A stretch of 63,925 bases of DNA, the filler included, from Collodictyon triciliatum (taxonomy: Eukaryota), in the NCBI GenBank assembly GCA_043381765.1. It is 4 parts of 4 records of this genome, joined end to end, with 100 filler letters (N's around TTAATTAATTAA, not from the genome) between each part and the next. Parts side by side here need not be neighbours in the genome. Positions count along the whole stretch, not along the records: positions 19,528 to 38,947 come from JBHJMP010001301.1; 3 more parts are not named here. One strand, 5' to 3'. The notes under the pieces were generated by a model. That model was not told where the DNA came from. It was given only the letters and a program-made list of their open reading frames with translations, and ran no database searches. Below are positions 1 to 63,925 of the stretch, one piece after another (positions within the stretch are counted from its first letter, which is position 1; every line of letters starts with the position of its first letter). Made by a program: the position numbers and the translations under genes.

Positions 1-108
1 TTTGTGTGTTTTGTGTGTTTTGTGTGTTTTGTGTGTTTTGTGTGTTTTGTGTGTTTTGTGTGTTTTGTGTGTTTTGTGTGTTTTGTGTGTTTTGTGTGTT
101 TTGTGTTT
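1..108. repeat. 9-bp tandem repeat (TTTTGTGTG)n at the window/scaffold start
   Basis: About 12 perfect copies are visible; they account for the spurious (VLC)n ORF 2..250. Confidence 0.95.
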
Positions 109-784
109 GTTGCCTTTTCATTCGGTGACTGTTTTGGTAATGCCTCTTATGGGATTTGATATGACACAGGGCTCCTTGCCAAAGACAAACATCCAGACAT
201 CACAGCCAGCAAGCAACCAAAACTCTTGCAATACCTTGTATACGCCATAACACCGCACCATACAACAGAAAAGCCTGTACTACATCATTCAGAACCACAA
301 CAGTATACGCAAGGCACAAAAATTTATCGTGCAACACAAATCGCAATAATTGAAAAGGAACATATCTAGTATATCAATAAATTCCACAAATACTATGTAA
401 ACATGCACCCACAGCAAGATGAAACCAGCGCAAAACCAGTCGGCTCCGCTAGACGACCGAGTGAGCAAGCAGTTGCGCGGCGTTTGGTCAGCTGGCTGAC
501 GAAAGAGTGCCAGCGGTAGGCTGTGGGAGGGTGAGCTATGGCTGGGTTGAGCGAAAAGGGGTCATGGCAGGTCAGGATTATGCGCACGGTCGATCTGGTG
601 GGACTAGCAGACACGGGTGCTGCCGGATGCCTGTCGTTCCTGTTAGATCCGCTCAGAAGACAGCCTAAAGTCAAAAAGAGTTGTGCGTGTGTAACTTTTT
701 TCGGAAACAAAAGACAAAGAAAAGCGTGAAGCATGCTGACAAACTGCTTGTTGTGCAGGAAAAGGGCCGACCCGAGCACGCACA

Positions 785-3700
785 ATGAGCACACAGAAGG
801 AGCCTGAAATTCTAACCCACTCGCTAGCCAAGCGGGCTCTTGTTCTGCGCCTTCGCAGGCTGCAGTCTCTTTGCTGCCCCTTCGGTTCTGTGGACGAGAC
901 ACGACCCGAGGCTCTTGTTATTATCAATGGTGCGCAAGTGCATTTATTAGTCTCGCTCTGAATGTTAGTCGTTTTCTTTTCTCCTGTTGCTGCTCACAGC
1001 CGTTTCGAATCTTGATGCGCAGGTGTGGACGGGCAGTATAACCACGGCTCCAGAATTCTCACAAACTATCTGCTTCGTGGACTAGCTGGAAATGACCTTT
1101 ACGTCTCGAGTTCTTCAAACAACACTCTGGACGAAGTTTTTCTGGTGATCACGCACACTCATGCAAGTGTTCATTTTTTCTTTTTCAAAAACTTTTTTTC
1201 TGGCATTTTCCCCTTCAACTGCTTTCAAACATATGGACACAAATCTTATTCCTCTTGTCCAGCCGCGTGTTAAAATTATAAATCTAACATCATTCACATA
1301 TCCACACTCTCGCTCGTTTCACGTGAAATCCTGACGCACATCTCTTGCCGGTCAACTGTTTCGTGGTGACAACATTATAGGTGCGTCTCTACTCCACCCC
1401 CGAGAGTTGGAAATACCTTGGCCCAAGGGTTGTTGGATACGGTTCACTTCATACGTATCTTTTGGACAAGAAAAGCTACGATGACGTTGTAAGAGTTCAT
1501 ATTTTCAAGGGAACCCCTAAAAACAAACAAAAAACCTACCAACAACACATACAAAAAAAGCTAGGCAATATAAATTTAAACTATTACTAAATAAGAGCTT
1601 CTTAAAATTAAAAATTAAACAAACTATTGAAAAACTCTTGTGCTGTTCTTTTTTTTCTGTAATTTATCGCATTAAGGATGGCGCTGAAGAGCATAAAATC
1701 CGTTCATTCATCGACGCTGTCAAGTCTTTTAAAAGAATCGGAATTCCTCTTAGTCTTCGCTCCAATGGAATAATCCTTACACTCGATAGTAGAACTATAT
1801 TGAACATTGAACAATGGCCCTTGATTCAATCGTATGCATTAGAAGGTAAGCAAGACGAATCCTCGTATGAATACAAATGTATTTCCTTGATATTCCTCAC
1901 TCACTCACTCACTCACTCACTCACTCACTCACTCACTCACTCACTCACTCACTCACTCACTCACTCACTCACTCACTCACTCACTCACTCACTCACTACA
2001 TTTCTATTTTTATTCCTATTCCTATTTCTATTTATATTTCGTGAATATGGCCACTATCTCATTTATTGAGTAAAAGAAAGGAAATGATTCCATATGAATA
2101 GTTTTCAATTTATTAACATAGAATTTTAAAGTAACAGTCGCACACTTCTCTCCGCACATTCCTAGGTTTTGGTTCTGGAGGGTTTTTCTCCATGAAACAT
2201 AAAGTCATGGACATATCACAACACATCTTAGATATAGTCACCTCTGCCGATGCCATCTCCATTCGTGACGTTCTTGTAAACCAAATACCTCGGATTTCGT
2301 AAGTCGAGATCGTCAAAACAAATGATATTATGGTCACTACCATAATACTTTTCGCCTCTTTTTTGTACACAGCACTTAAATGTTATCATCACTTGATAAA
2401 TCAATAGGGTTTCTCTAAAATTATGATTATAAATCCAAATCAGATTGACATGGTCATCATTTACTGGTAATATTGACCGCCTGTACGCAAGAAAAAGTGT
2501 CGATTCTATTGTGTTGGAGGAACTTGCCGAACCACTACTTAGCTATCATGCTTACGGAAATGTAAACTCATTGGCCGGTTCTTCCAGGTAAAACTCAATG
2601 TAAAAGCCCATAAAGTCTGCGGTACCTCTCAAGAAAAAGCATTTTCTGTCATTCTTGAACACTCTGTTATGCATATGCGTGGTGGTACATAGAACGCTCA
2701 GCACTCTATGTTTTCTAAATATTTCCCAAATTTCAACTGAAACCTTATTTACTCCCCAATATATTTCTCCAAATGTACTGAATTAAATATCATATTTTAG
2801 GCCACCAGTCTTGTATCTTGGTCCTGACGAATCAGGTTTGCATGAACTCCTTAATAGTTTAATTCTTGTCTAAAAACACAACATATTTAATTCGAACGAT
2901 TCTGAAAATTTGGAAAAGCTTCGTTACAGTTTCTAATGAGCTGAAGTTAACTTATAGAGCCTCTTTATGTCGTTTCTGAGCTACGACAACCACACGGCCC
3001 TGTTCGCTTTGTGAGAACTTACTTCTTCACCCACGGAGGGAAAGTGGACGACTTTCATCTGAATGAGATTTGGAGCAATTTAGTGGAAGAGGAGCCAAAC
3101 CCTTCGGCTGATCGTGATATCCAAGTTTCAAGGTGAACAGTCTGTAATATTTTACAAAAAAATGGACATGTAGATTAGCTTGGTCCTGTGAGGTAAGTTA
3201 ACCGCTCATTTTAATTAAAAAGGACTCTGCTTCAAATATACTCTGCCCTTGTAACGTCGGTCCAGCATGGAATATCTTCCTCCTCAAAAAAGAAGAGTCC
3301 TAACGACCTCTTTATGGATTTGTTTGCTACTATGATGTCGTCAGTTCTACCTAACATCAATATACGGTAATATCTATGATAACATTAATAGTACCTTCGC
3401 CGCGTGCATTTATTCTTGCCCGTACAATTTTTCCTGACTAAAGTTTTTTTTCCATTTTTTAAACTTAAATAAGTTGTACTTAAGCTCAGAATATATATTC
3501 TATCAGAAGCATTCAGCTCTTTCGAGAATAAATGCTAATGGTTGCCCTCCCACATATAAAATAGTGAGTTCACACAAATGGAATCTATTGAAGTGAATCT
3601 GGATGGCGAGCCGGTATCTTCGGCTAGAAGCACTTTCAAATTCTTTGGTGTTCAAATATCCAAACTACCAATCTCTGGTCCAGGAAAGCCGATTACAGGT

Positions 3701-6700
3701 CAATATGACTTCCCTGAAGTCTTTGTCTTATTAAATATGTAATAAATATGTCTTAAAAATGATCTTATTTTATTGTTATTAATTTGGTCCAAAATAGTGA
3801 GTTTATCATATGGAGATACATATGTTGCAAGTTTGGATGATGACGGTCATAACATTATCATCTCACAAATGTTTGAAAGCTGCCTTACATGGCCCGATAA
3901 ATACTCGAAACCAATTATCGAAGTACAAAAGTCAAAACTTGAGGTAGCAGACCTACCAATTTTCAATATGTTACGTTGTCCTTTTTCTCATAGTTTTCTT
4001 TGTTTCTTTGTTTCTTTGTTTCTTTGTTTCTTTGTTTCTTTGTTTCTTTGTTTCTTTGTTTCTTTGTTTCTTTGTTTCTTTGTTTCTTTGTTTCCTTTCT
4101 TAAACTAATCTTTGGATTGCATGTCTTTCTTTGTTTTCCATTTTCTAACCTTTCGTATACCATCCAGAAATTGAACCAAAAGAGTACCACAGTATTTGGG
4201 AAATTTTTAACAGGTCAGCAAATAAGCGCACATCTTACCCTCTTACTTTTTACAAGTTTCCGAGTATTTTTCAAGCAAATCTTTTGCTCGATAGATACAT
4301 GTGATATTGTATTTTTCTGTTCTTTGAAGTGTATATTTCTTCTTTCTTTCTCTCGAAAACAAAAGGGTGAAGTCGGTTTATATGGTTTCTGAATTTACAT
4401 ATCTGTATCAGATTTGACCAGCGATGTCTGTGTTGGATTTCCTGAGTCCCTTCTAAAATATTCGAATTTTCGAATGTTTGCCTTTCAACGTGGATTCATT
4501 CTGTGGAGCTCTCGTCTTGGCTCGATTGCAACATCCTTTGAGGCAGATGTCTCATCTATTCATCTGGTTTACGATTGTGGTGCCAGTGTAAGCTCAAACT
4601 CAACTATCTTCAACAGTCATCATATTGCACTAATATTTATTCAAAAAACCACCCTTGATAATATCAAGCATCAGCCTTCTCAACTTTAGATAATTTTGTA
4701 CGTTTCTACCTCTCGTCATTGTGCAAATATTTGAATTGAGTAGTTTAATGGACTAATTGAAGGATACCATCATTTGCAGAAGGATACTCTGTTTATCTCG
4801 TTTTCTTTCAAAGAAAATGCCAAGCACAGAGTTCTAGGGGGCGTGAATCCTGTAAGTGAAAAGCATGGTTGCAGTGAGAGCCAGTTTGCACTTTTTGTTT
4901 CTGGCGGGACTTTGGCGAGGCGCACCTTTCGAACACAGATTCTACCTATTTGGCAAGACTTATGGAGCGTATTGGTATGTATCACTTTTCATTTTAAATT
5001 TTTGATGAATGAAATAAAATAGGTGTAGTCTTATACTCTATGGCTCTCAATAACCCGGCTTATATACGCAAAACTTGGATTGAGTCAAAGCATTTTCGAT
5101 AATCGTGGCTTCTATTCTTTTTCTTCTGGTTGTTAGTGACTTTTCTTTTTTTATTTGTACAGGGTATAAGTATCACAAAATCAGAATCTATTCCATTAGA
5201 GTATGAGTCGGTGCACCAAGACCTGGAAATATCCATCAGCAAGTATGATGAAGGCAAAACCCCCCTAAACTATCTTCCATTATTGAATATTGCAGTTGAA
5301 TTAGATCCAGATATATACCTTTTTTCTTCCAAAATCAATCACATATTCTTTATTCAACTACCATTTTAATACAAAACACAAATATATCTGCCACTCTGGT
5401 CTTATTCATGTTGGTCAAAGCCAAAGGAAGCATGAAGTCACTTTACCCGCGAATGAAGAGTTTCTCCAACAATGGTTAATCGACGAAGCAGTGGAATCTA
5501 ATGACTCTTCAAAAAAAAAGTGAGGATTTGTCCCATAGACCATTACGAACATCAAACATATCTCGAATGGAACAAAAATCTCATAAAGAAGCTTACTATA
5601 GATTCCTGCAAGAACTCCAAGTTGACTCTACCGAGGTTCATTTGAAAGCATATATTTCTACCCACTAAATGCGTGGTGTAACTTTGATTCCTTGTACATA
5701 GTTAATGATACGTTTTTTACCACCTATGCCACCATTTTCTGCAGCACATCAAAGTCCATTTTGTCACCGAGTTTCCTGGAAGTGGCGGACATGTCTTTTG
5801 CAAGTCTCTTACTTCCGCAGCTGAACGGGACCAAATTCAGATGCACGTTGTGATGCCCGAAGAAGTCACAGTAATGTTAAATATGCCAACACATGTCCGC
5901 ATGTCTCTCCTTTAATGTTTGTTTTAGATCAATAATAGTGAATTTTATTTACTTTGATATCACTTCACAATCATCCTGCAAACGAAAGGAGATTCACTAT
6001 CTTTCGCTTTGCATCGTCTCACTTTATTTGTATAGCATCTGGAATCATACAATTGTACATATGTCGTCGATTCGCTGAAAAGATTTCTTGGGCTACACGA
6101 TTTCAAAAGCTTCGAGAAGGTTTCTAATCGTTGTGTATTCTTCAAGCAACATGAAATTGATGAAGCAAATAAGGGCACACAATTAAGAACTGAATCTATG
6201 AAGTTTGCATGATATGCACTCTTTCAATTCCTTCATTTTTTTGGGTTTCTCGTTTACCTTGTTTTCCTCGTTTTCCTTTATCTTCGCTAACTGGCAAACT
6301 TTTAGACTTTTGCTATTGTATTAATACCTGGAATGCTGAGTCTCCCAGAATTCACTGGAGAGTTTTTAAGGTTAATCGAGGAGGAGTCACTACCGTTTGT
6401 TATGAGGTAAGTGATTTTTTCTTTTCTGTCCTCAACAGGGACTTTATTTTTGTTTCTTGTGTATCTTGTGTTCCCACATGTTGAAAAAAAATTCTCATCG
6501 ATTTCTCGTATATAATGAGTCACTACGACTTCATTTTTTTCTTGAATCTCATACGAAAATTCACAATCAGCTCGGTGTCATTCTGCCTGAACCCAAAAAT
6601 CCTCGGAACAGGCCAGCGCCATTATTATCCAGAGATTATGGACCTTGTGCGACCTGGATGGGTTCAGCAGATAATCTTAGTAGAGAGTTTCAAACTAAGT

Positions 6701-8371
6701 GTAATTCAAGCATTTGAACTTATAGCTATGCTGTTGTTCTCCCCCCTTTATTTGAAGGCAATTCATCCGTAGCCCAACCATCATCCCTGATTTATTTCAT
6801 CGTTCGATATTAAAGCCAGCAGAGTCCACACATGGACAGGACTTTGTTAAATCCTTGGGAGTCAAAGTGCCGACAATTCGTTTCGGCCGCGATGGAATTG
6901 TGGATGAGCAAGATTTAGATACATTCTTGTCCTGTGCAACCTTTCTGGAGAAAGAAAACATACGTGATCGAACTGTTTGCACACCACATTGGGCTACCTC
7001 ATCCAGTTAGGAGATAACAAATGCATATAATCTCTTCTGAATCGCCAATCAGTGTGGGAGTTCTATTGCATTTTAGGCCCTCATTAAAATGACTCTTTTC
7101 CTTGCTCGTTAACGTAGTCCCACCAAGAAAACTCTTCTCAACTTTGGAAATCACGATGGCCAACCGTCTGTGCAAAAGTGCGTTTCTAGATATCATGAAC
7201 AGGCTTCTTTGCCGAAGTAAGATTTTACTTTTAAGCTTGGTCGAACATTTAACATTATGGAACCCATAAATCAATGTAGGCACCCTATCTGCTCTATTAT
7301 CTATTTAGTAACTTTTGTGCTCTCTTGAATTATCTTTTAATGACAGGAAACATGATATGTTTATGATAATTTAAGACAATCATAAATATATATCTAGATG
7401 CCAGTGGTAGCATCGTACATGTAAGAGGGACTGTTCGATTTGCGGGTAAGAAACAAGTGTAAACGATTTAAAAATTGGTCTTGCTTATGTCGTTAATTTT
7501 TTTTTATTTTTTATTGGTATTATATGGAATGTGCATTTAGATCCAGAAGAGGTGGTCCATGTTAATATGTGGAAGCTATCCAATCCTGATTTCTCAGGGA
7601 AGCTAAGCGCCAGCATTGAAAGTAGCCATCTTTTGTTTTTTGGAGCGAAGCTTGATGAAGAAGATATTCGCAAAAATCTGCGGACTTGCTTTGCAAAGGC
7701 AAGTGCATGTTTATTCTCTGTCTCGTACCGGTCTTAGCACAATTGATTGTATATTTTTTTTTATTAAAAAAAAATACAAGAGGACTTTTTTTCCGTTGTT
7801 CCCAGTGGGTGCAAATCCCGGGAAGTTTTATAAGCATACGGGCTAGTGATGCCAACAGCATTCGCACGGAAGCAGCCGTCATCGCGATAAATATGCATAT
7901 GTATTTACGCATCGTTGTGTTCACACATATGTAGCCCCGAGCAAATCTGGAGCTGCGAACAGAAGCCAACATAACAGCGGAGGAGAGCGAACGCTTCCAT
8001 CACGAAACGCGGGACCTTCCTCTTCCTGATGGTTACTTCTTTGACGGGCAGCGGTTCCTGCATTATGAGCTGGGCGCGTCGTTCTACCACCCCGGTTTGT
8101 TCGCACGCAAACCCAGTCACGATGCCTCTTTATCTATGTGTGCTTTTCCATTCCCGCATAGGGGAAACCAACAAGCTCTGCAAACTTATTGTGTTGATCT
8201 TTCATCAAAACAAACCAAAACAAAACCTATGCATAACTTCAACTGTGCCGATGCTTGCATTTAGAGTACGCCCGCGTTGTGAGGGAGTTTATTGCACAGG
8301 AGAACAGGCGCATCCTGCAGCTGAACAAGGAGATTGCCGAGGAAACCCAGAGACACAAGGAGCAGTTCTAG
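785..8371 (+). CDS. DNAAF9: Dynein axonemal assembly factor 9 (Shulin / C20orf194) homolog, multi-exon (>20 exons)
   Basis: Spliced exons read LRLRRLQSL..PEALVIING|VDGQYNHGSRILTNYLLRGL, AEEHKIRSFIDAVKSFKRIGIP, IEQWPLIQSYALE|GFGSGGFFSMKH, VTEFPGSGG (degenerate P-loop), LLFFGAKLDEEDIRKNLRTC, LPLPDGYFFDGQRFLHY..HP|EYARVVREFIAQENRRI. These are colinear with the C20orf194 motifs as I recall them ([68 protein letters not shown]..HP). ATG at 785, TAG at 8369-8371; intron phases are consistent where checked. Confidence 0.9.
1896..1997. repeat. (TCAC)n microsatellite in a DNAAF9 intron
   Basis: Directly visible tetranucleotide array. Confidence 0.95.
3995..4095. repeat. (TTTCTTTG)n 8-bp tandem repeat in a DNAAF9 intron
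   Basis: Directly visible array. Confidence 0.9.
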
Positions 8372-8545
8372 AGCCGCTTCTGGTGGGGAGAAGGCGAAGG
8401 GAGATAAACGGCACGCCAACCTGGCCTCACAATCCTCGCCCAAGGGATTTCCTGTCGGGGTGTCTGTCTGCTTGTCTGTTACTCTGTTTGTCTGTTTATC
8501 TTTGGGCCTTGGGCTTTGGGCAAACGCGGCACAAGCACCGGGCAA

Positions 8546-9195
8546 TCAGCACTCTGCGCGTGAGCCGTCGGCCCGCCACCGCACGTCGTTGCGCGCACAG
8601 TCGAACGCGGGCTTCCCGAGTCTCTCGTTGACGTGGTTGTGCAGGTCGCACGCCCAGCGGCCAAACTCTGCGCGCGTGGCGGTCTGCGGGGGGTGCGCCT
8701 CGACATACTCCTCAAACTCCCTCTGGCACACGTGGCACGGATACAACTGGCTCAGCACTCGCACAAAGACGCCTGCGCGCTGCTGCTGCTCCGCCGTCGG
8801 CTCGTCGGGGAAGTTGGACGCGAGTGTGTGCAGAACCGTCCACGTGGCTGTGTTCGGGACAGGCCCAAGGGTTAGCTTTTGTGCGGAGGGCCTGTTTGTG
8901 GGGCCGCCGGGGCGGTGTGGTTACCTTGGCCGAGACCCTCGACGTCGACGGGGCACGGAAGCTCCTCGGCAGTTTGCTCTGCTCCTGGGCTCTCTGCCTG
9001 CTGTGGCTGTGGCTGCGGCTGTGGCTGTGGCTGTGGCTGTGGCTGTGGCTGTGGCTGTCCAAACTGCCCCAGAACCTGGCGAAACTGGTTCATGCGTGGC
9101 TGGCAGAGGTGGCAGTCGGCCGGGTCGGGTGTGCCCGCGCCTTGTGGAGCCGCACACAGGGCCGGCCGCACGAGAAGGCGCACAAGGAAGCTCAT
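8546..9195 (-). CDS. ERV1: Erv1/ALR (GFER) FAD-linked sulfhydryl oxidase, 2 coding exons (9195-8925, 8847-8546)
   Basis: Spliced product has an N-terminal CHLC shuttle motif, a (QP)n linker, CPVDVEGLGQ|ATWTVLHTLASNFP, the redox motif YPCHVC, WACDLHNHVNERLGKPAFDC (CX16C), RWR and a terminal Cys. The GT-AG intron 8924-8848 is phase 1. The start at 9195 is inferred. Confidence 0.93.
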
Positions 9196-9424
9196 CTGAT
9201 CGGCAGCGCCTTCTGTTTCCTGTGTGGGCAAATGTGTCCTGTCGTGTGAGTCGCAGCCGTGTTTGATTGCCGCAAGAGGCTGGCATGCTGCTCTGATTGC
9301 AAACCCCTCAAGAGTCGCTTCTGCATCACACACACACATATACACACACATACACACATGCATACACACTTTATCCCCGTCTTCCTGACCCGTCCGCGAT
9401 CTGCAGAGCAAGTCCTGCACAGCC

Positions 9425-11255
9425 ATGGCGCAACCCCCGAATCAGACACACGAGTCCCACGCATCCCCGACCGGATCGAGCAGCCTTCTGTAAGCCGCCT
9501 CTCTGCTCCGCGTGTCTCCTTCCTTTCTTCCTGGCCTTTCTCGACGCGCCCTGTGTTGATTCCCTTCACACCTTTTCGCTGCCCCTTCAAAAGTCAGCCG
9601 CAGCACAAGGTGGCCCTCTTCTGCTCCCAGGCCAGTCGCTACTTTGCAGACCTGCTCGCCTCGCATCTCGGCGTCACCGTCTGCAACACTATTACAAAGG
9701 TTGCGCGCTTGAAACAGATACGCGCTGCCTGCTTGCCTCCTCATAGCACTTTCTTCTTTTTATTTTCATCTTTCCCCAACTCTTGTGCTCAAACAACGTT
9801 CCACACAAAATACAAGAAACCCCATTTTAATACCCGCTGACAACTTTCTCCAAAGACGTTCGGAGATGGTGAAACATACTATCGCCTCGATATCAGCGAC
9901 CGCAACCAGTTTGTTGGCTATGATGCAATCTATGTGGCATCCACCCACAATGATACCGAGCTCCTTGTCTGTGATTCTGTCGATACTTTTTTTTTTTCAT
10001 GCATCAAGAACCATACAAAGATAACAAAGAGAAGTGACATCTTAACACATTCATTTGTCATGCACCCACGCAGGCCTTAATACGTATCGGGAATCTTTTG
10101 GCCTCGTAAGATATCTACATTTCTATACGAAACATATCACGAAGTTCTCATCCAGCCATAATAACGGGCAAGAACTATGTCACACTACAAACCGCTGGCT
10201 GGGTGAAATAAACCTGACTCGCTCTGATCTCATCCACCAAACAGGTGTGGGACACATCGCCGGATATTTGTTATTCCATTTCTGGGGTATTCGACCATGG
10301 AAAGGTCTGTAAAGCCAGGGGAAGTAGTAACATGCAAAGTGAACTGTCGCATGATGAGCTCCATCCCAAATACTGGCTCAGGAAACGTATTTCTCCTTCT
10401 TGACCTCCATGTCAGCGGAATACTGCAATACTTTGAAGGTTATTTGCAGTAATACCTCTCCCCAAGACATTTTTACTTGTGATACCTCTCTCTTTCTTTC
10501 TCTTATATTTGCCAATTATTCTATACATTATTTCAAGCATCGATCAAAATTGTTTTTTTCTCTTACGCATGACAATGTCTTCTTATAAGCATCTATGAAT
10601 GAATATACACCAATAATATTTCACGCTTCCTCAAGTTCATGCAAATACATTCCAGGGCCTTGTATAACTATCGAGCTTTACGCCGAAGAATATCTTCGGG
10701 AAGCAATCAAGCGATTGGAGTTGCAAAAGTTTGTCATGGCATCGGCAGATCTTGGGAGACCTCAGTGGGTATGATATCTGAGTCCATAAAGAATCTGAAC
10801 AAGTCGCAAACTTTAAGCATTATTGTAATCAATAACCTGGCAGTGCCTTTTTACGTATCAATATTATTACGGCAATTAGGTTGAGTCCTTTGCCAGAATT
10901 TTTGGCACTGATATCGTGCTGATACGCAAAAAGCGGGATGGAGAGCAAACAGAAGTAATGATATGTACACCCAAAAATCAGATAGAATCAACATAACAAA
11001 ACATCTGCAGATTCTATATGGATGATGTGGAGCCCTCATTTTTTTTTTCGCATAGATTACTCACGTAATCGGAGACGTGGAGGGACTTGACGTTGTTATA
11101 TACGGTGTGATAATCTTACAGTCTAAAATTACTACCTTGGTTGTCATGCGTGATAATAAAATTTTTGACTGTTCTCTCTTTTTCTTTATAAAAATATCGA
11201 AAAATAAATAAATTAGTAAATGAAATGAAATAAATAAAAATAGAGTAAATTCATG

Positions 11256-11354
<99 letters not shown>

Positions 11355-11946
11355 GTTATTATGTTTCCAGATGATATGACTAGGAGTGCCGGGACCTTGA
11401 TTCACGCAGCAGAGGCGTACATCAGGAACGGAGCAAAGAGGTAAAAAAAAAAAATCCATTACTTACACGAGAGGAATGACGCACGCACGGATGAACATTC
11501 CACGACGCAATCCAGACAATGTGTTCGGTCTCATTGATTCTTGTTTGTTCTTTCTTATCGTGGCCTTCCCTGTCGTTCGCCTGATGTTGTGGGACCTTGG
11601 ACTTTGCCGGCTGCAGTGTGTTTACAATCATTTCGCACCTCGCCCTCAACAACGAGTCCGTCATCGACAAAATACTCGCGTCTCCCATCAAGAAGGTCAT
11701 CTGCACAAACTCGCATCCAATGTCGATGCACCCAGTAAGTTGCGCCGCACCAAGTCTCGTCCGCACCTGCGTTCTCGGTCCCTCTTCCCTCATCCCACCA
11801 TCCACACTTACGCCTATCTCGCTCCGCAGTCTAACCATATCTATGCCCAGAAAATCCGAGAGAGCGACCGCTTCGAAGTAATCGACGTAACTCCCGCGTT
11901 CAGCCAGTGCATCCACGGGTATCTGCACCGCTTCAAGCCGCAATGA
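9425..11946 (+). CDS. PRS: Ribose-phosphate pyrophosphokinase (PRPP synthetase), divergent type, ~11 exons
   Basis: Spliced motifs: TK|TFGDGETY, RRIFVIPFLGYSTMERSVKPGEVVTCK, LLDLHVSGI, MASADLGR, LIRKKR, VIGDVEGLDVVIY|DDMTRSAGTLIHAA (PRPP-binding loop), IISHLAL, VICTNSHP. Stop at 11944-11946. Confidence 0.92.
11257..11361. repeat. (TAT)n microsatellite in a PRS intron
   Basis: Directly visible; source of the spurious poly-Ile and poly-Asn ORFs. Confidence 0.95.
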
Positions 11947-12173
11947 TCATGTTTTCTTCGTAAAGAATAAAGCTTCACAGAACGGGCGAAGGAAAGGAGG
12001 AATATGAAAAGGAAGAGAGAGAATGAGAGGAAGGCGTCATCAAAGCTATCGCCTGATCCGCACCTCACCAGCACGGGTAAAGGGCACGCTGCTTGCGGCT
12101 CACTGGTTTATCTAGCCTTTCTCTACTCTTCATATCCCACAGTCAAAACGCCGCATCGAAGCCCGTCTCCCCC

Positions 12174-12973
12174 ATGTGGACCTCTCTCGCGGTTTGTTCT
12201 ACACTTTTTCCTTTGTCCCTGACTCCCATAGCACGATCACCAAATACTCTCGTTTGCCTTCCCTACGCAAGAAACCCCCAGCTGCCTCTCCCTTTCCTCT
12301 CTCCTCACCACAACACACTCGTCACAAGGTGGTGTCTGCTTTCACATGTATTGCCCTGGTCTCTCTGTTTTTTTACCGCAAAGCCAGCATCTCTGCAAGT
12401 GGCAAAGTCGTCATCATCACGGGCTGCGAGTACGAAATAGGATGTGAAGCTTACAGGGATCAGAGCCCAGCATGACTGACCCGACTCTATTACGCACAGC
12501 ACCGGGTTCGGTCGGCTCGCAACTGAGGAGCTAGCCAAGGGCGGCTTTACTGTGTATGCCACCTGTCTAACCCAGGTATAGTTTCAGTGTACACATGCAA
12601 CTGTATATCCTGTTATAATAATTTATATATTTATGTATAATTATGTATTATTTATTTATTGATTGATTAATTGATTGATTGATTGATTAATTGATTGATT
12701 GATTGATTGATTTATTCTTCTCCATACCCTCGTAAATGCTGTCCCAACACCCTATCCGCCACCTCACGTCTCTTATCCATGCTCTGCATCTGCTTAGACT
12801 GGATTGAAGTCCCTGTGCGACCTCCGAAGCTCCAAGATTCGCCCTGTTTTATGCGATGTGACTAAGGATGAGGACGTGGCTTCTCTCAAAAAAGTACCAC
12901 CAATGCGTATAGGAACTGCCTGATACTCAAGTTCACTAATAGTGCCACACACCACTCATCCTAATCGCGACAT
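12174..12973 (+). CDS. Short-chain dehydrogenase/reductase (RDH/BDH1/17beta-HSD6-like), 5' part only, truncated by the N gap
   Basis: MWTSLA|VVSAFTCIALVSLFFYRK (signal anchor), then KVVIITGCD|TGFGRLATEELAKGGFTVYATCLT|..IRPVLCDVTKDEDV, which contains the TGCDxGFG Rossmann motif and the beta3 'DVT' motif. Confidence 0.85.
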
Positions 12974-13518
12974 NNNNNNNNNNNNNNNNNNNNNNNNNNN
13001 NNNNNNNNNNNNNNNNNNNNNNNNNNNNNNNNNNNNNNNNNNNNNNNNNNNNNNNNNNNNNNNNNNNNNNNNNNNNNNNNNNNNNNNNNNNNNNNNNNNN
13101 NNNNNNNNNNNNNNNNNNNNNNNNNNNNNNNNNNNNNNNNNNNNNNNNNNNNNNNNNNNNNNNNNNNNNNNNNNNNNNNNNNNNNNNNNNNNNNNNNNNN
13201 NNNNNNNNNNNNNNNNNNNNNNNNNNNNNNNNNNNNNNNNNNNNNNNNNNNNNNNNNNNNNNNNNNNNNNNNNNNNNNNNNNNNNNNNNNNNNNNNNNNN
13301 NNNNNNNNNNNNNNNNNNNNNNNNNNNNNNNNNNNNNNNNNNNNNNNNNNNNNNNNNNNNNNNNNNNNNNNNNNNNNNNNNNNNNNNNNNNNNNNNNNNN
13401 NNNNNNNNNNNNNNNNNNNNNNNNNNNNNNNNNNNNNNNNNNNNNNNNNNNNNNNNNNNNNNNNNNNNNNNNNNNNNNNNNNNNNNNNNNNNNNNNNNNN
13501 NNNNNNNNNNNNNNNNNN
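12974..13518. other. Scaffold gap (545 N)
   Basis: Run of N. Confidence 0.99.
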
Positions 13519-16500
13519 CATCACGAAAGCACATATAAAACTGATGGAAGGTGACCTTTTGTTCATTGACCTTTAACAGATGCAAATGATTTTCATGCAT
13601 TATTGGGGGAACGTATCGTACGAGCACTTTGTGTAATATGTGAATCTTGATATTAAAGAACATAAACGATAATTTACAATCTCATAAAAATGAAATCTCC
13701 AAAACTTACGGTTTCGTGTCGGCATTTTAAGGTTTTTCTCTTTTATAATTCCGCATATTAATGGTGCAGGGAAACAATCAAAGGCTACAGAAATACTGAA
13801 AGGGGCACAGTCGATCATCGAAGCCTCCAAGAGGGAAGATATTACCGAGGCCTTGCAAACCCTCGAAACTACTTGTTCTCTTCAGAAAGTGATGGAGAAG
13901 TTTAACTTTTACCTGCCGGCACTAACTCAAGGCAGGCAGGTCGATTCAAGGAAATTGCAATCGAATGCCAAAACGTCATCCATCGACTCAAATCAGCCCT
14001 CACAAAACACTCCTATCACACCAATTTCGGCTGAATCTAATCGTCCTCACCGAAGACCTCTGCAAGAGATTTCGAAAGGGCCGGGTACAAACCAGCGCCC
14101 ACCAAAAGCGGCCCCAAAACCTGACACCAACGCATCGGCGGGCAATCTTTCTTTTGGAACTGTGGCATCCGCTGAAGTGTCGTTTAGTGACCAAACCACC
14201 CGCGTTCTTGACACAAAAGCACTGCCAACTGAAAATGATGAGCCTGACACAAAGGCAAATGCGCCGACAGATGTTGTCACTTTTAATCCACGGTTGACGC
14301 TCCATGCTCCTTTGTCAATTGCATCTTCTTCGAAGTTTTCCCGAAAAATATGTACGTACTTTAAAATTTATTCAATTTTTGTGTTTTTTTTTTAAAAAAA
14401 AATTAGTATGAAAAGTATAAGTGGTTCAATCATTTCGTCACCTAGTAATAATCAAATTTTTCTGTTATTTTGCTTCGTGTGTATACAAAAAAAATATGTT
14501 TCGACACTATTATTTGCCTTGTTTTGTAATACTAGCGAACAATTATGATGATCGGCAACAATGATGATCTTAACATATTCTTATGCAGCATCCATTCCAA
14601 AATTGAGCAAAGTGGTTTCTAAAGAATTAGAAACTGACGATACTGTACCATTTTCTGAGCATAGCATTCCAGCCTCTGAACCAGAGGTCCTAGCCATATG
14701 AAAAAACGCGACAATTATAAAAAGAAACCTCACCATATTTTAGAGATACTCTAGATATATTTCCGTTACAAACATATATGCTATTTTTTTTTCATGCCAT
14801 TCATATTTTCCTTTCCAAATGTAGTCCACGGATGTTATTTTCTCTACAACGGTAGGAAACACTGGTGAGAATCAAATGGGGGAATCCGATTACTCGCATG
14901 CCGATGACGATACTGTCGTTCGCTCTCCACTGGTGGATGTACCCAGCAAAACTCCCACTCCTAAGGTTACATGATAACTGTCATTATCTTTATGGTATTT
15001 ATTGGGGTGATGTCAGTGTAAAGCTTCATGAGTAGAGTCTAGATTTTGTATTCGCCTTGTTTTCCCCGTTTCCTAATATAATTTTGCTCCCTTTCTTTCC
15101 GTTTTAATCCCCTTCACAATTGATTCTGTAGCCTTATCCTTGGTGTTGAATATAAATTTTCTTCAAGCTCATCTTGAGACTCTGTGCATAGACACCCAGG
15201 AGTCTGTTATCTAAAAAAAAAAAAAATACAATTAAGGTTTCCAAACCTTCTATGGTCACAAGCATGTATGGTAAGGCGAATGGGTCATATACAGAGGAGA
15301 AAAGACCACCAATTCCGACAACTCCTGCCACACCAGCGCTTGCATCACAATCACTGAAGAAGCCAAGCAGTCAAGTGGTGGAACCTGCCATATCCTCTGA
15401 GTTGAATCCTTCAAAATCAAAGGAGAGACCACGAGAAACTGGAGTTTGTGTTTACTATTTATATGTCTCTTCAATCTTGTTATTTGTTTGAAAACCTTCT
15501 ATCGCACTACGGAATCACTGCACGCCCTTTTGTTGGTACAAGTTACCTATTTAGTCCAATATTCATGCTGGATTTCTCATACCACTAATTGTTTCGTCCT
15601 TAGTCGAATGTCAAGAGAAATAAGTCGGAATTGGGAAACTATCACGGTTCTCCTCAAAATAAGAGGCCAAAAGTGCAAGCCCAAATACAATCGCAACCAC
15701 AACTACAACCACAACTAGAACAACAATCACAACAACAATCACAACAACCATCACAACCATCACAACCATCACAACAAAGTGTAAATCCAACACCACCCAG
15801 CCACAATAAGCCACCTTCGGACAGTCGTCAAACGTGAGCCCCATTATATAAGACATTACACCCCCCGAAAAGTATCTTCTGTTTCCCTATTACTCGAGCC
15901 ATAATTCCATAGCACCCATTTCGAAGGACCTATCAATACTTTATTTTATTTCACTATCCGTGTTCAACCGCTTACTCTGGTTAACCACGGTGCAGGACCT
16001 CGCAGGACAGACCAAACCACCAACACCCTAGTCGTGTACGTGCTTTACTTCTTACTATCAGTATAATACTTTTCTTGTGCTATCTAAGCTTCAGTTTTTA
16101 TTACAGGGATACTCCAATGTCCATGAAACCTCCCCAGCTGCAGCACTAGTGAGGACTTCCTTCCCTTTTTTTTTCTAAACTCAAACACCTTACATAATTA
16201 CTCCACTTCACTAATGTCGTAATGTAATTCTTATTTCTTGTCTAACTAGGGAGATATCACGATGGCAAGTTGAACATTCCAGCCTTTACTTTAAAATATC
16301 ATCCTTTTCCTAATTCATTTAAGTTGCTGATAGAAACAATTAGTTCAGACTCATTAAGCTTACAAATGAGATAACTGACATTACACCTACCCAGGTGAAT
16401 GGAACCAAATACCTCAGATTTGAGAAGATTGGCTCTGGTGGTAGCAGCAAAGTGTACAAAGTAAACCTTGATAAAATATACTTTACCTTTTAATTCTCAA

Positions 16501-19230
16501 ATAGTTCAATATTATATCCGATAGGACATATTGATTTTTTAATTTACTTTTCCTTATAATTCTTTTCAGGCCCGTTGCCCGAGAGGCTCATTTTGTGCCA
16601 TCAAAAAAGTTAAACTTCGCGGAGATGATGTCGATTCTGCGATGGATAGGTTTCACATCTTGATTTCTTTTCCACATTTGATCGTTGTGTATCATTTTAC
16701 AATTTACATATGTGGTATTAAATCATTTTTATTTAATTTTTTTAAAAAAAAAATAATCATCCCTTTATAAACCTCTCAGTTACTCGAATGAAATCAATTT
16801 GCTTGGGAGGCTGAAAGGAAAACCTAATATAATTCAGCTAATTGATAGTGAAACCAACAAATCCAGAGGAGAAATCACTATGGTTCTTACATTTAATCTG
16901 TACCACGCATATAATCTTAAAATATCATCTTTGAATTAAAATTACGATCCATTCATAAACAAAACACGTACTCGCGCACATCTTTTCATATCTAATTTAC
17001 TTCTTTACCAACGACTACTTTAAGGTGATGGAATGTGGCGAAATAGATTTGGCTAATATGCTTAGAAGGACTGATGGAGTGAGAATTCGTATTTCAAAAT
17101 TTATATAAATCGTGTTGATACAAGCCAAAAAAAAAAAAACGTCTCAATCACGTAATTTGAATCCTTATCGGCCTCATTTTCATAGAAAATGAGATAAACA
17201 ATTGATACACTTATCTAAAATTACTTCTACTTGATATGTGTTACATAGGATATAAACAGCTGGAGATATTTGAATACCCTCAGAGTTTATTGGCAACAAA
17301 TGCTGGATGCCGTCCATACGATACATCAGGCAATACAAATGCCCCAACCTATATGCTAATTTTTTCGAATTTTTTCTAATTACTATGAACTTACCAGGAG
17401 CCATACCGAATAGTCCACGGAGATCTAAAACCAGCGAACTTTATCTTCGTGCAAGGTGTTTTGAAGCTGATTGACTTTGGAATCGCTAAGGTAACGTAAA
17501 GTTGAGCGAAACGAGTGTGCGAATAGTTCTCTAAAAGACGAGGAAGATAAAAAAAGAAGATAAACTGTTTTCTTTCGTGATAAACCTGACCTATTTAATG
17601 ATGCATACAGGCTATCCAAACTGGCACAACAAATATTTTTCGTGATAACGCAGTATGTATTTTTTTTGACAAAAAAATCACTATGTAATGAATTTTGTGG
17701 GACACTGGGTTGTGATGTGGTGATAAATTCCGAACTTTATATATTTAGCCTAATTTATTTATTTATTTCTATGAATTTTCACATTCTTGTATATTCGATA
17801 GATTGGCACTTTGAATTACATGTCACCTGAGTCAGTCAAAATGTCAGGGGATGGTCAAACTGTCAAAGTATGTAAACTGACGAAATAGCTTAACTTTTTC
17901 AATACGTTTATCATCAAATAGAGCAGAAAAATCATCCTCTTTACGCTGGGTAAAGCTTAAATTATCACTTACCTTAAACAATTTGTCAAAACGCAGCACG
18001 GATGCCCTAGCGATGTATGGTCCCTCGGGTGTATTCTGTATCAAATGACATACCGGAAACTTCCATTCGGAGACATCCCCGGCTCACTTAAAGTCCCTGC
18101 CATTTTAAATCCCGAGTTCGAGATACCTTTTCCAGACGTCAGTGACCCCACACTTATGGTATAGCATTCACAAAGAAAAACTATTAATATCTCACCAATA
18201 TCTATTTGGAATCGATTGGTTTTCCTAGATTTTACTCAGTTATATGTTTAGTTATCAGTTTTGATACACCTCTTAACTAGAAAACTAACAATGTCGGGAG
18301 ATTCATGAAATTGAAATATCTGTTGCCCTCATAGGATGTGTTGAAAGGATGTCTTATCCGCGATGCCAAGCAAAGAATGACCATTCAAGAGCTTCTATCC
18401 CACCCATTTTTGAGGCCAAAAGCTATGTATGTTTACGTTGCCTGGAGTTGTCCATAACGCACTTGACGCACTATTTCATGGCTTTTATGTGTATAATCAT
18501 CTTTAATTCGTATAAGATATAATGTACTATTTATGTGATTATTTTTTTTGCAAACATTCCCGAAACTTATTCTTACATTCCCCAGCATGCCCACTACCAT
18601 CGAACTTAGCTTGGTCAACGACCTTCTGAATGCTGTGTCTGAAACGAATATTGACCTGAAAGAAAACAAGGATATAATTATTGAAGTAAAACATTGATGG
18701 ATTGATGGATTGATGGATTGATGGATTGATGGATTGATATAGCATTTAAATAAGAAGAATGATTATCAGAAGGAAACGTCATTGTAAAATTAATCATGCA
18801 TATGTATTAATACAAAATACGGTGTTGCATTTGTATACATTTTTTTTTTATTCTTCCTTTCAACTTTTGTGTGCATTTGTATACATATATATATATATTC
18901 ATTCTTTAAACCATAGCAGCATTTTCCATTCTGGTGTACTTCGGTCCAATTTTGGCTGACTTTTCTTAATGTCTCTAGAGGATACGAGATTCCCTTCAAA
19001 CTAAAGCTACTGTTGATATTGTCAAGCTGATATCTGAACTCCCCAAAAAGTCTGTTTCTGCCCGCTCCAATATACCCTTGCCATTTTTGAAATCCATCGA
19101 ATCATCAAGGACGGAGGGGGCTGATGGTGTTTCTATACCAAACTTACGTAAAGGGAGCCCCAAGAAAGTCAAATGTATCGGAAAAGAAGCACCTGCTGAT
19201 GATACGAGAGATACTGGTAATTTCCCATAG
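13519..19230 (+). CDS. MPS1: Mps1/TTK dual-specificity spindle-checkpoint kinase, multi-exon, 5' end in the gap
   Basis: Spliced kinase domain: [12 protein letters not shown]|..[46 protein letters not shown]|..[95 protein letters not shown], HxDLKPANF and DFGIA..I...[14 protein letters not shown] are Mps1-family signatures. A long S/P/T-rich disordered middle region precedes it. The 3' end is approximate. Confidence 0.9.
15690..15780 (+). repeat. Coding low-complexity Q/P/S repeat (CAACCATCA-like units) in an Mps1 exon
   Basis: Encodes [30 protein letters not shown] in ORF 15631..15837. Confidence 0.75.
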
Positions 19231-19378
19231 TTTTGTTATCGCACATAAAATGAATTTGGTACAAGAAACGAAAGCCACCTTTTGTTTTCTTTTGTTTTCT
19301 TTTTTCTTTTGTTTTCTTTTGTTTTCTTTTGTTTTCTTTTGTTTTCTTTTTTTTTTTTTTTTTTTTTTTCTTTTGTTT

Positions 19379-19427
<49 letters not shown>

Positions 19428-19527
19428 NNNNNNNNNNNNNNNNNNNNNNNNNNNNNNNNNNNNNNNNNNNNTTAATTAATTAANNNNNNNNNNNNNNNNN
19501 NNNNNNNNNNNNNNNNNNNNNNNNNNN
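19428..19527. other. Artificial scaffold-joining linker 44N-TTAATTAATTAA-44N
   Basis: Exactly 100 bp with stop codons in all six frames; identical at three places in the window. Confidence 0.97.
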
Positions 19528-19643
<116 letters not shown>

Positions 19644-19923
19644 GAGGCGCCTTCATGTGATGCATCCGGTGTATTTGATGGTGTGGAGGTTCGCAGCTTG
19701 GTAAAGGAAACAGCAAACGAACGGCAGTCCATTTCGTGGACATGAAAGTGATGAGGACAACAAGCACGACAAGAATAAAATGAAAAATATAATTACTTGA
19801 AACAATACAAATATACCCCCGAGAGCCAGAACTAAATATATATTTATAAGCGACAGTTTAATCTTCTACTAATCATATCGTTCATGCCATTCTTACTCTC
19901 GAACTGTATGGAAAGGTTAGGGT

Positions 19924-21262
19924 TTATACTTTGGCAGTGCTGAGCCGCTGAATCGCAGGGATGTGTGTGTCTGGGTCGCTCAGACATAATATTTGTGGGA
20001 GAAGCCGATAAAATATATCATCAGAGCTTCTGTCGTGGATATGGACAAAATCGCGATTGAGCTTTTTGTTGAAAAGAACTCTGGTAGCTGGATATCTCCT
20101 GAACCGCGGCCATCCATATTCCCTGGCTAAGGAGAGGTGCAGGTTGTTCACTCTTTCGGTACAGTGGACATTGACCCAGGCCTGTGTGTCCATCCAGAGG
20201 ATGGGGCCAGGGAATGTGGTGTTTAGCATTTGGAAAAACTCTCTGGATTGGGCCTCAAATACTGGGAATTGTTTTCCATGGTAGCAGTCGTGTAGGCCGA
20301 AAGAAAAGATGAAAATATCGGGTCGTCTCTTTTGGAATAGAGTATTCAATAAGTATTTGTCATAGTCTTCCATCGCAAGGTGCTTCCAGTCAAACGTTAT
20401 TTCATACCCTCCAAGTTGCTTGGGGGTAAATTCGCAGCGCCTTTCGTTCATTTGACAGGGTGTAGGGGAAGTGCTTTCGGGTCTTAGTTGTGGGGTACAG
20501 TTTCCTGAGCGGAAAAAGTCTGCAAATATGTCACATATAACATAATATTAAAAACTATTGTTTTTTTTTTGTTTTTGTTGTTGCATAATTAATTTAATTT
20601 GTCTACACGAAAAAAGAAAAGAAAATAAAAACCTCTGAATCTGTAAAAATCATATCCGATGAAGTGCTCCGTAGCGTTTATCATATTTGTTGCCTTAATC
20701 ATGACACAGTCCACGAAAGTAATTATTTCAAGATATTAGATATTATAAATTCAATTTCCAATAGAGAAAAAAAAATCAAATTACGAAATGAAAATATTAC
20801 TAAGGGAGTAATATTTATAAGTAAAATATACATTTAATGAATAAAATATAGTTATAAGCTTACCAATTGGCGCACGGTCGAGTCCCCGAAAAAATATACC
20901 CATTTACCTTTCAGTGGAAGCATGTCTCTTTGGTGACTGCCAAACGAAACGCGGGGATATGAGAAATTCATTTTCTTACTCTCAATGAAGCGAGCCTCAG
21001 GGACGCTTGAGTCCCAATCGCCACGTAAAGTAACAGAGGGACACTCACGCCAAGAATGTTGAGGTTCTCTCTTTGCAGAGGAATCTGTCTCATCAATCTT
21101 ATCAGAGGCTCTACTTCGACCCATCCAACTTCCCAAGGACATAACAAAATCGTACTGGGTGCATAAAATGATGGTGACGACGACAGCAGCAACTGAAAAG
21201 AAGACACGTTTTCGCAACAGCAAGGACAATAAGTGCCCTCCGTCCGTCCTTTTAACTGACAT
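19924..21262 (-). CDS. Type II membrane SGNH-hydrolase-like protein (PC-esterase / TBL / NXPE-like O-acyl esterase or transferase), ~3 exons
   Basis: N-terminal TM (FFSVAAVVVTIILC), GKWVYFFGDSTVRQL (GDS block), DIFIFSFGLHD (block III-like) and a C-terminal DFVH (DxxH). Confidence 0.78.
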
Positions 21263-21664
21263 TCTATCTGGAAAGATCCGAGGGCAAGGGTCAACAATAA
21301 CAATAAAAAAAATAAAAAAAAAATAGAGATAACATTAAGGAGTTAGTTCAACTAGCAGCATGCATGCACTATTTGTGCGTTCGTTGTTTGGTATTCAACG
21401 AGAGTCACTCGTAGACTCGATGCTCAGACTTTGTAGCTCGCAAGCGCAACACACACACCCCATAAAAATAGAAACCACCGCACTAGATCGCAAAAGCAAC
21501 AACAGAAGTATATTATCCAGATATGTATTCCAGATATGGGAAAACGGAAGTTTTCTGATTCGTTCGGCTTCTTGCCAGCGCCTGTGTGAATCAGCAAAAG
21601 CAGCGAGTCATGAGATCATGGAAGGTAGCCGAGGTGTTTCGCTGTGGAGGGTTTTCTGCTGTAG

Positions 21665-21667
<3 letters not shown>

Positions 21668-21701
<34 letters not shown>
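21668..21701. repeat. (GA)n microsatellite in the divergent intergenic region
   Basis: Directly visible. Confidence 0.95.
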
Positions 21702-21704
<3 letters not shown>

Positions 21705-22118
21705 GAAGTTGGAAGCGCGGATTTATTCTCAAGAAATGTACCAGTCTACAATAAGTCTAAGGGATCGCAAAAGGCTTGAACAAATGAACGATCGATCGTG
21801 TGGGATGATTGGGCTGGGTTGGGTGTGATTGGTTGAGGAAGCAGGTCAGGTTGGGCTCGCTTCTTTTTGGAGCACTGGCCACCTCAAGAGAGTTTGCAGT
21901 CTTCAAGACTCTTTTTTTTTCTTTCTTTCTTTAACTCTACGATGTTTCCTTTAAACTATTCGTCTGCTTTTTATTGAAGGGATATTGCACCCTTCTTCTT
22001 TCTTCTCTTTTTGGCAGAATAATCCTGCGCTGCTCGTGTTCTAGTTCAAGTTACTGCAGTAGTCCATTCTCGCCCCCATCGAGCCGCAAATAATTTATTC
22101 AGTGAAGCGGGTAGAAAT

Positions 22119-24209
22119 ATGGAGAGTGGTGGAGCAACAGGACCAAATGTTTTTCTAACACAGAAGGCTATCCAACAAGGGTATGGTTACGTATAACTAC
22201 AAAATAGCATATCTTATATCCCATATATATTTTTCTGTATTGTTTTTTTATTGTTTTTTTAAAAAAATACAAAAAAAAAACGAACAAATTATCTCAGCTA
22301 ATTCTTAGCTTACTATGTTTATATTAAGTGAGGACGGAAACTACAAGCATGAGGTTTGTAAGATACACACATTTTCCTTCAAAAACAAACTATATCCGCT
22401 TTATCATACATCATCCATATTTTATCCTATTGACGTGATGAATAGCAAGAAAAAAACACTCATTTAATTACCTTTCTAATCCAAACCATAATATGGTGAC
22501 ACTTTTATAGAATGTCAAGAATGCCATCAACCAGACCAATCAAACAAACCAGACTTCCCAATCTACTCTCCTATTGCAAAAAAAGAAAGAGATGATGGAA
22601 GTGCAGGCCATGTTGGACAAGAAGAGAGAAGAATTCAATGAACGAATGCAACGATGTCATCAAAAAGAAGTAGAACTGGCTGCAAGGGTGTGTAATACGT
22701 AGATGAAATATACTCAAATATGGACATTTAGTACGATGACAAGGATATAGAAATATCCGCATGTTTTCCCTGAACTTTAAGTTTCAACTCACATATTTGA
22801 GTGGCCTGAATATTTACAGCAACAACAAATTCGGGAACAAGTCAGCAAATTTGACAAATTCCTCAAGGACAATGATGCCAAAAGGACACGAGCAAATAAA
22901 CGAGCAACTGACGAAATTAAGTCTAGAGAACAAAAAGTAATTTCGTCAGATTATTTTTATTTGTAAAGAAAAAAAGAATAAGAAAGGAATATGTTCTAAA
23001 TCTGTTTATTGGTAGGAATAAATCATCTAATCTCTCCCTTTCTATAGGAATCTGAAATAATCAAACTACATCACGAATTAGAGGGAATGAAAGTAGAGAA
23101 GGAACAAAAGAAATCACAATTAGGTTTAGTGGAATTATTCTCTAGTAATTGTTGTTGGCGCACCAGTTCCAAAATTTACCAGACACATTCTCTTTGATAG
23201 CCTTAGCGAACCCTGCCTAGTAAAATATGGGCCATTTGTTTGTTATATATTCATCGAAATGCATCATACAGAGCGGAATAGCAGATACGAGCGATACTTA
23301 AATTCTGTGATTGAAGCATATAACGAGTTTCCAGAAATACACGATTTGCTGATGAGGTATGATACCCTCACAGCAGCCAACGGTGACTTGTTGGAGAGCG
23401 TCAAGAAATCATTTGAAGAAAGTGAAAAGTATCGAATAAGGATGCAAAATTTCATCAAGGTACTTGATTATTTCATTGACATAATCCGCATGCATCATCC
23501 TGGAAGAATCTCGATGAGTTTTAAAACAGAGGAAACGCAAGAAATTCAAAATCTTGCGCACAATGAAAACAATTTAAATCATGCACAGGAAACGCAAAAC
23601 GAAATCTTGGTATACAACAGCGAAGTCGCAAAAAAACAGCAGCTTCTTGAAGAAAAGGTCAAGCAGACAGCTGAGCTCGAACAAACCATGCAAGAAAGAG
23701 AAAAAATCAGTAAAACGAAGGTAATTTTCTCTATAGCTTCTAATATAGATTTTTGTATCAGCATGAAGGATTCATGTCAACATAAAATAAATATTCTTTT
23801 TCATTCGCTCGAGTACAATCCCTTTCCACTCTGTTTCTTTTCTTCCTCGCAGACGGTCATTATTGTCTGTCTTATCGTCAATTTTTTATTCTGAATAGGC
23901 CCAGACACTGGGGGAGATAAAGATGGCAATATCCAATTTGTATTCTAGGGCGTGCCAAAAGCACTATCGTGAGAGCGCAACCCCAGAGGAAAAGCTCAAA
24001 GCCATCGAGCAGAAGATAGTGGATTACCAAGGTATTTCTAGCACAGCAACAGTAATAATAATAACAATAGATATAGACATTTTTGCACATTCTAAAAGAC
24101 TGGAGTTGATGCAGTTGAATGAGACTCAGATATTCTTTTTCTTCTAGACATTGTCACATCTGCCGTCCGTGAAAGGAAGTTGGAGCTCACCCGGACTAAA
24201 ACAGCTTGA
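22119..24209 (+). CDS. CFAP73/CCDC42-family (DUF4200) ciliary coiled-coil protein, ~9 exons
   Basis: Spliced: STLLLQKKKEMMEVQAMLDKKREEFNERMQRC..QIREQVSKFDKFLKDNDAKRTRANKRA..YERYLNSVIE..EFPEIHDLLMRYDTL..TLGEIKMAISNLYSR. This matches the DUF4200 pattern (T.LL.K..E...V...L..K.EEF..RM; KF..FL.END.KR.RA; EF.EI..L..RY.TL; G.I.MA..NL). Confidence 0.85.
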
Positions 24210-24371
24210 AGCGCATCCACCCGACCCTCAACTTCCATTGAATAAATACCAATACCTGCTATCCAAGAACACGCCAGCGCGTCCCCAGCAGCAGCGCACT
24301 GCCACAGAACAGATTCGGCGACGAAAAGCGATTAAGCACAAGCGCAGCGACGCATATTTGCGTCGATTTTT

Positions 24372-27676
<3,305 letters not shown>

Positions 27677-28213
27677 ATGAAACAGTTGAGGGGAAGTTTA
27701 ATCTACCAGCCACGTTATTTTCTCTCTCGCTTCTTGACTAATCGAGAGCATTTTTTTTCTCAACGATAAAAAAATAGTTGTTCCGACTATTAATAATTTT
27801 TTCATGCATTTCTTTCCACCATCTCTACAAACGCATTAAAAAAAAAAAAAAAAGGGAACGCCAAGTAAGGCCACCCAGCCATCCCCTTCAAGCTATCAGA
27901 CAAATTACAGTTTGCGCCTAGTTTGTGATTATCGATATTTAGAGCAGGGTGTAATAGAGTGAGTCTATCTACTTTTGCACACTCAGTTGAATGTTTCCTT
28001 CCTTCCTTCCTTCATTTATTTGCTCGACACATCGCCGAGTTACACTATCCAAAAAAAAAAAATTGGCCAAGAGAGTGGGGTTTATTTTAATTTGGGACCA
28101 CGAGAAGAGCGTGTGCATAAACGCGGGATGTTCCTATTGCGTTGCATTAGATATATTTTATCCTAGTCGTTATGACAGACGCAACACATCTTCGTTTGAG
28201 ATGTTCATGAGGG

Positions 28214-30466
28214 TTAGTGGCCAAAGATCTTGTAAGAGAGGGGGACAGACACCAAGCAACAGACAACTTGCAGTGGCAGGCCAATCTTTGTGTAGTCAAA
28301 GAACTTGTATCCTCCAGGCCCGGCAACCATCAAGTTCGTTTGATATCCAATCGGCGTGGAGAAGTCAGCAGACCCGGCCAAAGCTAGCGCATACATGTAC
28401 GCTTTTGCATTTACGCCAGTGATTTTCGCTGTTTTCACGGCGATGGGGAACATCAGGGTTGCGGATGCGCTGTTAGATAGGAGCGCCGTGAGAATAACCG
28501 TACCGATATATATGGCATAGAGCCCGCCTATCGGACCGAGCCCTTCAAACCCACTGACAAGGTTATTAGCCAACTTATCAGCAATACCTGTGGTTGTCAA
28601 AGCGGTCGCTATGCCATCAGCACCAGCGATAGTCAAGAGGGTGCAAGCAGGGACGCTTCTCTTTGCCTCCACAGTTCCGGATATGCCCAGAGCAAAGTAA
28701 GCAAAGACGCAAGCAAGAGCTGTATTGGATAGTTCAATTTCAATAGAATTCTGAGCATTTAGAATCACCAGGGCTATCATGAGGGCAAACGCAGCTTGCA
28801 TCTTCCAGCGAGCCCCAGATGTAGTGTAGCTGTGAACGACGCCAGAGACAAGGGCAAAGGTGGGGTCATGTCTATAGTCCTCGACGAAGGATGGTGGTGC
28901 CTCAACCAGCAGCGTATCTCCGGCTCTAAGGATAATATCACCTACTTTCCCTTCCAGTCGCTCTCCCCCACGATGAACAGACAAAATGGCTGCTCCGAAT
29001 TCTGAACGAAAACGAGAAGTTCGAACAGTCTTTCCAATCAAAGGAGAACGAACATTCACCACAGCTTCGACTAGGATTCGGTGCCCATCAATACCGATAG
29101 ACCCATCAAAAGACGGGACGAAGTCAGTACTCTTCCACAAGTAGCGGGCACCCTCGACAGCTCCAGTGAAGCAGAGCTTGTCCCCAGCCTCGATGATGAC
29201 GTCACCTGAAGGAGCAGAGATGACCTCACCGGTCTTGCGCTCGATGTCAACCAGATATACGGCAGGCAAGTGGCGAAGATTATTTTTTTCCACTGAATGT
29301 CCTACCATGTCACTGCCACCGCGAACAATGACACGAATAGCGTATCTGCGACTGTCTTCAGTGAGAGTGGCGCGAATTCCTTTGCGGTCTGGGAGGAGGA
29401 ATGGGGAGGCCAGGGAGACATAAATGATTCCAGCAATAGTAAGAGGTGCACCAACAGCGCCGATTTCAAAAAATGGAAGTTTCATGTTCGGATATTCGGC
29501 AGTAGCAAGAGCTTTCACAACCAGATTAGTGGAAGTGCCAATGATTGTGAGGAGGCCTCCCAAGATGGTGGCATAGCTGAGAGGAATCATATACTTTGAT
29601 GGAGGGAGATTGTAGCGCTGACACCAAGCCTCGACCACCGGAATGAAGACAGCCACCTGGGGGATGTTGTTTGTCCAGGCAGAGATGAATCCATTTACAA
29701 TCATGAATCGAAACTGGGATGTGTAGATGTTCCAAGGACGTCCCATACAATATTTGGATATGTACTCAATAGCACCGGATTCCTCAATACCATTCGCCAC
29801 AATCAACATGAGTGCGATGGTCAAGACGGAGTCGTTTCCCAAGCCTTTGAATGATTGAGCTGGAGTAATGATTTCGCGATACAGAAGCAGGGTGCTGCAG
29901 CCAAAGAGAGCGATATCAGGGTCGGTGATTCCACGAACCAGAATAACGATGGCAATGTATAGAGTCCATATGGTATACCAGGCATCGTTGCTGAGTTCCT
30001 TCCAAGATGTTTGGTAGCGGAGAAGCAAGAGAAGAATCAAAGTGACCAGGAAAACAGTCAAAGATATTTTTTCGCTCCAAGCCATGTCAGCGATTGTTTG
30101 AATTAGTGACTTGTCCTCATCGTCTTCCAAGTCTTTTTCCTCATCCTTTTGGTGCTCCTGGATGGCGCCTTTCCCATCTAGGGCATTCAGATGAGAAGCT
30201 TCTTTTCCATGGCTCTTTTCACCAAACAGGTTGAAGTGGTGGCTATGCGGTCCATGTTTCTTGTGGGGGTCTTGAATCTGAAGAAAATCAGGGACATCAT
30301 CGTTCAAGTGACGCTCGGCACGGGTTGGGGCTTGAAAAGGTCGACCGAATTGGTCACAATCCTGCAAGTTATCGGAGGCCCACTTGTAGGGGTAAAAGAA
30401 TGATGATGTATTAGATGTTGGCCCCGCAACCAAGGTGCGCAGGGGTATCTCTACAGCTTGCCTCAT
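28214..30466 (-). CDS. SLC13/DASS-family Na+/sulfate (SLT-type) symporter with two TrkA-C (RCK-C) domains; single coding exon, 750 aa
   Basis: Polytopic ORF with GLGNDSVLTIA, SAWTNNIPQVAVFIP, PSKYMIPLSYATILGGLLTIIGTSTNLVV, LPFFEIGAVG, LLPDR, TrkA-C repeats (SPLIGKTVRTSRFRSEFGAAILSVHRGGE..GDTLLV), TALLSNSASATLMFP and FSTPIGYQTNLMVAGPGGYKFFDYTKIGLPL. Confidence 0.93.
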   Translation of the reverse strand: MRQAVEIPLRTLVAGPTSNTSSFFYPYKWASDNLQDCDQFGRPFQAPTRAERHLNDDVPDFLQIQDPHKKHGPHSHHFNLFGEKSHGKEASHLNALDGKGAIQEHQKDEEKDLEDDEDKSLIQTIADMAWSEKISLTVFLVTLILLLLLRYQTSWKELSNDAWYTIWTLYIAIVILVRGITDPDIALFGCSTLLLYREIITPAQSFKGLGNDSVLTIALMLIVANGIEESGAIEYISKYCMGRPWNIYTSQFRFMIVNGFISAWTNNIPQVAVFIPVVEAWCQRYNLPPSKYMIPLSYATILGGLLTIIGTSTNLVVKALATAEYPNMKLPFFEIGAVGAPLTIAGIIYVSLASPFLLPDRKGIRATLTEDSRRYAIRVIVRGGSDMVGHSVEKNNLRHLPAVYLVDIERKTGEVISAPSGDVIIEAGDKLCFTGAVEGARYLWKSTDFVPSFDGSIGIDGHRILVEAVVNVRSPLIGKTVRTSRFRSEFGAAILSVHRGGERLEGKVGDIILRAGDTLLVEAPPSFVEDYRHDPTFALVSGVVHSYTTSGARWKMQAAFALMIALVILNAQNSIEIELSNTALACVFAYFALGISGTVEAKRSVPACTLLTIAGADGIATALTTTGIADKLANNLVSGFEGLGPIGGLYAIYIGTVILTALLSNSASATLMFPIAVKTAKITGVNAKAYMYALALAGSADFSTPIGYQTNLMVAGPGGYKFFDYTKIGLPLQVVCCLVSVPLSYKIFGH

Positions 30467-32513
30467 AGCTACGCTACAATAAGGGAGAATAGGAGGGGAG
30501 TTAAACGTTAAAAGTGGTGGGACTATATAACCTGATTTATTGTACTAACTAAATTTTGCATACAACGACAAAGAAATATCGCTAATAACACACACTACAG
30601 ACATGTGAAGTGACTATGTACGGACTGGAAAAAAATATAAATTCCTTTTAAATATATTATCTAGCCAGGTGGGAACCGCGAGAGTGTAAATGGGTACAGC
30701 GATGAATTTATGATGTTATAGGGGAGGTACCCCACGAGTTTTAGAGGGCAATTATCGGGCAATGATATGCTTTGTGACATTTATTTATGTCAGAAATAAA
30801 ATATACATTCTTTGGTTAACAACTGTTTTGATTTAATTTAATTTGATTTGTTGTGTTTTGTTTAATTTTGAACATCATGTTCATCATATGTTCAGTACTG
30901 CCACCACGCACGGAAGAAGTGAACGGTCCAATGGATTTTATATACACGCCCACACAGCTAACCATCCTCTATATGTTGTTTATATTTCACGCGGTACTGT
31001 TCCCTACGCGATATTTCAGACGAGGCATGTATGCTGTTGGACATGTCTGTTGTAGCGTTACACGGCGGTTGTCGTGTCCTTTTTGTGGTCAAGATGATTC
31101 CATCGCGTTCTGCATTTGGACTCACGACGCGCCAACCGCCTCATTTTTCTCCCTGATGACACGACCGTAATATAATTGTGCTACCTATGTAGGGACACAC
31201 ATAGGGAAGTCGTGGGTGGTAGTTGTTTAATGAAACTTTTCTAGTGAGTCGCATATATATATAAATTTAAATGTGTTTTAATATAATTTTACTCTATAAA
31301 TATGAACAGATAATGAATCATATTATAAATTCCAAATTTAAATGATAAACTGAATTCGTTTGGTGCGTAGAGTTCAAAAAAACAACGCGGAGAAGAAAAA
31401 ATTCTTTTTGAAATTGGCCACAATTACAAGGCAAAAGCCGCGTCTCTGCGCGTGGTTGCAAGCGAGATGCAGAATATATCCTATAACTGTACAGTTTTTC
31501 TGTATATGTGTTTAATTAGTTCTTAATTGGAAAATATTAAATTAATTAAGAATTATTTTTTTATAGAAAACTTATCATTTGAAATATATATATAACGTAT
31601 ATCAACTAATAATAAATATTATTGTATTAAAAAAAAAAATAAAGCGATATGCAAATTGCTTCTTGTCTTTCACGTACGCGTCCCCACGCGACGAAGGATA
31701 GCAGGTTGAACATATTGTGGAACACCACGCCAGAGACAAGATAAAGCTCTGCGTTTGTGAATTTGCGAAATATGATAGTAAAATTCATTTCTGTGAATTG
31801 GTTTTCTGTTCTCTCAAGCGCCAGTCGCACCGACAGCCGAGAAAGACACGTACGCGCACATGCACATGCACAACCATCGCGTTGGACACGGCACTGTGCC
31901 CACACACAGATAGGCCTGTCGTATAACAGCACAGAGGCGCCAAGCTTATGAACGGGCAATCTATAAATTGCACGAACAAACATAAGGATACTCCCACAGC
32001 CCAGACATTCTTCGTGTCCACTTTGTTCTTTTTCCCAGTAGACAACACTTGACACACCATTCCACGCCAATGTGGAGCGAGGAACAGGAGTTGATGCACG
32101 CGGAGGCAAAACAAATATTCACTTTCTATCTTGAGCCAGAGTTCAGAAAACAACATATTATAATTTAAGCATGATGAAGAAAGAAAACAAGTTTTTTTCC
32201 GTCCTTCCTTTCCCTCAACTCCTTTATAACCATCCATGTTTTTTACCTTTCTGTTTTTGGCTGTGTTTCAGTAGTCAGAGTAGATGGATTACTATTATTA
32301 TTATTATTGTTTATGTCATTCTCCACCATGACGATTTTCCACACATTCCATCGGCAGTCAGCCTTTAATTCCTTTTTTTTTTCTTTTTCCCCTTCCCCTT
32401 CCCCTTTTCCCCTTTCCTCCTCGACCAGCTATAATGACCCACCCACCCATCCACTTTTCCTTTTCCATGGCTCGTCTCGCTTGCGGACTTCTCAACTGCC
32501 CCCCACCTTGCAG

Positions 32514-34736
32514 ATGACGAGCTACAAGACAACGTCAGGCTACGTGCTGCGGTTCGACGCGGCCATGGACCAGTTTGGGCGGGGGTTTGAGGCGTCGGAC
32601 GGGGCGTGGGGGCACGGAGGGCCGGGCAACGAGACGTTTGCGGCGTTTGGGTCGACGGGCAAGGAGAAGGAGAAGGAGGAGGAGGAGAAGGAGGAGAAGG
32701 AGGAGAAGGAGGAGGTGGGGGCGGATCTGAAGGCCGGGGAGGCGACTGTGGAGGTGAAGGCGCTGACGGCAAAGGAGAAGCTGCGGAGCTACGCGCTGAT
32801 GCACGCGAACCACCTGCGGAAGCAGTGGGTGAAGGTGGTGATGTTCCTGGTGGTGATCATCCTGACGGCGGTGCTGATGCACGGGGACTGGGCGTTCATG
32901 GACCACATGCAATGGTACCTGCTGTGGTGCCTGGTGATGTCGATGGGGCTGCTTGCGCTGCGCGTCTCGTCGCCGGACATCATCCTCTGGCTGATGGTCA
33001 CGCTGATGATCCTGCACAACGACACGATCGAGCTGCGCAGATACTACACGGGGATGAGCAACGAGTCGGTGGTGACGTTCATCCTCGTGACCACGGTCTT
33101 TGCGTCGGTGGAGTACGTGGGGCTGCTGGACTACGTGCTGCACCGCTACTTCCGCCCGGTGGGCAGCCGCCTGGGCGGGCAGCTGATGGCGCTGCTGATG
33201 GGCGCGGGGCTCTCGGCCTTCTTCGACAGCCAGATCATCCTGCAGCGCCTGATCCCGCACGTGCGCGAGTGGGCCCTGCGCAGCCACATCCCGCTGCCCC
33301 AGGTGATGCTGCCGCTGGCGTACGCCGTGCAGGCGGGCGGGTGCCTGACGATCCTCGGCTCCTTCCAGACCATGACGCTGCGCGGCCTGGGCATCGTGGC
33401 CTTCCCCAAGCTGCAGATCCCCTTCTTCGAGATCGGCCGCGTCGCCGTTGTCGTCTGCGGCATCGTCCTCGTCTACACGTGGCTGCTCTCGCCCTGGCTG
33501 CTGCCCGACCGCCGCGAATCCGCCTCCTCCGACAAGCGCGACCTGCGCGAGTACACCGTCGCCGTCGTCGTCAAAAAGTCCAGCCCCACCGTCGGCAAGA
33601 CCATCGAGGCGGCCGGCCTGCGCAACCTGCCCGGCGTCTTCCTCGTCGAGATCCGCCGCCTCAAGGGCGAGCTGCTCCCGGCCCCGGCCGGCTCCGTCTT
33701 CCTCCACGCGGGCGACCGCCTGACCTTTGCCGGCGACCTGGACACCGTGCAGGCGCTGTGGAAGACAAAGGGCTTTGCCCCCACCTTTGGACCCGCCGAC
33801 GCCGACGGCCCCGACGCCGAGAAGCGCTCGCTGGCCCAGGACCTGCTCAACCCCACGCGCAAGGTCATTGTCGAGGTCGTCATCTCCATGCACTCCCCCT
33901 TAATCGGCCTGACCGTCAAGGAGGCCCACTTCCGCTCCCGCTACGGCGCCGCCATCATCGCCATCCACCGCTTCGGCCACCGCCTGACCGGCAAGATCGG
34001 CGACACCCTTGTCGAGGGCGGCGACGCATACCTCCTCGAGACCACAAACCGCTTCCTCGACAAGTACAAGGACCACCACCACTTCTCCCTCGTCTCCGAG
34101 GTCTCCGAGTCGGTCCACACCGTCCCCAACAAGCTCAAGATGCTCGTCACCCTCGGCGGCGTCGTCACCATGTTCAGCTTCATCGCCCTCAACAAGTGGG
34201 AGTACGGCACAAACGCCCTCGGCTGCGTCTACTTCCTCATGATCCTCCAGTGTCTGCCACTCCCCGTCTTCCGCAAGGCCTTCCGTGGCTCCCTCATCCT
34301 CGAAATGACCGCCCCTTTCACCATATACTACATCCTTAGGACCTATGCCATCACCACACAGATCGGTGTCGACTTTGTCGACCACTTCGAGACTGCCTGG
34401 GGTCTCCTGTGGGCCGTCTACCTCTTCTCCTCTGTCCTCTGCGTCCTCGTCGGCCCCGCTGCAACCATCGCCATGATGATCAACCCCATCTCTCGCATCG
34501 TCAAGCTCACAAGTTTCGACGTCCGCGCTTTCCTCTACGTCATTGCATTCGCCACTTCTACAAGCTTTGTTTCTCCCACTTTCATCCCAACAAACCTTAT
34601 GGTCGCCGGCCCAGGTGGATATACCAAGTGGGACTACGTTCGCTTCGGTCTCCCACTTCAACTCATATGTTCTGCTGTCATCGTCCCCATGATTCACGAA
34701 CTCTACGTCAATCGCAGCCCAGCCGAATACATCTAG
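32514..34736 (+). CDS. Second SLC13/TrkA-C paralog with degenerate ion/substrate-binding motifs; single long coding exon
   Basis: Colinear with the neighbouring paralog: GMSNESVVT, PLAYAVQAGGCLTILG, IPFFEIG, LLPDR, GLRNLPGVFLVEIRR, SPLIGLTVKEAHFRSRYGAAIIAIHR, TNLMVAGPGGYTKWDYVRFGLPL. The ATG at 32514 directly follows a pyrimidine tract plus CAG, so the upstream part of the called ORF (32307-32513) is probably intronic. Confidence 0.9.
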   Translation: MTSYKTTSGYVLRFDAAMDQFGRGFEASDGAWGHGGPGNETFAAFGSTGKEKEKEEEEKEEKEEKEEVGADLKAGEATVEVKALTAKEKLRSYALMHANHLRKQWVKVVMFLVVIILTAVLMHGDWAFMDHMQWYLLWCLVMSMGLLALRVSSPDIILWLMVTLMILHNDTIELRRYYTGMSNESVVTFILVTTVFASVEYVGLLDYVLHRYFRPVGSRLGGQLMALLMGAGLSAFFDSQIILQRLIPHVREWALRSHIPLPQVMLPLAYAVQAGGCLTILGSFQTMTLRGLGIVAFPKLQIPFFEIGRVAVVVCGIVLVYTWLLSPWLLPDRRESASSDKRDLREYTVAVVVKKSSPTVGKTIEAAGLRNLPGVFLVEIRRLKGELLPAPAGSVFLHAGDRLTFAGDLDTVQALWKTKGFAPTFGPADADGPDAEKRSLAQDLLNPTRKVIVEVVISMHSPLIGLTVKEAHFRSRYGAAIIAIHRFGHRLTGKIGDTLVEGGDAYLLETTNRFLDKYKDHHHFSLVSEVSESVHTVPNKLKMLVTLGGVVTMFSFIALNKWEYGTNALGCVYFLMILQCLPLPVFRKAFRGSLILEMTAPFTIYYILRTYAITTQIGVDFVDHFETAWGLLWAVYLFSSVLCVLVGPAATIAMMINPISRIVKLTSFDVRAFLYVIAFATSTSFVSPTFIPTNLMVAGPGGYTKWDYVRFGLPLQLICSAVIVPMIHELYVNRSPAEYI

Positions 34737-35160
34737 ACCTCTCTATCGATCCTCTCCCCATTCCTCGTTCTCTGCGGCAAGTGCTGTAAGAAAAAGATAC
34801 CCCGAAATATTTCAATCAGGGAGGAATGAATGAAAAAATAAAAAAAATATTAAAATAAACAAATACTTTACCTTGGCCACCGTTTCTATCTTCCACAAGT
34901 ATAGCACTCTTTTCCCTTATAAACTAATCCCATTGCTGACATTCTTTCGCTATGGAATCCTTTGCAGAGGTTTGTATCATATAGTTACAACCCATATACA
35001 CTTGTAAAGAAAGAAGTAGGAGTTATAATCTGCCCATCACTCTGGCGAATACTCTTTCTTATTTATATACAACCCCTCCAGAATAAAAGAGGATGGAGGC
35101 CGTCTCTCTAAAATTATATATTTTTTTTGATTGAAACAAGTGGATAAAACTGTAGCCTAC

Positions 35161-35260
<100 letters not shown>

Positions 35261-35502
35261 GGCTCAAGTCTTTGCGGGACTCTATTTTTGTGTTTTTTTT
35301 AAGTTTGACTTTTTATGTTTTTTGGGAAGAGCTGAAGTTAAGTTGGAGATTTCAACCACGATGACAAAAACCTATCCAATACTGGCGAGAAGAAAACACA
35401 CCCAAACCAAACACTTAATTTATAGAAAGGGAATTATTTCATAAGAGGTGTTGTAAGGGAAGTGAATAGAACCACCATATTTTCCATCCTTTCATTTGAA
35501 TC

Positions 35503-35535
<33 letters not shown>

Positions 35536-35699
35536 AAGAAAAGAAAAAGTCTACAAGACCAAAATAAGAAACTCCCTTAGACATGAGGTCTAATCCATGT
35601 GGCTAGAACAAACGGTTCGGACCGATTATTGGAACATTTTGGCTGTACTTGCGGCGGCGATAATCACCAACCCCACTTTGGGCAGCTGTTTTTCATTTG

Positions 35700-38600
35700 A
35701 CATCAATAATTACATCTCATGCTGGGCGGTACAACTAAGACAGGCTTACTTGACTTTTCATTTACCAAGATATGCGAATAAATGGAAGAAAGAAAAAGAG
35801 AATACCAGGCGTTGGAATCGCAGATCTGATAGGAGGGAATATCAAGGGTGTTCCAAGTATAGGATTGTTGTACTCAAATCGTCTATGCATGAAAACTTTT
35901 GGATGAGACACACCATCTAATATTAAAGATAAATAAATATTGATATAAATATATTTGTTACCGGGACGGTGGTTGATGTTTTTGCTGGATTTGTTCATTG
36001 TTTCTCTTCACATTTATTTCTCTGTAAGAATTCACACCATATTGTCTCGCATACCCATCTAATTTTGTAATTCAGTTAGATTTTCAACCTTGTAGTTAGC
36101 GATAATAATAACAATAATAATAATAGTTTTTTTTTTCAAAATAAAACCTCTGCTTTGATAAATTTGTGGAAGTTTGTCCAGATTTTTATCCAACTCAGGA
36201 ATGTCTCTCATTTTATGCAAAGGTGAAGGATTAGGCCGTAGAAGTTCAGGAGGACGTGGTCGCCGTGGAGGCTCTTGCTTCGGAGATGGGGCGGATAATG
36301 GTGGTATAAGCTTTGAGGGTTCTTTTAACTGCTCTTCTCTTTCATCATTATCCACGCACGTTTTAGAGTCTGAAACGTCAATAGCTGGATGTACTGGCTG
36401 ACGGTGTCGCATATAACGTAGTAATTCATACTGAGCATGTAAGAGAACTTCTTACCAGACACATGTTAAAAAAAAAAGGCATTGTACCTTTGGCAAGTCT
36501 ATATGAATCATACTCATCCTACGTGGAAGGGCGATTGTATCGATTAAGTGGACCTTACATCAAAGAATGTTAAATACATTATTTAATTTTTTTTTGGTTC
36601 TTAAATCGTATAAATACACTTGGAAGTGGTTTACGTGAACTAATTTTTCGTTTTATTTTAGTTAATTGTATCATACCAATACACGTGATTGAAATTTGTG
36701 AGCTTACATCTTGTTGGTGTGATGAGGAGAGCCTCGACTTCACACAAGGATGCTGCAAGATTTCATCCACAGAGGGTCTCAACTTTGGATTTTTCACTGA
36801 TTTATTATCCATTTTCTTTTAAGACAGCATTTATCATGTTTTGTATGAATGTATGTATGAATGTATGTATGTATGTATGTATGTATGTATGTATGTATGT
36901 ATGTATGTATGTATGTATGTATGTATGTATGTATGTATGTATGTATGTATGTATGTATGTATGTATGTATGCGTTTATGTGTGTATATAAATACATATAA
37001 TTTTGGTTGAGGATAAAAATAGAACCAAGAAGTCTAGATATAAGGTTCTGAAGTTCTGGACTAACGTGACTTGGTAACCTTGGTAAGTTACCTAGTATTA
37101 TTTAGAAATAAGCAATCTTGAGATTATGGGAGGGGAGATAAGAAGGTAAGGAACTATGAAAACAATATTTTGAAGTTGCGAACCTGTCACGACGTTTCGG
37201 GATAAGTCTGTCATATTTACGCCTTGGAACGGGAGTTGTAGGGCAGTAATTTCATACAAAACAACACCTAGGTCAAAAAATGATATTTGGTGATTCACGC
37301 AGGAGTAAACGCGGACGAAAAAAATATTCACAGTAAGTCTTTACCCAAGGACCAAATATCCGTTTTTTCATTGTACGGCTGGTCTTTCCATTGTTCAGGA
37401 CTTAAATAGTAGGGGGTACCTAAAGCACGAATCAAAAAAAGTTGGAACGGGTTTGCTTCACTATTTATATCTATCATGTTATTCAGACCAATATTAGTAT
37501 ACACGTATTCTGCTCCTTTCATGAGTTTTGCCACCTAAAGTTTACAATTAATTTTAATTTTGATGAGAACGTTTTAGTTTATGGGCACACTTGGAGATTA
37601 TTTATTTCACAATAAATATATTACCCCAAAGTCAGCCAATTTAAGAGATCCGTCCTGGGATATGAGGATATTGCTGCATTTTAAATCCTAACAATTTGAA
37701 GTTAAGCTATATGCGCCATTTAAGCACATTTCACATTAGAGAAGGCCTTTGGAAGAGTTTCAAAATCTCCAACTTGATGGGATTTTTTTTTATAAAAAAG
37801 ACAAAACACAATACAATACAAGAATTGAGTGACAAATAGAAATCAAATATTAATGAAAATCTAGAAAAAAAAAACAAAAAAACAAAAAACAAACAATATG
37901 TACCCTGTGTACAATTCCGTGTTTATGCAGGGCTGCCAAACCAGAGCATATCTGTGCCATGTATAACCACAATTGATCTTCAGTAAGGAATTTGCGTTGA
38001 TTCTTGTGCTTCTTTATCAAGTGATCGAGATCTCCATCAGCTAATTCTGTAACCTTTCATAAGGAAATGAGACGGAAAGCTGAATAGAACGTACTTGCAA
38101 TTAATTTTTTAATTGAGAAATGTAGGGAATATGAAGATTAAATATAATGAAGCTACTATATATAGCCTCCCGTCCTCGACGAATGCGTACTTGTATCTAA
38201 AGTACCAAAGTAATTTTTTTTTAAAAAAAAATTGCCTCCGTTTCTTAATATTTTGCTTCTTTTACTTAGACTATGATGTAAGGATTTGTGAAATTGGGGA
38301 GAAATCATAAATGCGTTCAATATTAACATATCATTACAGTACTCTATAACATTTGGATGGCTTATTGATGCGAGTAGGCGCACTTCGTTTAAAGCAACTT
38401 TTCTGATATGAATGTAGGTTATTCAAGTAGTTGTGGGAACAATCCAAGTATTTTAAAAGGATTATGAGGAAACCTTTCTTCGGAGTTCATGGGCTTGATG
38501 TTCATCTCTTTAAGTGCATATCTATTCCATAGATGTTATCATAATAACGATAAGAATAATAGTAATAGTAATAGTAATAACAATGATAAGAATAAGGAAC

Positions 38601-38801
38601 AATAGAACACATTTAGGATAGCCAAGATCGAGTTATATTGAGAAATATTTTTGACTCTCGTGGAGGGGTAAATAGTCCTGCAGAGAAATGTCTCGATTGT
38701 GAAGCATACGTTTCGTTTGTGTGTGTATTGCGCACTTTGTAGACAGAGCCGAAACTACCCCTTCCAAGAAGGCGAAGTTTCATGAAATCTTTGAGTTGCA
38801 T
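35700..38801 (-). CDS. NIMA-related (NEK) Ser/Thr kinase, multi-exon; 3' end approximate
   Basis: Spliced: [13 protein letters not shown]..|[105 protein letters not shown], followed by [14 protein letters not shown], a post-kinase motif I associate with ciliary CNK2-like NEKs. Confidence 0.9.
36843..36971. repeat. (TATG)n microsatellite in a NEK intron
   Basis: Directly visible. Confidence 0.95.
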
Positions 38802-38947
38802 CTTGCCTACTCAATCCTGGAAAAGGCATGCGGTCGGTTAGACACTTAAGTTGCAACGTTGAGGGGACCCAAGCCACCAAGGAGCTCAGATCAGTTTGAA
38901 AGAGAAAGAGAAAAAAGAAAGAGAAAAGAGAAAAGAGAAAAGAGAAA

Positions 38948-39047
38948 NNNNNNNNNNNNNNNNNNNNNNNNNNNNNNNNNNNNNNNNNNNNTTAATTAAT
39001 TAANNNNNNNNNNNNNNNNNNNNNNNNNNNNNNNNNNNNNNNNNNNN
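38948..39047. other. Artificial scaffold-joining linker 44N-TTAATTAATTAA-44N
   Basis: Same 100-bp structure as 19428-19527. Confidence 0.97.
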
Positions 39048-40799
39048 CACATTCTAGGTTGTACACCATACCATGTGCTGTTTTTTGTTCAGATTTTCCC
39101 ATAGACTATTCGCACATCCGAATACAGGCATATGTATTTAATGTCTATGATTATTTTCAAAATAATTTCCGTACCTGATCCCAGTAAATGAGGATACTCA
39201 TATATTTTCATGCTTTTTTTTAATTTTGGGTGAAGAACTTTTTGATGTCACATACTTACCCACTTCCTCATGGCCTTGTTTGCGTCAGATTCCTGCATCA
39301 CCATACTGCTTCTATTGTGTAATTTTTTTGAGGTCAGCTTAAATTGAAAGACATGTTTTTTACTATCGATATTATTAGAGTGCAATTCTAGCTGTCTATA
39401 TGTCTTGGTTGCTGTATCTCTCATTGCCAGGCATTGATATTTTATTGCTAGAAATTTAATTTAGTTGAATACTTTAGAAATTCTTTTCTTGCCAATCATA
39501 AGGATGACTGTTTTATTATTTTCGATTATGACTTATCCAAATAAAAAATAGGACACATAACTGACCCTGGGGTTTTATTTAAAATCTCAGCCAATGTATT
39601 CACATTTTTCATTTATTCATCGATAGAGCCTATGATGGTTGCAGTATTGTAGTGTATCTTTCATGTATTATGTATAATCTTTTTCTCAGGATCATCTCCA
39701 TGCTACCATCCACTTCTTGACTGTAGATTCAATGCGGCAATTTATTTATTTATAGTAGTAGTCCCAAACAAAATAGTAAGGAGTTGGGCAGCCAGGTTGT
39801 CTCATAAGAGGATATATTGTTTGAAGCCAACTTATTTTTTTCTATTTCCTCAGTGTTAGATATCTAATATTCAGATTTTGTAGAATAATTAGTGCCGTAC
39901 GAGTGGGTGATGAAATCATTTGTCAATAACATACATTAAATTGCATTTTTAGATTAAAATGAAGTTTCAAATTTATTATCTTCAATCAAAATGTCGACAT
40001 CTACTTGCTACAGCGCATGCTACGGTGCAGGTTGCTTTTATGCCACAAAAGAAAAATACGGGTGTCTCAGACAGTTTTTTTTATGTTCTGCCCCTCAATG
40101 ATTAGAGAGAATCATACACACCAGAATAGAAAGTATGATTAATAGAGTCTCTCTGGACTTGATTCATCATGTTTAAATATCTCACTCATAGGATTGACAG
40201 CTGAGTTATGTTCAAGTTTGGAATTTGGTTGATGTACTCTCTTAGATCATTTGAATTCTGGTGTAATTAATTTCAACAACCAGAAAGATGAACAACAACA
40301 CCAAAAATTGTACAGATAACAGTTCTGTATCTTTTGCTCCACAAGCTCTAATTGCAAAGTATTCAACTTTTTAGCAGTATATTACATAACATTAGAAACA
40401 TTCTTCAAAACCAATATTAATCCACGTTGAGTGCACTACGAACGACAGTCTTGAGAATATCCCAAGTAACTTTGCATAATCTTTATTGCATTATAGCCCA
40501 GCACGTCTACAAATGTTTAGAATATGTCGGGTTTATTTCATGATTATATTTTTTATAAGCATAAATGAAAAAAAACACAATTCCAAACAGAATAATGATG
40601 AAGAGGCAATTATGTGATTTACTGCTCATTTTGCGTTGCTGGAAAGTCGAAAGCTGCTTTCAACTATCTCACACATTTATCTGTCGGAAATTACAAAAAA
40701 AATTCTTCGGACTTACACAAGCGACCAAAATAAGCGGTAACATGATGTTTTCACTGATTATTAAAAAAAAATACCGCATAGATATATGATTTTGCGCAA

Positions 40800-41950
40800 A
40801 ATGATGCTGCGGTCGTATTACAATAGAAAATGATATGGTAAGTAGATTTACCTCGGGTATTTAGAAGAGAATAGCTTCATCTTGCTTTGCACCGACAGTA
40901 ACGAACCTGCGGCGGCTGGTAGCCTATCAGAAAAAGGATTGGTTGGAAGAAAGCAAGAGTTTGGGGATTGAAAGGCGAAAAACTACTATTCCAAGTGGAA
41001 CCGCTATCCATTTTGCGTTCATTGCGAAGGCTCATTTTAGCATATCCCCTTTTCCTCCTTTTCTCCCCTATTCGAACTACACAGAGTCCAGTGTTTTGCA
41101 TCATCCTTCTGGTTCAAATTTCAGGTTTCGCCGCCACGATTTCCAATCCATTTTATTTTGTTTTTTTCATGTTTTTCAATTTTTGTGGGTCAACCATCGG
41201 ATATGTCCTGGCCATGTCCAACAATTAAAGTAATATTATCCAACAGGAAAGTTACAGCCCATGATATGGGTTTTTCTGCATTCCTATCAGCAAGTACATG
41301 TTACTGTGAGGTCAGGGCCTGGTGCTTTGCGCTTCGGCATGGACTTGATTGCGCCACACAATTCGCTGTCATCAATATTTTTGACCATGGATTCTGCCTC
41401 CTTTTCGTTCGCCACAGAGCAGTTGTTTGTTACCAGGTCGAGGGTTGCACGGTCAAAGTCTCGTTTCTTCCACACATCGGCGTAGAAGTTTTGGATGTTG
41501 GTTTTGCCAATCTCTTCAGGTGGCAGCGGTTCATTCTCGTCTGACTCTGGCAGTGGAGGGTAGAGCGTCATTTCTTTTTCTTTTCCGAGTCCAAAGAACC
41601 ATCGGTCGATTTGCTCGTAGTACCTGATGTGTCGTGATTCCCATTTTCGTCTTTCAGCTTCGATGTCCTCCGATAGCCGTGCAATCGGTTTATCTTCGAC
41701 CGATACGATTTTCTTTTTACGCCCTTCGCTCCACGATGAGGGTTTTGTAGAGGTTGACATGAGAACATATCTTTCTCGTTCGAGTGTCCTTCTCTCTATG
41801 TTGCTTTTTTTCTTGAATTCGCTGGATTTCTCGTTGAACAAGGAGATGAGCTTATCTTTGACAGCCTTCCAGTCGGCGTCTATCGGTTCATCCTCTGGCG
41901 TGTTGAAGTGAGACCTCAGATTGTGACTGATTTCTTCTACAATCACTATA
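40800..41950 (-). mobile_element. Decayed non-LTR retrotransposon (L1/Tx1-like ORF2) fragment
   Basis: Intronless ORF 41946..41287 with WKAVKDKL..., RWFF, IQNFYADVW and DSELCGAIKSMPKRKAPGPD, the region immediately before the LINE RT domain (KAPGPDG motif). The frame then breaks. Downstream, YCRCKAR*..STYHIIFYC resembles a degenerate C-terminal zinc knuckle. Confidence 0.78.
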
Positions 41951-42717
41951 TCTACTCATTTTGTGCAACCAGAAATCCGATCAAGACCGAATGTCGATGC
42001 TGTGACAAAAAACAATTATTTTCCACATATGTACTAAACTCGGCTGCTTATTGTGGAGCACAGGCTTTTTTCCGTTTTCGTTGTCCTCAATGGGCTTTGC
42101 TACCGCCCCAGTGAAGAACGATAGATCTATTTCATGGACACAATTTATCGCACGCAGAACGGACGAAAGGGGCACGGGAGAAAAAACGAGGGAGACTGGA
42201 GAGGGCACGGGTCAATCAAAAGTGCCTGTCATCAGAAACACCCCATGTGACTGATATATAACTCCAATTTTCTTTTGCTCCTGCTTTTCTCTGCCATTTT
42301 TTCTTTGTGTGGTGGCTAACTTCTTTATCATTCTGTCAGCATTCGTCTGCTTAGGGGAAGCCTGGGTTCCTTTTTCCTTTTTCCCTTTTCCCTTTTCCCT
42401 TTTCCTTTTTCCTTTTTCCTTTTTTTATCTTTCCTCGGTTCTCAGCTTTTGCTGCGACACGCTCCGCTGGAATCAGACCTAAAATCAGACTAAATAACTG
42501 GCTTCACATCCTGTTAGATTCCAGCAGAAATTTTTTTTTATTTGTTGAATGATTATTTGTAAGACCTAATCACCCAAGAAAAAAAAACCCAACACCATCA
42601 GCTATAAGTGAGAGGCTCTATTCACTCACAATTCTTTGATTCCTACCAACTAGAGCCTTATCTTTTATTCCCTGGCCCCTCTTCCTTAATTTATCTATAA
42701 AGTAATTAGACAAAAGT

Positions 42718-42748
<31 letters not shown>

Positions 42749-42843
42749 GTAAAAAAATAATGATATGAAAAAGAAAATAGGAAGATTAAGAATAAGAGGA
42801 AACGAGTAATGACACTAATATAAAAAATACATTTTGTTTAGTG

Positions 42844-44149
42844 ATGGCTACACTATCCTCGCAAACTTTTCGACCTCGAAAAGGGATCGTTTGGAAGAGA
42901 AAAAGCTTCGTGAAGTCCTGGCGATCGCGTTATTTTGTTGCCCAGGTGCCTGGTATCTTAGAATATTACAGTCCAAGAAAGATGACTCGGAAGCTGGCCA
43001 CAATTAAGTATGGATTCATAAATCTATCCAACTGAAATTGATATGGTTTCCAAAAAAAAAAAAAAAAAAATGTTGTCTCATTTGGGGCCATGGGATTGAA
43101 ATCACGCGACCCTTGACAAAACTTTGTGCAAATGCACCATGACGATCATCCAGGGATGATAGTCATTACATATTTCCCACCCTCAAAATTTTTTTCTTAT
43201 TGCCAACACTCATACCCTTCTTTATGAATGCAATCACTTAAGGCTTTGTAAGATAATCTTTTATGGTATATTCGAACACCGACATGTTTCGGGCTCTTTA
43301 CGTTTTTGAATTATTTTTTTTGATGGATAAATCTAACATGACAAAAAACTAGCTTGGCAGATGCTGCTATCGAGGCATCGAGAACGAAAGAGGACCAATT
43401 TAGTATCGTAATAGAATCAAAAGTCATACATGTGAGGCTTGTAACAAAGGAGGAGAGGGATGCATGGGTAGAAACCTTGGTCATGTCAAAGAGAGTTTAT
43501 CTACAGAGTTTATCGCGGTACGCTCTGATATGATTATTAAATGGCCAAGAGGCCCCTTTTTTTCCTCATGAAGGGCTCATTATTCACCTTATTTTGTAAT
43601 AACCAAGTCGCCCGTCATGTAACTCTTGAAAAATATTTCGCATCCAAGTATCATGAGTGGCGGGATGCTACTTCAAAATTATAGAATATTTGTTGTAGTC
43701 ATTTGATGATTGAATATTCTCTGTCCTATTTTTATTTTCTCGAAAAACAAAGCAACTTCATGTATTATTAATTGTTATTGTGGTTATATTTATTAAAAAA
43801 AAGCACCCGTTTTTTGTTGAATAATACTGTGTTTACATATTTATAGAATAGAAGAGCGAGCGAGGTATATGCCATCTACTAATATCACAATGGTAAAGGA
43901 GCATATTGAATCAGTCAGAAGCCACCAGGTCAAATTCGTAGCACACCTTAAGCGACTAAAGGCTCGAAACGGCAGCGCTGCACAGAACGTGGAGAATATC
44001 GCAAATGATCTTATAGGCGTGATAAATCAATGCATGGAGAGGATAGAGAAATCTTCAACAGAAATTTCCTTAAAGCTTACTAACGAAGAAGATATAGATT
44101 CCTTCCATTCATGTCAAGTAAGCAAACCGAGTATATTCGACAGTCAATT
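42844..44149 (+). CDS. N-terminal PH-domain protein (OSBP/ORP-like?), truncated by the gap
   Basis: KGIVWKRKSFVKSWRSRYFV..GILEYY..|NLADAAI..FSIVIESKVIHVRLVTKEERDAWVETL forms a PH fold. It is followed by a helical region and the acidic FFAT-like EEDIDSFHSC. Confidence 0.75.
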
Positions 44150-44445
44150 NNNNNNNNNNNNNNNNNNNNNNNNNNNNNNNNNNNNNNNNNNNNNNNNNNN
44201 NNNNNNNNNNNNNNNNNNNNNNNNNNNNNNNNNNNNNNNNNNNNNNNNNNNNNNNNNNNNNNNNNNNNNNNNNNNNNNNNNNNNNNNNNNNNNNNNNNNN
44301 NNNNNNNNNNNNNNNNNNNNNNNNNNNNNNNNNNNNNNNNNNNNNNNNNNNNNNNNNNNNNNNNNNNNNNNNNNNNNNNNNNNNNNNNNNNNNNNNNNNN
44401 NNNNNNNNNNNNNNNNNNNNNNNNNNNNNNNNNNNNNNNNNNNNN
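44150..44445. other. Scaffold gap (296 N)
   Basis: Run of N. Confidence 0.99.
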
Positions 44446-44611
44446 AGGACTCGTGCGCATTGTCGTCTCCGCCCCAGTAATACGGATTAACGTCACACAC
44501 AGTGCTGGCTGGGATGGGATAGTCGAAGCTGCGAGTAGTCGGAAAGGTTGTGCAGGCAAGAGTGACTATGCACAACAGCACAGTCTGGCCTCGCATTAGT
44601 TGGCCTCGCAT
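44446..44611 (-). CDS. 5' fragment of a probable secreted protein running into the gap
   Basis: MRGQLMRGQTVLLCIVTLACTTFPTTRSFDYPIPASTVCDVNPYYWGGDDNAHES has a signal-peptide-like N-terminus, and the frame stays open into the gap. Confidence 0.45.
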
Positions 44612-46022
44612 GGGACTATTGACTATTTTCAAACTTTATTTCTTTTTTCGGTTTGCCTTGGTGGGTTGCTTGGACTTGATGTTTTACTTGGTTGAAAAGT
44701 GTAGGTCTGTTTCAAGAAAAATATATTTAATGCAAGTTCTTTGTCATTTCTCGAGACAAGCTTTCTCATTTTTCTTTGGAATTAGAATGGATGTGATGAT
44801 TTTGTTGTGAAGTTTCTGGCTTTGTAGATGTTTGCCAAAGAGGGCATATGATTGTGCTTGTTCAAATTGAAAAAAAGATTAGAATGAATCACAACAGGTC
44901 ACGTGGGGTCAATCAAATATCTGCTTTCTCTTTCCCATTCCTCTGACTCGACTTTAAGTTGAGACTGTAGAGCGGCTTCCATTTGTGCGAACAGAACCAT
45001 TTTGCCTCACCAACTTAAACGTTGTCTCTGATCAGTTCCTCCTTCGCGTTGTTCACGCCTCTGTGCACTTACGTTTCGCCCGGTTCGACTAGGGTGTACA
45101 TCACAGCCGATCACAGAGCCATCAAAGCCGGCACTAGTAATCGCTATCTTAGCCCTTCGTTCCGTTGCAAAATATGATACAAATGTGGATATTCCGAATG
45201 TTTCTGCAATCGGAACTTATCTTGAGCAAAAGGTTGCACCTAATGTGGGTATTTTCATTGGACGGAGTAGAACTTTTCTTTACAAGGAATAAATTATGAT
45301 TTACCAGAAGTGGATTTCCCGCAATTGTCTTTATATAGGAAATTGGCCGTTACACATCTGCTTCAAAAGGAAGTATTAGTTACCTGTTTCGCAAAAACGG
45401 GTTCTGTGGCCTTATCCTCACAAGATGCAGCAATTCGCCCGAATACACCTCCCTTGTTCAACGAATACATCCAAATATGGGCACATTCAATCGAAACATA
45501 CAAAGGGCTGTTCCAATCCCAGAATCCGTTGACCCCTCCAGAAATGGATGAAGCAGGCTGCAAGCCGTCCAGTCGTCGTTTTCTCTGGGTGTGCACAAAA
45601 TAGGTTAATCCTCTGCACATCATCATAACGGTCTTTCTCTTCAAAAATAGAACTTTCTTTCTGCCACCATCTGTTGGGCCCAAAGGGAAGAAGAACATTC
45701 GAAAACACGCACGGTGATGACTTTGTCGAAACCCGACTCTGCCTTGCGCGAATACTGCATGGAGATATGGAAGCTGGGCTCATACCTTTGTCTCACTCAC
45801 AATCCAGCAAAGTCCAATCCACAAAGACATCAAAAGCAACAAAGCAATTACCCTCTCATGTTGGTGATGGAATACAAAACAACACGCCCTTCTTGCAACT
45901 CTCCCCAAAAAAAGCCTTTGGAGATGCAAAATGATCCTCTTTTTATTCAAAGGAAAACAAACCGCGAATAACACTATTATTCACGCAGCAGATCTGAAAG
46001 AACCGTTCAAAGCTACCCACCA

Positions 46023-49000
46023 ATGCAACACTCGAGGCTGCTCTCCTCTGTCTTGGCAGTTCTGTCCTTGCTGGCAATAATCGTGGCAAGCAGTGCCGCT
46101 CAAGGAGACTTTTTCACGTCACAAAAGCATGTTGAAAACAAAGGGCAGGATACTTCGCTTCCTTGTGACACAAAAGTGGACAATCTTCTTCAGTCGTGGG
46201 GAAAAACTCTATTTTGCATCAACCAAACAGAATACACCCTGCAGACTTTGGCCAATGGCGCGGTGTTTTCAGCCTCAGAACTGCGCTCAGTCTGCGAAAC
46301 ATGTGAAGGCTTCTTTGAAGAGGTTTGTGGGTTTTGCTTGACACTGGTGTGAACGATCCACTCATACTTTGACCTTCTTTTTTTTTTTACACTCAGAAAA
46401 ACGAAAAAAAAAAAAAAAAGGACTCATGACTAAAAATCATCTGACCAATACATACCAATATCATTGTTTTATCTCACACAGAGCGTGACATTATATGGCG
46501 ATGCGAATCAAAGGTGCGATCTAAATGATTTCTCGTCTAAGCTGACAAACTTCTTTGCCACATTGTACTATTCAACTCGAAAATACCCGTGCTTTGTGAC
46601 TCGTGACAACTGCACCACAGTTAATGCGAATGGATTCTGCCAGAATAATGCTGTATGTTTTATAATCTTAACAGCCCATCAGTCGTTTTCTATTGTCATC
46701 AATTCAATTTTATCTCACATGTTCTATGATATGAAGATCTGGGAAAGCGCAGGTTTGTCTGTCCCAGGCAGTCAAGGTGAGCGCATGTGTAATCTGGCGA
46801 TTGAGACCTCCTGTGAGATGAACCCTTCGCAGCCATATTGCTATGTATGTATTGGAATCACCAGCATTATTTCTTTTTTTTAAAAAAAAAAAAAATTGAG
46901 CACAAAAACTAGCATGTTTTTTCTCTAATGGTATTGGACATCATATTTATTAACAGTGCTCGGCTGGCTTATGCCACTTGAAAGTGACGTCCGATTTGGA
47001 CGTAGAATACATGGATGTATCCGTCTATGAGGTACTGTTTTCTTGTTTTTAAATTTACTTCATTAATGGAATTCGGACTTTTCATTTCAGTTTTTTAAAT
47101 ACATACTTGATTTACAAGTATACTGATTTCCCAAGAAGAGCGTTTTGAAAAGCGGCTAACCTTCACATCATAAATTTCTCTCTTTTTTCACATTAACAGA
47201 TGATGTGTGATCGTACTGGTACTGTTGCAAGTCTTCTCGATAGTAATCATTCATTTCTCATCATGCCAAAACACATACTTCGTTATCATAAATGCGCCCA
47301 TGAGGAAATTAAATATTGGGCAAGTTTCTAAAGGCAAAATATTACCTGAATAGTGGGGAGGGACGTGGATATAATCGATGCTGATGACAATAGCAAGGTA
47401 CTTGTAAGGCTGAGTCAAGCGTGGAAGAATCCCCCACTTCTTTGGCAAGAGAATAACTGTTCATTGCCGGATGCTAGTGTGACTTTGTTTGGTGATATGA
47501 GACGCTGTACAAAAGGTTAGTTTTTTATAAAAATAATAATAATAATGAAAAGAAATGAAAAGAAATGAAGTAAAAATATATTGGGCTATGATGTCACTTC
47601 AGTCACTCAAATGTTTATCAGGATTTAGTTGCCCGGTAGCAGATGGGCACATCGAACGAATGTCATTTTGTGAGCCTGGCTATTACTGCCCAGACTCTGC
47701 AGGGCCATCCATTAAGTGTCCGGTTGGCTACTATTGCCCGGCCGGAATGTGGAAACCAGTTAGTAAGTTTGATATGTCAATCTCTATGATGTCCTAGCCT
47801 ACTTTCATGAATTACTGTCGTATAATTGGGATTCTCATTAACACATTATCGGCAGAGTGCCAGATGTTGAGTGTTTGTCCAGAGGGTGCCATGGTAGATA
47901 CACCGTTTAACGGAGTCATCATGGCTATTATTTTTCTCATTATTGTGCTGGTTGCCTACCGAATCATGAAAAGCCGAGAAGAAATCGCATGGGTTCGGAT
48001 GTCCGAAGGTACGAGACAAAATATTAATTGCTTGAATATTCTCACCCACTCGCTCTCAAGTATAAGCAGGCCATTCTTACACCGCCAACGAAAAAAAAAA
48101 TAATGAACTTATCCTCACAATGTAGAGGACGATAAAAAGGGCGAAAAGGTATTCACAAAAGTCCGGAATGACAACGACGAAGAAAATGAACACGTAGAGG
48201 TGGAAGTCGATGCGTCTACTGTCATGAAAGACGTATGTTGCTTTTAATTTATTGTTTCAAGGCATATCATTACGTCGTCAACGAAAGTAACGTACTTCAA
48301 TTCACCAGGTAGAAGCCCGGCTTAACATCAAATTCAATGACTTGTCAGTAACTATTCCAGCGGCGGACGGAAAATCTGAACCCAAAACAATCATGTCTGG
48401 TGTGAATGGAAAATTCTCCAGTGGCAAAGTAAAAATAGAAAAGAGAAAACTCTAAGAAATAATCATTTGAAATTTTATGTGTTTGATTTCTAATTATGTC
48501 GCTTTAATGTTTTCATTATTTTTGGGAAAAAGGTTACCGCTGTGATGGGACCGAGTGGCTCAGGAAAAACAACGTTGATAAACTGTCTCCTAGGACAAAT
48601 CAATCGAAGCGGGGGAGAAGTCCGTATCAATGGAGAGATAGATGAGCTCTCTGAGTACCGAAAGATTATCGGATTTGTACCTCAGGTTCCTATAAAATTT
48701 TCTTGCGTCATCATGAATATACGACACCGCATCAGTATCTACTTTTTTATTATTATTATTATTATTGGAATAGGAGTTTAAAGTATATGTATTTTGTTCA
48801 TAACTTCAAACTTATCACAAATATTACACAGGACGATATTATGATTAATATTTTGACAGTCAAAGAAATCTTGATGCATAGGTGGGTGCTTTTTTAAATA
48901 ATATTCAAGTCAGTTAGTTTTTTTTATAGTAACAGATTAACTGAATTTTGAGAAACTATAACAAATTTGCCAATATATGGTCGGCGTATCAGCGCACTGA

Positions 49001-52000
49001 CAAGATTATCGAGAAAATGGAAATACAAGGATGTCGAAAGCCAAGTCAATGCTGTCATTCATCTTCTAGATCTCACAAAGGTTCCTCACAGTTCTATTGA
49101 AGAAAGAAGTTGCAAACTAGCAATCATATATGTTTTGATTCTGATACTGAAAGGTACGTTTCGTTGACTTGACTCATAGGTTCGTAACTCCATAATCGGA
49201 GATGAGGTTGTCCGAGGTATTAGTGGTGGTCAGAAGAAGAGAGTAAACATTGGGATGGAACTGGTGATGAATCCCGCTATGTTGATATTGGATGAGCCGA
49301 CGACAGGATTGGACAGCAGCACAGCACTTGAGGTCTTTAGCATAAATCATCTCAGCAAATTCACGAAGCCGATTTAATTTTATGAAAACTCACCGTTGTT
49401 TCAATCCAAGGTTGTTCGCTACCTGAAGTTGGTTGCCACACAAGGCCGTACGGTTGTAGCAATCATCCACCAACCGAGGTTTTTCCGATTTACCAATTTA
49501 TACAAGAATAATAATGATCTGAACCCATTCGATTATTGCCGTCCATTTTGTGGTAATCTCTCAAAATACTCACGCGCAAACATTAAAATTCAGATATGAA
49601 ACATTTGCTATGTTCGACCAAGTTTTGATGCTTGCAAAAGGAGGTCGGACCGTGTATGAGGGAAGAGCTCCGTGAGAATTATTTTTTTCATCTGCTGATA
49701 TAATCGCATCAATAAGCATTGAGCCTCATCATACAATTTCAAAACGTGCCCTTACGTCTTTACTGCAACCGACAAACAGGCGCGCATTGGAGTATTTTAC
49801 TCAACTTGGATTTCACTTGCCCTCAAACACGAACCCTGCTGACTTTTTCATGGACGTGATTTCTGGAAAGTGCCCTCGTCAGGGGTTTCCTGATTTCTTG
49901 GTAATCACCTATAACATTATTTTAATTCTGTTTTCATTCATGAAGATATTCACCCCAAGAAACGAATATGCCATTATATTGGAGTCGAATACCTCATTAA
50001 GTTCAATCATTATTTCATCTGCAGCCGAACGATTTGGTGAAGATATGGTCTGATGTGTCCTCTGGACAAAGCTCGGCACCCATTCCTCGCTCGAACACGG
50101 CAGAGTCTGTTAACCTTGCTGCTGGGCCTGTGGACAAGGATATTCGTGTTGTTCCAAGCTTTTGGAGCCAGCTTGTCTATTGTACAATGTCTGACTTTAT
50201 TGTTTTAAGAAAAGAGCTATATTTTATACTTTGTATATTAGTATATTGACTAGTATTGTTCTTCGGTGACTGTGATTTCTGTTCTGTGCATATGTTATCT
50301 CTTGAATCATAGAAAAATCTCGAAACATGATTATATTCGGAAAGAAGAGAAAGAGGAAGTTTAAAGTAAAGCTGAATTTTGTGAAATTCATAGGAGAGGA
50401 TTTACGCAGAAGTATCGAAGCCCGACAACCACCCGAACATACCTGCTTATTCATCTTGCAATTGCCTTTGCCCTCGGTTCGGGTTTTGCACAAGGCTCTC
50501 GGATGTACCTTCCTCCTCTGCCTCGGTGGTTGGCTGAATTCTGTCCTCCAGTGGTGAAAGACCTTTGTCTCAAGGAAACGCTGTTTGACACAGCTGTTGT
50601 TCAGGTGCATCAGTATTTCCAACAGAACAGATAGGGGGAGAGAGAATGGTCGAAAAAAAAAACTAATCACATGTGTTTAAATTCTTTAGTCCTCCTTTTT
50701 CGTGAATCTTTCTGTGGGTGCATGTGCGATTGTGGTTTCTGTCTTGAGTTTTGGAGACGAGTTGCCGATCTTTTGGAGAGAACATAGGTCGGGAACAAAC
50801 AGTCTGGCCTATTATATTGGCAAGAATCTCGTTGACATGTTTTGGGTTGTGGTATGATTTTATGCGATTGATAAATGTACACTTCCGTCTAATTATGTGT
50901 TCAAAACATTAAATTTTACATCGAAAACATTTTATACAATCAAGGGTCGTGTGATTGCACTTTGCTAAAGCAATGTCAATGGCAATAGTAAATGAATTGA
51001 TACATTAATAAATGCCCGTATAATCCTTACAGTATGGTTCCCTGTTCTTCACCGGAGTGCTTGTGGTGATGCTTCGTCCAACGACGTCCTTTGCCGAATA
51101 CTACACACTGATTCTCAGCCTGGAGTTTACTGGTTACGGAATGGGTTATCTGATGAGCGTTCTTTTTAGCAAAGAGAGCGCTCATGTTGTTGGTGTATGT
51201 ATCTTATTCCTCTGGCATTATTAAGCCCAATTTATATCTACAGAAGAATAGAATTTCATAACTTTTTTTCTAAAATTGAAAAATTTAACACAGGAATGTA
51301 TCAAATAATAAGCACGAAGATTAAAAAAAAAAAATTTTTAAAAAAAAAGGGCAATCGAACATTTTTTTGAATCTGTGTGTGTGATGTAGGTTGTTGCATT
51401 ATTCGCTTTTTGTGTATGTTCGGGAATTTCCCCGCAGCTGGAAACAGTGTACTCGTCCTTCTCTGTTGCTCGTGTATTTTGGGACTTGTCATTCCCTCGT
51501 TACATCGCGGAAGCTGCATTTGTGAATGTGTGTCTCGTTTTTCCGTTCTCTTTTTCTATCCAATCTTTATCTGACTTTTGATTTTAAAAGATATAGTTTG
51601 GCTACCGCATCATAAATACGTATATGTGTGGAGTTGCCATTCCAATCCATGCAGAATGACGTCTGATTTTGATTATACACTATGCAGATGATACAGATAT
51701 ACGCTTCTGATGACTCTCCCTACCGAGATGAGGTTATCCACAACGTAAATTCCCGAGGGTATGCAGTATTCATTTCAAATCACAATACTATTTTCCAGAC
51801 GTTCACTTCCCTCCCAGATTTCTCTTTATTTTTTTTCATTATGTATTACAAAAAGAAAAATTGGAATCATGTATATATCTGATGCCATCCAAACTCCTAC
51901 CAGGTACGACATTGACAGTTATGCAAGGAATATCGTCATAACATTTGCAATTGGAGTTGCATATCGCATCGCAGCGTATTTTTTCTTGATTCGAAGTGCC

Positions 52001-52015
52001 AAAAAGAAAGAGTGA
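46023..52015 (+). CDS. ABCG half-transporter with signal peptide and Cys-rich extracellular N-terminal domain (plant ABCG24/28- / yeast Adp1-like architecture), >20 exons
   Basis: Signal peptide, Cys-rich repeats ([19 protein letters not shown]) and a TM helix, then the [66 protein letters not shown]-terminal TMD follows; stop at 52013-52015. Confidence 0.93.
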
Positions 52016-52802
52016 TTTCTCGTGGTGTGGCTCTACCATCAAACTTTCATCAATACCTTTTCCTTTTCTTTTTCTTTTTTTTTTTTTATTCCGTCCCCAC
52101 CTTTTCCTTTTTGATGTTTTATTAGGATTATCTCCTCGCCTCTCGTCCCAACTAACTTCTTTTTTTTTTTCTTTTATTTCTTTTTGAATCTTGATTTTAA
52201 TGGCACGAATAATATTAAGAAAATAATGATAAAAAAAGAACTCGGCTAATTGGTCACACAGCTTCAAAAGAGAAGACGAGGCGGCCAACAGAGGGCAAGA
52301 TGCCCGCTCCTCCCTTTCCGGTTCTGGCGCCCGAAATCCTGCAGAAAATATATTCCAGAAATAGCCCAAACACGCACAGCGCCAGTGTGGCTGGCCACAG
52401 GCTTTCCATAGCCCGAACAGCGTCATCTCAACTATTCATTGAAAATACCCACATCCATCTCCGTTCGTTACTCACAACTGGTGGCAGAACAATCCATTAT
52501 GAATATCCAACCTGCATCCCTCGACTCATTTCTAACCAGATTTCCACATATTTAAACATTTGACACATCAAGACGCAGCCATGTAACATGCACTTTAGCT
52601 GGAAAACCCACAAACCCACACACACATACACACACACCAACCACACAGCAAAGGCAGATATTCCCAACACAACACACAACGCGGTCAAAGGCAGGCAGGC
52701 GAAGAAAGAGGCTGTGGAGGAAAAGAGAGAGAAAAGAGGCTCAGTAGCAAAACATTCCAACACACCCTTTGCCCCTTCCCCCACCACACACACAGGAGCA
52801 GC

Positions 52803-63925: not shown

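What the first reader, a model, noticed from the sequence alone, without database searches (positions are those of the whole stretch)
28214..34736. Head-to-head SLC13/TrkA-C pair: intact transporter plus a paralog that lost all four ion/substrate-binding motifs (candidate pseudo-transporter or sensor module)
Seen: two full-length paralogs are transcribed divergently from a shared ~2-kb region. Copy 1 keeps hairpin-1 SAWTNNIP, loop GTSTN, hairpin-2 TALLSNSA and TPIGYQTN. Copy 2 has SAFFDSQI (33213-33236), GSFQT, CVLVGPAA (~34440-34463) and SPTFIPTN at the aligned positions. It still has an uninterrupted 740-codon frame, the scaffold motifs and well-conserved TrkA-C domains. Established: in DASS carriers (VcINDY, NaCT) the two SNT-type hairpin tips and the adjacent loops bind Na+ and substrate, and the proteins are dimers. 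Chlamydomonas SAC1 is an SLT-like protein that acts as a sulfur-starvation regulator. Inference: copy 2 is a transport-dead or re-specified subunit, co-regulated with copy 1 and possibly heterodimerising with it as a nutrient sensor or accessory subunit.
Basis: partly seen in the sequence, partly recalled or inferred. Interest (0 to 1): 0.75.

Follow-up and report, generated by a model that had tools for sequence, protein, structure and literature searches.

The report
Transporter copy with rebuilt binding site
A freshwater protist expresses and conserves two copies of a sodium/anion transporter gene whose binding site has been rebuilt while its cytosolic regulatory domains stay intact, so they most likely act as non-transporting regulatory partners or carry a different cargo; which one is untested.

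Summary
The divergent pair and motif changes are real: copy 1 (750 aa) and copy 2 (740 aa) are SAC1-type DASS/SLC13 proteins with two TrkA-C domains. Copy 2 fails 4 of 4 motif tests; 0 of 252 testable homologs do. 'Lost all four' is overstated: S234, G282, P688 and N694 remain. The change is targeted. Copy 2 keeps 36 of 40 conserved TrkA-C columns but 39 of 68 membrane columns (copy 1: 32 and 62). It is not a dying pseudogene. A second copy elsewhere in the genome carries the same rebuilt site, dN/dS between them is 0.16-0.26 (0.49 by simple counting), and cDNA-type contigs cover both genes. Chlamydomonas SAC1 keeps all four motifs, so it is no precedent. The second rebuilt copy has no head-to-head partner within 3.1 kb. 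The host is close to Diphylleia rotans, whose likeliest counterpart is intact; no rebuilt ortholog was found. Best reading: a non-transporting accessory or regulatory subunit (0.5). Main rival: a re-specified carrier (0.3). Heterodimer co-folding gave only weak support. No function was tested.

The parts
28214..30466 (-). Copy 1: SAC1-type DASS/SLC13 transporter, 750 aa, two TrkA-C domains, canonical motifs (SAWTNNIP 29660-29683, GTSTN 29525-29539, TALLSNSA 28466-28489, TPIGYQTN 28334-28357); no intron seen
   Evidence: one contig of run X2 spans 28206-30475 without gaps
30335..30355 (-). N-terminal cytosolic DQFGRPF motif of copy 1
30467..32513 (.). Shared upstream region (2047 nt). No Rfam match; no depth in any of 4 runs over 30933-31896; CGCGT-rich; CCATCGCGT at 31100 and 31874
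32514..34736 (+). Copy 2: site-rebuilt SAC1-type paralog, 740 aa, GC3 0.89
32568..32588 (+). N-terminal DQFGRGF motif, kept in an otherwise diverged tail
33213..33236 (+). HPin tip SAFFDSQI: S234 kept; D238/S239/Q240 replace the family N-N-T (VcINDY S150-N151-T152)
33357..33371 (+). L5ab GSFQT: G282 kept; F284/Q285/T286 replace S-T-N
33546..33782 (+). TrkA-C domain 1 (about residues 345-423), conserved
33861..34100 (+). TrkA-C domain 2 (about residues 450-529), conserved
34287..34343 (+). TM9b scaffold helix (residues 592-610): small conserved residues replaced by bulky ones, new E597
34440..34463 (+). HPout tip CVLVGPAA: C643, G647, P648 replace T373, S377, N378 of VcINDY
34572..34595 (+). 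L10ab SPTFIPTN: P688, T693, N694 kept; F690/I691/P692 replace G-Y-Q
34854..34879 (+). Poly(A)-bearing loose ends of contigs in runs X2 and X1; likely 3' end region of the copy 2 mRNA
   Evidence: table 7

Best explanation
Copy 2 is a pseudo-transporter: an old paralog of the SAC1-type Na+/anion carriers that no longer does Na+-coupled anion symport but is kept for a regulatory or accessory role. Shown: the fold, the TrkA-C pair and a tail motif are kept; the ligand-binding side chains are gone; the rebuilt state is conserved and expressed. Inferred: helix-capping residues (D238/S239, G647/P648) and bulky residues (F196, F284, Y605, I607, F690) hold the hairpins without Na+, and an acidic residue now sits where the anion binds. 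The elevator domain is therefore probably unloaded or locked. Inferred and least certain: the protein works through its cytosolic TrkA-C domains and DQFGRxF tail, most plausibly as a dimer partner of the canonical paralogs (copy 1 or another), setting their trafficking, stability or response to a cytosolic signal. It is less likely to read an external anion, as SAC1 is thought to do.
For: Targeted loss: at columns >=80% conserved in 270 homologs, copy 2 keeps 36 of 40 in TrkA-C (copy 1: 32) but 39 of 68 in the membrane part (copy 1: 62, paralog C7595: 61). Root-to-tip distance is normal on TrkA-C (1.89 vs 1.97-2.10) and long on the membrane part (4.54 vs 2.66-2.78). The biggest losses fall on HPin tip, L5ab, L10ab, HPout tip, TM5a, TM4a/b and TM9b; TM2, TM3, H4c, TM6, TM10a, TM10b and TM11 are near normal. 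Na1 uses side chains S146/N151 and Na2 uses T373/N378 in VcINDY (PMC5413979, section read). Mutating either SNT motif sharply lowers NaS1 transport (PMC11584011, passages). Copy 2 has S, C and P at N151, T373 and N378. A second copy (contig C5519, 83%) has the same three visible motifs. ML dN/dS is 0.16-0.26 over 552 codons, p<=1.6e-9 against 1, versus 0.14-0.24 for three canonical pairs. Only 4 of 100 rebuilt positions differ between the two copies, versus 23 of 243 other membrane positions (p=0.12). Both genes are covered in each of two cDNA-type runs of one study. AF2 model pLDDT 85, pTM 0.82; Z 40.0, rmsd 4.2 over 442 residues to NaDC3. Co-folding of copy 1 with the two membrane halves of copy 2 gave weak support: 0.52 vs best of 3 controls 0.04, runs agree in >=86% of contacts, partner pLDDT >=69. 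The mark was reached by 51 of 78 solved and 2 of 108 mismatched pairs, but at <=0.60 by only 5 of 78 solved and all 4 passing mismatches. DASS homodimers are solved, so the pass may only show likeness.
Against: No transport or binding data. VcINDY protomers move non-cooperatively (PMC12799101, passages), so a dead subunit need not affect its partner through the membrane scaffold. New polar residues (D238, Q244, R245, Q273, Q285, E597) are shared by both copies, which also fits a new ligand site. TM4a/b and TM9b of the scaffold are rebuilt too, which could favour homodimers. The head-to-head layout is absent at the second copy. Simple counting gives dN/dS 0.49. Listed allelic changes in copy 2 are 4 synonymous and 4 non-synonymous, versus 16 and 5 in copy 1 (23 table rows not shown). 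The second copy differs at a 99%-conserved TrkA-C arginine (R474F). The site-rebuilt form was found in one genome and its close strains only.
Confidence: 0.5

Rival explanations
1. Re-specified carrier or leak: copy 2 still cycles as an elevator but moves a different solute (neutral or cationic) or uses H+ or no coupling ion, using the new polar residues D238, Q244, R245, Q273, Q285 and E597.
For: The new polar set is shared by both copies and lies at the old site. H4c, TM6, TM10 and TM11, and the glycines and prolines G275, G276, G282, P658, P688, are kept. The same fold serves ArsB, Pho90, AbgT/MtrF and TRAP carriers. DASS exchangers dispense with Na+ by using basic side chains (PMC7553777, passages). 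Asp at the D238 position in OCA2/NhaD-type relatives is recalled, not tested.
Against: Both hairpin Asn are gone at once, and no basic residue lies in the HPout tip. Small residues conserved in >=90% of homologs (copy 1 A622, G627, A629; S312) become I, A, T, F. The two copies differ at the central position 240 (Q/H), a weak sign of little ligand constraint.
Confidence: 0.3
2. Stand-alone non-transporting sensor (Ssy1/Snf3-like): a copy 2 homodimer binds a new external ligand and signals through TrkA-C or the tail, with no need for copy 1.
For: The family holds a proposed sensor, SAC1 (PMC4212615 and PMC8780407, passages). There are two copies that could pair with each other. Scaffold helices are rebuilt. 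A tail motif is conserved.
Against: SAC1 keeps the canonical site, and Ssy1 is thought to bind its amino-acid ligand (PMC4238866, passages), so site loss is not the sensor signature. The tail motif is shared with canonical paralogs and is not sensor-specific.
Confidence: 0.13
3. Decaying or relaxed duplicate: the frame persists by high GC3 and gene conversion, with no current function.
For: GC3 is 0.86-0.89, which lowers stop-codon supply. The core of the two copies looks recently homogenised (third-position differences 2-7 per 50 codons vs 25-30 per 50 in the tail). Counting dN/dS is 0.49.
Against: ML dN/dS is <1 in each of three regions. TrkA-C evolves at the normal rate while the membrane part gained about 1.8 substitutions per site. 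Both allelic insertions are in frame (15 and 12 nt). Poly(A) transcripts exist. A truly broken paralog (C1713) shows stops and frameshifts by contrast.
Confidence: 0.05

Closest known systems
Chlamydomonas reinhardtii SAC1 (CHLRE_03g160400, Q39593 cluster) and Volvox SAC1
   Same: DASS-type membrane part with two TrkA-C domains; same clade in the tree (SH-aLRT 87.7); TrkA-C identity to copy 2 is 40%.
   Different: SAC1 keeps SAVMNNTP/GTSTN/TALLSNGA/TPIGYQTN. Membrane identity is 48% to copy 1 but 25% to copy 2. SAC1 lacks the DQ[FY]GRxF tail motif.
Diphylleia rotans SAC1-type proteins (EukProt EP00002 P017140 = P0311; P012600 = P0141; P012930 = P0139)
   Same: P0141 groups with copy 1 and P0139 with the C7595 paralogs. 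P0311 is the best TrkA-C match to copy 2 (57% vs <=51%; first in 1657 of 2000 bootstraps), shares the tail motif and has no closer counterpart in the host genome.
   Different: All have canonical motifs. Orthology of P0311 to copy 2 is not resolved by trees (AU p 0.25-0.46, not rejected, not preferred).
VcINDY, NaS1 (SLC13A1), NaCT, NaDC3
   Same: Fold: Z 35-40, rmsd 3.5-4.2 A over about 410-440 residues; hairpins and broken helices kept in the model.
   Different: They have no TrkA-C domains and need both SNT-type tips; copy 2 has neither Asn.
DASS exchangers (LaINDY)
   Same: Na+ sites replaced within the DASS fold.
   Different: LaINDY keeps its substrate site and puts Arg159/His392 in the Na+ sites; copy 2 changed the substrate site itself and has an acidic residue there.
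Non-transporting permease homologs Ssy1, Snf3, Rgt2 (yeast)
   Same: Transporter fold kept without transport, cytosolic parts used for regulation (what copy 2 may work like).
   Different: Other folds; Ssy1 is thought to bind its ligand and has a sensor-specific extension.

Membership tests
SAC1-type SLC13/TrkA-C proteins | DASS/IT membrane domain | tested here: met
   CitMHS 87 bits vs cutoff 31.9; structural Z 40.0 to NaDC3
SAC1-type SLC13/TrkA-C proteins | Two TrkA-C domains in the central loop (SLT1-3 have three or four) | tested here: met
   2 stretches in copies 1 and 2 and in Volvox P0143; criterion from PMC8780407
SAC1-type SLC13/TrkA-C proteins | Placement in the clade holding SAC1 | tested here: met
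   SH-aLRT 87.7 on all columns, 90.2 on TrkA-C, 32 sequences; position inside the clade unresolved
SAC1-type SLC13/TrkA-C proteins | Sodium:sulfate signature PS01271 as printed in the supplement of PMC8780407 | tested here: not met
   Copy 2 has 2 mismatches (T689, F690), copy 1 has 1 (G698), SAC1 has 0, read by eye
Na+-coupled DASS symporter | Na1 side chains S146 and N151 | tested here: not met
   S234 kept; N to S239 (N in 255 of 262 homologs, S in 0)
Na+-coupled DASS symporter | Na2 side chains T373 and N378 | tested here: not met
   C643 and P648 (N in 224 of 262, P in 2)
Na+-coupled DASS symporter | Na+-dependent anion uptake | not testable with these tools
   needs an uptake assay
DASS exchanger (DASS-E) | Basic side chains in Na1 and Na2 with the substrate site kept | tested here: inconclusive
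   R245 lies six residues past the Asn position and there is no Arg/His in the HPout tip; no residue-level superposition was available
Non-transporting sensors (Ssy1/Snf3/SAC1-like) | Ligand binding kept, transport absent, signalling output | not testable with these tools
   The canonical site is lost; a new site cannot be excluded
Pseudogene | Frame breaks, neutral evolution or no transcript | tested here: not met

The most novel reading that the evidence does not exclude
Copy 2 and its twin are natural pseudo-subunits of the DASS/SLC13 family: proteins that erased both Na+ sites and the anion site, kept the dimer scaffold and TrkA-C pair, and heterodimerise with canonical SAC1-type carriers to regulate them. 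They would be a ready-made separation-of-function allele for finding what TrkA-C domains do in SAC1/SLT proteins.
Probability: 0.3. Interest if true: 0.8.

Novelty: new variant of a known kind. Interest (0 to 1): 0.55.

Why it matters
DASS/SLC13 carriers are described as obligate homodimers (PMC7553777) whose protomers work independently (PMC12799101), and the role of the TrkA-C domains of SAC1/SLT proteins is not understood (PMC8780407). A conserved, expressed member that keeps the regulatory domains but has rebuilt the whole binding site separates these functions naturally. It gives either the first regulatory pseudo-subunit I could find for this fold or a new chemistry on the DASS scaffold. 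Both are testable by heterologous expression. The finding also shows that a heterotrophic deep-branching flagellate holds about ten SAC1-type genes. Limits: one lineage, no functional data, and my literature search covered only open-licence papers.

Tried and rejected
Orthologs of the rebuilt form: none. The word-based searches gave best identities of 35% among the 120 listed and 38% on a short fragment among 5 shorter hits. The HMMER search of 1.84 billion representatives gave a canonical top hit, and none of the best 150 failed all four tests. The ESM Atlas gave only family-level clusters. Fragments ranking below these cut-offs could be missed. Head-to-head conservation in relatives could not be tested: no relative genomes are held. 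Recent tandem duplication of copy 1: an exclusive copy 1 + copy 2 clade is rejected (AU p 1e-54 on all columns, 9e-5 on TrkA-C); sisterhood with the whole copy 1 clade is not rejected (p 0.11-0.32). Horizontal origin suggested by high GC3: rejected, because a desaturase exon in the window has GC3 0.93 and the tree nests copy 2 among eukaryotic SAC1-type proteins. Structured RNA in the shared region: 0 Rfam matches; no notable repeats. Shared promoter motif: CCATCGCGT lies upstream of 4 of 7 SLT genes examined but was picked after the fact and occurs 297 times genome-wide (control 133); upstream regions do not align. Ranking expression by depth is not possible with contigs. NCBIfam: no family for copy 2; DASS TIGR00785 below cutoff for copy 1 and SAC1. 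Literature searches for a degenerate DASS/SLT paralog listed none; 'pseudotransporter' had 0 occurrences in the 20 rows listed. Earlier scan notes on this family: none by words or sequence. No structure was predicted for copy 1, and no homodimer co-folding was run, so homo- versus heterodimer preference is open.
Full report
Observation. The window holds two divergent single-frame genes: copy 1 at 28214-30466 (-), 750 aa, and copy 2 at 32514-34736 (+), 740 aa, with 2047 nt between the ATGs. They are 31% identical, and each has a CitMHS domain and two TrkA_C stretches. The four motifs of copy 2 sit at the stated coordinates in a gap-free register. Mapping through VcINDY (ligands from PMC5413979, section 6 read), copy 2 keeps S146 (S234) and G199 (G282). 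It has D-S-Q for S150-N151-T152, C for T373, G-P-A for S377-N378-T379 and F for A420. In the fourth motif P688, T693 and N694 are kept, so 'lost all four motifs' is too strong, but both hairpin asparagines are gone. In human NaS1, mutation of any residue of either SNT motif sharply lowers transport (PMC11584011, passages). The mapping of the N-terminal half rests on the internal repeat and flanking anchors, because the printed alignments matched the C-half profile to both halves.

How unusual. I aligned 270 homologs of at least 380 aa (280 less 10 cluster duplicates). Of 252 with residues at all four test columns, 187 pass four tests, 54 three, 8 two, 3 one and 0 none; copy 2 passes none (tests defined after seeing copy 2). 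At columns at least 80% conserved, copy 2 keeps 36 of 40 in TrkA-C (copy 1: 32) but 39 of 68 in the membrane part (copy 1: 62). Scored element by element, using helix limits from the AF2 model and DASS names assigned by order, the losses fall on TM4a, L10ab, L5ab, the HPin tip, TM5a, TM4b, TM9b and the HPout tip. TM2, TM3, H4c, TM6, TM10a, TM10b, TM11 and both TrkA-C domains are near normal. Root-to-tip distances agree: 1.89 versus 1.97-2.10 on TrkA-C, and 4.54 versus 2.66-2.78 on the membrane part. The model is confident (pLDDT 85.2, pTM 0.82) and matches DASS structures (Z 40.0, rmsd 4.2, 442 residues to NaDC3). Its alignment came mostly from canonical relatives, so it cannot show a cavity change.

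Family in the genome. Searches of the own genome give 10-11 loci. Six full-length genes have all four motifs (copy 1, C4579a, C5847, C7595, C7927, C5705). There is a partial gene (C13159), an N-terminal fragment in tandem behind C4579a, a broken gene (C1713), copy 2, and a second rebuilt copy on C5519 (83%, cut by the contig end) with SAFFDSHI, GSFQT and CVLVGPAA. C5519 has no SLT gene in the 3.1 kb upstream; a retroelement-like ORF lies there. So the head-to-head layout is not a fixed property of the rebuilt type. Adjacency most simply records duplication history in a family that also forms tandems.

Selection and expression. Between the two rebuilt copies, dN/dS over 552 core codons is 0.49 by counting (p=6e-4). 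With codon-frequency models, which matter because GC3 is 0.86-0.89, it is 0.16-0.26 (p<=1.6e-9); three canonical pairs give 0.14-0.24. Each region is below 1. Only 4 of 100 rebuilt positions differ between the copies, against 23 of 243 other membrane positions (p=0.12). Of six runs listed, four were laid. X1 and X2 (one study; 'RNA' is the tool's guess) cover both ORFs and show no depth at 30933-31896. They have adapter-like loose ends (recalled as a template-switch oligo) and poly(A) behind 34879 and 34854. One X2 contig spans copy 1 without gaps. An X1 loose end matches C5519 exactly, so that copy appears transcribed too. Both runs carry in-frame insertions of 15 and 12 nt in copy 2 loops. 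Against my reading, listed single changes in copy 2 are 4 synonymous and 4 non-synonymous, versus 16 and 5 in copy 1 (23 rows not shown). Contig depth cannot rank the genes or show co-regulation.

Relatives. The nearest named proteins are from Diphylleia rotans, so the host is probably a collodictyonid; earlier scan notes say the same. P0141 groups with copy 1 and P0139/P0313 with the C7595 set, and the clade also holds Chlamydomonas and Volvox SAC1. An exclusive copy 1 + copy 2 clade is rejected, so the split predates the divergence from D. rotans. D. rotans P0311 is the best TrkA-C match to copy 2 (57%, first in 1657 of 2000 bootstraps among 56 sequences). It shares 13 positions with copy 2 alone among 11 compared proteins, against 9 and 7 for the two paralog clades, and it has no closer counterpart in the host. 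It has a canonical site, so the rebuilding may postdate that split, but trees do not resolve this. A tail motif DQ[FY]GRxF occurs in copy 1, copy 2, C5519, C4579a, C5847, P0141 and P0311, and in no other of the 415 stored proteins. No rebuilt ortholog was found.

SAC1. Chlamydomonas SAC1 (cluster with Q39593) reads SAVMNNTP, GTSTN, TALLSNGA, TPIGYQTN. It is described as a sulfate sensor (PMC4212615 and PMC8780407, passages; PMC3355512, passages). The known putative sensor therefore keeps the site, and copy 1 is the better SAC1 analogue. The substrate of copy 1 itself is not established; sulfate is an inference from family.

Mechanism. Shown: fold, TrkA-C pair and tail motif kept; canonical ligands lost; rebuilt state conserved and transcribed. 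Inferred: Na+ normally orders HPin-b and TM10b (PMC9098524, passages). In the model D238/S239 and G647/P648 sit at the starts of the second hairpin helices, where they can cap them without an ion. D238 places a negative charge where the anion binds. Bulky residues replace small conserved ones in L5ab, L10ab, TM4b and TM9b. This favours an unloaded or locked transport domain, with function carried by the cytosolic parts, probably within dimers with canonical paralogs (0.5). Co-folding gave weak support: 0.52 versus best of three controls 0.04, at least 86% contact agreement, partner pLDDT at least 69. The mark was reached by 51 of 78 solved and 2 of 108 mismatched pairs, but at 0.60 or under by only 5 of 78 solved pairs and all 4 passing mismatches. 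DASS homodimers are solved, so the pass may show only likeness. VcINDY protomers are non-cooperative (PMC12799101, passages), so control would more likely be through trafficking or TrkA-C than through the scaffold. The main rival is a re-specified carrier (0.3), because new polar residues cluster at the old site in both copies and this fold serves many chemistries (exchangers in PMC7553777, passages). A stand-alone sensor (0.13; Ssy1 in PMC4238866, passages) and decay (0.05) follow.

Novelty. This is a new variant of the SAC1-type family. It belongs there by fold, domains and tree, but it is not a Na+-coupled DASS symporter by its ligands. Six searches of the open-licence library listed no description of such a paralog; subscription papers, including the original SAC1 and SLT papers, were not seen. 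Interest 0.55: the evidence that it is real, selected and unique in the sampled family is good, but it is limited to one lineage and function is untested.

Noticed in passing
window 32568-32588 (+) and 30335-30355 (-): A DQ[FY]GRxF motif in the cytosolic tails of copy 1, copy 2, three other paralogs and two Diphylleia proteins; absent from SAC1 and the C7595 set. Possible sorting or regulatory motif.
   Followed up: partly
window 30989-32098; L032:1975, 5707: CGCGT-type words occur 13 times in 1.1 kb (65 in the whole window). CCATCGCGT lies upstream of 4 of 7 SLT genes and TTGCCGCGT five times on C4579. May be a general promoter element.
   Followed up: partly
window 32514-34300 vs 34300-34736: GC3 of copy 2 is 0.88-1.0 over about 600 codons, then falls to 0.55-0.78; canonical paralogs are 0.48-0.59. 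A desaturase exon at 53839-54273 has 0.93.
   Followed up: partly
window copy 2 vs L031; copy 1 vs L032: Patchy third-position divergence (diverged tails, near-identical core tracts) suggests gene conversion among paralogs.
   Followed up: partly
window 32500-32513; L031:3085-3098: Both rebuilt copies have a pyrimidine tract and AG directly before the ATG, like a splice acceptor. A 5' UTR intron is possible; one X1 contig covers 32094-32281, but no joint was listed.
   Followed up: no
L031 (C5519) second TrkA-C domain: A cluster of changes (V456S, K469G, E470D, H472Q, R474F) includes a 99%-conserved arginine; the twin copy may be diverging in its regulatory domain.
   Followed up: no
L033:214-1828 (C1713): Broken SLT paralog with stops and frameshifts, related to C5847.
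   Followed up: no
P0208, P0193, P0200: Red-algal SLT-type proteins (Cyanidium, Porphyridium, Cyanidiococcus clusters) fail two or three of the four motif tests: independent partial degeneration.
   Followed up: no
window about 26300-27680 (+): An intron-containing gene just downstream of copy 1, convergent with it; it looks like a TatD-type nuclease (recalled, not tested).
   Followed up: no
L031:662-1771 (-): Retroelement-like ORF with a zf-RVT domain upstream of the second rebuilt copy.
   Followed up: partly
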